In this document: in pieces, positions 1 to 64,000 of the stretch
Numbering within the stretch: the first letter of the stretch is position 1
Layout of the letters: every line of letters starts with the position of its first letter
Origin: Candidatus Poribacteria bacterium
Lineage (GTDB): Bacteria > Poribacteria > WGA-4E > WGA-3G
Length of the DNA: 64,000 nt
NCBI GenBank assembly: GCA_964291315.2
Contig: OZ219752.1
Span: 64,001 to 128,000, forward strand
Reading direction: 5' to 3'
Made by a program: the position numbers and the translations under genes
Notes under the pieces: generated by a model
Databases searched by the model: none
What the model was told of the DNA's origin: nothing
What the model saw: only the letters and a program-made list of their open reading frames with translations

Positions 1-1
1 T

Positions 2-439
2 ACGCGCCAAAATCTCACTATTGAATTCGTCCAAAACCACGGATCTTACCATTATAGTGGCAGCAATCAAGGCACGCGTGTCACAGGACAGTGCTATATC
101 ACTACGAAACGTTACGGCGATGATCCATTTCCATTTGTTCGTTTTAATCAGCGGACGGGTCCTAATATGCTTGAGTTCGTATTCGGTTCCGAACCTGTAA
201 GACAGATAGCCGCTAAACAAAAACAGAAGCGGGCTGCTATGCTGCAAAGCCGCAAGATGGGGATACAAGGCGCGCGGCGCGCTGCTGCAAAACAGACTTC
301 TTTCGCAATCGCCTCCCTAACAGGTATTACGGTAACAGAAGATACACTCTATTTAACCCTATACGGGGATATGAAGCTAACCCCCAAAGGCTGGATGCGA
401 ACTGGTGGACTTCGATGCACCTTTAAAAGAATTGAATGA
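2..439 (+). CDS. hypothetical protein, 3' part (5' end lies before the window)
   Basis: Frame 2 is open from base 2 (TRQNLTIEFVQNHGSY...) through the 167..439 ORF to TGA; no recognisable motif. Confidence 0.6.
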   Translation, partial: TRQNLTIEFVQNHGSYHYSGSNQGTRVTGQCYITTKRYGDDPFPFVRFNQRTGPNMLEFVFGSEPVRQIAAKQKQKRAAMLQSRKMGIQGARRAAAKQTSFAIASLTGITVTEDTLYLTLYGDMKLTPKGWMRTGGLRCTFKRIE

Positions 440-770
440 GATCGAGAATTTTAAACGATTAATACTATTATAATGGATGGCGGCTTTGGTATCAAGCCTC
501 GTTTAGCGCGGGGCAGAACTATTAAGGGAAAGGAGATTCTCTATGCTCTTTGGCATCCTCCGTCAGTTAAAGTACTAGGAAAATGAATCACCCATGCTTT
601 TTGATGCCGATTGTGGCGTTCTGGCTCCGGTTGAACTCTGCGTTGAATACCAAAGTCAAACCTTGCAACTTGATTCGTCTTAAGCTTAAGATTGAAACTC
701 CTACAGTACATATTATAACGCGAGCTTGAATAATTATTGGGTTCATCTTTGGATAAAGAGGGGGCCCCTT

Positions 771-868
771 GCATAGTCTAACAGGCTGTGCTACAAGCCC
801 TGAAGAGGCACAAGTTGACAGTCTATGCTACAGTAAGTACCTTGCACAATCTGAAAGGTTACGCTACA
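771..868 (-). repeat. cluster of three degenerate ~25-bp GTAG-type REP-like palindromes
   Basis: gcatagtctaacaggctgtgctaca (771), gcacaagttgacagtctatgctaca (808), gcacaatctgaaaggttacgctaca (844); 36-37 bp period; each ends in CTAC (GTAG on minus strand). Confidence 0.6.
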
Positions 869-1104
869 AAACAACCTACTCACTCTTTTTTAAACTCACG
901 TTATTATGCCGTATTTTTTCAAAATCGTCGTTTTATTTGCTTGACACAACTGATTAACTGCTACGCTATCCTCGATACAGAGGCACCGGGGTTCGTATCA
1001 CAAGATTTAGTAAAGTGCTGGAGCATCATCATAATCACAGGTTGTCGCAGATTACGCGGATTTCTTGGAAAACTAAATCGCTTTGCTTCTAGGCCTAATC
1101 GACC

Positions 1105-1133
1105 TTGACATTTCTTCTTGTTTCTAGTATTAT
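1105..1133 (+). promoter_or_regulatory. sigma70-type promoter of the TPR/propeller gene
   Basis: TTGACA-17 bp-TATTAT, 40 bp upstream of ATG 1173. Confidence 0.7.
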
Positions 1134-1172
1134 AAACCTACATTCATTGATCCAATATTTTGAAGGTAAATC

Positions 1173-3251
1173 ATGCTGCAGCAGATGTTTTTAAAAGAGA
1201 TGCAACCTAAAAAACAGAAAACTTACCGTCTATTTGCATTAATACCATCACTATTTTTTCTGTTCGTCTATCAGCTGCCTGCTGACAAGCTACCTACTTC
1301 CCATAGCGAGCAATATGTCATCGTAGAGAGTGAAAACGGTGATAGATTGACCGGCACTTGGCGCGGTGCCACCGAAACCCATTTTGAAATAGGGTACCAG
1401 GGACAGATCCTGCGGCTTCCGCTAACAGGATACAGCATTCATTTTACATCAAACCTTGCACATGTTGCAGATCGAACGGCAGCAAAGTACTTTCGAAACG
1501 GACTGATGCTGTTGGAGTTAGGTCTTCCTGAAAAAGCAAAAGGACGTTTTGAAGCCGCCATCGAAGAATTACCGAAATATCCGGCTGCCCACTACCAGCT
1601 CGGATTGCTTTACAAAGCAGATGGGGACAAGACACGCGCGTTGGAACGTTTCCGATCTGTAGCAATTCTCGATGCAGCCAATTATGATCTTGTCCCGATT
1701 TTTGAGGAGTTTGGCGATACTGCACTCGCTAATGAGGCTTATGCTAAGGCAGTGGATAGCTATCAGTTAATCTTAACCCATTATCCAGAACACTCATCTA
1801 CTCCAGCCTTGCGCTATCTCACTGGATTTCTCCTCGCCGAACAGTTAGGAGACGCGGCTGCGGGCCTGCTGCTCCTTGAATCAGCAATAAGACAACATCC
1901 AGATAGTCCCGATGAACGTGAAAAAGCGCTTTTCCTGATAGGGAAACTACAAGCAGAAACGAATCAGTTGGAAGAGGCCCTCCACACTCTGCGGGGGTTT
2001 ATTATGCGTTATCCGACGAGTGAGTGGGTCTATGAGGCACGACTTATCCGCGCTGAAACGCATCTGAAACTCGGTAAACCGGCAGAGGCTGCAAGTGGAG
2101 CGAGACTTATCTACGAATCGAGTATAGATGAAAGATTAAAGGAGCGCGCAAAACAGATTATCGATCAGACCGAGTGGACAATTTACACAAAGACAGACGG
2201 GCTTCCAGACAACCAGATCCAAACGATTGCCAACGATGAAACAAAGTTGTGGATAGGCACTCCGCAAGGTATTATGCTTTTTGAGACTGCCTACGGGAAA
2301 TGGATCTCGATTGAGAATATTCCACAGTTGATTAACAGTGCAGTGGAGACGGTTCCAGATGTTAGAGCTATCGCTGTTAACTCACAGGAGGTATGGATAG
2401 GCACTCGCTTCCAAGGCGCGATTCACTACAACAAGCTAACAAGTGAAATTCAGATATACTCACCAATTGACGGATTCCCTGCTTGGATCAGGGACATCAA
2501 AGTGGACGCAACAGCTGCATGGTTTGCAACAGGTATCGGTGTTATTCGTGAGGTGCGCGGCAGTATCAATCCACCGCTCGTCTACAATACACAAAATAGT
2601 CGGCTTCCGGCGAATAACCTTGAGAAGTTGCTTCTCACGCCCGAGAGGGTTTGGTGTGTCTCAGAAGATGGCGTAATCGGAATATTTGACCGAAAAATAG
2701 AGGAGTGGTATACTTATCATTCAACAGCAATTCGAGAAGAAATGACAATCGTTGGCATTGATACGGCAGCAGAGCAGCTCCTATTTACATGGTTCAATGC
2801 GGATGAAAAATCCAACGGTTATTTCCGAGCCGACTTGGATGGTGGCAATGGAAAGTTGACAACGCTCCATACTGGTATAGACGATGAAAACACGTTGCGG
2901 AACATTTACATTCAAGGAGCTCTTGATACTTCACCTGTCATAGAACCACCTATCGTTGAAGAAAACCTTGAGGAGAAGAGAGACGAAAAAACCGAGACAT
3001 CGTCTGCAGAGCTAGTAGAAGCGGAAGCAACAGAAGCACAACCGCTACCTCCTATATCAGAAGTACCATTAGTGTTGTGGATAGCAACGAACGATCTGTT
3101 TTATACGCACCACACCCGTTCTAGCGCGTGGAAAGATACAAGTACGCCTCAAATCGTATCGGAGGCATTAGCGATAAAATCCCTCGTTGTCGCGAATAAT
3201 CGGGCATGGATAGCGACTACCAACGGCTTAGCATCTGTGAGCGTGCGATGA
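1173..3251 (+). CDS. exported TPR-repeat protein with C-terminal beta-propeller (two-component-regulator-propeller-like repeats)
   Basis: Hydrophobic N-terminus; small beta domain (VESENGDRLTG); multiple TPR helix pairs; DGLPDNQIQTIA...LWIGT propeller repeats; acidic linker. Confidence 0.75.
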   Translation: MLQQMFLKEMQPKKQKTYRLFALIPSLFFLFVYQLPADKLPTSHSEQYVIVESENGDRLTGTWRGATETHFEIGYQGQILRLPLTGYSIHFTSNLAHVADRTAAKYFRNGLMLLELGLPEKAKGRFEAAIEELPKYPAAHYQLGLLYKADGDKTRALERFRSVAILDAANYDLVPIFEEFGDTALANEAYAKAVDSYQLILTHYPEHSSTPALRYLTGFLLAEQLGDAAAGLLLLESAIRQHPDSPDEREKALFLIGKLQAETNQLEEALHTLRGFIMRYPTSEWVYEARLIRAETHLKLGKPAEAASGARLIYESSIDERLKERAKQIIDQTEWTIYTKTDGLPDNQIQTIANDETKLWIGTPQGIMLFETAYGKWISIENIPQLINSAVETVPDVRAIAVNSQEVWIGTRFQGAIHYNKLTSEIQIYSPIDGFPAWIRDIKVDATAAWFATGIGVIREVRGSINPPLVYNTQNSRLPANNLEKLLLTPERVWCVSEDGVIGIFDRKIEEWYTYHSTAIREEMTIVGIDTAAEQLLFTWFNADEKSNGYFRADLDGGNGKLTTLHTGIDDENTLRNIYIQGALDTSPVIEPPIVEENLEEKRDEKTETSSAELVEAEATEAQPLPPISEVPLVLWIATNDLFYTHHTRSSAWKDTSTPQIVSEALAIKSLVVANNRAWIATTNGLASVSVR

Positions 3252-3285
3252 AGCAACTCACGGGGATGTCCGAATCTAAAAAGCT

Positions 3286-4128
3286 ATGCAACCGACAGCC
3301 ACAAAACTTATTACACGCTGGGCGTATACCGAACCGACCCTGATTGAAGACGAGTTAGTTGTCGAAGAACCACTTGAGATCCGGGTCGGACAACAGAGCT
3401 TAATCGTTGTGATGCGGACTCCGGGACACGATTTTGAATTGGCATCGGGTTTTCTCTACACAGAAAACCTCGTGACTTCCCGCGATGCCATCGAAATTAT
3501 TGCATACTGTGAGGACGAGCCTCCCGAAAAAGCGTTTACCGGTTTCTCCTCGCTACAGAATATCGTCAACGTTCGTCTGGCCGAAGCATTTGACTTTGAA
3601 ATACAATCCGGTTGGCAACGGAATTTCCATGCCAATGCAAGCTGCGGACTCTGTGGTAAAATGACGATCGAATCTGTTAAACACCAAGTACCCGCGCTGA
3701 ACTCAGGAATGTGCGTCAATCAAAACCTTTTTTATCAACTCAATGACCAGTTAAAGGCGGCACAGTCTGTTTTTGAAAGGACAGGTGGGCTTCATGCCGC
3801 TGGACTTTTCGATGAAACGGGTAAACTTCTGGTTGTCAGAGAGGATATTGGCCGACACAACGCAGTTGATAAAGTGATAGGGCACGCTTTGCTTACAGAC
3901 CTGTTACCACTTAGTCGCCATATTTTGATGGTGAGCGGGCGCGCAAGTTTTGAAATCGTCCAAAAAGCGCTCTTCGCCCGTATCCCTATTGTTGCCGCGG
4001 TCTCTGCCGCATCGACACTCGCCGTTGATCTTGCACAAGAAGGCAACCTTACTTTAATAGGGTTCATGCGTGGGAAAAGTATGGCGGTTTACAGTTGTCC
4101 AGAGCGTATCTGCCGTACCTCTAGGTAG
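3286..4128 (+). CDS. fdhD: formate dehydrogenase accessory sulfurtransferase FdhD
   Basis: VEEPLEI, MRTPG..ELA.GFL, SCGLCG, TGGLHAA, EDIGRHNAVDK and SGRASFE motifs. Confidence 0.95.
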   Translation: MQPTATKLITRWAYTEPTLIEDELVVEEPLEIRVGQQSLIVVMRTPGHDFELASGFLYTENLVTSRDAIEIIAYCEDEPPEKAFTGFSSLQNIVNVRLAEAFDFEIQSGWQRNFHANASCGLCGKMTIESVKHQVPALNSGMCVNQNLFYQLNDQLKAAQSVFERTGGLHAAGLFDETGKLLVVREDIGRHNAVDKVIGHALLTDLLPLSRHILMVSGRASFEIVQKALFARIPIVAAVSAASTLAVDLAQEGNLTLIGFMRGKSMAVYSCPERICRTSR

Positions 4129-4146
4129 CGCAAACCGTTCGTTTGC
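4125..4146 (+). repeat. GTAG-type REP-like palindrome overlapping the fdhD stop codon
   Basis: GTAG-c-GCAAAC-cgttc-GTTTGC; the TAG in GTAG is the fdhD stop. Confidence 0.55.
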
Positions 4147-4263
4147 AGCATTAAAGTTGCAGCCTATATCCAGTGAGACACTTCAGTTAAGAAGGTTTCC
4201 GCTATCTTTTTTAGATAGCATGTCTCTATAATAGCAAGAAAACTTAAAAGGAGTTAAACTCTC

Positions 4264-4542
4264 ATGTTAAGCATTTTAAACGGCATTCAGGGGCTTGTGA
4301 ATCTCCTATTCTTTTTAGCTATTGTCGGGACATTAGGAGTCTCGTGGATATACGCCCGCCGGTTGAAAAAACAGTACCGCGCAAGCTTCCCGTGGGGCAA
4401 GACAGCATCCATTGTCGGGATTGAAGTGTTGCTCTGGATAGGATTCACCATTTTCTGGGAAATCTTCAAAGCGTTATGGTTGCCAATCATGGTTGTCGCT
4501 ATCGTTATTATCGTGATCATTCTCTCAAGAAAACCGTATTAG
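4264..4542 (+). CDS. small hypothetical membrane protein (3 TM)
   Basis: AAGGAG RBS; three hydrophobic segments. Confidence 0.7.
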   Translation: MLSILNGIQGLVNLLFFLAIVGTLGVSWIYARRLKKQYRASFPWGKTASIVGIEVLLWIGFTIFWEIFKALWLPIMVVAIVIIVIILSRKPY

Positions 4543-4630
4543 TTGAAGTGTTGCTCTGGATAGGATTCACCATTTTCTGGGAAATCTTCAAAGTGTTATG
4601 GTTGCCAATCATGGTTGTCGCTATCGTTAT
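4421..4630 (+). repeat. 88-bp direct duplication of the 3' part of the membrane-protein gene
   Basis: 4421-4508 equals 4543-4630 with a single C/T mismatch; the second copy begins right after the stop codon. Confidence 0.9.
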
Positions 4631-4951
4631 CATTCACTGAGGAAAAAGGCAGAGATATACCTAATGAAAAGGCTGGTAAATTACTTAGCCTTTTGGCGAT
4701 GCGCCACTCGGAGCGTGAGTGCCGCAAATTCACTTTCACCGGGAAGCCACATCCCTGATGGATTCGAGATAAGGCCTTGAGGTTACTTGCGTTGAAATTG
4801 ATCTACGGATAGTGGGCCAGAACACACCTCGGTTCTAAAATCAGATCACCCTTAGATTTCTATAAAGGAATTGCCAATTGAAAAGAGGGCAAAAGCATAA
4901 GAAGCATCGAGGACTGACTGGCCCCTCGAAAACTGATGAGAGGAAAGATAC

Positions 4952-6004
4952 ATGAGTCGAATCGGAAGAGCTGTGGTTGCGCACGGTCAAGATTTTGAAA
5001 TTCGTGAATATCCAGTCCCCGATCCCGAGCCGAATACGGTCCTGCTCCGTCAGGAATTAGCAGGTATCTGTGGAACTGACCTGCACAATTGGCAGAATGG
5101 TTTCCAGCAAGAAGTGTTATTGGGACACGAAAACGTCGGTATTGTTGAGGCTATCGGGGAAGGGGTCAAGACAGATTATGTCGGAAAACCGATTACGGAA
5201 GGCGACAGAGTTATCTTTGCCCCGGGAACAAACTACGGGGCTTATGGGTTTCAGTGGAATCCGGACGAGGCACCGCATTTTCGGGGCGGGTTCGCCGATT
5301 ACATGTATCTAGCCCTTCCAAATACCTGTTTTCTGAAAACAGACGCATCCGCTGAAGTTGCAGTACTCACAGAGCCCTTCACTGTAGGCGTTCACGCAGC
5401 GATGCGTGGTCAAATAAAACTTGGGGACACTGTGGTTGTGCAAGGTTCGGGGGCTATCGGGCTTGTGACACTAGCGTGTGCCAAGTTGAGCGGTGCCGTG
5501 AAAGCCATTATGGTGGGAGGTCCTGCAGGGCGCCTGAGACTTGCCAAACGTCTCGGTGCCGACGTAACAATCGACATTGAGAAAGTTCCCTCCGTCGCAG
5601 AACGGACCGAGCTTGTGAAAACGGAAACTCCTCGTAAAGAAGGGGCTGATATTGTCTTTGAATGTGCAGGTTTCCTTCCTGCAACGCCTGAAGGGTTGGG
5701 ATATACCCGCCGGAGTGGGACCTTTGTTGAGGTCGGCCACTTCGTGGATATGGGATCTATTGACTTCAACATTAATCAGTTGCTGATGCGTAAAAACCTT
5801 CGGGTTGAGGCGATCTGGGGGAGCAGCTACGAACACTTCGTCCGCGGCCTACCGATCCTTGAGCAGAGCGGACTCCCTTTCGCAGACATGATTAGCCACC
5901 AGCTCCCACTTTCACAGGTCGGAGACGGCTTTAAAGCTCTTGACGGTGGCTACCGTATTAATGGTGAAACAGCGATTAAAATTGCGGTGAAGTCTGACCT
6001 GTGA
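4952..6004 (+). CDS. zinc-binding alcohol/polyol dehydrogenase (MDR family)
   Basis: GICGTD, GHE and GSGAIG motifs. Confidence 0.9.
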   Translation: MSRIGRAVVAHGQDFEIREYPVPDPEPNTVLLRQELAGICGTDLHNWQNGFQQEVLLGHENVGIVEAIGEGVKTDYVGKPITEGDRVIFAPGTNYGAYGFQWNPDEAPHFRGGFADYMYLALPNTCFLKTDASAEVAVLTEPFTVGVHAAMRGQIKLGDTVVVQGSGAIGLVTLACAKLSGAVKAIMVGGPAGRLRLAKRLGADVTIDIEKVPSVAERTELVKTETPRKEGADIVFECAGFLPATPEGLGYTRRSGTFVEVGHFVDMGSIDFNINQLLMRKNLRVEAIWGSSYEHFVRGLPILEQSGLPFADMISHQLPLSQVGDGFKALDGGYRINGETAIKIAVKSDL

Positions 6005-6112
6005 TTCAGGTGAGTATCAGATACCCTTGTAATTCGGATGAATCCTAAGATTACAAGGATCCGGGTTCAGACTAATAACCGAAAACTGAATAATTATTTA
6101 GGAGGCATATTG

Positions 6113-7132
6113 ATGTCAAAAACGTATCGCGTTGGCTTTGCGTCTCTCGTACACGACCACGTCTGGGGGGAACTCCGTCATTGGAAGGCGCACCCGAACG
6201 TTGAGATCGTCGCGGCAGGTGATGTCAATGCGGAATTACGCACACAATTCAGCGCAGAAGCCTGTGTTGAGAACGTCTATGACTCTTGGCAAGAGTTGTT
6301 GGAAAAAGAGGAATTAGACATCATCCAAGCGGCAGCAGAGAACAACGCCGGAGCGGACATCGTCGAAACCGCGGCAGCGAAAGGTATACACGTTGTATCC
6401 GAAAAACCGATGGCTGCTCGCCTTTCACAAGCTGATCGGATGCTCGCCGCTGCTGAGAACGCTAACACGCAGCTAATGGTGAACTGGCCCACGGCGTGGA
6501 GTCCAGCTCTCAATACCGCCATGAATCTCATTAAAGATGGAAGAATTGGGGACATTTTTTACTTCAAATGGCGTTCGGCACACAACGGCCCCATGGAAAT
6601 CGGATGCTCTCGTTACTTCTATGAGTGGCTCTACGATGAAGAGAAAAACGGTGCGGGAGCGTTGATGGATTACTGCTGCTATTGTGCCGATATGTGCGCA
6701 TATCTCCTCGGTTCGCCCCAACAGGTAACAGCATTCCGCGGTACCTTCGTCAAAGATTACCCAATACCCGATGATAATGCAGTCATCGTTATGAAATACG
6801 GAAACGCTTTTGGCATCACGGAAGCATCTTGGACTCAGAAGGTGGGTTATATTACACCGAATCCTGTGGTCTATGGTACTGAAGGCGCGTTAGCGGTCAG
6901 TGGAAACCAAGTCCATCTTCATCCTGCAGCGGGGGATGCCCAGGTGATAACACCTGAATCGCTACCAGAGGGGAAACGCAACGCCGCAGAATACTTCATT
7001 CACTGCTTGGAAACAGGCGAACCCATCGAGGGCTTGTGTAACGCCAAAGTGAGTCGGGATGCCCAAGAGATCCTTGAAGCAGGTTTGGTATCAGCAAATA
7101 GCGGACGGGTTGTTAACCTGCCGATGTCGTAA
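6113..7132 (+). CDS. Gfo/Idh/MocA family oxidoreductase
   Basis: HVVSEKPMA and GAGALMDY motifs; start moved to ATG 6113 behind a GGAGG RBS. Confidence 0.9.
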   Translation: MSKTYRVGFASLVHDHVWGELRHWKAHPNVEIVAAGDVNAELRTQFSAEACVENVYDSWQELLEKEELDIIQAAAENNAGADIVETAAAKGIHVVSEKPMAARLSQADRMLAAAENANTQLMVNWPTAWSPALNTAMNLIKDGRIGDIFYFKWRSAHNGPMEIGCSRYFYEWLYDEEKNGAGALMDYCCYCADMCAYLLGSPQQVTAFRGTFVKDYPIPDDNAVIVMKYGNAFGITEASWTQKVGYITPNPVVYGTEGALAVSGNQVHLHPAAGDAQVITPESLPEGKRNAAEYFIHCLETGEPIEGLCNAKVSRDAQEILEAGLVSANSGRVVNLPMS

Positions 7133-7184
7133 ATCCTTATAGGTATGTATTACACCCCACCTATAGAAACTTTAGAAGGACCTT

Positions 7185-7943
7185 ATGAACGATAGAATCC
7201 CGATTGCATTACAACTATATTCTGTCAGAAACGATTGCGCTGGCGATTTATCTTTAACTCTTCAAGCGGTTGCGCAAATGGGCTATGAAGGGGTTGAGTT
7301 TGCAGGTTACTATGACCGCACTGCTGAGGAATTACGCGATATGTGTGAGGACCTCGGACTTAAAGTCGCTGGGACACACACGGGCTTGAACACGCTTCTC
7401 GGTGAGGAGCTTGCCAAAACCGTTGAATTTAACAAAATTCTCGGCAACCGGTATCTGATCGTGCCGGGTCTGTCCGAGGAATATCGGAATTCCCAACAGG
7501 CATGGCGCGACACAGCAAACATCTTCAACGGCATCGCTGAAAAAATCGCTGACCAAGGATTGTCTACCGGATATCACAATCACACGGGCGAATTTGAACC
7601 ATTGGAAGGCCGAATCCCGTGGGATACCTTCGGTAGTAACACCCGTGATGATGTCGTGATGCAAATTGACATCGGTCACGCGCTGCGTGCCGGTGCTGAC
7701 CCTGTAGCATTTATCGAACGTTACGCGGGGAGATCTAAACTGGTGCATCTTAAAGAGTACTCCGCCACCAATGAGAACGCACTCATTGGTGAAGGTGAAA
7801 TCCCCTGGGATGACGTGTTTCATGCCAGTGAAACTGCAGGCGGAACGGAGTGGTACATTGTGGAACAAGAGCGCTACGCCTACTCGCCGCTTGAATGCGT
7901 CGAACGCTGTATTAATAATCTACAGCAAATGGGGAAAATTTAA
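7185..7943 (+). CDS. sugar phosphate isomerase/epimerase (xylose-isomerase-like TIM barrel)
   Basis: LQLYSVR, GYEGVEFAG, YHNH..EF, DIGH, HLKE and IVEQE motifs. Confidence 0.9.
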   Translation: MNDRIPIALQLYSVRNDCAGDLSLTLQAVAQMGYEGVEFAGYYDRTAEELRDMCEDLGLKVAGTHTGLNTLLGEELAKTVEFNKILGNRYLIVPGLSEEYRNSQQAWRDTANIFNGIAEKIADQGLSTGYHNHTGEFEPLEGRIPWDTFGSNTRDDVVMQIDIGHALRAGADPVAFIERYAGRSKLVHLKEYSATNENALIGEGEIPWDDVFHASETAGGTEWYIVEQERYAYSPLECVERCINNLQQMGKI

Positions 7944-7945
7944 GT

Positions 7946-8674
7946 TTGCCTGATTTCTCGCGCGATATTTTTGATAAAACGCTTTTACTCTGGTGGGAAG
8001 ATTTTTATTTTCCAATCTTTGAGTACCTTCTTCCAAAGATCGGGCAATTGGAAGGAAAAAAGATACTAGAATTAGGCACCGGCACAGGGGGAACTGCAAC
8101 ACTACTTGCAAATCTTGGTGCGACCGTGATTGGAATAGACTTACTTCCCTTCCGACTCACTGAAGGTAAAGCGCGGGCGGCGGAATATGGACTTGCCGAG
8201 TCGGTAGAATTCGCGCTCATGGATGCAATGAATCTTGCCTTTCTAGACAATACTTTTGACTTTATTATCTCAAAATCTGTACTTGTGTTCACAACACATA
8301 CGCAAACCGCTAAGGAGTGTTACCGCGTTCTCAAGCCGGGAGGAAAAGCGATTTTTATAGAAAATATGCGCTACCATCCAGCGGTATGGCTTTATCGCAA
8401 AGCGTTTTTAAAATACTCCGGCAGGTTGCACTACTTCTCGCTAGGTGATGTCGAGGCAATCGGTGATGAATTTGAGAGCTTGGAGCATCGTGAGTTTCAT
8501 CTCTCCGCAGTGGGCGCGCTGTTTTGGCAGAGATGTGTTTCTATTCCCCTCTTTTATGACTGGACCCTCCGTATCCTCAAAGCGATAGATACTTCTCTCC
8601 TCAAATGCTTCCCGTTCCTCAAACGGTTCTGTTGGATCACAGCAATGATTTGCCGCAAAGATAAATTCTCATAG
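7946..8674 (+). CDS. class I SAM-dependent methyltransferase
   Basis: ILELGTGTG motif I; FDFII; RVLKPGG; TTG start. Confidence 0.85.
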   Translation: MPDFSRDIFDKTLLLWWEDFYFPIFEYLLPKIGQLEGKKILELGTGTGGTATLLANLGATVIGIDLLPFRLTEGKARAAEYGLAESVEFALMDAMNLAFLDNTFDFIISKSVLVFTTHTQTAKECYRVLKPGGKAIFIENMRYHPAVWLYRKAFLKYSGRLHYFSLGDVEAIGDEFESLEHREFHLSAVGALFWQRCVSIPLFYDWTLRILKAIDTSLLKCFPFLKRFCWITAMICRKDKFS

Positions 8675-8695
8675 CGCCCTATTCGCCCTGAACTC

Positions 8696-8728
8696 AGCGG
8701 GTTTGTGAAGACATTTCACAAACCCGCT
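8696..8728. terminator. probable bidirectional terminator hairpin between convergent genes
   Basis: Perfect 14-bp stem agcgggtttgtgaa/ttcacaaacccgct with a 5-nt loop. Confidence 0.75.
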
Positions 8729-8754
8729 CTATTTTCAGCTCCTCAATTAAACAC

Positions 8755-9600
8755 TTAGCGGAGACTGTCACGGCGATGATAGGATTTAACCGTCCCCCAC
8801 ATAGTGGTTATCTTGCCCTCCGCTTTGACAGCAAGGGCTTTATCTGGACGCGAACCGCTCGCGAGTTCAGCAACTTCGTCTTCAGAGAGGGCACGATCCC
8901 AAAGGATAACATCGTCGATTATGCCATCAAGGAACGTATCGTTCCCATCATTGCCACCGATGCCTCGACCGGCACCGAGTTCTAAAGGTCGATCTGGAAA
9001 AAGATTGTAGGGTTCCGGTGCGACTTGCGGATTCGCTTGACCACTGGCGGGTATTTCAGGTTTTTCACCATCCCTGGCCACGTAACCTATAGCCTCCTTA
9101 CCGTCCGCTGTCTGACAGACATGAAACCACTCTCCCGGCTCGATGACTCCCTCTGTAGCAAACCAGTTTTGGGTACCGCCACTGGTCGTTCCCCAGGTCA
9201 AATTGTTGCTACTAGTCGTTACTATACGAAAGGTGAAAGTTGCACCCCAACCAACCTTCTCGCCTTTCCAAACCCCGGAGTGGTCTCTGCCCTCCCGGAC
9301 ATAGAGCCAATAGGAGATAGTATGTGGTCCCTCAATAACTTCCTCAAGACCGGGGTTAAACTCGATATCTGCCCGTGAATCTTGATTTCCATCAACATCC
9401 AATGCCTTGCCAAATTTACCATCATTGGTGATTTTAGCTCCTTTGAAGAGTTCACCATGTGCTTTTCCGATAGCGTCGGTTACCTTCCCATCGTCAAAGG
9501 TCCAACCAGCAACAACCCCGTCATTTATATCTGCAACCGCAGGGGTTGTTAGAAAGATCGCCAATGCAGCGAGAGTGAGCATAGAAATAAATAGTTTCAC
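8755..9600 (-). CDS. secreted LamG / concanavalin A-like domain protein
   Basis: Signal peptide; GKFGKAL, WFHV and GIIDDVILWDRALSEDEV motifs; C-terminal KITTMWGTVK; AAGGAGG RBS before GTG. Confidence 0.85.
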   Translation of the reverse strand: MKLFISMLTLAALAIFLTTPAVADINDGVVAGWTFDDGKVTDAIGKAHGELFKGAKITNDGKFGKALDVDGNQDSRADIEFNPGLEEVIEGPHTISYWLYVREGRDHSGVWKGEKVGWGATFTFRIVTTSSNNLTWGTTSGGTQNWFATEGVIEPGEWFHVCQTADGKEAIGYVARDGEKPEIPASGQANPQVAPEPYNLFPDRPLELGAGRGIGGNDGNDTFLDGIIDDVILWDRALSEDEVAELASGSRPDKALAVKAEGKITTMWGTVKSYHRRDSLR

Positions 9601-9857
9601 TGAAATTAGCCTCCTTTAAGAGTTAGTAGAATGTTATCCGGATAAGAATTTAACGAAAAATCAACCTTTCCCGGATAAAGCTCGTCTAAATAAAGAGACG
9701 CGAAATAGAATCACCTCACTTGGAAAGTGATACAGTTACAATTTCCATACCTAAGTTGCTGTTTAAGCCGGTAGAGGTGCTTATATCTTGTGTCCCAAAT
9801 CTATGGGCAGCTCCTTTTTTAGTGTGTAGTATGCTGTAAAGGAGTTCCCATAGGTTT

Positions 9858-9886
9858 AATTTACATTAAGCACTTTTTTTATTCAA
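9858..9886 (-). promoter_or_regulatory. candidate sigma70 promoter giving a ~250-nt leader for the LamG gene
   Basis: TTGAAT-17 bp-TAAATT on the minus strand, with a TG just upstream of the -10. Confidence 0.45.
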
Positions 9887-9901
9887 GAAAAAATAGCAAT
9901 G

Positions 9902-11584
9902 TTACTTAAAAACGATTTTATCCCCCTCGATCGCTATTAGCTGCTGATTCAATGAAAGTTTAGTCGCTGTATCAACAATGCCGCTAGGCCATCGAATCTC
10001 CAATAGGTCTATACGCTCAGCATCTTTCAGTCCGAAGTGGACCCGCAGATCGCTAAAGGCGAGATAACTTCCACTGCTTTTCACTTCCGCATATTGCGTC
10101 AGACCGCCAGCAACAACTTTAACGCGGGCCCCAATCGCGGAACGATTGCTTTTGGTTCCAATCACTTTCAGCTGTATCCAATTGTTCCGGTTTCCGCCGT
10201 CGTTTCTCAGCAAGTCAGTGGTCTGATTCCAATTGGTAACCAGGATATCAATATCGCCGTCGTTATCATAGTCTCCAAAAGCGGCTGCACGGCTTGTTTT
10301 ACGTAACGCGAAGCCTTCGCCCATTTGCGCTGTGACATCTACAAATTCCCCGTTGCCTAAATTCCGAAAGAGCTGGTTCTGTTGTGGTGTTGTCGTGGAG
10401 CGATCGACCTCGGCGATGTTATCCATTGTGTGTCCGTTCGCGACAAAAATATCTTTGTAGCCATCGTTGTCGTAATCGAGAAAGCCTATACCCCAACCGA
10501 GGTAGCGGTGCGTATATTCGGCAATACCGGCGGTAATCGTAGCATCAATGAAAAAGTTACCTCCTTGATTGTGGTAGAGGGTATTGGTCTCGTTCTGAAA
10601 ATTGCTGACTGTGATATCTAACTTACCGTCGTTGTCGTAGTCTCCAAAGACTGTTCCCATTCCTGCCTCTGCTTTCCCCATATCGCTACAACTAACGCCC
10701 GAGAGCAGTCCGATTTCTTCAAAAGTGCCGTCGCCTCGGTTTTGAAAAAGAAAGTTGAAATCTTGATCGTTGGCGATGTAAATATCGGCATCGCTGTCAT
10801 TATCAACATCACCAACCGCCACTCCGAGGCCGTGTGCTGCGGGGACGCTTAGCAAGCCGACCTGTCTGGTTAAGTCCGTGAAGGTACCGTCCCCGTTGTT
10901 GTGGTAAAGTAGGTCCGGCTGCGGCGGATAAGCACTCGGCCCACAATAGACAGCAATACTGTGTCGATAGCACGTTTTATGTGCATCGAGGGTATAGGTT
11001 GCGTAATTAGTCACATAGAGTTCAAGAAATCCATCCTTGTCAAAATCGGCGAATGCACAACTCGTTCCCCACCCTGCATCTGCGACTTGTGCGGCTTCAG
11101 CGACATCTGTGAAAGTGCCGTCGCCGTTGTTTCGATAAAGAACATTGGATTCGAAGTTTGTCACATAGAGATCTACATCGCCATCGTTATCGTAATCGCC
11201 GGTTGTTGCGCCGACCCCGTAGCCGGTATGCGCGACACCTGCCAGGGAGGTGACATCTGTAAATGAACTGTCTCCGTTGTTGCGATAGAGAATGTTGGTA
11301 GGGAGTGGAGTGTCCGCTTGTTCTACCTGTGGCCGGGCATTGATCAGATAGATGTCGAGGTGTCCATCGTTGTCGTAATCGAAGAAACCGCCCCCCGAAC
11401 CATATTGCTCGTTAAAGAGGCGTTTGCCACTTTCACCATCTGTGTGCTTGAAGTCAATCCCGGATTCCCCAGCAATTTCAACAAACGTGACAGCTCGTCC
11501 CACCAATGGATTGAGCACAGTGTATATCACGAAAAAAAAGAGATATAGGTAGCATGTACAAGGACGCATAACGAAGACTCTCAC
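9902..11584 (-). CDS. CRTAC1 family protein (FG-GAP/VCBS repeats + ASPIC/UnbV domain)
   Basis: Repeated DYDNDGxxDLYV and NNGDGTFTDV; C-terminal AIGARV...HFGL...IRWPSG. Confidence 0.92.
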   Translation of the reverse strand: MRVFVMRPCTCYLYLFFFVIYTVLNPLVGRAVTFVEIAGESGIDFKHTDGESGKRLFNEQYGSGGGFFDYDNDGHLDIYLINARPQVEQADTPLPTNILYRNNGDSSFTDVTSLAGVAHTGYGVGATTGDYDNDGDVDLYVTNFESNVLYRNNGDGTFTDVAEAAQVADAGWGTSCAFADFDKDGFLELYVTNYATYTLDAHKTCYRHSIAVYCGPSAYPPQPDLLYHNNGDGTFTDLTRQVGLLSVPAAHGLGVAVGDVDNDSDADIYIANDQDFNFLFQNRGDGTFEEIGLLSGVSCSDMGKAEAGMGTVFGDYDNDGKLDITVSNFQNETNTLYHNQGGNFFIDATITAGIAEYTHRYLGWGIGFLDYDNDGYKDIFVANGHTMDNIAEVDRSTTTPQQNQLFRNLGNGEFVDVTAQMGEGFALRKTSRAAAFGDYDNDGDIDILVTNWNQTTDLLRNDGGNRNNWIQLKVIGTKSNRSAIGARVKVVAGGLTQYAEVKSSGSYLAFSDLRVHFGLKDAERIDLLEIRWPSGIVDTATKLSLNQQLIAIEGDKIVFK

Positions 11585-13176
11585 TGCCTTTTTGCTTCCT
11601 CCATTGCCTCTCGGATCTTATCCAAGCGCTCCTTGTAGGCTGAATTGTCCGGTTCCCAAGCAATCGCTCGTAAGATAGCTTGTTCCGCCTCGCGATACGC
11701 ACCGTGGCAGTAGTATACGTAGGCGAGGGTGTCCAAGTGGGAAGCGCTCGCGTCTAATGTCACTGCGCGTTTTGCTAATTCTACAGCACGCGCGAGTTGC
11801 CGCCCTTGCTTTGCGTATAGCCAGGCAAGGTTGTTATGTGCATCTGCTGAGTTTTCATCTACTGCAATCGCTTGCTTAAAGACGAGTACAGCCTCCGGAA
11901 CCTGATTCTGCTTGAGATAGAGGACACCCAACCGTACCCACGGGGTAGCATTACTCGGATCGGCCTCCGTCAATTGTCGATAGATAGCAATTGCCTCAGG
12001 AAACCGGCATTGTTGAACGCAGACTTCTGCAAGTCCATAATAAGCCGAGGTTAGCTTCTTATCTTTCTGGATTGCGATCTGTAGGGAGACCCGGGCATCA
12101 TCGAATTTGCGGAGGTGTGCGTAAATCCAACCAAGGTTAAGGTACGCCTCGGCATCGGTATCGTCGAGTTGAATGACTCGTTGAAACGCCTCGACAGCCT
12201 CTGTTAATTTTCCGTTCCGTATGTAAAGTCCACCGAGGTTGTGGTAGAGCGCAGGAACATCTGGGTGTAAAATTGTTGCAGTTTTATAGGCATGTATCGC
12301 TTCTGGGTAGTTCCCAACTGCAAAGTGTGCCGCTGCTAATTCGACCCGTGGCTCCAACGCAGTCGGTTGTTCTATCAAATGTCTACGGTATCGACTTATC
12401 TTTTCGTTGTATGCTTTTATCCGCTGGAAAGATACCATCAGGTTTTTTGCTTCTTCGATATACTGCGTTGCAGAATTCCCTTCCGAATTTTGTTCTAAAC
12501 CTCGCTGGACAAGTGCAAGATTGTAATAGGTTTCAGCATGGTATAGGTTAAGGGACAGGGCTTTCTGATAATACCGCCCGGCTTCTGTCAACCGCTTCTG
12601 GAGAAACGCGACTTTCCCTAAGCCTTGGTAGATCGGAGCGAGATTAGCATCAAGTGCTAGTGCCTGTTGATAGGTCTGTCGTGCTAAATCCAGTTTTCCG
12701 CGTTGTACATATACATCAGCGAGTCGAAAAAAGGCTTCAGCGTTCTTGGGTAGCAAGGCGGTGCCGTGTTGCCCGTGCTTTTCAGCATCTGCGAACTTGC
12801 CTTGAAAATGATAAATCCGCGCCAAGCAGATATGCGCAACGCCGTGTGTTTGCGAGGATGCAGGCAGTTCTAAGGCGCGAAGATATGCCGCTAAAGCCTC
12901 ATCGTTTTTTTCTTTCAATATATGAACCGCACCGAGTTCACAGTACGCCTCAGAATTCCGTGGATTTAATTTCAAGACTGCATGAAAAGCCTCAATCGCT
13001 TCATCGTAAAGCCCTAACTGAATTGCGTGCATCCCACGGGCGTAATGTTCAGACTGTTCATCCTTCGCTTGCCGCGCTGCAAGCGAAGCCAGAAAAAAGA
13101 AAACGAAAAGACTCCCGACGATCCAAACTCTTTTTGCATAGGTGTTATTATAGCGAACCAATCTCTGCGACATCAC
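11581..13176 (-). CDS. tetratricopeptide repeat protein
   Basis: More than 10 TPR units (e.g. AEAYLNLGWIY, AHNNLAWLYA, HLDTLAYVY); N-terminal TM; 4-bp overlaps with both neighbours. Confidence 0.9.
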   Translation of the reverse strand: MMSQRLVRYNNTYAKRVWIVGSLFVFFFLASLAARQAKDEQSEHYARGMHAIQLGLYDEAIEAFHAVLKLNPRNSEAYCELGAVHILKEKNDEALAAYLRALELPASSQTHGVAHICLARIYHFQGKFADAEKHGQHGTALLPKNAEAFFRLADVYVQRGKLDLARQTYQQALALDANLAPIYQGLGKVAFLQKRLTEAGRYYQKALSLNLYHAETYYNLALVQRGLEQNSEGNSATQYIEEAKNLMVSFQRIKAYNEKISRYRRHLIEQPTALEPRVELAAAHFAVGNYPEAIHAYKTATILHPDVPALYHNLGGLYIRNGKLTEAVEAFQRVIQLDDTDAEAYLNLGWIYAHLRKFDDARVSLQIAIQKDKKLTSAYYGLAEVCVQQCRFPEAIAIYRQLTEADPSNATPWVRLGVLYLKQNQVPEAVLVFKQAIAVDENSADAHNNLAWLYAKQGRQLARAVELAKRAVTLDASASHLDTLAYVYYCHGAYREAEQAILRAIAWEPDNSAYKERLDKIREAMEEAKRQ

Positions 13177-14315
13177 TCCCCCTCCGCGTGGTGCACCAAC
13201 TCGTTGTTAATGATTGTCGCTATTAGATTGATTTCACACTGCATTTCATTCCATTCAAAGAGAATCAAGTTCGAGGTTCCTTCTACGTGTGCTTTCGCGT
13301 TCAACAGAGCCATCGGTTGTCGCGTAGCGAGTAAGACCGCTTCTTCTAGCGAGATGCCTGCAAACCGGACGCTGTTTTCGATGCAGTGTACTAATTCAAT
13401 GGCTGAACCGGCGAGATATTCGGTGCCGGCCAAGCGGACACAACGATCGGCGGTCAATTCCACAGATTTTTCTGCGAACTCGTAGATACCGGGTTTTATG
13501 CCTGCTAGAGCGACCGCATCACTAACGAGAACACATCTGCTAAGGGTCTTTGCACGCATGATAGACTTAACGACAGAAGGAGGCAGGTGATGCCCATCCA
13601 CAATTAGACTTGCCCAGAGGGCATCGGCACCGAGCTGCTCCCAAATGTAGTTAGGATGTCGCTGGATTAAAGCGTGTGCTCCGTTACCGAGGTGTGTAGA
13701 GAGCCTCGCTCCAGCGTCAATCGCCGCTTGAATGTCGTTTGCAGAGGCATTCGTATGTCCCAACGCGACCACAATCCCGTTAGCCACCAGTTTTTCAATA
13801 AACCGAATAGCACCTTGTTTCTCGGGGGCGAGGGTCACAACGGCGATTTTCCCTTCAGCAATGTTCTGCCACTTCTGAAATTCGCCCCAATCTGGGTCTC
13901 TGACGTGTTCCGGAGGATGTGCCCCGCGCGGCCCATCCATTGCAGATATATACGGTCCTTCAAGATGAATTCCGAGCATGGAGTGGGCAACCAACGCATC
14001 TGTCTTAGCTGCTTCCGTTATGGCATGTAGCGAATTACAAATCCGATCGAAGGACCCGGTCACAACCGTCGGGCATAAAAATCCGGTGCCGACTTTCCAG
14101 AGGGCGCGCACCATTGCACAAACGTCTTGCGGTGTAACGGTAGCAATATTGAGGTCGAAGCCAGCAAAACCGTTCACCTGAATGTCTATCAATGCTGGTG
14201 CGATCCGTGTTGTGCTGTTGGTAGAGGATATCTCACGGATTTCCTGAACATGTGCCTCTGCAATATCTATTTCGATGTAAGTATTATTGAAGAGGGTATG
14301 TCCGCTGAACTTCAT
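13173..14315 (-). CDS. nagA: N-acetylglucosamine-6-phosphate deacetylase
   Basis: IDIQVNG, GIHLEGPYIS, RGAH, TLAPE, ALGHT, THLGNG, DGHH and LAGS motifs. Confidence 0.85.
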   Translation of the reverse strand: MKFSGHTLFNNTYIEIDIAEAHVQEIREISSTNSTTRIAPALIDIQVNGFAGFDLNIATVTPQDVCAMVRALWKVGTGFLCPTVVTGSFDRICNSLHAITEAAKTDALVAHSMLGIHLEGPYISAMDGPRGAHPPEHVRDPDWGEFQKWQNIAEGKIAVVTLAPEKQGAIRFIEKLVANGIVVALGHTNASANDIQAAIDAGARLSTHLGNGAHALIQRHPNYIWEQLGADALWASLIVDGHHLPPSVVKSIMRAKTLSRCVLVSDAVALAGIKPGIYEFAEKSVELTADRCVRLAGTEYLAGSAIELVHCIENSVRFAGISLEEAVLLATRQPMALLNAKAHVEGTSNLILFEWNEMQCEINLIATIINNELVHHAEGE

Positions 14316-14493
14316 GTTTTTTATCCTGAAGTTTTCTCATAGTTTCCTTATAATACCTGCAAACCGGTTTATTGCCAAGAAAAAAGGATTGCATTCGTGA
14401 GTAGAATTCGGTTAAAGTACATCAAGAAAGATTTCAACCAGTTTATAGAATCATAGTTGTGCTTTCTAGATTACATCTGAATGGGAGGATAAA

Positions 14494-15270
14494 ATGGAAT
14501 ATTTAACATACGGAAAAACAGGTTTAGAGATCTCACGTCTCTGTTTCGGTGCCGGACATCTCAACAATACCTGCGAAAGTTATGAAGCTGGGGGCAAACT
14601 CATGTTGAAGGCACTGGAGGAAGGTATCACTTTCTGGGACACTGCTGAGGGTTATGGGAGTCAACCGCACCTCGGAGCGGCAGTTCGCCAAATCAATAGG
14701 GAAGAAGTCATCATTCAAACGAAGACCGGCGCGAAAGACTACGAAGCTGCAAAAGTGAGCATTACGCGTTCCCTGCATGAGCTGCAAACGGATTACTTAG
14801 ATGTTTTACTCCTACACGGCATCGCCTCGCCTGAAGACTTGGTATCGCGGGAAGGCGCCCTAGAGGCGTTTCGGGAAGCAAAAGCTGCTGGAAAAATCCG
14901 GAGCATCGGGTGTTCCACACATATCTACACAGGGTCTGTTATGGATGCCGTGATTGATCATCCGGAACTTGAAGTCATTCTAACAACAGCAAATAAAGAG
15001 GGCAGAATGTTAGAAGGTGGAACTTTCGATCGACATCTCGAATACATCCAACGCGCATACACTCTTGGGAAGGGTATTAGTATCATGAAGGTTATCGTTG
15101 CCGGAGATATCCCAGAGGCGGATATGCCGGAATGGATCGAGTGGGGCTTCAACCTCGAAACCGCACATGCTATCAATCTTGGTATCAGCGATTACCCTCA
15201 TATCACATTGGATGTCGATCTGGCACGTACGAGCGCGAGACTGCGTTTGATACAGGGCAAAGCAGCTTAA
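14494..15270 (+). CDS. aldo/keto reductase
   Basis: GKTGLEISRLCFG, FWDTAEGYG, SLHELQTDYLD and GKIRSIG motifs. Confidence 0.9.
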   Translation: MEYLTYGKTGLEISRLCFGAGHLNNTCESYEAGGKLMLKALEEGITFWDTAEGYGSQPHLGAAVRQINREEVIIQTKTGAKDYEAAKVSITRSLHELQTDYLDVLLLHGIASPEDLVSREGALEAFREAKAAGKIRSIGCSTHIYTGSVMDAVIDHPELEVILTTANKEGRMLEGGTFDRHLEYIQRAYTLGKGISIMKVIVAGDIPEADMPEWIEWGFNLETAHAINLGISDYPHITLDVDLARTSARLRLIQGKAA

Positions 15271-15345
15271 CCTATTTCTTCTCAGAAGGATGTGTAATTC
15301 CTGTCGAATGCCATATAGACATTCGATGTTGATTCTTGATCGGAT

Positions 15346-15909
15346 ATGAAACAATTACGCGGCAAACCGCTCAAAGACTTTCTGAAGAAGGTGAAACCGC
15401 CAGAGACAGAACTAGTTTTTATTCTTCAAGACGTGCAGGACCCGGTTAATGTCGGTTCTGCATTTCGGATAGCCGATGCGTGCCGTGTAAAAGAAGTTAT
15501 CCTGACGGGTATTAGTGCACAACCGGCACATCCACTCGTTCGCAAAGTCGCGCGGGGCAAACACCGACGCGTAAAGTGGCAATATACCGAACAGGCAGCA
15601 GACGCAATTGTATCGCTCAAAACAGAAGGCTACACCAGTTTTGCCTTGGAACTCACGGCACAGTCAATCCGTTACGATGAAGTGGGCTATCCTGATAAAG
15701 TCTGCCTCATTGTGGGCCACGAGGACCATGGCGTAACCAAGCGGACGCTTGCTGCTTGTGATAGGATCATTTTCCTGCCGATGTATGGGGTGGGGGCCTC
15801 GTTAAACGTGCACGTCTCGCTAGGGATCACAGCTTACCATATCTTAAGCGCTTGTAGCTGTCAGAAACCATCAGTGGGCAGCAAGAAAGAAACTTGTAGC
15901 AATAAATAA
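15346..15909 (+). CDS. TrmH/SpoU family RNA methyltransferase
   Basis: DPVNVGSAFR, VGHEDHGV and SLNVHV SPOUT motifs. Confidence 0.88.
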   Translation: MKQLRGKPLKDFLKKVKPPETELVFILQDVQDPVNVGSAFRIADACRVKEVILTGISAQPAHPLVRKVARGKHRRVKWQYTEQAADAIVSLKTEGYTSFALELTAQSIRYDEVGYPDKVCLIVGHEDHGVTKRTLAACDRIIFLPMYGVGASLNVHVSLGITAYHILSACSCQKPSVGSKKETCSNK

Positions 15910-16020
15910 GACTCAACAGCCCTACATCGACAACCGACAATTGTAAAAAGATGCGAATTTAAAGCAGAAAACAGAGGTTGGCTCCTGGAGACAACCGTAG
16001 TGAGGTCTATAAGGAAAGAA

Positions 16021-17094
16021 ATGTCGAAAACGATGCGCGGGATTATGTGCCGAGCCCCGTGGGATTACTGCCTTGAAGAGGTACCGATGCCAGTGGCCGG
16101 CCCCGGCGAGGTCCTTATTAAGGTGAGCACTTGTGGCATCTGTGCAAGCGACATCAAGTGTTATACAGGCGCGCCGCTGTTCTGGGGCGATGAACACCGA
16201 AAACCATACGTGGAAGCACCCGTTATCCCTGGACACGAATTCATCGGTGAGGTCGTAGACCTCGGTCCAGGGGCAGCGGAGAAGCACGGTCTCCAGATAG
16301 GCGATACCGCCATCGCAGAACAAATCGTACCTTGTTGGGAGTGCCGCTACTGCAAGACAGGAAAGTATTGGCTCTGCCAAGTCCACAATATCTACGGGTT
16401 CCAACCGGTTGTTAACGGCGGCATGGCGGACTATATGAAGTTTCCGGCGAGCTCGATCGTTTATAAAGTACCCTCTGATATTCCGACGGCAAGTGCAGCT
16501 GTAATAGAACCGCTCGCCTGCTCAATTCACGCTGTCCAACGCGGTAACGTAGAGTTCGGAGATGTCGTTGTGATTGCTGGTGCAGGAACGCTCGGACTTG
16601 GTATGATCGGAGCTGCAAAGTTGAAAAACCCGGGGACGCTCATCGCTGTTGACTTAATACCAAACAGACTAGAGGTTGCCAAGAAGTTGGGAGCGGATAT
16701 CGGAATCAATCCTTCGGAAACAGATGCCGTGCAAGAGGTGTTGGATCTTACGGAAGGCTACGGGTGCGATGTCTATATCGAGGCTACAGGACATCCAAAG
16801 GCGGTTGAACAGGGCCTGCACATGATCCGAAAAGCTGGCACGTTTGTCGAATTCAGCGTCATGCGAGAACCAGTGACTGTGGATTGGACTATCATCGGGG
16901 ACACAAAGGAGTTGAATATCCACGGTGCCGATCTGGGACCGTATGCCTATCTGTTGGCGATTGATTATATCCATCGCGGCTTAATAGAGGTCGAGCATAT
17001 CGTGACACACCAACTCCCCCTGGACGACTATCTGACCGGGTTTGAGATGGTTCAGAAAGGGACGAATTCGATTAAAGTGCAGTTGGTGCCGTGA
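16021..17094 (+). CDS. Zn-dependent polyol dehydrogenase (erythritol/L-threitol dehydrogenase-like)
   Basis: GICASD, GAPLFWGD, GHE, CxxCxxC...C structural Zn site and GAGTLG; ATG 16021 preferred over GTG 16000. Confidence 0.85.
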   Translation: MSKTMRGIMCRAPWDYCLEEVPMPVAGPGEVLIKVSTCGICASDIKCYTGAPLFWGDEHRKPYVEAPVIPGHEFIGEVVDLGPGAAEKHGLQIGDTAIAEQIVPCWECRYCKTGKYWLCQVHNIYGFQPVVNGGMADYMKFPASSIVYKVPSDIPTASAAVIEPLACSIHAVQRGNVEFGDVVVIAGAGTLGLGMIGAAKLKNPGTLIAVDLIPNRLEVAKKLGADIGINPSETDAVQEVLDLTEGYGCDVYIEATGHPKAVEQGLHMIRKAGTFVEFSVMREPVTVDWTIIGDTKELNIHGADLGPYAYLLAIDYIHRGLIEVEHIVTHQLPLDDYLTGFEMVQKGTNSIKVQLVP

Positions 17095-17171
17095 AAGTTA
17101 GCTAATTCTAAATAAAGCGAAACCGATGTCAGCTGTTGAAAGATCAGAGAAGCACCGGCTTCGCTGGCCAG

Positions 17172-17465
17172 CTATTTCATAACTGTTACCGTCCGGCAAT
17201 GGACCGAGACTTGACCAAGAACAAGGTTGATGATGGCATCAACTAGACCCACTGAGGTTGTGATCTCATAATCCGTTGCTTCCTCTGCTATTGTATTTGT
17301 GTCAACATCGTTAATTGGAACGAGTCCCCACAAAACATACCATTGTCGTTCTACTGTCATATCGATGCCTTGTGCACCTTTACCGACCTTGTGAACGTGT
17401 GCGGCACAGCCGATGACGAAGAGCGTTGCCACGATAAGGAAAAGAGCTGAAAGTTTTCTAAACAT
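17172..17465 (-). CDS. Bor/Iss-like small lipoprotein
   Basis: Lipobox VIGC; QWYVLWGLVPIN and RTVTV pattern typical of the Bor family. Confidence 0.7.
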   Translation of the reverse strand: MFRKLSALFLIVATLFVIGCAAHVHKVGKGAQGIDMTVERQWYVLWGLVPINDVDTNTIAEEATDYEITTSVGLVDAIINLVLGQVSVHCRTVTVMK

Positions 17466-17502
17466 AAGTTTCTCCTTGGGTTGTGCCTGTAGAGCACAAC
17501 TA

Positions 17503-18132
17503 TTATTTGTGAATTAGATTAATAGAACCAATAGATGATTCAATGGCTCGTAGTTCTGTCGCGTAGACATTCTTGGGGACGCTATAATCTACTGCAAAAA
17601 CAAGCGCTTCTGGTGCGTCACATATCAGTTTAATAAGCACAAAATCAGCAGAAATAACCATTAATTGATGGACGCGAAATGGTTCTTTCATAAAAGCTGT
17701 TTGCCGGATCGTCGCATTAGGAAATTGGTTTTGGTAGGCCGTAGAGAGGGTTTTTAATAAAGTTTCATCTGGTGCACTCTCCACGCTCTTTAAGTGTGAT
17801 ACGACACACATTGCCCGTGAACCTTGATTGAAAAATATCCATCGCGGATCCATCTGTAGGGCCTGGGCAGTGAGCTGGGGCTCCAATTCGTTAACGACTT
17901 GGGCCAGCATTGAATCCTCAATCTTTTCCCAACCCTTCGGTACAGCTAGTGTGATCCTAAGTACAGTGTCTGTTACTGCCGGTTCAAGTCGGGATTCATC
18001 AACATTAAAAGCAAGTGTTTCGTAAGTGTGTTTCTGAGCGTTAGGCGAATCGCATCCGACGAAACCGACGGTCAGAATACCGTACAATAGAAATTGGAGA
18101 AAACCTGACCAATTTTTCAATGTTTGCTCCAC
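17503..18132 (-). CDS. hypothetical lipoprotein
   Basis: Lipobox FVGC after a hydrophobic stretch; VPKGW motif. Confidence 0.65.
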   Translation of the reverse strand: MEQTLKNWSGFLQFLLYGILTVGFVGCDSPNAQKHTYETLAFNVDESRLEPAVTDTVLRITLAVPKGWEKIEDSMLAQVVNELEPQLTAQALQMDPRWIFFNQGSRAMCVVSHLKSVESAPDETLLKTLSTAYQNQFPNATIRQTAFMKEPFRVHQLMVISADFVLIKLICDAPEALVFAVDYSVPKNVYATELRAIESSIGSINLIHK

Positions 18133-18248
18133 GCCGCTGAAGTTACCCTTTAAATATAGACTATTTTTCTATTAAATTCAAGAAAAAATGTTACGGATGT
18201 AATTGTCACCAAATTGATCAAGTCTAGAGACCCTTCTATTGTCCTTTC

Positions 18249-18818
18249 CTACCTGTATTCCAGAATTAGATTACGAAAATAAATCATAGGACATCGTGAT
18301 ATTTTTAGAAAGTCTTCGGGATGCTTATGCAATTTTCCTGCGGAATGAAAAGGTCCTGTTCTCCGTCTGCTCCTGTTAAAATTCATGTGTACAATGCTTA
18401 CAAATCGGTATTGATAACCATCAAGAAATCCTTTCGATTTCCAGAACGATCTCCCGATGCATTTGCAATAGTTGATAAAGCACGCTGCTCCTTTTAATTG
18501 TTGAGTAACGTGTGATGCAGACTTAGAGTCCATTTCTTGAGTCTCTATACAGACAATCCATTTTCTGTTGTATTTGTCGTTGGATACAATTACGAAATCA
18601 GCCCGCTTGCGTTCGCCCTTTTTCCCATTGAAAATAGTAATCGGATTCTTAAAATCTTCTGCCCTGATGACAATAGAGTCAGGTGGTAATCCTTTTATTT
18701 CTACAGTCGCCTTAGATTGCAAGTCGGTTAATTGAACAGAAGGCCTCCCCTGTTTTGAATGCAGCGTAACTTGGGCATCAGGGTTGAGCATTTCCTGCAA
18801 TATCTGTATGTCATTCAC
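18249..18818 (-). CDS. hypothetical protein with PD-(D/E)xK-like motif, partner of the ATPase
   Basis: KRADFVIV...WIVCIETQ...QQLKG pattern; GTG 18818 starts 5 bp after the ATPase stop. Confidence 0.6.
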   Translation of the reverse strand: MNDIQILQEMLNPDAQVTLHSKQGRPSVQLTDLQSKATVEIKGLPPDSIVIRAEDFKNPITIFNGKKGERKRADFVIVSNDKYNRKWIVCIETQEMDSKSASHVTQQLKGAACFINYCKCIGRSFWKSKGFLDGYQYRFVSIVHMNFNRSRRRTGPFHSAGKLHKHPEDFLKISRCPMIYFRNLILEYR

Positions 18819-18823
18819 AAGAC

Positions 18824-20218
18824 TTACTCTTCCCCCCACACAATTTCATCTTGAAGCCTGTTCATACTATTAATGGTCTTGTCAAAGCTGCTGACTTCAA
18901 TACCAAACCTTGGATGGGTTTTAGCAGGTACAAGCGTATACCCTCTTTTTCGTCTTTTCTGCCCATCCTCTAATGGCAGTAAAGCTTTTTCCGCGATATA
19001 CACTTTGACCTGATCAAGATTAATCAATTCGCTATCTTTATAGCCATTTTTCTCAGCAATTCTTTTCAAATGAGCCTTGTCCTGATTGAGCATGATGAGC
19101 GTATTGAGTTCTTTGACGATGTAATCGCTGTGGGTCGTTATAAAGACCTTAACACCTAAATTCGCAAGTCGTGCAAAGAGTCTGGCGATGCGGCGTTGAT
19201 TTTCTGGATGCAAGCTTAATTCCGGTTCGTCTACCATAAGCAAGTCGCCTTCTCTGGCCTCACAATAGAGATAAAAGTTGAGATCCAAGAGCGAACGGAC
19301 AGAGCTTGAACTCTGGTCCATTGTTAATCTTAGCCTAGTGCCTTTAGGAAGATAGTAAAGCAGGTCGCTTTGTGTAATCACATACGTCCCACCAACGATA
19401 TCTGTAAAATCATCCAAGACTTCAGGGTGTTCCTTAGCAATGAAGCTCTTTCTTTTCGCAATATCGCTAATTTGGCGCGTAAAGTCGACATTATCTTCTA
19501 CGGGAACAGGATAATTTTTATACGATTTCGATAGCAAGTCTAGCGGATCAATCTTTTGATCCGACCGACCGATTTCATCAAGCAGACGGTTCCGGGAGAA
19601 ATTGAGTTCTTTCGAAAAAATAGCCGCCCCTGTACGCTCAACCGAGGAAATAAAAGGGCGCGGCAAAGAATTGGAGAAGATAGCACTGCTGATAGTGAAA
19701 CGCAAGGCATCCTTTACAAAAATAGGATTAATTTTTGTTTGTTTTTTCCTGTCAACTGCCAGAGCAAATATTAGCACCCTACTCCCGCTTTCCTTTGAAG
19801 CAGTGAAGAACGGTTCTTGATCGATTTCTATTTCAGTTCTAAATCCTTGATCGCGTTCACTAATTGTACTCAGTTCGATATGAAATTCACTGTGCTGGAA
19901 CGTTCCTTCAGGGGCCGCAAAAACCGCATCCAGTTGTTCGCAGTAATTCTTACACGCTTCTGCAAGCATCTGGTTTGCCTTTTCAACATATGGTGTTAGC
20001 TCAATCTTGAGGGCGCCGTCTGACTGTAGCGTGCGAATCTGAGCATCATCAATCGGAACATTGATAAATTTACGCCAAGACTCTAAGAAACCGTACAGCG
20101 TATAAGCGGTATATGTTTTACCAGTATTATTCTCACCGCAGATGAGTGTCAAATCACCCAATGAGAATTCTGCTTGTTTTAGGATGCCAATATTTTTTAA
20201 GCGACCTGTAAGGCTCAT
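18824..20218 (-). CDS. ABC-type/AAA_15-AAA_21 family ATPase
   Basis: Walker A GENNTGKT; signature-like SSSSV; Walker B LLMVDEPELSLHP; H-loop ITTHS. Confidence 0.88.
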   Translation of the reverse strand: MSLTGRLKNIGILKQAEFSLGDLTLICGENNTGKTYTAYTLYGFLESWRKFINVPIDDAQIRTLQSDGALKIELTPYVEKANQMLAEACKNYCEQLDAVFAAPEGTFQHSEFHIELSTISERDQGFRTEIEIDQEPFFTASKESGSRVLIFALAVDRKKQTKINPIFVKDALRFTISSAIFSNSLPRPFISSVERTGAAIFSKELNFSRNRLLDEIGRSDQKIDPLDLLSKSYKNYPVPVEDNVDFTRQISDIAKRKSFIAKEHPEVLDDFTDIVGGTYVITQSDLLYYLPKGTRLRLTMDQSSSSVRSLLDLNFYLYCEAREGDLLMVDEPELSLHPENQRRIARLFARLANLGVKVFITTHSDYIVKELNTLIMLNQDKAHLKRIAEKNGYKDSELINLDQVKVYIAEKALLPLEDGQKRRKRGYTLVPAKTHPRFGIEVSSFDKTINSMNRLQDEIVWGEE

Positions 20219-20330
20219 ACTGATACCTCCACAATCGGTATTCTGTCACCGCCAAAATAGGAATCATGAAATCCTGGACGTAAAGTTGCGAGTGTCAGTG
20301 CAGCAGTGTACTTGCGGGGTTGTCCGTTGG

Positions 20331-22394
20331 CTATTGTAGCAGCTGCACAAGCTCCTCGACATCCGTGGTTGGCGCTTGACAGACGTAATTCTCACAGACA
20401 TACGCCGTTGCAGTGTCGTTAATTTGGGTCCTACCAGCGAGGAGCGGTAGTGTTTGCCCATCAGCAGACTCACTCAAGGCGACGATTTTGTTCGGTTGAT
20501 AGATGCTGTGCACCGCCGCTAACATAGATTCCGTTCTGACATCGCCTCTTTTGCCAACAATCACAACCTCTTTCGGTGTGGACAGTAGGAAGGCTAGCTC
20601 ACAGAGGAGTTGACCTGATCCGGATGGCATCCCTTCTATCTGATGGCAGTAAAGTCGCAGTGTCTCAACGGCTTTGTCGTGGAATTCAGGGGCATCAAGA
20701 TGTTTGGCTAGTCGCAGTAGACTGTGGATCGCCATGGACGCGCCAGAAGGCGCAGCACCGTCATAAGCAGATTTCGATTGGACGATGAGCGTTTCGTGCG
20801 CTTTACCGGTGGAGAAGAAGCCTGCACCCGTGTCGTCTTCGAACTGTTCGATCATAAGGGACGCAAGACGCTCGGCTTCCGTGAGCCATCTAGGTTCAAA
20901 ACTGGCTTCGTAGAGTGCGATCAACCCGGCAATGAAATAGGAGTAGTCTTCAAGATATGCGTTAAGGTGGCTCTTGCCATCACGATAGGTGCGTAAGAGC
21001 AGCCCACTGTCTTGGGTGAGCGTCGTCAAGACGAATTCAGCAGATTTTTCGCATGCTTCAAGGTATGCAAGCTTCCCTGTCAGTTGGTATCCGATCGCCA
21101 TACCGCGAATCATAAGACCGTTCCAACTGGTTAGGACTTTGTCGTCCAACCCGGGTTTAATCCGTTTTTCTCTCTCCTCAAATAGTTTTTGTTTTCCATT
21201 TGCAAGGAGAGCTTCCAGTTCTGCAACATCCATACGCAGCTTTCGAGCAAAAACATCAGGTGCGGTTTGGATGTGAAGGATGTTTTCTCCTTCAAAGTTG
21301 CCTTGTGGCGTGATGTCGTAATACTCACAGAAGATTTCGGCATTTTCTTCTCCGATGATGGCTTCCACGTCGTTTGGTTCCCAGACGAAGAATTTACCCT
21401 CTACACCTTCGCTATCGGCATCTTGGGTGGAATAGAACCCCCCGTTTTCAGCGTCGTACATCTCACGAAGGACATAATCAAGCGTTTCCACGGCTATGTC
21501 CCGGTAGAAGGGCTTTTGGGTGGCTTGATACGCTTCAAAATAAGCAACGACGAGTTGGGCATTGTCGTAGAGCATCTTCTCGAAGTGTGGAACCAGCCAA
21601 TGGGCGTCGGTAGAGTATCGGTGGAAACCGCCGCCGATTTGGTCATACAGGCCCCCACGTGCCATCTTCTCCAATGTTAGCTCTACCATCTCCAAGGCGT
21701 TCGGGTTGCCACTATGGTGCCAATAGCGAAGTAGGAAAGGCAATCCCATACTAGGCGGGAATTTCGGAGCATTACCGAATCCGCCGTGCTGCGCATCGAA
21801 TTGAGACCTGTAGTTTTGAAACGCCTGAGTCATGAGTTCTTCAGTAAGCTCATGGGAGTGTGGATCGGCAACGTTGCTTATCTGCGCGAGACGTGTTGTG
21901 ATTTGCTCCGCTTGCTGCAGCACTTGTGTTTTCTGACCGCTGAACGCCTCTGCCACAGCGTGCATCACTTTCGGAAATCCGGGTCTGCCATATCGATCGG
22001 CCGGCGGATAATAGGTTCCGCCGTAGAAAGGTTTAAGATCCGGAGTGAGGAAAACAGTCATGGGCCAGCCACCTTGACGTGCCATCATCTGGACCGCATT
22101 CATGTAGATTTCATCTAAATCCGGACGTTCTTCTCTGTCTACCTTGATGTTGACGAAAAGTTTGTTCATGACCGCAGCGATCTCTTCGTTTTCAAAGGAT
22201 TCACGTTCCATGACGTGGCACCAATGGCATGCAGAGTAGCCGATACTCAAGAGGATCGGTTTTTGCTCCTGCTGGGCGCGTGCCAAGGCTTCCTCGCCCC
22301 ACGGATACCAATCCACCGGGTTGTGCGCATGCTGGAGTAGATAGGGGCTTGTTTCATGGATAAGTCGGTTCGTGTGTTTTGGGGTGTCGTGCAT
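20331..22394 (-). CDS. thioredoxin-domain / six-hairpin glycosidase-like protein (YyaL/SSP411 family)
   Basis: [37 protein letters not shown] and [11 protein letters not shown] motifs. Confidence 0.93.
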
Positions 22395-22472
22395 CAGTTT
22401 TTCTCCAGCATTATAAGGGTGAGGTTGACGTTATTATAAAGTATCCGGATCCTCTAAATCAGATAAATCAGA

Positions 22473-22544
22473 TACCGCTACGGGGATTCGAACCCCGGTT
22501 TGGTGGCTGAGAACCACCCGTCCTAACCCCTAGACGATAGCGGC
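22473..22544 (-). tRNA. tRNA-Glu (anticodon CTC)
   Basis: GCCGCTATCGTCTAGGGGTTAGGACGGGTGGTT-CTC-AGCCACCAAACCGGGGTTCGAATCCCCGTAGCGGTA folds as a cloverleaf; CCA not encoded. Confidence 0.95.
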
Positions 22545-22566
22545 ACATTGATATAACAGAAAAAAA

Positions 22567-22637
22567 CTGCCCGAGAAGGACTCGAACCTTCACTACGTGG
22601 TCCAGAGCCACGCGTCCTACCATTAGACGATCGGGCA
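22567..22637 (-). tRNA. tRNA-Gln (anticodon CTG)
   Basis: TGCCCGATCGTCTAATGGTAGGACGCGTGGCT-CTG-GACCACGTAGTGAAGGTTCGAGTCCTTCTCGGGCAG folds as a cloverleaf. Confidence 0.95.
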
Positions 22638-22658
22638 TCTATACCTGCTGCTCCTTTA

Positions 22659-22687
22659 AGTATACCTTAAACACGAAGGCTTGTCAA
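22659..22687 (-). promoter_or_regulatory. sigma70 promoter of the tRNA-Gln/tRNA-Glu pair
   Basis: TTGACA-17 bp-TATACT on the minus strand, 22 bp upstream of tRNA-Gln. Confidence 0.8.
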
Positions 22688-22720
22688 TCTTTTCACTCGT
22701 CTGAATTCTGCGACTCAGAC

Positions 22721-23995
22721 TCAGCGGGATACGGGCTTCACACAACGGAACCCGACGCCAGAGGTCATGTAACCTGGCGACGTACCAGTGTAGCGATAGC
22801 TGACCCGCAATTGTCTTACTTCTGCGCCCCACCCGCCGCCGCGGAAGATGCGCTGAGACACAATATCTGTATAGTTATCTAATAACCACCTGATACTGGG
22901 TGCACCCGATAGAGGGTTATAGGTAGGAGAAACCGAATAGAAGTCGTATATCGCCTCATCCAAACACCATTCAGCGACATTCCCCGCCATATCATACAGA
23001 CGATACCCATTCGCCGCATAACTCCCTACCGGTGTCTTGTAACCGACATTATTGCCGTAGTTCGCACGCGTCCTGTCAATCGTGTCGCCCCAAGGATAAT
23101 CGCGTCCCGATAGTCCGCCGCGGGCGGCATATTCCCACTCCGCCTCGGTAGGGAGTCGCTTGCCTGCCCATCTGGCGTATGCCATCGCACCATACCAACT
23201 CACATAACCAACTGGATGGTCCGCATATCCAGCCTTCACACGATACACACCGTCTACTAACTCAATGACCCCTCTGCCGATATCCAAATAGGTCCTCAAA
23301 TAGGTCTTGCCGGCATCGACATGTTTACCAATGGCATTCAAAAACGCAGCGTATTTGGCATTCGTTACCTCGTGTATATCCATGTAAAATGAATCTACGT
23401 AGACAGTATGGACGGGCTGCTCACCCGGATAAGAATCTGCATCGTTCCTGCCCATCTCAAACTCGCCCGCAGGAATTAATACCATGCCTGCAGGAGCCGA
23501 CAGAGGACCACCCACACGCACCCAAGCTGAAGTGACCGACACTTTAGAACCGCCCGAATGCTTCATAAAACCTGTCTTCTGAACCAACGCCTTCCGAGAA
23601 CCGCTCACATAACTCAAATCAGACGACCTCACAGAGGCACCTATCTTATCAGATGCTATCGTAAACGAATAATACGGATTAACCCAAAAGTCAAACGTAG
23701 ACGTGCTCCTCTCCGGTTTTATCGCTACACCCGAACGCGAGATACGGAAATAGATGCTGTTATCTGACCACGCATAAAACTTTCGCGTTTCACCCGGCAA
23801 CAGACGATAATACCCGCGCGTCCGAAACCCGCTCGGAATATCGTCCTTTGCAGGCCGCCATGTCGAATGAATCACATACAAATGCTTATTTGTCTTGTTG
23901 GTCATAAGGGTCGCTTTCCATTGTGCCTCTGCTAACTGAGCAACTGCAAACATAAGCATGGCAAGAATGGATAGGGCGAATACACTTCTGCGCAT
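22721..23995 (-). CDS. secreted FGE-sulfatase (SUMF1 / C-type lectin fold) domain protein with N-terminal beta domain (DUF1036-like)
   Basis: Signal peptide; GMVLIPAGEFEMG, EVTNA, RLPTEAEWEYAARGG, DMAGNVAEW, RGGGW and GFRC motifs. Confidence 0.88.
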   Translation of the reverse strand: MRRSVFALSILAMLMFAVAQLAEAQWKATLMTNKTNKHLYVIHSTWRPAKDDIPSGFRTRGYYRLLPGETRKFYAWSDNSIYFRISRSGVAIKPERSTSTFDFWVNPYYSFTIASDKIGASVRSSDLSYVSGSRKALVQKTGFMKHSGGSKVSVTSAWVRVGGPLSAPAGMVLIPAGEFEMGRNDADSYPGEQPVHTVYVDSFYMDIHEVTNAKYAAFLNAIGKHVDAGKTYLRTYLDIGRGVIELVDGVYRVKAGYADHPVGYVSWYGAMAYARWAGKRLPTEAEWEYAARGGLSGRDYPWGDTIDRTRANYGNNVGYKTPVGSYAANGYRLYDMAGNVAEWCLDEAIYDFYSVSPTYNPLSGAPSIRWLLDNYTDIVSQRIFRGGGWGAEVRQLRVSYRYTGTSPGYMTSGVGFRCVKPVSR

Positions 23996-24154
23996 TTTAG
24001 ATCTCCTTTTTGTTTTCTAGGTTATGTTACGGCACACAACACATGCCTATTCCCTTTCACACCTAATTTATTATCAATACTTTGCGGGTCACACCGCACG
24101 AGACTTGCTACGGTAGCCCCCCTGTGCCTGATGTTCCCACATCAACTTAAATGC

Positions 24155-25645
24155 CTACTGCATCGGTATGACCGAGACCGAGATATTGGAGAGCGTATAG
24201 AAGATATTAATGAACCCGATGAGGATTGTTGGAATAACAAAAATGCTCAAGAGAGCAAAGGTGCCGGTGGAAAAGGAGGGGCGCGGGGTTTCCTCACCAG
24301 AATCTTCAAGATACATCGCTTTCACAATCCGAGCGTAATAATAGAGCGAAACAACACTATTGATCAGACCGATAAATGCCAGCCAGTAATACCCTTGTTC
24401 CAGAACAGCAGCAAAGAGGAGCCATTTTCCGAAGAAGCCGGCAAAGGGCGGGATACCCGTTAGTGAAAACAGGAAAATCGCCATTGCTCCGGCGACTAAC
24501 GGCGCACGTGAGGCGAGCCCGCGATACCCTTCAATCATCTCGCTACCTTCCTCATTCGCAATGAGGACCACCACATAAAAAGCTCCTAAGTTCATAAAGA
24601 GATAAACAATGAGGTAGAAGAGGATCGCCCCAACCCCCTCAGATGTGAGCAAAACGCCCCCCATCAATAGATACCCACCGTGGGCGATGCTTGAATATGC
24701 CAATAGACGTTTCACGTTCTGTTGAGGGAGCGCCGCGAGGTTTCCGACGCTCATCGTCAGAGCGGAGACGATCGCTAACATGAGCGTCCAGTCAACGGAT
24801 TGCATGACTTCAGAACTACTGAATCCCGAATAGAAGAACCTAATGAACAAGGCAAATCCAGCGGATTTTGAGGCAACCGATAAGAACGCGGTTATCGGGA
24901 TAGGTGCCCCCTCGTAAACATCAGGAGACCACATGTGGAAAGGCACGGAAGCTATCTTATAGCCGACACCGGCGAGGATGAAAATTATTGCAATTAAGAG
25001 AGCTAGCGGATACACTTCGCCTGTTGCCAACAATTCAGTGAGATTTGCGCTAATTTGTACAAGATCCCCAGTGCCTGTCAGACCGAACAAAAGAGAAAGT
25101 CCGAACAGCATCGTCCCAGAGGCAACCGCACCGTAGGTGATGTACTTGAATGCGGCTTCGCTTGAACGCGGGCTATGTGTCAGAAACCCAGCGAGAATGT
25201 AGGAGGTCAAACTCACAGTTTCCAACGAAATGAATATCATCAGCAGGTTGGTTGAAGATGTCATCAAGAACATTCCGAGGGTGATCGCTAACAAGAGTGC
25301 GTAGTACTCGCCCTTCAACCGGCCATCGAGTTCATCGGAACGAAAAGAAAAAAGAATGGTTGCGGCGGTCGCCATCAACAATAGGATCTTAAAAAATGTA
25401 GAAAAAACATCGAGCCGAATCATCCCTAAAAAGAGGGAGACAGATTTTTCTTCACCCAGTTGGGCGTGCGTGACAAGAACTGCGATGAACACACAGCCGA
25501 TACCTACGAGCGAGATATAGGCAACTGCGGCACTCTCTCTGTTTTTCACACCGAGATCGATGAGAACAACGGCGATGGCAAAAAGGACTAACAAGAGTTC
25601 TGGACTGAAATAGAGAAGGCTTTCGATATTGCTTAAAGGTTGCAT
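24155..25645 (-). CDS. nuoN: NADH-quinone oxidoreductase subunit N
   Basis: EAAFKY, KIASVPFHMWSPDVYEGAP, KRLLAYSSIAH and LTGIPP motifs; alternative TTG start at 25654. Confidence 0.95.
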   Translation of the reverse strand: MQPLSNIESLLYFSPELLLVLFAIAVVLIDLGVKNRESAAVAYISLVGIGCVFIAVLVTHAQLGEEKSVSLFLGMIRLDVFSTFFKILLLMATAATILFSFRSDELDGRLKGEYYALLLAITLGMFLMTSSTNLLMIFISLETVSLTSYILAGFLTHSPRSSEAAFKYITYGAVASGTMLFGLSLLFGLTGTGDLVQISANLTELLATGEVYPLALLIAIIFILAGVGYKIASVPFHMWSPDVYEGAPIPITAFLSVASKSAGFALFIRFFYSGFSSSEVMQSVDWTLMLAIVSALTMSVGNLAALPQQNVKRLLAYSSIAHGGYLLMGGVLLTSEGVGAILFYLIVYLFMNLGAFYVVVLIANEEGSEMIEGYRGLASRAPLVAGAMAIFLFSLTGIPPFAGFFGKWLLFAAVLEQGYYWLAFIGLINSVVSLYYYARIVKAMYLEDSGEETPRPSFSTGTFALLSIFVIPTILIGFINIFYTLSNISVSVIPMQ

Positions 25646-25661
25646 ACCTGACAAAAACCTC

Positions 25662-27173
25662 CTATATCGCCTGTAGAACGTTTACGAGGTTGGTAACAGA
25701 CTCTCTGAACATATCAATAGCGAAATTGGGCCAAATACCGAGCACGATTGTTAGAATTCCGAGCGGTGCCAACGTCAAAATTTCGCGTCCGTTTATTTCG
25801 GGGAGTGCTTCGTACTTCGGGTTGAGTGTCCCTAAGAAAACCCGCTGGAGCGTCCAGAGGAAATAGGCTGCACCAACAACAATACCTATTGTTGATAAGA
25901 TAGTCAGCATCTTGAATTTGTCATAAGCACCGAGTAAAGAGAGCGCCTCTCCGACGAATCCGCTCAAGCCGGGCAGCCCCAAAGATGCCATGAATGCAAG
26001 CGTGGTAATGCCGGTATAAACAGGCATTTTTGCGCCGAGACCACCGAACCCATTAATCTCACGATGATGTGCCCTGTCGTAGAGAACACCGACGAGCAAA
26101 AAGAGCATCCCACTGATAACCCCGTGGTTGAACATTTGCAGAATCGCGCCCGTGATACCTTCCGTATTTCGAGCAGCGAGCCCCAAAATGACGAAGCCCA
26201 TGTGTCCGATGCTCGAATATGCCACTAATTTCTTGAAATCGGTCTGGGCCAAAGCACAAAAAGAACCATAGACGATATTAATGAATCCTAGAAGAGCTAA
26301 GCTATTGCCCCAGGGGCCAGTCCCGTTGCAGAAAAAGTCCATACCTTGTGGGAACATTGCCATGTTAATCCTCACAAGTCCGTAGGTTCCCATTTTCAGG
26401 AGGATGCCTGCAAGAATAACGCTAATTGCTGTCGGGGCTTCAACGTGTGCATCAGGGAGCCAGGTATGGAAAGGGAAGATAGGCACCTTAACGGCAAATC
26501 CTATAAAGAAGCCGAGGAAAACCCAGATTTGGAAATTTAAGTTGTTCAGGGCATGTCCTTCCGTAGCAGCTAAGGTAACAAGCGTAGGTATGTCAAATGT
26601 CCGCGCGCCCGGGGCTCCACTGTTGAGATAGACTGCAATCATCGCAACCAGCATCAATACACTACCGAAAAGCGTATACAGAAAAAATTTAATTGCCGCA
26701 TATTCACGACGCGGGCCGCCCCACACACCGATAAGGAAATACATCGGCAAGAGGGTGAGTTCGAAAAAGACGTAAAAGAGGAAAAGATCTAACGCAGCGA
26801 AAAAACCTAACATGCCAGTCTCAAGCAATAGGAACAGTGCCATATATGCTTTGATGCCTTTTTCGATGTTGCGCCAAGAAGCGATGACACAGATAGGACC
26901 TAAGAGAGCGGTGAGAAGCAGAAGCGTTACACTGAGACCATCGATACCGATATGGTATCGGATATTAAATGCCTCAATCCAAGGGATATTGACGACGTAC
27001 TGCGTTCCTGCAGCCGAGCGGTCGTACGATATGAATAAAGCAACAGCGAGTGCAAGCGGAACGAGCGTAAAGAAGAGCGTAACACGTTTAATGAGTTCCT
27101 CCGACTCGCGCGGCAACAGTAAAACAGCAATCATCCCGAGCAACGGGATAAAAATCATTAGCGACAATAACAT
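25662..27173 (-). CDS. nuoM: NADH-quinone oxidoreductase subunit M
   Basis: GIDGLS, AAIKFFLYT, FPFHTWLPDAHVEAPT and GLPGLSGFVGE motifs. Confidence 0.96.
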   Translation of the reverse strand: MLLSLMIFIPLLGMIAVLLLPRESEELIKRVTLFFTLVPLALAVALFISYDRSAAGTQYVVNIPWIEAFNIRYHIGIDGLSVTLLLLTALLGPICVIASWRNIEKGIKAYMALFLLLETGMLGFFAALDLFLFYVFFELTLLPMYFLIGVWGGPRREYAAIKFFLYTLFGSVLMLVAMIAVYLNSGAPGARTFDIPTLVTLAATEGHALNNLNFQIWVFLGFFIGFAVKVPIFPFHTWLPDAHVEAPTAISVILAGILLKMGTYGLVRINMAMFPQGMDFFCNGTGPWGNSLALLGFINIVYGSFCALAQTDFKKLVAYSSIGHMGFVILGLAARNTEGITGAILQMFNHGVISGMLFLLVGVLYDRAHHREINGFGGLGAKMPVYTGITTLAFMASLGLPGLSGFVGEALSLLGAYDKFKMLTILSTIGIVVGAAYFLWTLQRVFLGTLNPKYEALPEINGREILTLAPLGILTIVLGIWPNFAIDMFRESVTNLVNVLQAI

Positions 27174-27197
27174 CTCGTAGGGAGCCTCCTTATCCCA

Positions 27198-27371
27198 TCA
27201 CCGGAAAATCAAATAGACGACAAACAAAAATATTGGCACTAGAATCCGACAGAGTATAAGAAATATCTCTGCTCTCTTACGCCGCGTTTCGCGGTTCGGA
27301 TGGCAGGAAACAACCCAAACCATAGCAGAACTCAGCAGCGGTAAAAACGGAAACAGTTTAAGCAATACCAT
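27198..27371 (-). CDS. small 2-TM hypothetical protein inside the nuo operon
   Basis: 57 aa MVLLKLFPFLPLLSSAMVWVV...ILVPIFLFVVYLIFR; ATG 11 bp after the nuoL stop with a taagga RBS; fills the nuoL-nuoM gap. Confidence 0.55.
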   Translation of the reverse strand: MVLLKLFPFLPLLSSAMVWVVSCHPNRETRRKRAEIFLILCRILVPIFLFVVYLIFR

Positions 27372-27382
27372 AGAGTTTATCC

Positions 27383-29572
27383 TTACAACACCCGGAAAAC
27401 TAAGATTAACAACACTATTCCTGCCAGCACAACGAAAAGGTAAGTCTGAATCGCCCCGGTCTGGATCCGACGAACTCTTCCACCGACCGACCATGTCACC
27501 TCGGCAACTCGATTGACAAGCCCATCAACGACGTGGTTATCAAAAATGCTAACAAGTACAGCAAGAACATCGCGCGTCGCCCTCCCCACACTGTTGACGA
27601 TGCCGTCAACGATCGTCTCATCGAAGCGGGCGAAGAGTCTCGATTTCCAGACTGTCAAGGCGACTAAAACACCGTTGTAGAACTCGTCAAAATAGTATTT
27701 ATGCCAGAAAAGATTATAAAGCGGTCGGAAAGTCGTTGCGACGGATTCGGCAGACAAGCTCCGTCTATGATAGAACAACCAGGACAGGAATATACCTAAC
27801 CCTGCAACGACGATAGATAACATCATCGCGATGGTATGCGCAGGACTATGTCCATGATGTGCGTCATCTCCGTGTGCACCATGTGTGTCGGATTCGCCTT
27901 CTTCCGCTGCAACGGCTTCAGAAATCCCAAAAAGTGAAAACGGACTAACCGATTCACTGACTTTGCTGTCTGGAGACACACGAGCATGTGTCGGGGCATG
28001 GAGATGGAGTTGCTCTGGCGGTTTAACGTAGCCAACGTTGAACCAGAGCGTGTTGACGATTGGGAAACTCAGCACAGCCAAGACAACGAGAGGGAAAGTC
28101 ATCGTCTTGGGCGACTCATGTGCCACGGCGTGCATCTCCTGGTTTCGCGGTTTGCCAAAAAAAGTCATAAAGATTAGACGGAACATATAGAACGCGGTAA
28201 TTCCAGCAGCAAAGAGTGCCATACCGAATAGCACATAATGATGAACAGAGTTCCATTGCATCGCGCGATCTAACACGCCCGCTAAAATCGCGTCCTTACT
28301 CCAGAAACCTGAGAAGATAAACGGGACACCAGAAATAGACAACGTTGCAATGAGCATCGTTATGAAAGTAATAGGCATCTTATGCCGTAGACCACCCATG
28401 TTCCGCATATCTTGGTCCGGCGGAATATCAGAACCGAGAACGGGTTCTGAACCGTGATTCGCACCGTGTTCATGCCCGTGGGCATCGGTGTGCATTGCAT
28501 GAAACGCGTGGATAACACTGCCAGAACCAAGAAACAACAAGGCTTTGAAGAAAGCGTGAGTTGTAAGGTGAAAAAGCCCCGCGACATAACTACCCGCGCC
28601 AATGCCAAGCATCATATATCCGAGTTGGCTGACAGTAGAATATGCTAAGACTCGCTTGATGTCAAAGCGAACCATAGCAATAGTTGCAGCAATAAGTGCG
28701 GTAATACCACCGACATAAGCAATTATCAGAGACGAGGTTTCTGTCAAGATTGGGAACATCCGGGCAGTGAGATAGACACCGGCGGCAACCATCGTCGCGG
28801 CATGAATCAACGCACTGACGGGTGTAGGACCTTCCATCGCATCCGGAAGCCACGTATGGAGGGGCATCTGTGCGGATTTCCCGACAGCACCACAAAACAC
28901 AAGAACACCGGCAGTAGAGAGCCATATCATATCGCCTGTGCTTAATTGAGATGCAGCTTGGGCGAAGATGCCGCCTTCACCGTAGAGTGAGAGCGTGTCG
29001 AATTTGGTAAAAAGCATCATCATACCGATAAACATACCGACATCACCCACACGTGTCGTCAAGAACGCTTTTTTACATGCATTCGCAGCCGAGTCCTTTT
29101 CAAACCAGAAACCGATGAGCAGATAAGAGCAGAGCCCAACGAGTTCCCAGCCGATATAGATACCGAGTAGGTTATCTGATACGACTAAGAAGAGCATCGA
29201 AAAGGAGAAAAGCGAAAGGAAAGCAAAAAAGCGTGGGTACCTCGGATCACCGTGCATGTAACCTATAGAGAAAATATGGACAAGGCTACTGACGAGCGTG
29301 ACAACAATCAGCATGATTGCGGTGACACTATCAAGGTAAAAGCCCATCGAGAAGGTAACGCTGCCGAGCGAAAGCCACTGAACAGTATGGGAGGCTGGAT
29401 CAGGTACTACCTCTCGCAAGAGCAAAAGCGAGCAAACGAGCGCAATGAGCATTGCTGCCGTAGATAGGTAGTCCTGCCGGGGCACGCTCCGCTTCGCTAA
29501 GCCTGAAAGCCCGAAGGTTGCAAAGGCAGCAAGCGGACAGAGCAAGATGAGACTTATTAAAGGTACAACCAT
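27383..29572 (-). CDS. nuoL: NADH-quinone oxidoreductase subunit L
   Basis: GKSAQMPLHTWLPDAMEGPTPVSALIHAATMV and HAFFKALLFL motifs; His-rich inserts. Confidence 0.96.
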   Translation of the reverse strand: MVVPLISLILLCPLAAFATFGLSGLAKRSVPRQDYLSTAAMLIALVCSLLLLREVVPDPASHTVQWLSLGSVTFSMGFYLDSVTAIMLIVVTLVSSLVHIFSIGYMHGDPRYPRFFAFLSLFSFSMLFLVVSDNLLGIYIGWELVGLCSYLLIGFWFEKDSAANACKKAFLTTRVGDVGMFIGMMMLFTKFDTLSLYGEGGIFAQAASQLSTGDMIWLSTAGVLVFCGAVGKSAQMPLHTWLPDAMEGPTPVSALIHAATMVAAGVYLTARMFPILTETSSLIIAYVGGITALIAATIAMVRFDIKRVLAYSTVSQLGYMMLGIGAGSYVAGLFHLTTHAFFKALLFLGSGSVIHAFHAMHTDAHGHEHGANHGSEPVLGSDIPPDQDMRNMGGLRHKMPITFITMLIATLSISGVPFIFSGFWSKDAILAGVLDRAMQWNSVHHYVLFGMALFAAGITAFYMFRLIFMTFFGKPRNQEMHAVAHESPKTMTFPLVVLAVLSFPIVNTLWFNVGYVKPPEQLHLHAPTHARVSPDSKVSESVSPFSLFGISEAVAAEEGESDTHGAHGDDAHHGHSPAHTIAMMLSIVVAGLGIFLSWLFYHRRSLSAESVATTFRPLYNLFWHKYYFDEFYNGVLVALTVWKSRLFARFDETIVDGIVNSVGRATRDVLAVLVSIFDNHVVDGLVNRVAEVTWSVGGRVRRIQTGAIQTYLFVVLAGIVLLILVFRVL

Positions 29573-29677
29573 ACTTTCTATTTTTGAGCCTTTCTATTCT
29601 TTTTGAGTTACCCGGTCTCGACTAGCGTTTAAGAGAGCGTTGATAATCGGGGAACCTCTTGATAACAGACAACTATT

Positions 29678-29986
29678 TTAACCTTTTAGAGTATCCACTT
29701 CGTTAGGACGGATGCTACCGAATTCGCGGTAGATAGCGAGAATGATTGCTAGAAAGACAGCGGCCTCTGCGGCAGCAAGCACGATCCCAAAAATAGCGAT
29801 AATTTGTCCACTGATGTCCTCTGGCGGTGTCCTAAAATGCGAAAACGCCGCGAAGTTAAGATTGCATGAGTTCAAAATAAGTTCAATTCCCATCAAAATA
29901 CTGATAGCATTCCGGCGAGTCAAAACGGCAAAGATACCGAGCGTAAATAGAAGCGCGCTAACAACAAGATAGTGTTGTAAGGTCAT
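29678..29986 (-). CDS. nuoK: NADH-quinone oxidoreductase subunit K
   Basis: RRN..ILMGIELILN and AAAEAAV motifs; 3 TM. Confidence 0.95.
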   Translation of the reverse strand: MTLQHYLVVSALLFTLGIFAVLTRRNAISILMGIELILNSCNLNFAAFSHFRTPPEDISGQIIAIFGIVLAAAEAAVFLAIILAIYREFGSIRPNEVDTLKG

Positions 29987-30505
29987 TTAGTCCCTAACCT
30001 CCTTTCGAGAAATCAGGGCGGCTCCGATTAAAGCGACTAATAATAGGACAGAGACGACCTCAAACGGGAGAAGAAAGGGACCATTGAGAATCAGTTCCCC
30101 GATACGTTCAGTTGTTGGTGGAAGCTCGGTACCATCATCACTAAGGTTCTTCCAGGCAGGGGTATTCGCAATAACCGTCAAGAGCAGCATCAGCAACGTC
30201 AAGGCAATCACACCGCCCAATAAGAGCTGCCCACGCTCAATATGGATTCGCATCTCCAAGCGCCCACTTGTCATCATGACTCCAAATAGAATCAAAACCA
30301 GGATACCACCGACGTAAACAATTACCTGCGTTGCAGCAAGAAAATCCGCCTGTAGGAAGACGTAAAGTCCAGCAACACCAAAGAGCGTTACCATGAGCGA
30401 GAAGGCCGCATGGACGATGTTTCGCACCGTGACAACAACAAGCGCTGAGGCGATTGTCATAAGTGCGAAACCGTAAAAAATAAAAGTTTTAAGTGTAAAT
30501 TCCAT
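29987..30505 (-). CDS. nuoJ: NADH-quinone oxidoreductase subunit J
   Basis: QVIVYVGGILVLILF and LPFEVVSVLLLVALIGA motifs. Confidence 0.95.
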   Translation of the reverse strand: MEFTLKTFIFYGFALMTIASALVVVTVRNIVHAAFSLMVTLFGVAGLYVFLQADFLAATQVIVYVGGILVLILFGVMMTSGRLEMRIHIERGQLLLGGVIALTLLMLLLTVIANTPAWKNLSDDGTELPPTTERIGELILNGPFLLPFEVVSVLLLVALIGAALISRKEVRD

Positions 30506-30641
30506 TTTTAAACTAGCAAAAGCGAATTATCAAGGTTCTTTGACATGCTGATCCTTTGCTTAGGTCCGCACTGCAGTCGTTGTTGCAGTGTCACTAGCTT
30601 TAGGCATTTTTTGTAGTTCTCTCAGCCACATCGTGAATGAA

Positions 30642-31361
30642 TTACTCTGTGGTCTCTAAAACTTCGGGACCGCTTTTACTATACATCTCCTGCTTGTCGA
30701 AATGGAAGATCAAATCAGTTCTATCAAATTTTGAGTACTCAATACCTTCGAGAGTATCCTTCATTATAAGGCACTCTGTCGGGCAGACCTCAGTGCAAAG
30801 CCCACAATACATACAGATAGACATATCAATATCGAACTGGTCGAGGTAGAAAACAACAGGATTTCGCGTAACAATGCGGGATACCTCGTCTACAGTAAAA
30901 ATCTCGGTTCGACTCTCACTCCCTGAGGGCTCAAGGCGGTCTATGGCCTCCTGAGGACCTTGGCGAGAGGTGACATTCGTGATTGTTATTGAATCTGCGG
31001 ATTTTATTTTTTTGTCGTCGCCCTCAATGATACCAATCACTTCTCGTCCATCTTTGAGATGCACGACGTTCATGCTGTCCCACAACTGTTCGCCCTTTGG
31101 CAGCTTCGTCCCTGTAATGGTAATGCAATCGACAGGACAAATCATCTCACACTTTTTGCATCCGATACAATCTTCAATACGGTTATAAAGCTGCCCGCGG
31201 TACCCTTTCGGAATTTCCCGGACGTTTCGTTTCCTTTCATAGTCGTGTTCATAAGGATATTGGTGCGTGACGTTGGGTTCAAAGAATTGCCTGATCGTTA
31301 CCCGCATCCCGACGAGGACGGTATAAATGCCTCTGTAGATGTTCCGTATGTACTTGTCCAT
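30642..31361 (-). CDS. nuoI: NADH-quinone oxidoreductase subunit I (two 4Fe-4S) with internal insertion
   Basis: T.QYP; CIGCKKCEMICP; CMYCGLCTEVCP; position between nuoH and nuoJ. Confidence 0.92.
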   Translation of the reverse strand: MDKYIRNIYRGIYTVLVGMRVTIRQFFEPNVTHQYPYEHDYERKRNVREIPKGYRGQLYNRIEDCIGCKKCEMICPVDCITITGTKLPKGEQLWDSMNVVHLKDGREVIGIIEGDDKKIKSADSITITNVTSRQGPQEAIDRLEPSGSESRTEIFTVDEVSRIVTRNPVVFYLDQFDIDMSICMYCGLCTEVCPTECLIMKDTLEGIEYSKFDRTDLIFHFDKQEMYSKSGPEVLETTE

Positions 31362-31403
31362 TTTCAGATCTCTCCTTTAACGACTGGCGAGTACAGATCC
31401 CGC

Positions 31404-32669
31404 CTAACTCGGTTGTGGGGCTGGCTTCTGCGTAAGACTCCGCCCAGCAATTTTATATGCAGCGATAAGCCCAATGTAGATAAGCGTGCAGCTAATGCTT
31501 GTGCTAATCAGAGTATCTTCCGGAAAAATGAGTCCCCAGATGCCAGTGCCTAAGATGTTAAAAAAGGCAATCGGAATGAAGTATTTCCAACAGAGATTCA
31601 TCAGTTGATCTACCCGTAAGCGTGGCAAGGTCCATCTCAGCCACATCATCAAGAAAACGAGTGCTAATGTTTTTATAACGAACCCCGGGAGCCCGCCGAG
31701 AATATCGTATCCTGGTAATGCCCCTTCCCACCCTCCGAGGAAAAGCGTCACAGCGATCGCGCTCACAGCGAACATATTCGCGTATTCGGCAATAAAGAAA
31801 AGTGCGAAACGCATTCCGCTATACTCTGTGTGAAAACCTGCAACAATCTCAGACTCGGCTTCGGGCAAATCAAAGGGGGTCCGATTAACTTCAGCAATTG
31901 AAGATATAAAGAAGATAAAAAATGCGATAAAAGTAAAGGGGGTCCGAAAAATCAGCCAGCTAAAGACACCATTAGACTGGGCTGCTACAATTTCCTGCAT
32001 GCTCAAACTTTCCACGAGCATGACGATGGTCAGAATAGAGAGGCCCAGCGGAATTTCATAACTGACAATCTGCGCGGCGGCGCGGAGTGAACCTAAGAGC
32101 GACCATTTGCTGTTAGAGGACCAGCCCGCCATAATTACACCCATAACGATGACAGAGGAGATCGCCATGATGTAGAAGATGCCGATATCAAAATCGCTCA
32201 CTAATATATTTTGACTGAACGGAATAGCAGCAAAAACAGCAAAAGAGCAAGCAAAAATTACATAAGGAGCAAGCAAGAAAAGCAATTTATCGCCTTGAGG
32301 AGGGATATAATCCTCTTTGAAGATCAGTTTAACCCCATCAGCCAACGTTTGAAGGATCCCCCAGGGGCCAACTCGCATGGGGCCCGTTCGATTCTGAAAA
32401 CGGGCAGCGACTTTGCGCTCGGCAAGTACTAACACCAATGGAAGCAATGGAACCACAGCAACGAAAATACCAGCACAGGCAAACATAACGAGGACCGTGC
32501 CTAACTCCATAGGGAAATGTGAGGCGACCGCCTCCGGCAAACGCGGAACGACAATGTTCTTTACAAATTCCTCCGCCCAATTGAGTCCATCTTGCAAGTT
32601 TATATTCGGAAAGAAAGCTTCAGATACACCGAAATATGGGTTTGCAAGCATTGCCCTAAAGTCCGACAT
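31404..32669 (-). CDS. nuoH: NADH-quinone oxidoreductase subunit H
   Basis: ERKV.ARFQNRTGP, DGVKLIFKE, NRTPFDLPEAESE and PRLRVDQ motifs. Confidence 0.96.
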   Translation of the reverse strand: MSDFRAMLANPYFGVSEAFFPNINLQDGLNWAEEFVKNIVVPRLPEAVASHFPMELGTVLVMFACAGIFVAVVPLLPLVLVLAERKVAARFQNRTGPMRVGPWGILQTLADGVKLIFKEDYIPPQGDKLLFLLAPYVIFACSFAVFAAIPFSQNILVSDFDIGIFYIMAISSVIVMGVIMAGWSSNSKWSLLGSLRAAAQIVSYEIPLGLSILTIVMLVESLSMQEIVAAQSNGVFSWLIFRTPFTFIAFFIFFISSIAEVNRTPFDLPEAESEIVAGFHTEYSGMRFALFFIAEYANMFAVSAIAVTLFLGGWEGALPGYDILGGLPGFVIKTLALVFLMMWLRWTLPRLRVDQLMNLCWKYFIPIAFFNILGTGIWGLIFPEDTLISTSISCTLIYIGLIAAYKIAGRSLTQKPAPQPS

Positions 32670-32764
32670 CTGACCTCCTTATCTGATTTAACAACCGGTT
32701 GCCCAAAATTAACCCCGCATCTTCCCAAGGGAAAATATAGACTATATTACGCCGCCAAGTGCGT

Positions 32765-33970
32765 TTACCGATCCACCTCACCCATTACAACATCGATACT
32801 GCCGATAATGGCGATAATATCTGCTACCATCAAACCCTGACTGAGTTCCTGCAGTGCACTCAGCGCACTAAAGCAGGGAGAACGCCCCTTCACACGCACC
32901 GGTTTCGGGGTACCATCACTTACGATATAAAATCCGAGTTCCCCGCGTGGTGCTTCACTGCGAAAATAAATCTCGCCTTTTGGCGGACGGACAGCTTTCA
33001 ATTCTGCCATAATTGGGCCACCCGGAAGCCCTTCTGCTAAAATCTGTCGAACAATTCGGGCAGATTCCTTCATTTCGTCCATCCTGATTTTGTATCGACT
33101 CCAGCAATCACCGACAACTGAGCCTAATTCTGGAACATCCACGGCAACAGGCACATCAAAGTCAAACCTGTCATAAATGGAATACGGTTCGTCTCGCCGG
33201 AGATCCCAATCTATACCAGAACCGCGAAGGTTGGGCCCCGTAGCACCATAACTGAGGGCCATACCCGGGGACATAACAGCGACCCCTGTTGTGCGTTCCG
33301 AGAAGATGCTGTTTTTGGTTAGGAGTTCATTATACTCATCAATCTTCGGTTCAAAATAGTCTAAAAACCCTTCTATCTCATCTAAATAATTCTGCTCGGC
33401 AACAGAGCCGGGCTCCATCGGTATGATCTCGGAGACACCACCGATGCGGACATAGTTATAGGTAAGTCGTGCACCACAGATTTTCTCGAAAAGGAGAAGT
33501 AGCCGCTCACGGTCGCGAAAGGCATAAAGGAAAGGTGTAAACGCACCGAGGTCCATACCGTAGGTTCCAAACGACAAGAGGTGACTGGCTATACGGTTCA
33601 GTTCGCAGATGAGCACCCGAAGGTACTCCGCCCGTTCTGGCACCTTAAAGCTCCGGCGTTCATCCGCCTCCAATAACTTCTCAACGGCAAGACAAAATCC
33701 CCAATTTTGGTTCATCGCTGCTACGTAATCCATCCGGTCAGTAAAGGGAATGATTTGGGGATAAGAGAGATTTTCGGAATGCTTCTCGAAACAGCGATGC
33801 AGGTAGCCGATATGCGGAATCGCTTCACGGACAACCTCACCATCCAATTTCAACTCCAATCGCAACACACCATGTGTACTTGGGTGCTGAGGACCCATGT
33901 TCACCACCATCTCATCGGCGAAGGGTTTTAATTCGATAATTTTACTTTCAGTCTGTTGTGTTGCTTCCAT
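32765..33970 (-). CDS. nuoD: NADH-quinone oxidoreductase subunit D
   Basis: NMGPQHPSTHGVLRL, GYLHRCFEK, EAPRGE and GEVDR motifs. Confidence 0.97.
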   Translation of the reverse strand: MEATQQTESKIIELKPFADEMVVNMGPQHPSTHGVLRLELKLDGEVVREAIPHIGYLHRCFEKHSENLSYPQIIPFTDRMDYVAAMNQNWGFCLAVEKLLEADERRSFKVPERAEYLRVLICELNRIASHLLSFGTYGMDLGAFTPFLYAFRDRERLLLLFEKICGARLTYNYVRIGGVSEIIPMEPGSVAEQNYLDEIEGFLDYFEPKIDEYNELLTKNSIFSERTTGVAVMSPGMALSYGATGPNLRGSGIDWDLRRDEPYSIYDRFDFDVPVAVDVPELGSVVGDCWSRYKIRMDEMKESARIVRQILAEGLPGGPIMAELKAVRPPKGEIYFRSEAPRGELGFYIVSDGTPKPVRVKGRSPCFSALSALQELSQGLMVADIIAIIGSIDVVMGEVDR

Positions 33971-34026
33971 AATATGGGTCTTGAAAACTCAAAGTTACTG
34001 CCGACATCTATCTACTCAACCAATAT

Positions 34027-34055
34027 ATGATACCACTTTTGCAGTCTAATGTCAA
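34027..34055 (-). promoter_or_regulatory. internal sigma70 promoter upstream of nuoD
   Basis: TTGACA-17 bp-TATCAT with TG extended -10, in the 300-bp nuoC-nuoD gap. Confidence 0.7.
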
Positions 34056-34270
34056 ATCTCAATCTGTCTTTTTGGCAAAGATTTGTGTCGTGATTCAGGG
34101 GCCTGTCCTATATGAAAATGTTAGACCGGGGTAACATCTCATATTCTAGCATTTGTGTTTACAAACCTGTGTGCGGCCTAAGTATCGGGCATTCTAATTT
34201 CGACGATCAGCTGTGAAAAACGATAAAGTGTAACGTTTTCTGTGTTGCACAGCAACCCACAATCCTCTGC

Positions 34271-34756
34271 TTAATAGGGCACCCGCATGCCGCGGTAAAA
34301 TTCGGGTTCCTTGTAATCCTTGCGTAAGGGGTACCCCTCCCAATCGTCCGGTAATAAGATGCGACGGAGATCCCCGTGTCCCTCAAAGATAATTCCGTAG
34401 AGATCATAAGTTTCACGCTCGTGCCAATCTGCTGTTTTCCAGATATGTGAGACGCTCGGAAGGCGTGGATTCGTTTTCGGTACGAGGGCTTTGAGGACTG
34501 CGCTCTGCCGATGTCGCATAGCATAGATGTGGTAGACGACAGCAAAAACTTCATCTTTGGCGTTCAGATCGAGACCGCTGAGACACATCAAAGAATCGAA
34601 TGCCAAGACATTGGTCTCGGCGAGATATTTGCAGACATCGGCAATTGCTGAGGGGATAATGTGGATGCTCGGGTCACCTGCAAGCTCAGTATCAAAAGCG
34701 AGAATGGCTTCACCAAACTGCTTGGTTAGAACTTCATAGATTTCTTCCGGTTTCAC
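34271..34756 (-). CDS. nuoC: NADH-quinone oxidoreductase subunit C
   Basis: ADWHERETYDLYGIIFEGH.DLRRILLPDDWEGYPLRKDY motif. Confidence 0.95.
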   Translation of the reverse strand: MKPEEIYEVLTKQFGEAILAFDTELAGDPSIHIIPSAIADVCKYLAETNVLAFDSLMCLSGLDLNAKDEVFAVVYHIYAMRHRQSAVLKALVPKTNPRLPSVSHIWKTADWHERETYDLYGIIFEGHGDLRRILLPDDWEGYPLRKDYKEPEFYRGMRVPY

Positions 34757-34817
34757 GCAATTCCTACTCCATGTTCGTAATTATAAATTTGCATCTACCG
34801 TTAGACGCTAAGGTGTG

Positions 34818-35423
34818 CTAAGCAGTATTTTCCGCTTTACCGCCCTCCGCAGCCGGTGTTGCTGCCTCAGACTCAGCTTCAGTTGCCTCAAGTTCGTACC
34901 ATTCCGTTTTGGTAAAGAGCCTTTTCAAGAACGGAACATGTGCACGTTTAGCGACGGTTTGTGTTCTAATTTTCTCTTGTAGTTTGAGCAACCCTTCGAT
35001 AAGTGCTTCTGGCCGTGGTGGACATCCCGGCACATAAACATCAACAGGGATAATACGGTCAACACCTTTGAGGACGTGATACCCGTGTTGCCAATAGGGG
35101 CCACCACTGGTTGCACAGCTCCCCATTGAAATGACATATTTCGGTTCCGGCATCTGTTCATATAATCTGCGGATCCGGGTCGCCATTTTGAGGGTCACCG
35201 TACCAGAAATAACCATCAGGTCAGACTGGCGTGGTGTTGCACGCGGGACCCCAGCACCGAACCGGTCGAGGTCGTAGTTAGAAGCGGCTGTCGCCATAAA
35301 TTCAATCGCACAACATGCAAGACCAAACGTCATGGGCCAAAGTGCAGAGGAACGTGCCCAGTTGGCAACAACGTCAACCGAGGTAACAATAACGTTTTTG
35401 TTTAGTTTCTCATCAATTATCAT
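34818..35423 (-). CDS. nuoB: NADH-quinone oxidoreductase subunit B
   Basis: [13 protein letters not shown] and [13 protein letters not shown] motifs; ATG 35423 behind GGAGGG, overlapping the nuoA end. Confidence 0.96.
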
Positions 35424-35823
35424 AATTTTCTTCCCTCCGTAGAGATTGAACTTCCAACTGTGTGGAGCGGATCCACTCCAGATCACCTTTTGCCCAAACA
35501 TAGGCAAGCCCGACTAAAAGAATAACAATGAAGACGAGCATTTCTAAAAACGCAAAGAGCCCAAAGTCCCGGAAAACAACTGCCCACGGAAAAAGGAACA
35601 CAGCCTCCACATCGAAGATTAGAAAGATAAGCGCGATAACGTAAAAACGCGTGTTAAACTTGATCCGCGTGTCACCGACCGGATCCTCACCACATTCATA
35701 GGGTATATACTTTTCGCCCGAGAATATTTTAGTGTGGAGAAGGCGAGATATAGTCAGATTTAAAACGACAAAGAAACTGCCAACAACTAAGAAGATTAAC
35801 ACATTTGCAAAGTTAAAAAGCAT
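35413..35823 (-). CDS. nuoA: NADH-quinone oxidoreductase subunit A
   Basis: YECGEDP, FLIFDVE..FLFPWA and KGDLEW motifs. Confidence 0.96.
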
Positions 35824-35888
35824 TCTGGATTATCCTTGAGAACCCCGATGTCGTAAAGACTTTATGCATGAACGATTTCATTCTTAAA

Positions 35889-35917
35889 ATTATATATTAT
35901 TTTCTACTGATTTGCAA
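35889..35917 (-). promoter_or_regulatory. sigma70 promoter of nuoABC
   Basis: TTGCAA-17 bp-TATAAT on the minus strand. Confidence 0.7.
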
Positions 35918-36277
35918 GTAAAATTTCACTCCGTTTTGAACATCGTAGGCAGGCCTGTTTTTCGCGAAAACATCACTCGATCTTCAAATTTAACCCTGAC
36001 GTTTGATCAAACAGGATGTTGTTAGAAACAGGAAGCCTGAAGGTTCAACCTCCGCCACTGTTAATTACTGTGTAATAGAAGAAAATATAAAGTACAATCC
36101 AATGCCCTTTCTTGTGGTAGATAAGGTGGAGATACCATGTAGGCACTCGCCAATAGCAACTGACTGTGCGCTTACAGTAGCAATGTCAATAGTAGCGGCA
36201 CCAATAGGAATACTGACACTTTAGGAGTAAAATAATAGAGGAAATGTTGAGGTATGAACGGGTTCCTACGAAGAATT

Positions 36278-37048
36278 CTACTCTAACGTTATCTTGATTT
36301 CGTTGGATACCAGCGATGCCTTCCCACGTCGTGATTTGACGGGTAAGTAGATTTTCTTCTCTTCATCCTTATGTTTCTCTTGAATGAATTTAATCTGTTC
36401 TTGATAATAATTCGTAGCGTCCTGCTTTGCCGCGGCTTGCAGATTCGGGTCGTTTTGAAGCCGAGCGAGATCTCTTTTTAGTTCAAGCACTTCCGGGTGT
36501 TCCTCGACGATGGATTCTCGGTATACCTCTAATGCCATCTCGAGTGTTATAGTGTAAGTGCCGGGTTGTAACTGATAGTACCTCTGTAAATCTTTCAGCA
36601 TTAATTCCTGACTTGCCGACGCTTTGAGTTCAAATCCCTGAATGCAGCGGACAGATTTTCCATCATGTTGGACATACTTCTGCGGATTCTCTTGTGTGAT
36701 TGCGCGCTTCGGTTCGACAACTTGCCCATTCGCGTTTTTCACGACTACCTGCGTGAAAGCTCCTTTTGTTGCGACTGTAAAAAAAGGTACGAGTAGGTCA
36801 AATTTACCGTTTTGAATATTGATTTCAAGTGGGATATCCTCTTTCACAGCATAATTTGCCTTAGGTGTCGAAAGTTGGAGTTCAGTGAGCGGACGCGGCG
36901 ATTTTTCCATCTCAGGCACAGTCTCATTGGGCCCCGTTTGTATCGTCTGCAAACTTCCGATGCAACCTATGAAGGTAATCAGAAATAATAAAAAACTGCA
37001 ACGGATAAACGGTGATGTGATTTCTAAATCACGGTTGTGCATTATCAT
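36278..37048 (-). CDS. hypothetical lipoprotein
   Basis: Lipobox FIGC; beta-rich body (LQPGTYTI, LVSNEIKI) with a helical insert; GGAGG RBS. Confidence 0.65.
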   Translation of the reverse strand: MIMHNRDLEITSPFIRCSFLLFLITFIGCIGSLQTIQTGPNETVPEMEKSPRPLTELQLSTPKANYAVKEDIPLEINIQNGKFDLLVPFFTVATKGAFTQVVVKNANGQVVEPKRAITQENPQKYVQHDGKSVRCIQGFELKASASQELMLKDLQRYYQLQPGTYTITLEMALEVYRESIVEEHPEVLELKRDLARLQNDPNLQAAAKQDATNYYQEQIKFIQEKHKDEEKKIYLPVKSRRGKASLVSNEIKITLE

Positions 37049-37073
37049 TTTAAGCCTCCTGATGTTTGTTATG

Positions 37074-38153
37074 TCAAAGTGTAATACCTAATCCCGATCG
37101 CGTAGGTACTTCAATGAATCCATCGACGATCTTCTCTGGCGGGGAAACAATGGAAGCGCGCCATTCTACCTCACCCCAAGCGTATTCAAGAATGGCAAAA
37201 TTTGGCACACTTGCCATGCATTGCACGCTCGCAGCCGTTGCGACGGGTCCGCTCGGATTATGAGGCGTTACCATGATGTTGCGTGCGGAAGCCAATATGG
37301 CAATTTCTTTTAGTCCGGAAATTCCACCCACATGTTTGACATCCGGTAAGATATAATTGACCTCCGCATGACTGAGCAACCTATCAAAATCTCTGAGGGT
37401 TCGCAAGTACTCACCGGTTGCAATTGGGATGCCTATGGAGCGGCCCACATGCGCGAAAGCATCAAGATTGTCCAGCGGGACAGCGTCTTCAATCCAGAAG
37501 AGGTTTAAGTCCTCTAGTTCTTTTGCGACTTGTATGATAAGACCCGGATTGAAACGGCTGTGGCAGTCTACCATTAAATCGATATCGCTGCTAATTGCAG
37601 CGCGAATTGCGCGAATCCGATCGATCCCTAAACATATCGCAGGTGTGAGACTCCTGCTTGAAATGTTCGTTGTCGAAACATTATCAAATGGAGCACATTT
37701 GATAGCTGTAAATCCTTCAGCAACAACACGCTCTGCGTTACTAACGAACCCAGATGGACTCCGATCGACTGTAGCGCGGTTAATATTCGCATAGAGACGG
37801 ATCTTTTCCCGGCACTTGCCGCCTAACAATTGGTAACTCGGCACGCCCAACCTCTTACCTACAAGATCGCACAAGGCGTGTTCAATTCCACTGAGCGCGG
37901 TGTGATAAGTATGGCTTTCGCTATCATGATAAAAACGCTGCCGAAACGCCTCTAGTTGGAAGACATTCCATCCCAAAAGTGCGGGTTTAACCCTATCAAT
38001 GAGGTGCTGGACATGAGCGTCATTTCTACCGTGAGATGCCTCTCCTACACCGACTGTGCCATCGTCAGCAAATACCTTGACGAAGAGCCAATTGCCGCGG
38101 TGATTCACCTCAACAACCTCAGTTTCTATGGTTTTAATTTTTAGTGTAGGCAT
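37074..38153 (-). CDS. mandelate racemase/muconate lactonizing family enzyme (galactonate dehydratase-like)
   Basis: G.GEA, DL.GK.LGVP, MVDCH, WIED, ATGE, GGI and PHNPSGP motifs. Confidence 0.88.
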   Translation of the reverse strand: MPTLKIKTIETEVVEVNHRGNWLFVKVFADDGTVGVGEASHGRNDAHVQHLIDRVKPALLGWNVFQLEAFRQRFYHDSESHTYHTALSGIEHALCDLVGKRLGVPSYQLLGGKCREKIRLYANINRATVDRSPSGFVSNAERVVAEGFTAIKCAPFDNVSTTNISSRSLTPAICLGIDRIRAIRAAISSDIDLMVDCHSRFNPGLIIQVAKELEDLNLFWIEDAVPLDNLDAFAHVGRSIGIPIATGEYLRTLRDFDRLLSHAEVNYILPDVKHVGGISGLKEIAILASARNIMVTPHNPSGPVATAASVQCMASVPNFAILEYAWGEVEWRASIVSPPEKIVDGFIEVPTRSGLGITL

Positions 38154-38227
38154 CCGAGATTTTAGTAGTAGGGTGGCAGAATAGCAGTTGCCTATGGGCA
38201 CAGGTTACTACCTAGCCCTTTCAGCTA

Positions 38228-38283
38228 TCGGTATTTTCAAGAAAGCACCTGATGAACATCACAGGTACACCTGAAAATACCGA
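38228..38283. terminator. long hairpin between the ThuA-like and dehydratase genes
   Basis: tcggtattttca/tgaaaataccga 12-bp stem with an inner acctg/caggt stem. Confidence 0.5.
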
Positions 38284-38316
38284 GGGACGAAAGCCCATTG
38301 CCGTGTGTGAGTTTTT

Positions 38317-38964
38317 TTATGACGCAGCTGCCCATTTTACCCCTTGTGTAAGGAATTTTTGCATGCCCTCGCGTTCAAATGTTCCCGGGCCGTGGCCCAA
38401 AGTCGTGTAAAAGACACGTCCAGAACCGTAAGACTTTACCCATGCCATTGGGTGCGCTTTGCCGTACCATTCAGCAATTGCCAAGACGTGAATGTAGGGA
38501 TCGTGTGCAGAGATATAGATTTCATCTTCTACAGCGAAGTCTTCAACGCCTTGGGTTGTAGGATGCTCCTTGTCCGCAATATGGACGGTAAAGGTCGAGC
38601 CGGGTGGATGCCAATTCGCGGCCCCACCGACGAGCTCCATCGCCTGACCTCCGATCCACCATGCAGCACCGTGAATTCCGATCAAACCTTTGCCTCCACT
38701 GACAAACCGGAAGAGACCTGCTTCTTGATCTGTGGCTAAATCGGGGACGCGCACAACGGATCCATCTCCTTGGCGTTCTGTCCTTGTGAAACCCGTACCA
38801 AAAACGCATGCATCATAGGTGTCCAATTCAGACGATGCTAAAACCCCTTTGTCCTCGACGAGTTTTGCTTTAATATCAGTATCTTTGGAAAGAAAATCGT
38901 GAATGACACGGGCACTCACATTAAAGCGGTGATTGTCGCCCGATAGCACGAGAATGTTCGACAT
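38317..38964 (-). CDS. ThuA-like (class I glutamine amidotransferase-like) domain protein
   Basis: GKGLIGIH, HP, DEIY, PMAW, GRVFYTTLGH and WAA motifs; GGAGG RBS. Confidence 0.88.
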   Translation of the reverse strand: MSNILVLSGDNHRFNVSARVIHDFLSKDTDIKAKLVEDKGVLASSELDTYDACVFGTGFTRTERQGDGSVVRVPDLATDQEAGLFRFVSGGKGLIGIHGAAWWIGGQAMELVGGAANWHPPGSTFTVHIADKEHPTTQGVEDFAVEDEIYISAHDPYIHVLAIAEWYGKAHPMAWVKSYGSGRVFYTTLGHGPGTFEREGMQKFLTQGVKWAAAS

Positions 38965-39364
38965 AAGAACCTCCAAACTAGAACAAATTGTACCCTAAGC
39001 GAGATAATATGGAAACGGTACTGAATCCGCTTCTTACAATGACAAATTGAATCTCCGAATTGGGCTTCGTAGATATAGTAATGCAGACTCAAAATTGTGT
39101 CAAATGAAAATTTGTGTTTTTTTTATTTTTATGGTATATTATTTAAAGAATTCAAAAATCAATTGTGTGTCGGACACTCTGACGGATTGTACTTCAATTA
39201 CACCGTTACAATTGGCACTATTTGGACTTCCTTGAACCTACAACTCCTGTGAGTGTTAGACTTGAAGCGTCTGTAAGTCACAAAATATTGGCAAATGCTC
39301 ATCACTATAGTAAAGCAATTTAATTAGCACATCTATCATCAGCGGGAGGTTGCTTATCTCTATA

Positions 39365-40522
39365 ATGCAATTAGCCTTTGATTTCAATAGACCCAAAGAG
39401 TATACGATTGAGCTTCCCACCCGTATAGACGAGTTTTGGACAGCAAAACAGCGCACCGGCCATTCCCTACATGAAGTTTCATATCGCGCTTGTTACAAAC
39501 CACAAGTACCCGCCTATTTCATCCGGAAGTTCTGCAAACCGGGTTGTGTCATTTATGATCCATTTATGGGCCGTGGAACGACATTGATAGAAGCACAACT
39601 CTATGGACACCGTGTTATAGGTAATGACATAAACCCTTTATCTAAAGTTCTCACGTACCCGCGCCTCAACCCGCCAAAATTAGTAGATATCGAAAAACAG
39701 TTGCAAGAGATAAATCTAAACACAAGTGCGAAAATTGACCAAGAGCTTCTCGTCTTTTTTCATAAGGAGACACTGCAAGAGATCTACGGATGGCGCACCT
39801 ATTTTCAAGGTCATCAATCTGACGTGGTCGATGCGTGGCTACAAATGGTAGCATGTAGTCGTTTAACAGGGCATTCCGCTGGCTTTTTCTCAGTTTTTAC
39901 CTTGCCGCCCAATCTTGCAGCATCGGTTGATTCCCAACGGAGAATCAACAAAAATCGAAATCAAAAACCAGAGTATCGAGATACAAAGGCACTGATCTAT
40001 CGAAAATCTAAATATTTGTTAAGGCAGAGTCTGCCGGACTCTTTTTTTCGCAATGATGCCCTGCTTCTCACTGAGTCTGCAGACAAAACACCGCAAATTG
40101 CGGACGGATCGGTTGATCTTGTTGTTACTTCGCCTCCTTTTCTTGATACTATCGATTATATGCAGGATAACTGGTTACGCATGTGGTTTTGTGGTATAGA
40201 CATTGAACGTGCAAAGGTTTGGCAATTGAAATCTTTGGAGAACTGGGCTGCTCGGATGACAGATGTATTTACAGAGCTCAGACGGGTATTAAAACCGGGA
40301 GGTAGAGTGGCGTTTGAAGTCGGGGAGGTCCGCAACGGAACTGTCTTTTTAGAAGATGCAGTCGTTAAAGCATCTTTAGATGCAAGGCTTATTCCTGAAG
40401 AACTTATGATTAATAAACAATATTTCACAAAAACGGCAAATTGCTGGGGGGTTTCCAACAACAAGCACGGGACAAACAGCAATCGGATCGTCATTTTGAA
40501 AAAAGAAGGCTACTGTATATGA
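39365..40522 (+). CDS. orphan site-specific DNA methyltransferase (N4-C/N6-A type)
   Basis: HEVSYRACYKP; motif I YDPFMGRGTT; catalytic VTSPPF; RVLKPGG. Confidence 0.85.
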   Translation: MQLAFDFNRPKEYTIELPTRIDEFWTAKQRTGHSLHEVSYRACYKPQVPAYFIRKFCKPGCVIYDPFMGRGTTLIEAQLYGHRVIGNDINPLSKVLTYPRLNPPKLVDIEKQLQEINLNTSAKIDQELLVFFHKETLQEIYGWRTYFQGHQSDVVDAWLQMVACSRLTGHSAGFFSVFTLPPNLAASVDSQRRINKNRNQKPEYRDTKALIYRKSKYLLRQSLPDSFFRNDALLLTESADKTPQIADGSVDLVVTSPPFLDTIDYMQDNWLRMWFCGIDIERAKVWQLKSLENWAARMTDVFTELRRVLKPGGRVAFEVGEVRNGTVFLEDAVVKASLDARLIPEELMINKQYFTKTANCWGVSNNKHGTNSNRIVILKKEGYCI

Positions 40523-41058
40523 ACAAAAAGAGTGTCCAAATGCTCGGACAAATTGCTGGCGGGAGTATCACTGGGCTATTAGGCGGCTGGATATGCCTGT
40601 TACTATTTGAGAATTTTATTTGGCAGGTGCTGATCGGTGCTCGCATTAATCATGGTTTCTGGGTCGGTCTGTTTCTACTCATCGCTATAGGCACCACGTA
40701 CGGTGTTGTCATCGTAGGGACAAGTGTAGGTATGCGTTTTGTGAGTCAGAAATTCGGTGTAGATGTCCCGTTAAAACCGCTCTGTTCAGGAGCTTTTTTA
40801 GGACCACCTGCTGTCGTCGGCTTATTGGCATTGCTTAACGTTCCGTGGGAAATATTTGGTAGACCGAACCTTATTCTGGCCCTGCTTCTTCCGCTGCTTA
40901 AGGCATTGGCGTATGTTGTTTCTCTCCCCATGCGCGGATGGATATCTTTAGGCTTACCGGTCGAGATTTGGTATATCCTTGCTGTTCCTATCGGGGGGAT
41001 ATTCGGATATAAGTTAGCAGCAGGCGAAAATGCCGAAGTCAGTCCGGAACAGGGATAG
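40519..41058 (+). CDS. hypothetical integral membrane protein
   Basis: About 5 Gly-rich TM segments; ATGA overlap with the MTase stop. Confidence 0.7.
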   Translation: MNKKSVQMLGQIAGGSITGLLGGWICLLLFENFIWQVLIGARINHGFWVGLFLLIAIGTTYGVVIVGTSVGMRFVSQKFGVDVPLKPLCSGAFLGPPAVVGLLALLNVPWEIFGRPNLILALLLPLLKALAYVVSLPMRGWISLGLPVEIWYILAVPIGGIFGYKLAAGENAEVSPEQG

Positions 41059-41111
41059 ATAATATCAGAAAGGTTATTTTTTAATGAACGGTTGCGAAAA
41101 TCTAAGGCTGT

Positions 41112-42545
41112 ATGCTGGAGGTTTTACCTATCAACATGCAATATGATGATAAACCCAAGGACGAATGCGGCGTATTCGGTGTTTTTGGGCACCCAAAAGC
41201 CGTAGAGTTAACCTATTTGGGGTTACGCGCCCTTCAGCATCGAGGACAAGAGAGTAGTGGGATCGTCGCGTCAGATGGTGAGAACTTTACATATCACCAC
41301 GGTATGGGACTCGTCCACTCTGTCTTTGCGCCAGATATTCTACGGAAGCTGAAAGGGCATATCGCTATCGGACACAACCGATATTCAACGGCAGGGGAAA
41401 GCACACTAGAGAACGCGCAGCCTTTGGTTCGAAATTATAGGCAGGTCCCCCTCGCGCTTGGTCACAACGGCAACCTCGTCAATTCATCGTACATTCGAAG
41501 CCATCTGGAGAGTGTGGGGTCAATCTTTAGCACAAGTTTGGATACGGAAGTCATTTTCCATCTCATAGCGCGTTCACGGCAGCAAATTTTGGAAAATAGA
41601 ATTATCGACGCACTTCGAAGTATTGAAGGTGCCTATTCGTTCGTATGCATGGATAAAAACACGCTCATAGGGGCTCGAGATCCACACGGGTTTCGTCCGC
41701 TCTGGCTCGGTAGACTTGATGATACCTATGTTCTGGCGTCCGAAACATGCGCACTTGATGTGATTGAAGCAGAACCGATACGCGAAGTGGAACCCGCGGA
41801 GTTAATATTAATACGATCCGAACATCGCGGGGCAGAGTCCTTCCGTTTTCGCGAGAGAGAACCAAAATTATCGCAGTGCATCTTTGAATATATCTATTTG
41901 GCGCGCCCTGACGGTATGATGTTCGGTCAGAACGTGAATAGCACGCGCCGTGAGTTCGGCAGGCAGCTCGCCCGTGAACACCCCGTCCAGGCGGATGTAG
42001 TTATCCCGGTCCCCGACTCTGCCACGATTGCTGCACTCGGATATGCCGAGGAATCGGGCATCCCGTTCGATTTAGGGTTATCAAGAAACACTTTCGTTGG
42101 ACGCTCTTTTATGAACCCTACACAGGATATCAGAGAACTCATGGTGAAGATAAAGTTGAACCCAGTGCGCGATGTCCTCCGCGGCAAGCGGGTGGTGCTT
42201 GTAGATGATTCTATTATGCGCGGAACAAACAGTAGAAAGCTCATCAAAATCGTTCGGGAAGGGGGTGCAACCGCCATCCACCTCCGCATTGCATCTCCCC
42301 CGAATAAATTTTCATGTTTCTATGGTGTCGATACACCAACACGCGACGAGCTAATTGCTAGTTCACATACGATTGAAGAGATTTGTAAATATATTTGTGC
42401 TGACAGCCTCGGTTATCTCAGCATCGATGGAATGCTCAATTCGGTAAAAGCACCACGAGATTTTTGTACTACCTGTTTTGATGGAAAGTATCCAGTCCCC
42501 TTCGTGGATGAGCCTTCGGAACAGCTGCCCCTAATTATAGACTGA
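41112..42545 (+). CDS. purF: amidophosphoribosyltransferase
   Basis: Propeptide + CGVFG; LQHRGQE, GHNRYST, HNGN, VDDSIMRG; C-terminal CxxC. Confidence 0.97.
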   Translation: MLEVLPINMQYDDKPKDECGVFGVFGHPKAVELTYLGLRALQHRGQESSGIVASDGENFTYHHGMGLVHSVFAPDILRKLKGHIAIGHNRYSTAGESTLENAQPLVRNYRQVPLALGHNGNLVNSSYIRSHLESVGSIFSTSLDTEVIFHLIARSRQQILENRIIDALRSIEGAYSFVCMDKNTLIGARDPHGFRPLWLGRLDDTYVLASETCALDVIEAEPIREVEPAELILIRSEHRGAESFRFREREPKLSQCIFEYIYLARPDGMMFGQNVNSTRREFGRQLAREHPVQADVVIPVPDSATIAALGYAEESGIPFDLGLSRNTFVGRSFMNPTQDIRELMVKIKLNPVRDVLRGKRVVLVDDSIMRGTNSRKLIKIVREGGATAIHLRIASPPNKFSCFYGVDTPTRDELIASSHTIEEICKYICADSLGYLSIDGMLNSVKAPRDFCTTCFDGKYPVPFVDEPSEQLPLIID

Positions 42546-42586
42546 CCTCTTGTCTTGAGATGAGATGACAGAACGTTGCACTCAAA

Positions 42587-42640
42587 GGAAAATTTTATGC
42601 AGTACAAAACTTGGGAAGATTTTATGCAGTACAAAACCTG
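42587..42640 (+). repeat. 27-bp tandem duplication of RBS + start codon
   Basis: ggaaaattttatgcagtacaaaacttg / ggaagattttatgcagtacaaaacctg (25/27 identical). Confidence 0.85.
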
Positions 42641-42932
42641 TAGTAAACAGATAGGAACAGCGCAAGGAACACATACGCTTATATCTCTGCTCGGATGTGC
42701 AATCCTCGGCATGGTTCTGAGCAGAATTCTCCCGTTTTTGATTGGAAAATTGCGCCCTAACCTAGCCCCGGAGGTAGCCGAGGAGATTGGTGTCCTTGTT
42801 GCCTTAGGTATCAGCGGCGTCTTATTAATCATCAGCCTCTTGAAACCGAGGAAACCAAGTATTTCTCCGCTTCGCAGACAATTATTAAAGGGAAAAGTAT
42901 TAAAGGAAAACGAAAAATCAGATGGTATCTAA
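42597..42932 (+). CDS. small 2-TM hypothetical protein between purF and purM
   Basis: Two hydrophobic segments and a basic tail; overlaps the purM start; start ATG 42597 or 42624. Confidence 0.55.
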   Translation: MQYKTWEDFMQYKTCSKQIGTAQGTHTLISLLGCAILGMVLSRILPFLIGKLRPNLAPEVAEEIGVLVALGISGVLLIISLLKPRKPSISPLRRQLLKGKVLKENEKSDGI

Positions 42933-43962
42933 AAAGTCGTTGACCTACGCCGATGCTGGTGTCTCATTTGCAGCTGAAGCTGAGGCGATAAAACGATTAA
43001 AAGGGTTGGCTCAGACGACCTATCGCCCAGAAGTCCTTAGCGATGTAGGCAGTTTTGGTGGGCTCTTTGCACTCAAAGCATACGATGAGCCTGTGCTTGT
43101 CTCCAGTACAGATAGTGTAGGCACAAAACTGAAAGTTGCGTTTAAAGCGTCACGACACAATACTGTCGGCTTTGACATTGTCGCACATTGTGGAAATGAT
43201 ATCGTTGTGCAGGGAGCCGAGCCGATCTTCTTTCTAGATTACATCGGTATCAACAAAGTCATACCAGCGGTTATCGAGCAGATTGTTGAAGGACTGGCAT
43301 CCGGTTGCAGAGAGATTGGATGTGCACTAATCGGTGGTGAAATCGCCGAACTCCCCGATTTTTATGCGCTCGGTGAATACGACTTGGTCGGCACAATCGT
43401 TGGTGTTGTAGAAAAAAAAGACGTGATTACTGGAAGCACGATTGCACCTAGAGATAAACTCATTGGGTTAGCCTCAGCAGGTCTACACACCAACGGTTTT
43501 TCATTGGCGCGTCGTATTCTCTTCGAACAGGGCAACTATGACGTTGACACCAACCTACCGAAACTCTCAGAAACAGTTGGAGAAGCACTTCTTACGCCTC
43601 ATAAGAGTTATGTAAAGTCTGTGCTAGCACTCCGCGAGGTATGCAAGATTAAAGGACTAGCACACATCACTGGTGGCGGACTCCCGGCGAATGTGCTGAG
43701 GATACTACCGAAAGGGTGTGTAGCCCACATCCGAAAAGGGACATGGGAGATCCCTTCTATTTTCTCGTTTCTACAGACAAAAGGAGACATCGAAGAAGAT
43801 GAGATGTACAGGGTTTTCAATATGGGGATTGGAATGGTCATCGTCCTTTCACCTGACGATGTTAATGCTGCAATATCGTCTCTTGATGCCTCTGGCGAAT
43901 CGACCTTTCTCATTGGAGAAGTAGTTGCAGGTGAAAAGGAGGTACGAGGTGTTGCTTCTTAA
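42922..43962 (+). CDS. purM: phosphoribosylformylglycinamidine cyclo-ligase
   Basis: TYADAGV, TDSVGTK, GGEIAE, GLHTNGFSL, AHITGGG and FNMGIG motifs. Confidence 0.97.
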   Translation: MVSKKSLTYADAGVSFAAEAEAIKRLKGLAQTTYRPEVLSDVGSFGGLFALKAYDEPVLVSSTDSVGTKLKVAFKASRHNTVGFDIVAHCGNDIVVQGAEPIFFLDYIGINKVIPAVIEQIVEGLASGCREIGCALIGGEIAELPDFYALGEYDLVGTIVGVVEKKDVITGSTIAPRDKLIGLASAGLHTNGFSLARRILFEQGNYDVDTNLPKLSETVGEALLTPHKSYVKSVLALREVCKIKGLAHITGGGLPANVLRILPKGCVAHIRKGTWEIPSIFSFLQTKGDIEEDEMYRVFNMGIGMVIVLSPDDVNAAISSLDASGESTFLIGEVVAGEKEVRGVAS

Positions 43963-44710
43963 TACAGATACACAGACGATACCATCCTTTTTAGACGAAG
44001 GTGCAGTGGAAGAATTGACAGCACTGCTGGACGAAACACATCCGAAAATTGTTTTGGCAGCCTTGCAAAATGTAGAAGACAGCGACGCTGCCGTATTTTT
44101 TGTAATGTGTGCACACCTAAAGAGTGATTCCGGTGGAGGTACCCTCGCCGCGCATGCCGGAACGCTTTTTGCGCAGTTGTCGTTCGAGAAACGGGTTAGC
44201 ATTGCTGAGAAAATAGCTACAACGGAGGTTGTTGATGCAGAACGTGCAACACAAATCTGGTACGAGCATATTGCCGAAATTAAAGAGACGCTCGAAAAAA
44301 CCGCTTTCTTGGGGAAAGGCACAACGAATCTTGCGAAACTGCTATCATATATGGCCGTGCATGATCAAAATCAATTGTTAGAGGTATTAGCAGAAAAAGA
44401 TCCGGAGATGGTAAGCAATATTTCTGAACAACTTTTTACCTTTGAGGGACTTAGTAGGTTGGAAAGCGAGTCGATTAAAGTGATTCTCAAAGTATTAGAT
44501 ACACAGACTTTAGCTGTTGCACTACACAACGCACCCTCTACGGTAAACGACCGATTTTTTGAAAACATGTCTGCATCGCAAGTAGAAGCAATCAGAGCAG
44601 AAAACGATAAATTAACGTTTGAGCAGACACAAGTCGCCGATACAGCCCGTCAGTCTGTCGTCAATTTAGTACGCAATTTCGCAGCGAAAGGGTTGTTAAA
44701 ACTTGAATAA
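43949..44710 (+). CDS. FliG middle/C-terminal domain-like protein (orphan)
   Basis: ETHPKIV (EHPQ-like), LFTFEGL (MFxF-like), LAVAL, FFENMS and final ARQSVVNLVR..G; GTG start behind AAGGAGGT, overlapping purM. Confidence 0.75.
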   Translation: MLLLNTDTQTIPSFLDEGAVEELTALLDETHPKIVLAALQNVEDSDAAVFFVMCAHLKSDSGGGTLAAHAGTLFAQLSFEKRVSIAEKIATTEVVDAERATQIWYEHIAEIKETLEKTAFLGKGTTNLAKLLSYMAVHDQNQLLEVLAEKDPEMVSNISEQLFTFEGLSRLESESIKVILKVLDTQTLAVALHNAPSTVNDRFFENMSASQVEAIRAENDKLTFEQTQVADTARQSVVNLVRNFAAKGLLKLE

Positions 44711-44839
44711 ATAAAGGTATTTCCGGACCTTTTCCATAATGAACTTCTCCTAAAAATCCTTTATTTTAAGATGACCGCTTTTCGAGTCGCAGCGGGATCA
44801 TCTGCCGTGAGCGTATAGAAATAGCTCTAAACCGTATGA

Positions 44840-45796
44840 TCAGTTGTTCTTAAACCTGAACTTATAAGGTATAGCAACCTGCTTGCTGATCGGTTCGCCG
44901 CCCTTCATAGCAGGACGAAAGGTTGTCTTCTTCAAGGCTTCAATCGCTGCCTCTTCAAATCCGAATCCGAGGTTCGTGAGTGCTTTGATGTTTCGGGGGA
45001 TGCCGTTCTCATCAATAGTTGCTTGCAAGAGAACCTCGCCCTCCTTTTCCGCTTTTTCTGCGAGAGCTGGATACTTCGGCTCTACTCTAAACTTGTACTG
45101 AGGGTTTGTGACACCAGGTTCCGGCTCGAAATCCACACCTACTAACCCGGGCACTTCGTCTAATATATCAGTATCAAGCTTGTTAATCTGTGAAGGAACT
45201 TCACGTTGTATCTCAAAATCTGGTGCTTTTATCTTTGGTTCCAAGGTCCGAGTCGGCTGGACAAAATTTCGATCAACCTCTATCATTTTCGGCCCCGCAT
45301 CAGCATCCGGCGCGGATAAGTCAATATCAGTATCCTGCCCTTGATCAATCACAAATCCATCATCCACTAACGATTGAGGCAGGTCAGTTACTATCGGTCT
45401 CTGGATTGGGATATCTTGCTTCTGCTGCTGTTGGGTATTCTTGAACTTAAGGGTCTCTCTACGCCGGAAACGACGCTTGGTTTTTGCCTCTTCTGTGACG
45501 ATACTAATATTAAATGTTTCTTGATTCATTTCAATTTGTTCAACGATAAAAAAAGCACTAACGACCAAACCAACAATTATGTGAAATAAGACTGCAACTG
45601 AAAACGCTGTGGAACTCTGTCCGATGCGTCTTTGTGTGATCGGATGCTGCACTACGTTTGCTCGCGCAATAGAGATTTTGTGCTGTTGATGGGAATCCAA
45701 AGGAACCTTCTTTAGGGCAACAAAACGCTTCGGTTTTTTACGTTCTGCCCGACGTTGTCGCATTCCGGTAAGCATGTCGGACGTTCTGCTACTCAT
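44840..45796 (-). CDS. tonB: energy transducer TonB family protein
   Basis: Single TM with S..FH; C-terminal PKYP..A...EGEV...IDENG...GFEEAAIEA...FRPA. Confidence 0.85.
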   Translation of the reverse strand: MSSRTSDMLTGMRQRRAERKKPKRFVALKKVPLDSHQQHKISIARANVVQHPITQRRIGQSSTAFSVAVLFHIIVGLVVSAFFIVEQIEMNQETFNISIVTEEAKTKRRFRRRETLKFKNTQQQQKQDIPIQRPIVTDLPQSLVDDGFVIDQGQDTDIDLSAPDADAGPKMIEVDRNFVQPTRTLEPKIKAPDFEIQREVPSQINKLDTDILDEVPGLVGVDFEPEPGVTNPQYKFRVEPKYPALAEKAEKEGEVLLQATIDENGIPRNIKALTNLGFGFEEAAIEALKKTTFRPAMKGGEPISKQVAIPYKFRFKNN

Positions 45797-46070
45797 CTTT
45801 TTTCCTCCTACCTACAAAGAGAAGAATGGATAACTCCGGCCTTAGGTACTGCTTGTTATAGACCGTATACGAAAAAGTTCTAATGAAATGAGCACCTCAA
45901 AAAACTAAGACTATCGAATCTATTTTGACATCAAAAGTCAAGAAAAGGTTTAATACGGGCTATGGGAGCTGACACAATTTTCGTCCGAAGGCCCGGCAAT
46001 AATTATAATATACTTCCTTTTCCGTATTAATTTTATCAATTTTACATGCAAACAATTTGCGACACTTCTA

Positions 46071-48329
46071 TTACGGGTTCCACCAATAGGTCATTTTTGC
46101 GACAACCGTTGAATCCAAGAGTGTAGACTTCGTGGTACCGTCGGTATCGTAAGTCTGATTGAACACGAAATAGAAATCGCTTCCTGGGCGATAGATGTAA
46201 TTGATTAGAAAGTTGGTAGCCACAACGTCCGTATCGGTATTCCATTGGGCAAAGAACTTTGCGAAGAGTGCAGTAGAAAAAGAGTAATCAAGCCTACCTC
46301 TAAAAAGGTTGACGTAGACGGGACGAGGCTGCCCGTCGGTAAAATATGCGATCGGCAGGTCTACTATCTGATTAAATTGGTACTGTGCGCTCAGACTTAT
46401 ATGTCTATTCGGTTTAAGAGTGGTTTCTACATATGCCCTGCGAACTTCGCCCTTATAGAAGTCCTCAATCCCACCTCCGAGGGTTGTACTGATTGATCGG
46501 TTTTCACTGCTGGCAACACGGATGTGATATGCGTTGGAGGAGTAGCTCCCTATCGGAATCTCCAGACCGTCCCTAAACTCGAAAACCTCGCTGAGTCGTT
46601 CGAGGGTGTGTTTAGCGTTGAGAAGGATATAGTCTCCACTGTCAAATTGCAACCAATTGGTGTAGGAAATGTCCCACTCTTCTAATTCGTTGTCATGATT
46701 TAACAGATAGTTCATTTCTGGTCCCGTCCAAACCTGTCGAATTCTGAATCTTTGCGGCGCGGGTGTCCAACGCATCTCTCCGCGGAAGTGCCGAATCCCG
46801 GTGCGCCTTACGTATCCCACGCCAGGGTTGAAATCTTCATCAATGTCGGTATACGCTCCCTCCAAGCGCAAACGGTTTTGCCGCCAGCGGGAACCGAGAT
46901 ACCAGGCATTATTGTGTCCAGACGCATCTGGTTCAAACGTACGAGACCACATACCTCGAACATCCACGTTATCGTTGGGACGGTACTCAAAATCAAGACC
47001 ACCCGCGCGATTGTAGTCTCCAACTCCGTCCTTATTTACAGCAATCATTCCGATACGCGAACCTGAAGCCACGTCTTTTGTAAGACGTAGCACAGAATAA
47101 TTGGTGCGGGGTATGTCGATAGGATCATCATCGGTATTAGTATCGTGGAACTCGTCTGTCAGGACGTTAAGAAAACCTATACCGTACGAACCTATTTTAC
47201 CACTTGCTTTTCCCCCAAAGATAATCGGAATTGCACTTTCTTCTGCAAGTCCAATACGGCGGCTGTAGAAAAGGAGCATAGGTGGCGGGCGGCGGAGATT
47301 GCTGCGCGGTATGCCGAAATCAAAGAGACCCGCGCCTTCTAAAAAGAAGGGACGCTTTTCAGGAAAAAAGAGGTTAAATCGAGTGAGATTTATCTGTTCC
47401 TCATCTGCTTCGACTTGTGCGAAGTCGGTGTTGTAAGTGATGTCTGCAGTCAGATTTGATGTAATGCCATACTTAGCATCAAAGCCTACTTTAAGCTTTC
47501 TCTCAGTCTCAAGTCCTGTGTCATCGCCATTAATTTGAGTCACGCCGGGAAGGATGTAAGGCAGTACTTCCAAATTCCGAGAAGGGGTAATCTCTGAAAG
47601 TCCAACAATTTTTCCAAGGTTGGCAGTCCGATACTTTGCCATGCCTCCATAGGAAGCTGGAACGGGTACCCATATCATCTCTTCTTGGTTTCGCGCGAGC
47701 TCGCGCCCGGCGTTCATCCCCCAGACTATCTGACCGCCGTGCTTGAAACGAAGCTGGCTAAACGGGATACTCAATTCGGAAGTCCAATAGGTATCATTGA
47801 TTTTCGACTGACACTCCACAACGGCATCCCAATCCCTGTTGAGCGTGTCCCCGCTGTTTGTTACGGCTCTGTCTTGTATAGCTCCGAGAGCATTCATCCG
47901 AAAGAAAAAGCCACTTCGCTTGTCGTTATATGTGTCGAGAATCAAAAATACAGTGTCGTTTTCGTGCAGATCTTGGGCATCGCGGCGCATCTCATTTGCA
48001 ACAAGCTTTGACATATCTGAATCGAAGCAAGTAAAACCGAAATAGATGTTCTCGTTATCATAGAGAACCCGAACCTCCATCGATTCGGAGCCAATTTCAC
48101 CTTCGTACGGCTCGATTTGCACAAACCTGTCAATCGGTTCTGCTCGTTGCCAATCTTCTTCTGTTAAATCCCCATCAATCTCGATGGTTTGGTAGGTCCG
48201 ATACGCCTTTACTTCCTGATCGTACGATTCACCACTGACACTAGCAATATCAATCTGCGAAAATGTAATAATAAACAAAAGAATAGTAATTTTTTGAAAT
48301 TTCAGGCGAGAAAATAGATGCTCCTCCAC
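46071..48329 (-). CDS. CBM9-like sugar-binding + DUF5916 outer-membrane protein
   Basis: IDGDL.E..W, E..IPFSQLRF, NTDFAQVEAD and FPEKRPFFLEG motifs; beta-barrel-like C-terminus. Confidence 0.85.
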   Translation of the reverse strand: MEEHLFSRLKFQKITILLFIITFSQIDIASVSGESYDQEVKAYRTYQTIEIDGDLTEEDWQRAEPIDRFVQIEPYEGEIGSESMEVRVLYDNENIYFGFTCFDSDMSKLVANEMRRDAQDLHENDTVFLILDTYNDKRSGFFFRMNALGAIQDRAVTNSGDTLNRDWDAVVECQSKINDTYWTSELSIPFSQLRFKHGGQIVWGMNAGRELARNQEEMIWVPVPASYGGMAKYRTANLGKIVGLSEITPSRNLEVLPYILPGVTQINGDDTGLETERKLKVGFDAKYGITSNLTADITYNTDFAQVEADEEQINLTRFNLFFPEKRPFFLEGAGLFDFGIPRSNLRRPPPMLLFYSRRIGLAEESAIPIIFGGKASGKIGSYGIGFLNVLTDEFHDTNTDDDPIDIPRTNYSVLRLTKDVASGSRIGMIAVNKDGVGDYNRAGGLDFEYRPNDNVDVRGMWSRTFEPDASGHNNAWYLGSRWRQNRLRLEGAYTDIDEDFNPGVGYVRRTGIRHFRGEMRWTPAPQRFRIRQVWTGPEMNYLLNHDNELEEWDISYTNWLQFDSGDYILLNAKHTLERLSEVFEFRDGLEIPIGSYSSNAYHIRVASSENRSISTTLGGGIEDFYKGEVRRAYVETTLKPNRHISLSAQYQFNQIVDLPIAYFTDGQPRPVYVNLFRGRLDYSFSTALFAKFFAQWNTDTDVVATNFLINYIYRPGSDFYFVFNQTYDTDGTTKSTLLDSTVVAKMTYWWNP

Positions 48330-48418
48330 AAACGTTACCTCCCTTAGCGAAAGGGATATTAAATTAATTTTTTAAGGCACTTTTCTTAATGAAATAGTAA
48401 TAATTTAGACGTTCGTTT

Positions 48419-48442
48419 TGAAAATAGGTGTACCTATTTTCA
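48419..48442. promoter_or_regulatory. near-perfect 24-bp palindrome (operator or terminator)
   Basis: tgaaaataggt-gt-acctattttca between the receptor gene and the CBM9 gene. Confidence 0.5.
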
Positions 48443-48467
48443 TGCCAAACACGATACGCAAACCGTA

Positions 48468-50582
48468 TCAGAATTCAAGCGTTCCGACGACTGCAAAAAA
48501 GGGAACTATATGTAATTGATCAATGGGGACTTGCTTTGTAAAGTCTGAATTATAGCGAACTTGAAGCAAATTGCTGCGATTATAGGCATTCCATAGTTCC
48601 AAAGTAATTCCGCCTTTCCATCTGTCGGTCACGAAAAAGGTTTTGTGGAATCGTAAATCCAAGCGATGATATGCTGTTGTTCGCTCTGGATCGCCATAAA
48701 TCGGCAACCAGGTCTTGTTTTTTGTAAATGGGTTGATATACCGTTCTCTGTCTAACAAAGGTGAGTACAAAACTCCGCTCTTATAGTGCCAATTCGCGCC
48801 AAATTCCCAAGATCCTAACAAATAATTCAGACCAATTCCCAAAACATGCGGTGTGCTATACATATAAAAACGTTCCTCGTCCCTTGCGGAGTCTTGACGT
48901 TTGGAAAGAGTATAGGCATAGGAGAGCCAACTCCGAAAAACGTCAGTTATTTCATGCTCCAATGAAACCTCAATTCCCCTTACATAGCCGGTCCGCTGAT
49001 TTTCATAGCGACTTTCGGATTCGTTGTAAGTAACCATATCGCGCTGATTTTTGTAATAACCAGAGACTCCTACCCGTATCTGCGAAACTAACGGTATTCG
49101 CGGTTTCAACCCTTTCTCCATAGTTATAACATAGTGTCTTGCTAGACTTGGGCCGATCTCAGGATTCTCCGCTCCAAGGACCACTTGGTAGAGCCGTGGG
49201 TTTTGAATGTAAACGCCGTACATAAAGCGGATATCTATTGGAAAAAACGACAGTCTATCAACATTCGCAAAGTCGGGTCCAAGCGTTATACCGAGGAGTC
49301 CGCGGGGTTGAAGTGAAAATGTGTCTGTCAGCTTGAGATAACTCGTTCGCATACCCAGAGTAGCGTAGATGTCAGCATAATGGACCGAAGGCAGCTCTTG
49401 CGTCGCTTGTAGGTACCCTTCAAGAGGGTACAAGATTTTAGATGTGTGTGTAATAATTTTTTTCCCATCTCGCTTAAGCCTGAAGTTATAGTTCCAATCC
49501 CCTTCTTCAACGGGGCGCGTGCCGTTGCTAATCAGTGTTGTCGGAAGACTTGAAACGGAAAAACCGGACTCCAATAGGGTTGTTGGGAATTTAACCCAAT
49601 ACTCGAGATCGCCCCGTAGGGCATAGACGCTTTCAGTATCCCGATAGAAATAGCCGTCGCCAAAACTAAGTTCTGTGCGAGAAAATGAACGCGTCAACGA
49701 TACAACGGAACTGAAACGCTTCTTCTTTTCAGAATAGAGATGGATGCCCTGTGAGTCAAACGGACTATTTGAACTGAGCAGCCCGGGCAGGTCGCCTTCA
49801 GACACTTCGTCCAGAGTAAAATTCAATTTGGCAGAATCGCCCGCAGCGATAGCATTGACAACTAACGTGTGAGCATTGCTTAATTGGTAGACTCCTTTTC
49901 CTTGATAGCTCCAGAAATGTGGCACCTCGGTTGTCAAGTCATTTTCGATTTCTAGCAGGCGCGGTAGCAATTCAAAAAGAGGCTCTAGGTAGCTCCACCG
50001 CCCAAAGGTGTGCCAATATCCCTGTTCCCCTATGTTTCCCTCAAAGAAAGCTTGTCCATATACTGGGTTAAGGTTGACTGTACCAGCGAAAGAGGTATCG
50101 GTCTTGGAACGAGAGTAGATGTCAATCACAGATTGTGAGTTGGAACCGAATTCTGTCCCGTACCCACCGGGATAGACATCAATATTTTCAATTACCTCAG
50201 CGTTGAGTGTTGAAACAATTCCCTGAAGGTGATACGGATACCCCAGCGGCAATCGATCGAAGTAATAAAGATTGTCTTCAGGCCCACCGCCACGTACAGA
50301 AAGGATTCCGACGAAATCGTTTAGCAGGCCAACACTTGGTAGCTTGTTTAGCGCGCGAATCGGGTCCCCGCCGCTCGCTATCGCTCCCTGGACTGCCGGA
50401 CCCCTGAAAGTATAACGCGGTTTCTTTTCCAACCGTTCTGTCTTAGTCTCTATTGCATCGAAGGTGTAAACGTCCTCTGATGCCTCGTTTTCCCGCGAAA
50501 CAGGCTTGACCGTGTCATCGTCGGCTTGCGCGAAGCCGCACAATGTGCCTATCAGCATGAAGAGGGTCCATATCAGTCTCAT
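48468..50582 (-). CDS. TonB-dependent receptor
   Basis: Signal peptide; plug VRGG..EDN..., YPGGY; YHRLDLR; ends in EF. Confidence 0.88.
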   Translation of the reverse strand: MRLIWTLFMLIGTLCGFAQADDDTVKPVSRENEASEDVYTFDAIETKTERLEKKPRYTFRGPAVQGAIASGGDPIRALNKLPSVGLLNDFVGILSVRGGGPEDNLYYFDRLPLGYPYHLQGIVSTLNAEVIENIDVYPGGYGTEFGSNSQSVIDIYSRSKTDTSFAGTVNLNPVYGQAFFEGNIGEQGYWHTFGRWSYLEPLFELLPRLLEIENDLTTEVPHFWSYQGKGVYQLSNAHTLVVNAIAAGDSAKLNFTLDEVSEGDLPGLLSSNSPFDSQGIHLYSEKKKRFSSVVSLTRSFSRTELSFGDGYFYRDTESVYALRGDLEYWVKFPTTLLESGFSVSSLPTTLISNGTRPVEEGDWNYNFRLKRDGKKIITHTSKILYPLEGYLQATQELPSVHYADIYATLGMRTSYLKLTDTFSLQPRGLLGITLGPDFANVDRLSFFPIDIRFMYGVYIQNPRLYQVVLGAENPEIGPSLARHYVITMEKGLKPRIPLVSQIRVGVSGYYKNQRDMVTYNESESRYENQRTGYVRGIEVSLEHEITDVFRSWLSYAYTLSKRQDSARDEERFYMYSTPHVLGIGLNYLLGSWEFGANWHYKSGVLYSPLLDRERYINPFTKNKTWLPIYGDPERTTAYHRLDLRFHKTFFVTDRWKGGITLELWNAYNRSNLLQVRYNSDFTKQVPIDQLHIVPFFAVVGTLEF

Positions 50583-50604
50583 GTTCTCGTTGTATAAAAA
50601 AAGA

Positions 50605-52848
50605 TTAAAATTCTGCTGTAATCCCTAAATAAGGAATGATCGGTAACTGATTGATGTCAGTCCTTCTTTCACGGCAATCTTGTGGCGTTAAACAATCATC
50701 GGGATAATTGAAATCGAGCAAGTTGGCACGGTTATAGGTGTTCAGGAGTTCGAGGAACGTTCCGAGTTTCCAACTGCCGAATTCGAAAGTTTTACTGATC
50801 CGTAGATCCAATCTATGATAGGGCGGGAGACGGTCTGAATTGGTTTCTGCGTAAATCGGGATAAAGAGACGTAGTCCGTTCCTCGGGTCAGGCTGAGAGG
50901 TTGCTCCCTCGCGAGGCGTATAGGGGTTCCCGGTTCGATACTGCCACTTTGCACCGAATTCTAGGGTTGGCGTGAGGTTGTAACTCCCCGCGAGTGTGGC
51001 AACATGCGTCTGATCAAATGAATAGAGGCGATAAGGTTCCCCCGGGCGGTCGCGACGTTGAGAGATAGCATACGCGTAGGAAACCCAACCAAAAAATCTT
51101 TCACCACTGCGATGCCGTAGAAAAACCTCAGCCCCTTGCGCATAACCGGTGCCTTGATTGAGATAAGCAGCCTCCTCGTCAACAGTCGCTAGATCTCTTA
51201 AGTCTTTGTAATAACCAGCGATTTTGATCTCTGTATCTTGCGAAAGCTGCCGTTTCAGTTCGAGGACATAGTGACTTGCCCTGCTCGACTTCAAATCTGG
51301 GTTTCCTAAGCTCGACGATAGTAACGGTGGTATCGGTGTCTGGTTGTAAATTCCGTAAGCAAATTGAAGCTCGGAGGCGTTAGGAAGTTCCACCAGTACG
51401 CTCCCGCGCGGCTGGACAGAAAGTTGATCGATACGGTTGAAATAATCGAAACGGAGGCCAAACACAACCGATAAGAACGGCAACACTGTATATCTATCCT
51501 GCAGGTAACCTTCAATGCGCTGGCCGAGCACAGATTCGTCTAAAGATACCTTCTCCTCAAATCGGACATCAAAATCGACCTCACCCTCATCGGGTATCCG
51601 GGGAAAAGCGCCAGTTACTCGTCCGGGCTCGAGTCCAAGAATTAATCCTGATTCCAAGCGGTGCATTGCGTTTAGTTCGTATGTAAGATCTCCGCGAAGG
51701 GTATAAACGGGAGCATCAATTTTCAAAGCAAGGGTTGAGCCAACATCGACATCAAACAAGAAATCCGAACGAGTTAAGGATAAAAACGAGGTGAGCCGAT
51801 CTGTGAAACTCGACCGGAGATGGATGCCCGCCCCTTCGAAACCGCTCTCAAAACTGGTATTCCCTCTAAAATCTACGTCTACGTCTTCACCGTCCAGCTT
51901 CAGTGCAAACCGGTCCCCTGAGGCGAAGAGATTAAAGAAGAGTTGATGCCTTTTGTTCAGATCGTATCCGGCCTTGAGTTGGTAATCCCAGAAACGTGGA
52001 AAAGCAGTAATCGCGCCCGCATCAAAAGACAATGATCCAATGAAGAGATCGAGGTAGCTCCTGCGGCCCGCGGCGTACCAGAACCCATTTTTACCGATCT
52101 TACCTTGCAGGAGCCCCTCTGAATAGAGAAGGTTGAGATTAAATTTTCCGCGCAAATCCGCGGGACTATCGCGCTGTGAATAGATGTCAATCACTGCTTG
52201 GGAATCCACCCCATATTCAGCGCCATAGCCCCCGGCGTAGACATCAATTCGATCAATGATTTCGGAACTTAAAGACGAGACGATCCCACCAAAATGGTAA
52301 GGGTAACCGACGGGGACTCTGTCGAAATAGTACAGATTATCCTCATCAGAACCACCGCGGATATAAAGAGCCCCGCTAAAATCGTTTGCAACACCGATCC
52401 CGGGAATAGCTGGAAGGGCGCGGAGTGCATCGCCCCCCGTGCCAGGCAGGCGTGTAATTTCTTGTGCTTGGATGCTCTTCTTGCTGACAGTCTTAGGGGC
52501 ACGCTCCCCGGTTACCTCAACCTCTTCAAGACGGTAATCCGGTGCTCCGAGGTAAATATCCGGCTTCACGGTTTTCCCCGCAACGATCATAACTATGGTC
52601 TGTTGGGTTAATTCAGTCTCAGACTGGATCGTAACCAAGGTGCAGACACCTTCGGGGACAGCATTGAAAACGAACTTTCCATTCTCATCTGTTGTTTGAC
52701 GTTCATCGGTTTGAACAATTCTGACCTCCGCGCCTGCTAACGCTTCTTGTGTGCTGCTATCGTAAACAACCCCTTCAATTGTTCCTGTCTGGGAAAAGAC
52801 AACCCCCGGAACAACAAGGAACATTAGCAGGCACAGAAATATTTTCAT
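50605..52848 (-). CDS. TonB-dependent receptor with N-terminal carboxypeptidase-regulatory-like domain
   Basis: GTIEGVVYD...TDENGKF; plug IRGG..EDN; YHRLDLR; ends in EF. Confidence 0.9.
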   Translation of the reverse strand: MKIFLCLLMFLVVPGVVFSQTGTIEGVVYDSSTQEALAGAEVRIVQTDERQTTDENGKFVFNAVPEGVCTLVTIQSETELTQQTIVMIVAGKTVKPDIYLGAPDYRLEEVEVTGERAPKTVSKKSIQAQEITRLPGTGGDALRALPAIPGIGVANDFSGALYIRGGSDEDNLYYFDRVPVGYPYHFGGIVSSLSSEIIDRIDVYAGGYGAEYGVDSQAVIDIYSQRDSPADLRGKFNLNLLYSEGLLQGKIGKNGFWYAAGRRSYLDLFIGSLSFDAGAITAFPRFWDYQLKAGYDLNKRHQLFFNLFASGDRFALKLDGEDVDVDFRGNTSFESGFEGAGIHLRSSFTDRLTSFLSLTRSDFLFDVDVGSTLALKIDAPVYTLRGDLTYELNAMHRLESGLILGLEPGRVTGAFPRIPDEGEVDFDVRFEEKVSLDESVLGQRIEGYLQDRYTVLPFLSVVFGLRFDYFNRIDQLSVQPRGSVLVELPNASELQFAYGIYNQTPIPPLLSSSLGNPDLKSSRASHYVLELKRQLSQDTEIKIAGYYKDLRDLATVDEEAAYLNQGTGYAQGAEVFLRHRSGERFFGWVSYAYAISQRRDRPGEPYRLYSFDQTHVATLAGSYNLTPTLEFGAKWQYRTGNPYTPREGATSQPDPRNGLRLFIPIYAETNSDRLPPYHRLDLRISKTFEFGSWKLGTFLELLNTYNRANLLDFNYPDDCLTPQDCRERRTDINQLPIIPYLGITAEF

Positions 52849-52951
52849 GACGTTATGTAACCTTTCTTCTGGATATTATAGAAAATAGTGTCTGACGTAC
52901 ACAAACGTTAGCAGCCAGCAAAATGTTTACGCGAAACTAGCGGCTGCTTTT

Positions 52952-53554
52952 CTATGATCGGGTTGGATGAGGGCGAGTAGCCAGCATCGGATGATTTTCT
53001 GAATACCCAAAGAACAACTTATCCATAAACCCATGTTCCTTGTCCAGAGCCATAAGTTCAGACAAGGACAGAAACACAAGTTCAGACCTGCGAGGGTCAG
53101 AGTTCCTGCGTCGGTTGTTCTCATATTTCTTTAGGTGCCCGTGCCTTTCATAATGTCGTAGCATTTCGATATTGATAATAATATAATCAGTAATCCGTCC
53201 ATTCGCATCCACCCAGCCATAGCAGAAGTAATCGGGGGTTGCCACATTTAAGGATGCTTGAAATATCTTCTGCCACTCAACAGGGACCCCGCTTGGACGG
53301 GCATAACGAATGGTGAATTCCCTCTTATATTTGGTGAGTGCAGGTTCTCTATAGCTTGTCTCATCCCGCAGACGAAGGGCAAAATACTTATTCCGCCCTG
53401 TCTTTTCATCTATTCCCCAAGCATCTATGGCGTTATCTTTATCCATCTGCTCAGTTGCGAGTTCCAAGTCTTTGAAACCGCGTTCTTGCAGGATGGGAAA
53501 CCATAGACGCTCTTTCCCTCTTCCGAAATTCGCCAAACTCTGTGATAGTGCCAT
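52952..53554 (-). CDS. hypothetical protein, restriction-endonuclease-like
   Basis: D....ID...ALRLR...EFTIRY.RPSG...EW.K...DYFCYGW pattern; AT-rich flanks. Confidence 0.55.
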   Translation of the reverse strand: MALSQSLANFGRGKERLWFPILQERGFKDLELATEQMDKDNAIDAWGIDEKTGRNKYFALRLRDETSYREPALTKYKREFTIRYARPSGVPVEWQKIFQASLNVATPDYFCYGWVDANGRITDYIIINIEMLRHYERHGHLKKYENNRRRNSDPRRSELVFLSLSELMALDKEHGFMDKLFFGYSENHPMLATRPHPTRS

Positions 53555-53837
53555 TACGATACCCTTAAGTTGTGTTTGTCATCTATTTGGTATTTTGAAA
53601 AATTGTGTGACGTTATGCAATAAATAGTATACATTCTTCTTTTCTAGAATTGCCAAAAGCATTAATAGGACTTACCCAAAATGAACCGAGCACCTCTCTT
53701 TGAACCAGACAGAAGCTTACGCGAAGGGGATTGGTGCTTATCCATCTTTTACTGCGAAAGACCTAATTTTTGGCTGTGGTAGGTTGCTTTGTCAGCTGTA
53801 TGCGGACAGGTTTAGCTCCGGTCTGTCGTTTTGTATT

Positions 53838-54689
53838 CTAACGCGCGACCGCGTCAGCACCGATGTTTTCCTGAATCCACGTGCGGAGCGGCACATCCTT
53901 TTCACCCGGAGACGTGTAACCGTGCCCCCCAGTGCTTTTGCCCAAAAGTTGCTGACGAATTGGATCAGAACGTTCCATCCAGTGGGCTACTGTCATATCG
54001 TCGCGAGGCTGTAACCAGCGGTAGCTATAACCGTAGAATAGTACCTTACGAACGATGTCGGAGGTGTTTCGTCCAGCGGCGTGCCAAAGCCTGCGGTCAA
54101 AAAAGACAGCGGTTCCAGGTTTAGCAAAAACAGGACTTGCATTCTCGGGATCCGCGGTTCTGTCTTCAGGCATCTGGAGGGTATTCCATTTATGGCTGCC
54201 CGGTACCACAGAGAAATTTCCACGTCCGGGAATAGAGGTATCGGTGAGAAAAAAAGCGACCTTCAACGATATGCGCGGACGCGGGTTTCCTTCAAGCTCA
54301 ATGTTCAGTCTGCCACTATCTTGGTGCCAACCGAGACGTTGCACTGTGTCACGTTCCTTGGGCGGAAGCGGAGGCAACACAATCAGGTGTGAATGATAGA
54401 GCTTAATGTTCCATCCCAAAATTCCCCAAACCTTCGGGAAGGTTGTGTGCCAATCGAGCAATTCGATAAAAGCTTCACCTCTGCCCACGAAATCAAGGAG
54501 ATTGAAACGCGCATCGGCTGGGAGGCCCTCTTTACCTAGATGTTCCGCTCCGACCCGATCAACAGCAGCAATCAATCTATCAACCATCTCTTGTGGAATG
54601 GCATTCTCAACTGAAAAGAAACCGTTCTCTTCAAATTGCTGGCTTTCTGATTCAGTCAAACAGTGTTTTAAACATAGCGGGTTCATCAT
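53838..54689 (-). CDS. phytanoyl-CoA dioxygenase (PhyH) family Fe(II)/2OG oxygenase
   Basis: F..NGF, WHQD, VPGSH, G..VFF..RLWH and R motifs. Confidence 0.9.
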   Translation of the reverse strand: MMNPLCLKHCLTESESQQFEENGFFSVENAIPQEMVDRLIAAVDRVGAEHLGKEGLPADARFNLLDFVGRGEAFIELLDWHTTFPKVWGILGWNIKLYHSHLIVLPPLPPKERDTVQRLGWHQDSGRLNIELEGNPRPRISLKVAFFLTDTSIPGRGNFSVVPGSHKWNTLQMPEDRTADPENASPVFAKPGTAVFFDRRLWHAAGRNTSDIVRKVLFYGYSYRWLQPRDDMTVAHWMERSDPIRQQLLGKSTGGHGYTSPGEKDVPLRTWIQENIGADAVAR

Positions 54690-54780
54690 TTTCTCCTTAG
54701 TAGAAGCGACTTAAGTCGCTATGCGTTAATTTGCGAAAAATTTATACGGAATCCAAATTTACGTCAATACCCAAAAATTT

Positions 54781-55860
54781 TTAGTCACAGATCAAGAAAT
54801 TATCAGAGGCCACCTGATTTTCACGCCTCACGGCGCACCATGTTCTCCAAAAATTGATACCAGCACTACAGAGAAAACCGACACCGATAATACTAGCCGT
54901 TACACCCCCTAATACCAACTCAGGTTTCACTGTAAGGCTGTAGACAGCTCCACCTATCAGGACAGTGCCAATGAGTATATCTTTGAAACTGTTCCTCTTT
55001 GTCCGTTTCTGGAGCAACCGCAGATTCGCGAGTTTCTGCCGCTTTACGTAATCAACAAGCGACTCCATAGGTACATGCACTGAATCAACGTGGCCCGGTG
55101 GTGCTTCACGAACGCAGCGAAATCCGATGTTGCCGGCGGCATAGTCTGGCGGAGCGTGTAGACGATTCGCACACCGAAAATAGCGTTTAGCCGTCCCGTC
55201 GCAGGCTTCCAACCACGATCCGCCTCGTATCGTTTTGTGTCTATCCTCTACGCCGCGCCTATTTTTTTCACGCTTTGTGTCGGTATACAATTGATACCAA
55301 TCGGCTGTCCATTCCCAGACATTTCCAACGGCCTCGCCGACCCCGTAAGGACTGACGACGGAAGAACGAACGCCTACAGACGTGAGATGTGATGTCAAAA
55401 TCTGTGAACTTTCTGGCAAGCTTTCTGTAGAGTCAGATTCCTCAGAAGCAAAAATATTGCCCCACGGATACATCCGGCCATCAGGCCCGCGACAGGCTTT
55501 TTCCCATTCCGCCTCTGTCGGCAATCGCTTACCTGCCCATTGCGCATATTTCTGACTATCGTGCCAACTTACATGGACAACCGGAAGGTTGGCATCCTCC
55601 GGCGAAAAGCCCCCATTTTCCCAATGCGATGGCGACGGATGCCCTGTCTCTTGCACAAAAACAGCATATTCAGCATTTGTTACCGGATATCGTCCAATCA
55701 GATATGCCTTAAGAAAGCGGACGTGCATCGGGGCCTCATCAAGTTTTGCATGCACCGAATTCGCTAAGGCGGTACCGTAAAAAGGCTCTATATCGGTACC
55801 CATGATAAACGCCCCGGATGGAACAAGCACCATCTCTGTAGATTTTTGCTCGTGAGTCAT
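54781..55860 (-). CDS. FGE-sulfatase domain protein with C-terminal TM helices
   Basis: MVLVPSGAFIMG, PVTNAEY, RLPTEAEWEKACRG, GNVWEW, RGGSW and GFRC motifs; two C-terminal TM. Confidence 0.88.
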   Translation of the reverse strand: MTHEQKSTEMVLVPSGAFIMGTDIEPFYGTALANSVHAKLDEAPMHVRFLKAYLIGRYPVTNAEYAVFVQETGHPSPSHWENGGFSPEDANLPVVHVSWHDSQKYAQWAGKRLPTEAEWEKACRGPDGRMYPWGNIFASEESDSTESLPESSQILTSHLTSVGVRSSVVSPYGVGEAVGNVWEWTADWYQLYTDTKREKNRRGVEDRHKTIRGGSWLEACDGTAKRYFRCANRLHAPPDYAAGNIGFRCVREAPPGHVDSVHVPMESLVDYVKRQKLANLRLLQKRTKRNSFKDILIGTVLIGGAVYSLTVKPELVLGGVTASIIGVGFLCSAGINFWRTWCAVRRENQVASDNFLICD

Positions 55861-55905
55861 TGCGCTGCTCTATATTAAATTTTTGGGAGCTGGTGCGGTA
55901 CACGC

Positions 55906-55983
55906 TCTTTTGAATAGCAAGTTTTCAGCTTGCAAGCTACGCTGTCTTTTGAATAGCAAGTTTTCAGCTTGCAAGCTACGCTG
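55906..55983. repeat. perfect 39-bp tandem duplication containing a GTAG REP-like hairpin
   Basis: tcttttgaatagcaagttttcagcttgcaagctacgctg at 55906 and 55945; the second copy includes the stop of the lipoate-ligase gene. Confidence 0.9.
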
Positions 55984-56788
55984 AAAAATTCCACCCCACT
56001 GTGGCATACTTGGTTTTGGCCAAGGTTTCTGCTTGTGCGCGTTCTACTGATGACAATTCACCTGAATGAAACGCAACGCCGATGCTGAATGTTTCAGATA
56101 TTGCCCCAATGAGCGAGCTTTTAGATACAAAACGTCCACTTGTGTTGATAGCGGTCGATCTCTCAAGCAGTCTCTTCTGAATTTCCGGGTCTTTTGAAAC
56201 ATGAGTAAGGGTGAACGCAGGCGGCATATCTAACGAAATATAACCTTGAAACAGGATCCCATGCCGATTACGCCTGACAGAAACCCCCGCTAACTTTCTA
56301 CCATCACACATAACGTCGTAGTCAGCTGGATTTGTCAGACAAATATTAGCCCCTCTCTTGTAAGTAGGATTTGCAACTGCATCAGCAGTCTTAGAACCCA
56401 CAGCATGGCACTCCACTGGAACGTCGAGGGTTTTAAACGCTTTAACAAGACTCAACCCAATGCACCGATACGCTTCAGAGACACTTTTTTCACCGGCATA
56501 GCGCGGAAGGACAAGCGTATAGGTTAAATCCCATCCGTGCACGACAGTTCCTCCGCCTGTCATCCGTTTCACCAATTCGATGCCGCTGGCCCGGCACGCC
56601 TCTACATCAATCTCTGAAGCAATATCTTGGAAATATCCGAAACTGAACGCCGCGGATGACCATGTATAAAATCGCAACGTCGGATTTGGCTCGTCCTTTT
56701 GTGAAAGCAGAACCGCCTCATCTACTGCCATATTCATCGCTGCACGGTTTGCCGGCATATTCAATAGTCGTCCAATGGGCTGGATCAT
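55976..56788 (-). CDS. lipoate-protein ligase A / LipM-like octanoyltransferase (BPL_LplA_LipB family)
   Basis: NMAVDEA, PTLRFY.W, S.GYFQ, KRMTGGGTV.H and RKLAG motifs; ATGA overlap with the upstream gene. Confidence 0.85.
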   Translation of the reverse strand: MIQPIGRLLNMPANRAAMNMAVDEAVLLSQKDEPNPTLRFYTWSSAAFSFGYFQDIASEIDVEACRASGIELVKRMTGGGTVVHGWDLTYTLVLPRYAGEKSVSEAYRCIGLSLVKAFKTLDVPVECHAVGSKTADAVANPTYKRGANICLTNPADYDVMCDGRKLAGVSVRRNRHGILFQGYISLDMPPAFTLTHVSKDPEIQKRLLERSTAINTSGRFVSKSSLIGAISETFSIGVAFHSGELSSVERAQAETLAKTKYATVGWNFSA

Positions 56789-57417
56789 AATAACGCTACG
56801 CGGCACACCGCTGTAGTGTGGGCATCGCAGTACCAGAAATACCCATTCCAATAGGTCATCCCGTGCGGCTCAGGATGCGGCTCCGGGATCTCAATTTTGT
56901 TCAGATGACTGCCGTCCACTGGATTGAGATGGAAAATTGCGCGATGGTTCGTCTCGACACACCAGAGGTCATCGCCAACCCACGCAATACCGTGGGGACG
57001 ATCCCCTGGAGCCGGGAACGCATGAATCACCTTGAACCCCTCTTCAACAGCCACTTGATAGATAGTGGCAGACGGCGGCACCGCCATCCAGAGCGTATCG
57101 CCCTGCCATTCTAAACCGTGCGCCCCTGTCTGTCCAGCACCGGGCGTGTCGTAAGAGGCAAGCGTTTCACCCGTCTGCGGATCGATCGAAAGGATCTCAC
57201 AACTATAGGTAGACGCAAGCCAGAGCGCATCGCCTGTATCTGTGATACCGCTGCCTCTGTCGGAGCCAGTGACGAGCGCTTTTTTTATATCACCGTCGTA
57301 GGAGACGAGATGTACCTCATTGGTCTGCTGATCGAGAATCCAGAGCCCTTCTTCTGTCGCTTGCATTCCATTAGGTTGCGGCCCCGGAGAATCAAAAACT
57401 TTCTCAATTGTCGGCAT
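56785..57417 (-). CDS. beta-propeller protein (glutaminyl cyclase / Vgb-like)
   Basis: Five repeats of PG..P.G[LIM].W.G..LW. Confidence 0.7.
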   Translation of the reverse strand: MPTIEKVFDSPGPQPNGMQATEEGLWILDQQTNEVHLVSYDGDIKKALVTGSDRGSGITDTGDALWLASTYSCEILSIDPQTGETLASYDTPGAGQTGAHGLEWQGDTLWMAVPPSATIYQVAVEEGFKVIHAFPAPGDRPHGIAWVGDDLWCVETNHRAIFHLNPVDGSHLNKIEIPEPHPEPHGMTYWNGYFWYCDAHTTAVCRVALL

Positions 57418-57515
57418 AAGAGACCTCCGTTAAAAGTCGACTAACGTTTTCGCTTTAGATAACCAGAATAAAATCAAGGAAACCTCGTCGAATAAATAAA
57501 GCTCATGATGTGGAG

Positions 57516-57544
57516 ACTCTAACATAAAATATTTCCCGTGTCAA
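57516..57544 (-). promoter_or_regulatory. sigma70 promoter of the propeller/lipoate-ligase operon
   Basis: TTGACA-17 bp-TAGAGT on the minus strand. Confidence 0.55.
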
Positions 57545-57563
57545 CGCAAAATGCATATTTGAT

Positions 57564-57592
57564 TTGCCTTAACTGTAAATTCATGCTATACT
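57564..57592 (+). promoter_or_regulatory. sigma70 promoter of the LamG gene, ~180-nt leader
   Basis: TTGCCT-17 bp-TATACT with TG extended -10. Confidence 0.6.
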
Positions 57593-57778
57593 TATAATAA
57601 CAGCAAATAAGTCGTACGGGATCTGTCTTCATAGGGCATTCTTGTTGGCTCAGCCAGCATCGAGGAGTTTATGGCATGGATCTGGCAAGAATCCTTTTGT
57701 TCTGCTGCGGAGATATGACAATTGTTTCAGAAAATTACAATTCACTTAAAACTACCCTGAAGGAGAAAATTTATTAAA

Positions 57779-58543
57779 ATGTATAGAATATTACCCACGC
57801 TTTGTGTACTTGCAGGGTTGTTGTTTATGCCTTTCGGTGCCACAGCGTTAAACCTTAAAGATAAGGAGTTACTACTCTATTTTTCCTTAAACGAAGGCAA
57901 AGGTGATGCAATAGAGGATATGTCGCCTACCGGAAACAAAGGCGAACTCGTAGGAGACGCGGATTGGGTTGATGGTAAATTCGGGAAAGCATTAGAGTTC
58001 ACCGAAGCAGGAGAAGTAAAAGTACCATATATCGAACTCAACGAAAAAAGCTTTACTGTGACGATGTGGGTCAAGCCGGCGCTAAGTGGAGGAGATCAAC
58101 AGTGCGTTTTCTCACAGACACAGGTCAACGCCCAAAATACGAGCTTGCATTATCGTATCTACAACAATGGCACCGTTCGCATGGGCTTCTATTCCAACGA
58201 TCTTGATGCCCCTTCTGCCGTTAAAGCAGACAAGTGGGCACATATCTGTTTCTGGTTGGATGTAAAAGGTAAATCACGACAGATTTATATCGATGGGGAA
58301 TCAGTCGCTGAAGATGCCGGCAAAGCTGGAATTGAATACCTCGGAGCGTCAGGAGATACAATGGTCGGCTCATGGGGCGCGACTGGTCAGAAGTTCAACG
58401 GTATCATCGACGAGGTCATGGTCTGGGATCGAGCGTTGTCGGAAGATGATATTAAGCGGAGCATGGAAGACCTGGCCACTGCACCTGTCGATCCTGCTGA
58501 TAAGCTTGCAACTACTTGGGCAACTGTTAAAGCACAACATTAG
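57779..58543 (+). CDS. secreted LamG / concanavalin A-like domain protein
   Basis: Signal peptide; WVDGKFGKAL, FTVTMWVK, WAHI and FNGIIDEV.VWDRALSEDDI motifs; C-terminal KLATTWATVK. Confidence 0.88.
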   Translation: MYRILPTLCVLAGLLFMPFGATALNLKDKELLLYFSLNEGKGDAIEDMSPTGNKGELVGDADWVDGKFGKALEFTEAGEVKVPYIELNEKSFTVTMWVKPALSGGDQQCVFSQTQVNAQNTSLHYRIYNNGTVRMGFYSNDLDAPSAVKADKWAHICFWLDVKGKSRQIYIDGESVAEDAGKAGIEYLGASGDTMVGSWGATGQKFNGIIDEVMVWDRALSEDDIKRSMEDLATAPVDPADKLATTWATVKAQH

Positions 58544-58619
58544 TGCTCTGTTACATCTCGTGGAGCATCAACTCCTCCACCCGTTGCCAGAATCATTGGG
58601 AATTACTTTACTCTGCATC

Positions 58620-58643
58620 GGCGAGGTGGCAAACCTCGCCTAC
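58620..58643 (-). repeat. GTAG-type REP-like palindrome
   Basis: Minus strand GTAG-GCGAGGT-ttgcc-ACCTCGC. Confidence 0.6.
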
Positions 58644-58857
58644 CAACTTTGAGAAGGGAACCCGAAATACCTGGGTTTGCCCCAAACCGATACCGAAATA
58701 GGACACCTGAGGACTTGTTCAGAAAACCTCTAAAGAATTTAAAAACCTCACGTCTATAGCCAGCCTGATTCACCGCTAGCGTCTCTATTGTGTATCAGGC
58801 GAACGGCCTGTCGATTGTCTAAACCTAGTCATACGCTGCATACTCCCTAAAGGACTT

Positions 58858-58881
58858 GTAGCAGAGACTGTCAGTCTGTGC
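58858..58881 (+). repeat. GTAG-type REP-like palindrome, same family as 771-868
   Basis: gtagcagagactgtcagtctgtgc; its reverse complement resembles gcatagtctaacaggctgtgctac. Confidence 0.6.
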
Positions 58882-59025
58882 ATCCTCAACGCGCCCAACA
58901 CAACCTGTTCGGTTCTTCAAGAGTTCTCTTCATTCAAAGAGGAACCCCATACGTATTAAGATTGCGCTATTAATTGAAAAAGAAACGCTAAATTACAGCA
59001 ACCCTCTATTTTTTAAGGATACCCA

Positions 59026-60675
59026 ATGCCTACGCTCGACTTCAAAGGTAAACAATTCATATACGGCCATCATCTCACTGTGCCCATCCGGACGTTAAAA
59101 GTAGACACAGAGAAATCACTCAACACACATTATCCATCTTCTTTATCATTAGACGGTAACCTTGTTATCCACGGAGACAACCTACATGCTCTGAAAGCTC
59201 TACTCCCCAAATACGCAGGCAGAATTAAGTGCATCTACATCGACCCACCGTATAACACCGGCAACGAAAACTGGCACTACAACGACAACGTCAACAGCCC
59301 CCTCATGCAGACGTGGCTCAAGAAAAATAGTCCGATCGATGTTGAGGATTTAGAACGCCACGATAAATGGCTCTGTATGATGTGGCCTCGCCTCCATTTA
59401 CTACACGAACTCCTCGCAGACGATGGGGTCATTTTCATTTCTCTCGATGATAACGAACAACACCATTTACGAGCGCTCATGGACGAAATCTTTTCAGGAA
59501 ACTTCGTCGCAAATATCATTTGGCAAAAAAAGAATAGCCCACAAAACGATGCCAAAAACCTGTCCGCCAATCACGAATTCATCTTATGTTATGCCAAAAA
59601 CCTGTCCGGAGAAAGCAGATGGAAACGGGTGCTTCTACCCCGCTCCGAGAAACTCGATTCCCGTTACAAGTTTAACGATCACGATGGCAGGGGCCCTTGG
59701 GCTGCTGATAACTTAAGTGTCAAAACATACAATTCAGACTACGATTATCTAATTACAAACCCCAACACAGGCGAGGCACATGCGCCACCACAAGGACGTT
59801 GTTGGATAATTAGTCAAGAGACAGCCAAGCGATACCTTGCGGAAAATCGCATCTATTTTGGCAAAGACAAAAAAGGGAGACCCCTTTTAAAAAGATATTT
59901 AAAAGACGTTCAACAAGGCATCGTTCCGTTGACGATTTGGCACAATAGCGAAGTTGGAAGTAGCACCGAAGGGCGCAAGGCTATTTTGAAAATATTTCAT
60001 GATACCCAACGCCCCTTCGATAACCCTAAACCTGTTGACCTAATAAAGCGCGTTCTGCAAATCGCCTGCGGTCCTGAAGACATTATTCTTGATTCCTTTG
60101 CTGGCAGCGGCACCACTGCACATGCCGTCCTCGCACTCAACAAAGAAGATGGCGGCAACCGAAAGTTTATCCTCGTAGAATGCGAAGCATACGCACATAC
60201 CATCACCGCAGAACGCATCAGACGCATTAGCAACGGCATAGAAAACACCACAGACGAAAACTTGCGAAATGGACTCGGCGGGGCGTTCACCTACTGCACA
60301 CTCGGTGAACCCATTCACGAAGAAGGCATGCTCACCGGCGAAGCTCTTCCTTCCTATGAAGATTTAGCACACTACATCACCTACACAGCAATCGGTAAAG
60401 CATTGCCCTCTGTCGCAAAGCAGCAAGATTACTGCTTTGGTGAAACCGATAACATCCGTTTCTATCTCATCTATGAGCCGGCGTTAGCATTTTTGGAGAG
60501 CAATGAATCTGCGCTCGATGGAGAACGGGCCGAGAAGATAGCCGATGTGTGCAAAGAGACTGGTAAAATAGCCTATGTCTATGCTGCTCAGAAATTCGTC
60601 AGTCAGAGAGAATTATCACGCATGGGCATTACTTTTTGCCAGCTGCCCTATAACATTCACCGCATCACGGAGTAA
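59026..60675 (+). CDS. mod: type III restriction-modification methyltransferase (Mod)
   Basis: GDNL.ALK.L, IYIDPPYNTG, PKP..LI and ILDSFAGSGTT motifs; adjacent to res. Confidence 0.92.
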   Translation: MPTLDFKGKQFIYGHHLTVPIRTLKVDTEKSLNTHYPSSLSLDGNLVIHGDNLHALKALLPKYAGRIKCIYIDPPYNTGNENWHYNDNVNSPLMQTWLKKNSPIDVEDLERHDKWLCMMWPRLHLLHELLADDGVIFISLDDNEQHHLRALMDEIFSGNFVANIIWQKKNSPQNDAKNLSANHEFILCYAKNLSGESRWKRVLLPRSEKLDSRYKFNDHDGRGPWAADNLSVKTYNSDYDYLITNPNTGEAHAPPQGRCWIISQETAKRYLAENRIYFGKDKKGRPLLKRYLKDVQQGIVPLTIWHNSEVGSSTEGRKAILKIFHDTQRPFDNPKPVDLIKRVLQIACGPEDIILDSFAGSGTTAHAVLALNKEDGGNRKFILVECEAYAHTITAERIRRISNGIENTTDENLRNGLGGAFTYCTLGEPIHEEGMLTGEALPSYEDLAHYITYTAIGKALPSVAKQQDYCFGETDNIRFYLIYEPALAFLESNESALDGERAEKIADVCKETGKIAYVYAAQKFVSQRELSRMGITFCQLPYNIHRITE

Positions 60676-60682
60676 GCACATA

Positions 60683-63319
60683 ATGCAACTCAAAGACTAT
60701 CAACAACAGGTGTTAAATACATTGGACCGCTATTTGGAATCGCTTGAGACGGCGCGTCAACAAGCAGATAAAACCACAGAATATCTGGTATCAGATAACA
60801 TTCCTGACTTCTTGAAAGAACAAGTAGAAACTTTAGCGAAGCAATCAGAGAATTACCCACATACTGCCTGGGAAAATTTGCGAAAATCCGCTGCATTGCC
60901 CAGCATTATGGATACACAAGGTCAGCATTTAATTCCAGAACATATTTCACGGGAGAGTGCCTCGGGTGAACCTATACCGCATGTTTGCCTAAAAGTCCCA
61001 ACGGGTGGGGGTAAAACCTTGTTAGGGGTGGAGGCGGTGCGTCACTTGAAACTCGGTACCGGATTTGTGCTATGGCTCGTACCGACCAAAGCCATCTATG
61101 CGCAAACGTATGACGCTTTTCGGAACAAAGAGCACCCGTATCGGCAGATTCTTGATCGTGCTTCCGGTGGCCGCGTCAAATTGCTCCAAAAAGACGACAG
61201 ATTCACAAAGCAGGACATTGAGAATTATCTCTGCGTAATGCTCCTTATGCTTCCCGCAGCACGTAGAAACCGAAACAAGGAATTTCTTAAAATTTTCCGT
61301 GATACAGGTGGCTATGCATCTTTTTTTCCGGTTGAGGATGACGTACGGGAGCATCAAGCCTTATCAGAGAAATATCCAGATCTTGAGGCAGCAACAGGCG
61401 ATCAACCACAGCAGCCTCGCGGGATCCTTGCGCGGAATCCAAAAGATAGACTCATCAAACAGAGTCTTTTCAACGTTCTGAAATTGCTCCGTCCCACAGT
61501 AATTTTGGATGAGGCACACAAAGCCTACGGAAGTCCCGACCCTGCCCGAAATAAAGGGTTTGTAGAAGCAGTGAATAGGCTTAACCCGCGTTTCGTGTTG
61601 GAACTCTCCGCCACGCCGAAACTCGGTATCAGCAATATCCTCGTCAACATCTCTGGCCTTGCCCTGAAAGAAGAAGAGATGATTAAACTTCCGATTCACC
61701 TTCGAAATTTTCCGAACTCTGATTGGCGGTATACTCTTGCTCAGACGAAAATAGAACGCGATAAACTTGAGGGGGCCGCGAAACAACTTCAGCAAGCGGA
61801 AGATAGCTACATCCGCCCTATCGCTGTGATCCGTGTCGACCGCACCGGCAAAAATCAACGTGACGGCGTGAAGGTGCACGCCGAAGATGCTCGCGAAGAA
61901 CTGATTAACGCTTTGGGGGTGCCGGCAGAACAAATTAAGGTAAAATCCTCGGAGCTAGATGAACTCACTGGAATAGACCTCATGAGCCCGTTCTGTCCTG
62001 TCCGCTATATTATCACTAAGGATGCCCTAAAAGAGGGGTGGGACTGCCCGTTTGCTTACCTACTCACCCTCCTTGACAACACCACAGCTGCAACAGCAAT
62101 GACGCAACTCATCGGCAGAGTGATGCGTCAACCCTACGCACGCGCTACAAACCAACTAGAACTCGACAGCTGTTATGTCTTCTGCTACAATCAGGAAGTT
62201 AAAAGAGCAGTCGCGAACGTCAAGAAAGGATTAGAGGCAGAAGGATTAACAGGCTTGGCAGATTTTGTTGAGGGTAACGGCGTAGAGCGGGTTCAGCGAA
62301 TCATTGAACGTAAACCGAAATACCGGAATGTAGATATCTTTTTGCCGCGTGTGCTTCATAAGGAAGGGCGGAACTGGCGGATGCTCAATTATGAGCGGGA
62401 CATCCTCAAAGCAATCGACTGGCATCAACTCGGCGCAATAGCACCTATCAGCTTAGATGACGAAGCACAACTTCAAGAGATACGGGCCACTATCCATCTC
62501 CAAGATGAGGCCGTAATTGATAAGAAGCTGCAAGAGAGCGCCGCACACAACTTGGAGGTGGCGTTTTTCGTCAGGCGATTGGGCGATGTTCTCCCAAATC
62601 CATGGCACGCCGCACGCATCGTCAAAGCAACCCTCACCGCCTACTACGAAGAAGGGATCGACGAGGAAACGGTTTATAAGCACCGGTTGTACCTCTCCGA
62701 GTACCTGAAACGTAGTTTGCGCACTCATGTTGATAAACTCGCTGAAAACGTTTTCCGAGAAAAGTTAGGAGCCGGAAAAATCCAGTTTAACCTACACACA
62801 GATAGCCTAACAAACTACCAATTGGAAAAAACGCTCGTCGTCAGTCTCACAACCGAAGCCAAACCGATGACGCATCCACACGGAGATCTGCTACAACTTA
62901 ACATTTTTGAACTGGTATTTGAAGGTGAATTTAACCAGCTAGAAACGAACTTCGCGCTCTACTTAGACAAGCACAGCGCAATTCAGTGGTGGCACCGCAT
63001 CGCCGCAAAACAAGGATATTTCTTGCAAGGGTGGCGACGCGAACGCATCTACCCAGACTTCATCGCCTGTGTCCAACGGAACCAAACAGGACCACAACGA
63101 CTCTGTATTTTTGAAACTAAAGGACAACACCTTGAAGGCAACAACGATACGGTTTATAAAGAAAAACTGATAGAAACCTTAGAAACCGCATACCGAAACG
63201 CTACACCGCACGGCACAATGGATATCACAGCCCCCAATAGCAAAACGATGTCCTTCCGCATGCTATTTGAAAACTCATGGCGCGAGACACTAAATGAAAC
63301 GATAGCTGAACCTGAGTAA
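60683..63319 (+). CDS. res: type III restriction endonuclease subunit (Res, DEAH helicase + PD-(D/E)xK nuclease)
   Basis: LKDYQ, PTGGGKT, DEAH, SATP, LKEGWD, QLIGRVMR; C-terminal YPDF...ETKG; start ATG 60683. Confidence 0.9.
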   Translation: MQLKDYQQQVLNTLDRYLESLETARQQADKTTEYLVSDNIPDFLKEQVETLAKQSENYPHTAWENLRKSAALPSIMDTQGQHLIPEHISRESASGEPIPHVCLKVPTGGGKTLLGVEAVRHLKLGTGFVLWLVPTKAIYAQTYDAFRNKEHPYRQILDRASGGRVKLLQKDDRFTKQDIENYLCVMLLMLPAARRNRNKEFLKIFRDTGGYASFFPVEDDVREHQALSEKYPDLEAATGDQPQQPRGILARNPKDRLIKQSLFNVLKLLRPTVILDEAHKAYGSPDPARNKGFVEAVNRLNPRFVLELSATPKLGISNILVNISGLALKEEEMIKLPIHLRNFPNSDWRYTLAQTKIERDKLEGAAKQLQQAEDSYIRPIAVIRVDRTGKNQRDGVKVHAEDAREELINALGVPAEQIKVKSSELDELTGIDLMSPFCPVRYIITKDALKEGWDCPFAYLLTLLDNTTAATAMTQLIGRVMRQPYARATNQLELDSCYVFCYNQEVKRAVANVKKGLEAEGLTGLADFVEGNGVERVQRIIERKPKYRNVDIFLPRVLHKEGRNWRMLNYERDILKAIDWHQLGAIAPISLDDEAQLQEIRATIHLQDEAVIDKKLQESAAHNLEVAFFVRRLGDVLPNPWHAARIVKATLTAYYEEGIDEETVYKHRLYLSEYLKRSLRTHVDKLAENVFREKLGAGKIQFNLHTDSLTNYQLEKTLVVSLTTEAKPMTHPHGDLLQLNIFELVFEGEFNQLETNFALYLDKHSAIQWWHRIAAKQGYFLQGWRRERIYPDFIACVQRNQTGPQRLCIFETKGQHLEGNNDTVYKEKLIETLETAYRNATPHGTMDITAPNSKTMSFRMLFENSWRETLNETIAEPE

Positions 63320-63407
63320 CAGATGGAATAGATGCCCGCCCACCTTTGAACCCTTTTTCCTATTAAACACAAGTCAAAACAACTCTGCTGAACATCGCTA
63401 TATCGGC

Positions 63408-63436
63408 TTGCAAGCTTCTACAAAAAGTGGTATAAT
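63408..63436 (+). promoter_or_regulatory. sigma70 promoter of argG
   Basis: TTGCAA-17 bp-TATAAT with TG extended -10. Confidence 0.7.
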
Positions 63437-63477
63437 TCCGGGATAACATAACTAAACACAATACTTTGGAGATTACG

Positions 63478-64000
63478 TTGAATATTGATACATTAAAAGG
63501 AAAAACCGTTGGAGCTGCCGTTTCAGGCGGCCTGGACAGTTGCACCATCACCAAGTGGTTGGTTGATAAGGGGGTCAACGTCATCTGCTTTACAGCAGAT
63601 CTCGGACAACCCGACGAACAAAACGTTTCCGAAATCCGAGAACGGATGATGGCCTGTGGTGCTGAAAATGCCATTATAATAGACGCAAAAAAAGCGCTTG
63701 CGGAAGCAGGTATCCAGCTCATCCAGTGTCAGGCGATGTATGAGGGCGGCTATTGGAACACAACCGGCATCGCACGACATGTCACGGTGAAAGCCCTCCA
63801 ACCGGAGATGGAAAAGCATGGCATTTCCATTTTGACACACGGTGCAACCGGCAGAGGCAATGATCAGGTCCGGTTTCAGCTCGCCACCAATATGCTCAAC
63901 CCGCACTTTACTGTCTACGCACCGTGGCGGGATCCGGAATTCCTCAAAAATTTCGGTGGCAGAAAAGAGATGATAGACTTCTGCCAAGCGCATAACCTTC
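63478..64000 (+). CDS. argG: argininosuccinate synthase, 5' part (runs off the window end; absent from the ORF track)
   Basis: Translated by hand from TTG 63478 (GGAG RBS): KTVGAAVSGGLDS, TADLGQPDE, YEGGYWNTTGIAR, HGATGRGNDQVRF and APWRD motifs. Confidence 0.93.
   Translation, partial: MNIDTLKGKTVGAAVSGGLDSCTITKWLVDKGVNVICFTADLGQPDEQNVSEIRERMMACGAENAIIIDAKKALAEAGIQLIQCQAMYEGGYWNTTGIARHVTVKALQPEMEKHGISILTHGATGRGNDQVRFQLATNMLNPHFTVYAPWRDPEFLKNFGGRKEMIDFCQAHNL

Follow-up and report, generated by a model that had tools for sequence, protein, structure and literature searches.

The question raised by this locus is why a NuoI-type subunit should carry some 80 extra residues between its two iron-sulphur motifs, in an operon for a complex I-like enzyme that lacks NuoE, NuoF and NuoG. 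Poribacteria are uncultured sponge symbionts. To our knowledge, the donor that feeds EFG-less enzymes is, for many non-photosynthetic bacteria, still mostly a matter of inference, and the only structures we know that show how the exposed N6a face is protected and used are those of photosynthetic NDH-1 and of a few relatives among the hydrogenases. The gene lies in a 64,000-nucleotide stretch of a Candidatus Poribacteria genome (contig OZ219752.1, positions 64,001 to 128,000; here called the window), and the features of interest are collected in the table below. A first-pass annotation, made from the letters alone, had placed the two CxxCxxCxxxCP motifs of the predicted protein (P0001) at C65 and C183, 118 residues apart, and the extra stretch at 30867-31079 (residues 95-165). 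A regular-expression search of the translation returned exactly these cysteines and this spacing, and the reading frame and coordinates proved correct.

Features of the nuoI locus (positions within the window)
Feature	Position	Strand	Basis
EFG-less nuo operon nuoA-B-C-D-H-I-J-K-L-M-N	24155..35823	minus	ORFs and Pfam
nuoA	35413-35823	minus	Pfam
nuoB	34818-35507	minus	Pfam
nuoC	34271-34756	minus	Pfam
nuoD	32765-33970	minus	Pfam
nuoH	31404-32669	minus	Pfam
nuoI with inserted domain (P0001, 239 aa)	30642..31361	minus	ORF translation
First 4Fe-4S motif CIGCKKCEMICP, residues 65-76	31134..31169	minus	regex on translation
Inserted module, residues 90-171	30849..31094	minus	alignments to insert-less ortholog and lipoprotein module
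Family-f1-specific loop SRQGPQEAIDRLEPSGSE, residues 132-149, between strands 3 and 4	30915..30968	minus	alignment
R166, basic residue on return strand directly after module	30864..30866	minus	alignments
Second 4Fe-4S motif CMYCGLCTEVCP, residues 183-194	30780..30815	minus	regex on translation
nuoJ	29987-30505	minus	Pfam
nuoK	29678-29986	minus	Pfam
nuoL	27383-29572	minus	Pfam
nuoM	25662-27173	minus	Pfam
nuoN	24155-25654	minus	Pfam

The insertion in NuoI is confirmed as real. The same annotation held that the two motifs of a typical NuoI stand closer together, and they do: the spacing is 43-51 in insert-less relatives, namely 48 in the canonical NuoI of the same genome (P0121), and 51 and 43 in the pair of NuoI genes that one sister-family genome has. 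P0001 is like NuoI, NDUFS8 (TYKY) and NdhI in having both motifs and in the position of its gene between nuoH and nuoJ, and differs from them by the approximately 80 residues (about 90-171) that are added, in one Poribacteria order, at the hairpin tip between the motifs. All four cysteines and the proline of both motifs are invariant in an alignment of 23 NuoI sequences, and the N-terminal region keeps the NuoI QYP motif. The solved chains that best match the flanks are NuoI, TYKY and NdhI; in the best match of the PDB sequence search (7ar7_I), residues 15-88 and 175-217 of P0001 pair with chain residues 23-93 and 101-140, and 86 residues of P0001 stand opposite only 7. Profile libraries register the same interruption. 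Pfam finds only 4Fe-4S ferredoxin models in P0001, each split into two stretches, and every NuoI equivalog model scores it under its cut-off. TIGR01971, which covers residues 18-96 and the C-terminal part, reaches 84.0 bits against a cut-off of 113.05, because the insert splits the match. The insert itself matches no Pfam family at E-values up to 10, and no LSM model among them. Its GC content is 48.4%, compared with 43.9% in the host part of the gene and 47.1% in the window. In the portions of the literature accessible to us, searches on NuoI insertions and on NuoI of Poribacteria returned no description of such an insert.

The insert is a property of one Poribacteria order. When residues 84-176 alone were searched in 151 genomes of the phylum, the insert was present in 138 of the 139 genomes of four families of that order (98/99 in family f1, 10/10 in f2, 26/26 in f3 and 4/4 in f4), the single exception being a 93%-complete genome, and in 0/11 genomes of five other families (f5-f9). 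A chance origin is excluded, because the insert recurs in so many of these genomes. It is there in one copy, or two at most. Wider searches led back to the same group. Among 3143 database relatives, the best 120 are 221-241 aa long and 81-100% identical, and their named sources are Candidatus Poribacteria. In a scan that took one genome from each of 185,579 species, 142 stretches were confirmed to encode a relative, and the best 80 of these comprise 76 titled Poribacteria and 4 titled 'uncultured bacterium'. When 1.84 billion representative proteins were searched with phmmer without filters, six proteins were found, all of NuoI type or fragments thereof, and no stand-alone module. The spacing of the two motifs varies by family (117-118 in f1, 99 in f2 and f3, 104-112 in f4), and the differences are those of a single loop (residues 132-149), which is specific to f1, absent from f2 and f3, and different in f4.

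Within family f1 the insert is under purifying selection, and its loop is constrained as well. Pooled Nei-Gojobori estimates were made from 63 ungapped f1 genes, that of the window and those of 62 of 80 loci; the remaining 18 loci, which have no ungapped 239-codon gene, were left out. The resulting dN/dS values were 0.047 for the host, 0.083 for the strands of the insert and 0.094 for the f1 loop, all of them approximate at the dS of 1.1-1.4 in this set. Between f1 and f2-f4, identity is 52% and 41% in the insert cores, 62-89% in the host and 8% in the columns of the f1 loop. The stretch L-W-D-S-M-N-V-V-H-L-K-D is nearly invariant across the four families, and G90, W94, G110 and R166 are invariant or almost so in the NuoI sequences. 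The view that the extra residues form a conserved and non-disordered domain is supported, with the exception of the one lineage-specific loop. The net charge of the insert, however, swings from -7 to +6 between lineages, in contrast to the consistently basic ferredoxin-binding pocket of NDH-1L, and this argues against a conserved electrostatic docking face.

Most likely, the insert is an independent, five-stranded small barrel of the Sm/SH3 type, an assignment that is provisional and that draws on a predicted model. The AF2 model of the insert alone (38 sequences; pLDDT 63.6, pTM 0.51, no residue at or above 90) has strands at insert positions 15-19, 24-29, 41-49, 70-73 and 77-81, a short helical turn ahead of the fifth strand, and a disordered f1 loop (pLDDT <50). 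The AF2 models put the strands at about residues 98-102, 107-112, 124-132, 153-156 and 160-164 of P0001, and the module runs from G-E-x-L-W-D-S-M-N through the five strands to V-V-F at its end. The N- and C-termini of the module would be adjacent, which would fit a seat in a hairpin. The full-length model (23 sequences; pLDDT 44.1) is too poor to orient the insert on the iron-sulphur core. No PDB entry matched at E <=1e-3 in a Foldseek search, whose top rows were Lsm/Sm proteins, with a best E of 3.9e-3. VIA-align, run against 48,161 chains, gave Lsm 6ppv_A as the best match, at Z 6.2 and an rmsd of 2.5 A over 57 residues. Z was >=5 for 32 chains and >=8 for none, and most of the 50 rows listed were Sm, LSm or Hfq proteins. 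The Sm/SH3-type barrel first proposed from the sequence pattern is thus favoured by the five-stranded model and by the identity of the top matches, but all of these matches fall short of the levels that the tools treat as decisive (Z 8; Foldseek E 1e-3).

Sm proteins vary in the loop between strands 3 and 4. According to the model, which is of moderate quality, the module would share with Sm, LSm and Hfq proteins both a bent five-stranded barrel and this variable loop. Those proteins, however, assemble into rings of oligomers, whereas the Poribacteria module sits inside another protein and gives no hint of RNA binding. Further searches for relatives added little. The ESM Atlas gave no usable structural look-alike for residues 88-174, and a PDB profile search with the insert alignment gave nothing better than E 0.28. 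NdhS is not among the PDB profile matches or the Foldseek and VIA-align rows listed, and such lists cannot exclude it. The N-terminus of the TPR protein at 1173 (VIVESENGDRLTG), in which the first-pass annotation saw a pattern similar to that of the insert, is not supported as a homolog: it has an hhalign probability of 0.4% against the insert profile and is also absent from an HMM search of the genome, in which the only match below E=0.8 is NuoI itself.

A second host for the module was found in a different protein. In genus g7, the insert has a further, weaker match in a predicted lipoprotein of 194 aa (L034:8586-9170). Residues 96-157 of this protein and the NuoI module encoded in the same genome align with a Smith-Waterman score of 109, against 27.2 +/- 4.6 (maximum 54) in 1000 shuffles; at the DNA level, the similarity is 71% over just 55 bases. 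The lipoprotein belongs to a family of 45 proteins (E <=0.01; the few sources that give a name say Poribacteria), 34 of them 118-136 aa long and 11 of them 178-194 aa. In an alignment of 19 members, the module lies between two conserved strands in all six long ones and is missing from all 13 short ones, and the homologous module is about 58 aa long. One source names a long, module-bearing lipoprotein 'snRNP-like'. No stand-alone form was found at E <=1 in a profile search of five sister-family genomes (0/5). Of 21 proteins of 35-163 aa that matched in a further profile search, 15 have Fer4 domains; seven of the 21 were examined, among them five of the six others (P0178 aside), which are fragments of NuoI or of the lipoprotein. 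Judging from these alignments, hairpins of two unrelated proteins have received one and the same module; one of these proteins is cytoplasmic and the other predicted to be exported.

Two other relationships were considered, and neither is supported. Kinship with YgdI/YgdR (DUF903, PF06004) was suggested by a weak match of the insert to YgdR (2jn0) at E 0.45 with a common ...V..I.ER ending, and by the likeness that a lipoprotein is also the second host of the Poribacteria module; PF06004 matches neither the nuoI nor the lipoprotein gene in five genomes at E up to 10. An intein or active mobile element does not agree with a module of about 80 aa that has no Pfam match, one or two copies per genome, a dN/dS of 0.08 and a GC content near that of its host.

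The operon around the gene indicates which enzyme this NuoI would belong to. By Pfam, the ten other genes all fall in the expected complex I families, and there is no gene for NuoE, F or G between nuoD and nuoH. Similarly, the insert-bearing nuoI has no E, F or G homolog nearby in any of 11 related loci that were fetched, and the order nuoH-I-J is kept in 10 of these, the eleventh beginning at a contig end. The proposed co-occurrence of the insert with an EFG-less operon therefore holds in 11/11 related loci. The claim that the N-module is absent stands for this operon but not for the genome. Another contig has a second operon, in which E, F and G are present. It consists of nuoD, a gene for a methylase/HNH protein, nuoE-F-G-H-J, a nuoK-sized gap and nuoL, and after nuoL come three ORFs assigned by size alone as M/N-like. 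This second operon has no nuoI, because its nuoH and nuoJ are only 11 bases apart. The canonical NuoI, P0121 (201 aa; 110 bits to TIGR01971), is encoded elsewhere, next to guaB. Of 54 f1-f4 genomes sampled, 49 have an ortholog of P0121. Of the five genomes without one, four are of genus g7, and all four have another canonical nuoI (170-173 bits) directly after a second nuoH; the fifth genome is 90% complete. From the operon context in all 11 loci, the insert-bearing NuoI appears to be dedicated to the EFG-less enzyme, and the canonical NuoI appears to serve the EFG-containing one.

The insert is not needed by every such enzyme. In sister family f5, the EFG-less operon is ABCDH-JKLMN, and an insert-less NuoI (NuoI-1) is encoded elsewhere in the genome; this ortholog is presumably functional. 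Thus, the EFG-less enzyme predates the insert and can do without it, and the suggestion of a docking domain tied to the lack of the N-module is weakened to that extent.

The f5 orthologs also show where in NuoI the module was placed. They are 164 and 158 aa long with a motif spacing of 51, are 51-58% identical to P0001 over query residues 1-93 and 57-63% identical over 172-223, and can be aligned over their whole length with solved chains of NuoI and NdhI. Their best solved relative is chloroplast NdhI (7wfg_I, E 7e-22), with plant TYKY essentially tied. The f5 hairpin ...EEAPKGMQFATTSGGMPIRRNASRFDID... pairs with ...KL-ETN-I-RKKRLLNYSID... of 7wfg_I, and P0001 has K-L-P-K-G-E-Q-L-W before the module and R166-N167 after it. 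R166 is invariant in insert-bearing NuoI (in two alignments, one of them of 12 sequences), is kept in canonical P0121, and aligns with the RRN of the insert-less ortholog and with the RKKR (residues 90-93) of 7wfg_I.

This hairpin is a donor-contact site in photosynthetic complexes. In the portion of the structural report on NDH-1L of T. elongatus available to us, NdhI residues Lys86, Lys89 and Lys91 contact ferredoxin, in a manner resembling the binding of ferredoxin to PsaC, and N6a is the electron acceptor; NdhS, which has an SH3-like fold, lies in a groove of NdhI about 25 A from ferredoxin and, according to the same portion, makes no contact with it (PMC7021789). In the alignment with 6hum_I, query residues 173-217 correspond to chain residues 93-134, which places the contact lysines, as numbered in that account, 12-17 residues before the second motif, at the tip and on the return strand of the hairpin. 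This puts the insertion point directly on the N-terminal side of the residues that correspond to the donor contacts as there described. The position of the insert, at a hairpin whose basic residues contact ferredoxin in NdhI (PMC7021789), fits the conjecture that it could serve an alternative electron donor. From the available description, which has electrons passing from N5 to N6a (PMC7021789), we infer that in canonical complex I NuoG covers this hairpin face. On sequence grounds, the module itself would then lie at this face of NuoI. Overall, the interpretation offered in the first-pass annotation is partly supported.

The best explanation, to which we give an even chance of being right, is that the insert forms an accessory domain built into the donor face of NuoI, is comparable with NdhS, NdhV and NdhO, and ties this NuoI to the EFG-less complex. 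P0001 is the 2x[4Fe-4S] subunit (NDUFS8/NdhI-type NuoI) of an 11-subunit complex I-like enzyme without NuoEFG. In one Poribacteria order, the beta-hairpin between its motifs gained, at the tip, a module some 58-80 residues long, and the basic residues of the return strand correspond to the ferredoxin contacts of photosynthetic NDH-1. At this hairpin face, the one that the electron donor uses in EFG-less enzymes, the barrel may buttress and shape the exposed surface, as NdhS, NdhV and NdhO do in cyanobacteria, and may commit its NuoI to the EFG-less complex, leaving a second, canonical NuoI to serve the EFG-containing complex. The insertion, its conservation and selection, its operon setting and its place in the sequence are established, whereas we infer the fold of the insert, its spatial position and any role that it may have in donor binding. 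A close parallel is NdhS (with NdhV and NdhO), which, in the part of the account at hand, is, as the module would be, a small barrel on NdhI near the donor site, at an apex without EFG (PMC7021789); it differs in being a separate polypeptide, whereas the Poribacteria module is fused in cis within NuoI.

A stronger form of this proposal, which we put forward only tentatively and would not expect to hold, is that the barrel is itself, in cis, part of the donor docking site of the EFG-less enzyme and chooses the carrier, and that it is a portable domain insertable into hairpins. If this were true, the barrel would be an independent cis counterpart of the separate cyanobacterial and chloroplast subunits, and the choice of ferredoxin, flavodoxin or a dedicated dehydrogenase as the low-potential carrier of the enzyme would rest with it. 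The presence of the module in an exported lipoprotein, where docking of a cytoplasmic donor is impossible, argues for a generic, self-contained barrel over a dedicated donor-binding domain.

The most serious alternative, although somewhat unlikely in our view, is a purely structural cap: the insert would cover the NuoI surface that is bared by the absence of NuoG, for example in protecting N6a or in assembly, and would take no part in donor recognition. The variable net charge of the insert, which is at odds with a conserved docking surface, is what such a cap would allow, as is the use of an identical type of barrel in the unrelated exported lipoprotein. Purifying selection would suit a packing role equally well, and stabilising, lineage-specific extensions around NuoI are known in E. 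coli, as far as the accessible part of that study goes (PMC8357420). However, the nearly invariant 12-residue stretch, the most conserved of the insert, is rich in polar and charged residues and exceeds the usual needs of packing, the point of insertion falls exactly at the donor-contact hairpin, and the sister family manages without any such cap.

It is highly improbable that the module is a tolerated in-frame insertion without function, spread by recombination and kept since its removal would disrupt folding. Such a history would account for a module in hairpins of two unrelated proteins, for the failure of the searches to find a homolog of known function, and for an insert-less ortholog that we take to be functional. 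It is difficult to reconcile, however, with a dN/dS of 0.08-0.09, near the 0.05 of the host, with retention in all but one of the f1-f4 genomes, and with a nearly invariant 12-residue motif of surface type; nor is there an active mobile element to spread it, since the GC content is not foreign and no genome has more than two copies.

The remaining alternative concerns an orphan gene of the same genome. This gene encodes a NuoE-NuoF fusion of 544 aa (L003:7344-8978) and stands alone, 63 kb from the end of the window. Full-length orthologs (66-89% identity) occur in 54/54 sampled f1-f4 genomes, and none was found in six sampled f5-f9 genomes, where matches have at most 46% identity and nearly all cover the NuoF part only; one match, in G004, spans positions 7-536 at 38% identity with an in-frame TAG. 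In a genus g7 genome (G022), the fusion is followed by FdhA as two frames of 375 and 533 aa with an in-frame TGA between them, and f2 and f4 loci have ORFs beside the fusion that are FdhA-like by size alone; the FdhA gene of the window genome is not linked to the fusion (C4:695000-697681). As the fusion adjoins FdhA in g7, its likeliest role is that of the diaphorase subunit, similar to FdsB, in an NAD-dependent formate dehydrogenase, and its candidacy as the missing input module was downgraded once it had been found beside FdhA in relatives. FpoF on the archaeal Fpo complex is an analogous input module. That the insert is a docking adaptor for a dedicated dehydrogenase module, with the fusion as the candidate, is thus very improbable: the two do share a phyletic pattern (54/54 in f1-f4, 0/6 in f5-f9), but this common pattern amounts to a single coincidence at the level of the lineage, and in g7 the fusion gene adjoins that of a formate dehydrogenase alpha subunit.

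An accessory domain on NuoI, as we prefer to read the insert, would not be without precedent in kind. In the accessible part of one study, the C-terminal tails of E. coli NuoI, NuoB and NuoF, a loop of NuoG, and Nqo15 of T. thermophilus are likewise restricted to particular clades and add contacts between subunits (PMC8357420). Those extensions, as that part describes them, are tails or a NuoG loop in a complete 13- or 14-subunit enzyme, whereas the Poribacteria insert would, according to the model, be a folded domain inside a NuoI hairpin of an EFG-less enzyme. The insert is a further case of lineage-specific decoration of the peripheral arm of complex I. In addition, the occurrence of the module in two proteins is a clear example of domain insertion into a beta-hairpin and may aid protein engineering. 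For the biology of Poribacteria, a conserved domain at the donor-contact hairpin is a natural handle for finding the donor, and the canonical NuoI in the same cell, together with the insert-less ortholog in the sister family, provides a natural comparison. Finally, the insert marks the two Poribacteria complex I enzymes as mechanistically distinct.

In our alignment of NuoD sequences (A6), the NuoD of the EFG-less operon contains 8 extra residues (in the window, VDVPELGS) in all three aligned sequences from the insert-bearing families f1-f4. Both orthologs of the sister family f5 and the canonical paralog lack them, so that among these sequences the insertion is distributed just like the one in NuoI. 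A further 8 residues are inserted near residue 185 of the window's NuoD. Around ...GLIHHFKVIMDGHG..., the canonical paralog has some 21-30 residues that are missing from all five aligned EFG-less-type sequences.

Features discussed in this part, with their coordinates
Feature	Location	Strand
nuoD, EFG-less operon	window 32765-33970	-
692-aa protein	window 1173-3251	+
Lipoprotein with NuoI-insert-like module (family P0128-P0172)	L034:8586-9170	+
nuoJ ORFs, f5 EFG-less operons	L067:8611-9585 and L068:7164-8135	
NuoE-NuoF fusion, 544 aa	L003:7344-8978 = G000:C3:190343-191977	-
Formate dehydrogenase-related loci	L083:3122-5899; G000:C4:695000-697681	
Second (EFG-containing) nuo operon of the window's genome	L004:1358-12807 = G000:C4:1527357-1538806	
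Solitary canonical nuoI of the window's genome	L015:7001-7606 = G000:C4:437000-437605	
Different canonical nuoI region, genus g7	G022:C1:3620836-3626433; equivalents in G003, G007, G039	

A relative of the NuoI insert occurs outside complex I, in a lipoprotein family found only in Poribacteria (118-136 aa, conserved C-terminal WKVVNFDEY) and without a match in Pfam. In 11 of its 45 proteins, a subgroup of 178-194 aa represented in the g7 genomes G022 and G003, a module of about 58 aa homologous to the NuoI insert is inserted between two strands. The first-pass annotation had also likened the insert to the "TPR protein" at the window's start, where a signal-like segment is followed by YVIVESENGDRLTG...; this resembles the insert's first strands by eye, and no relationship is detectable (hhalign probability 0.4%).

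In f5, the EFG-less operon has no nuoI, and its nuoJ ORF, at 323-324 aa, is roughly double the usual length of 172. The gene for the insert-less NuoI-1 lies on a separate contig; in G101, one of the two f5 genomes, some 3 kb separate this gene from the canonical nuoI. Unlike the window, where nuoA, B and C lie upstream of nuoD, the f1 genera g3 and g5 (L030, L031) lack them in the 7 kb retrieved upstream of nuoD, and the operon may be split there.

The NuoE-NuoF fusion is kept in every sampled genome of the order. In relatives its gene adjoins one for the alpha subunit of a formate dehydrogenase. An in-frame TGA, possibly a selenocysteine codon, breaks the frame of this alpha-subunit gene (within ...NCSRA*HAPTV...). 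The window's genome has the fusion and alpha-subunit genes at separate, unlinked sites.

The EFG-containing operon of the window's genome lacks nuoI, with only 11 bases between nuoH and nuoJ. The canonical nuoI (P0121) stands alone about 1.1 Mb away, adjacent to guaB and an MT-A70 methylase gene. A DNA methylase/HNH gene separates nuoD and nuoE of this operon. Canonical NuoI of the P0121 type is missing from genus g7 (G022, G003, G007, G039), and these genomes have instead another canonical nuoI (170-173 bits against the curated model TIGR01971) immediately after nuoH, together with a NuoF-like frame of 439 aa, which suggests that the EFG-containing complex I operon of g7 was replaced or is of different origin.
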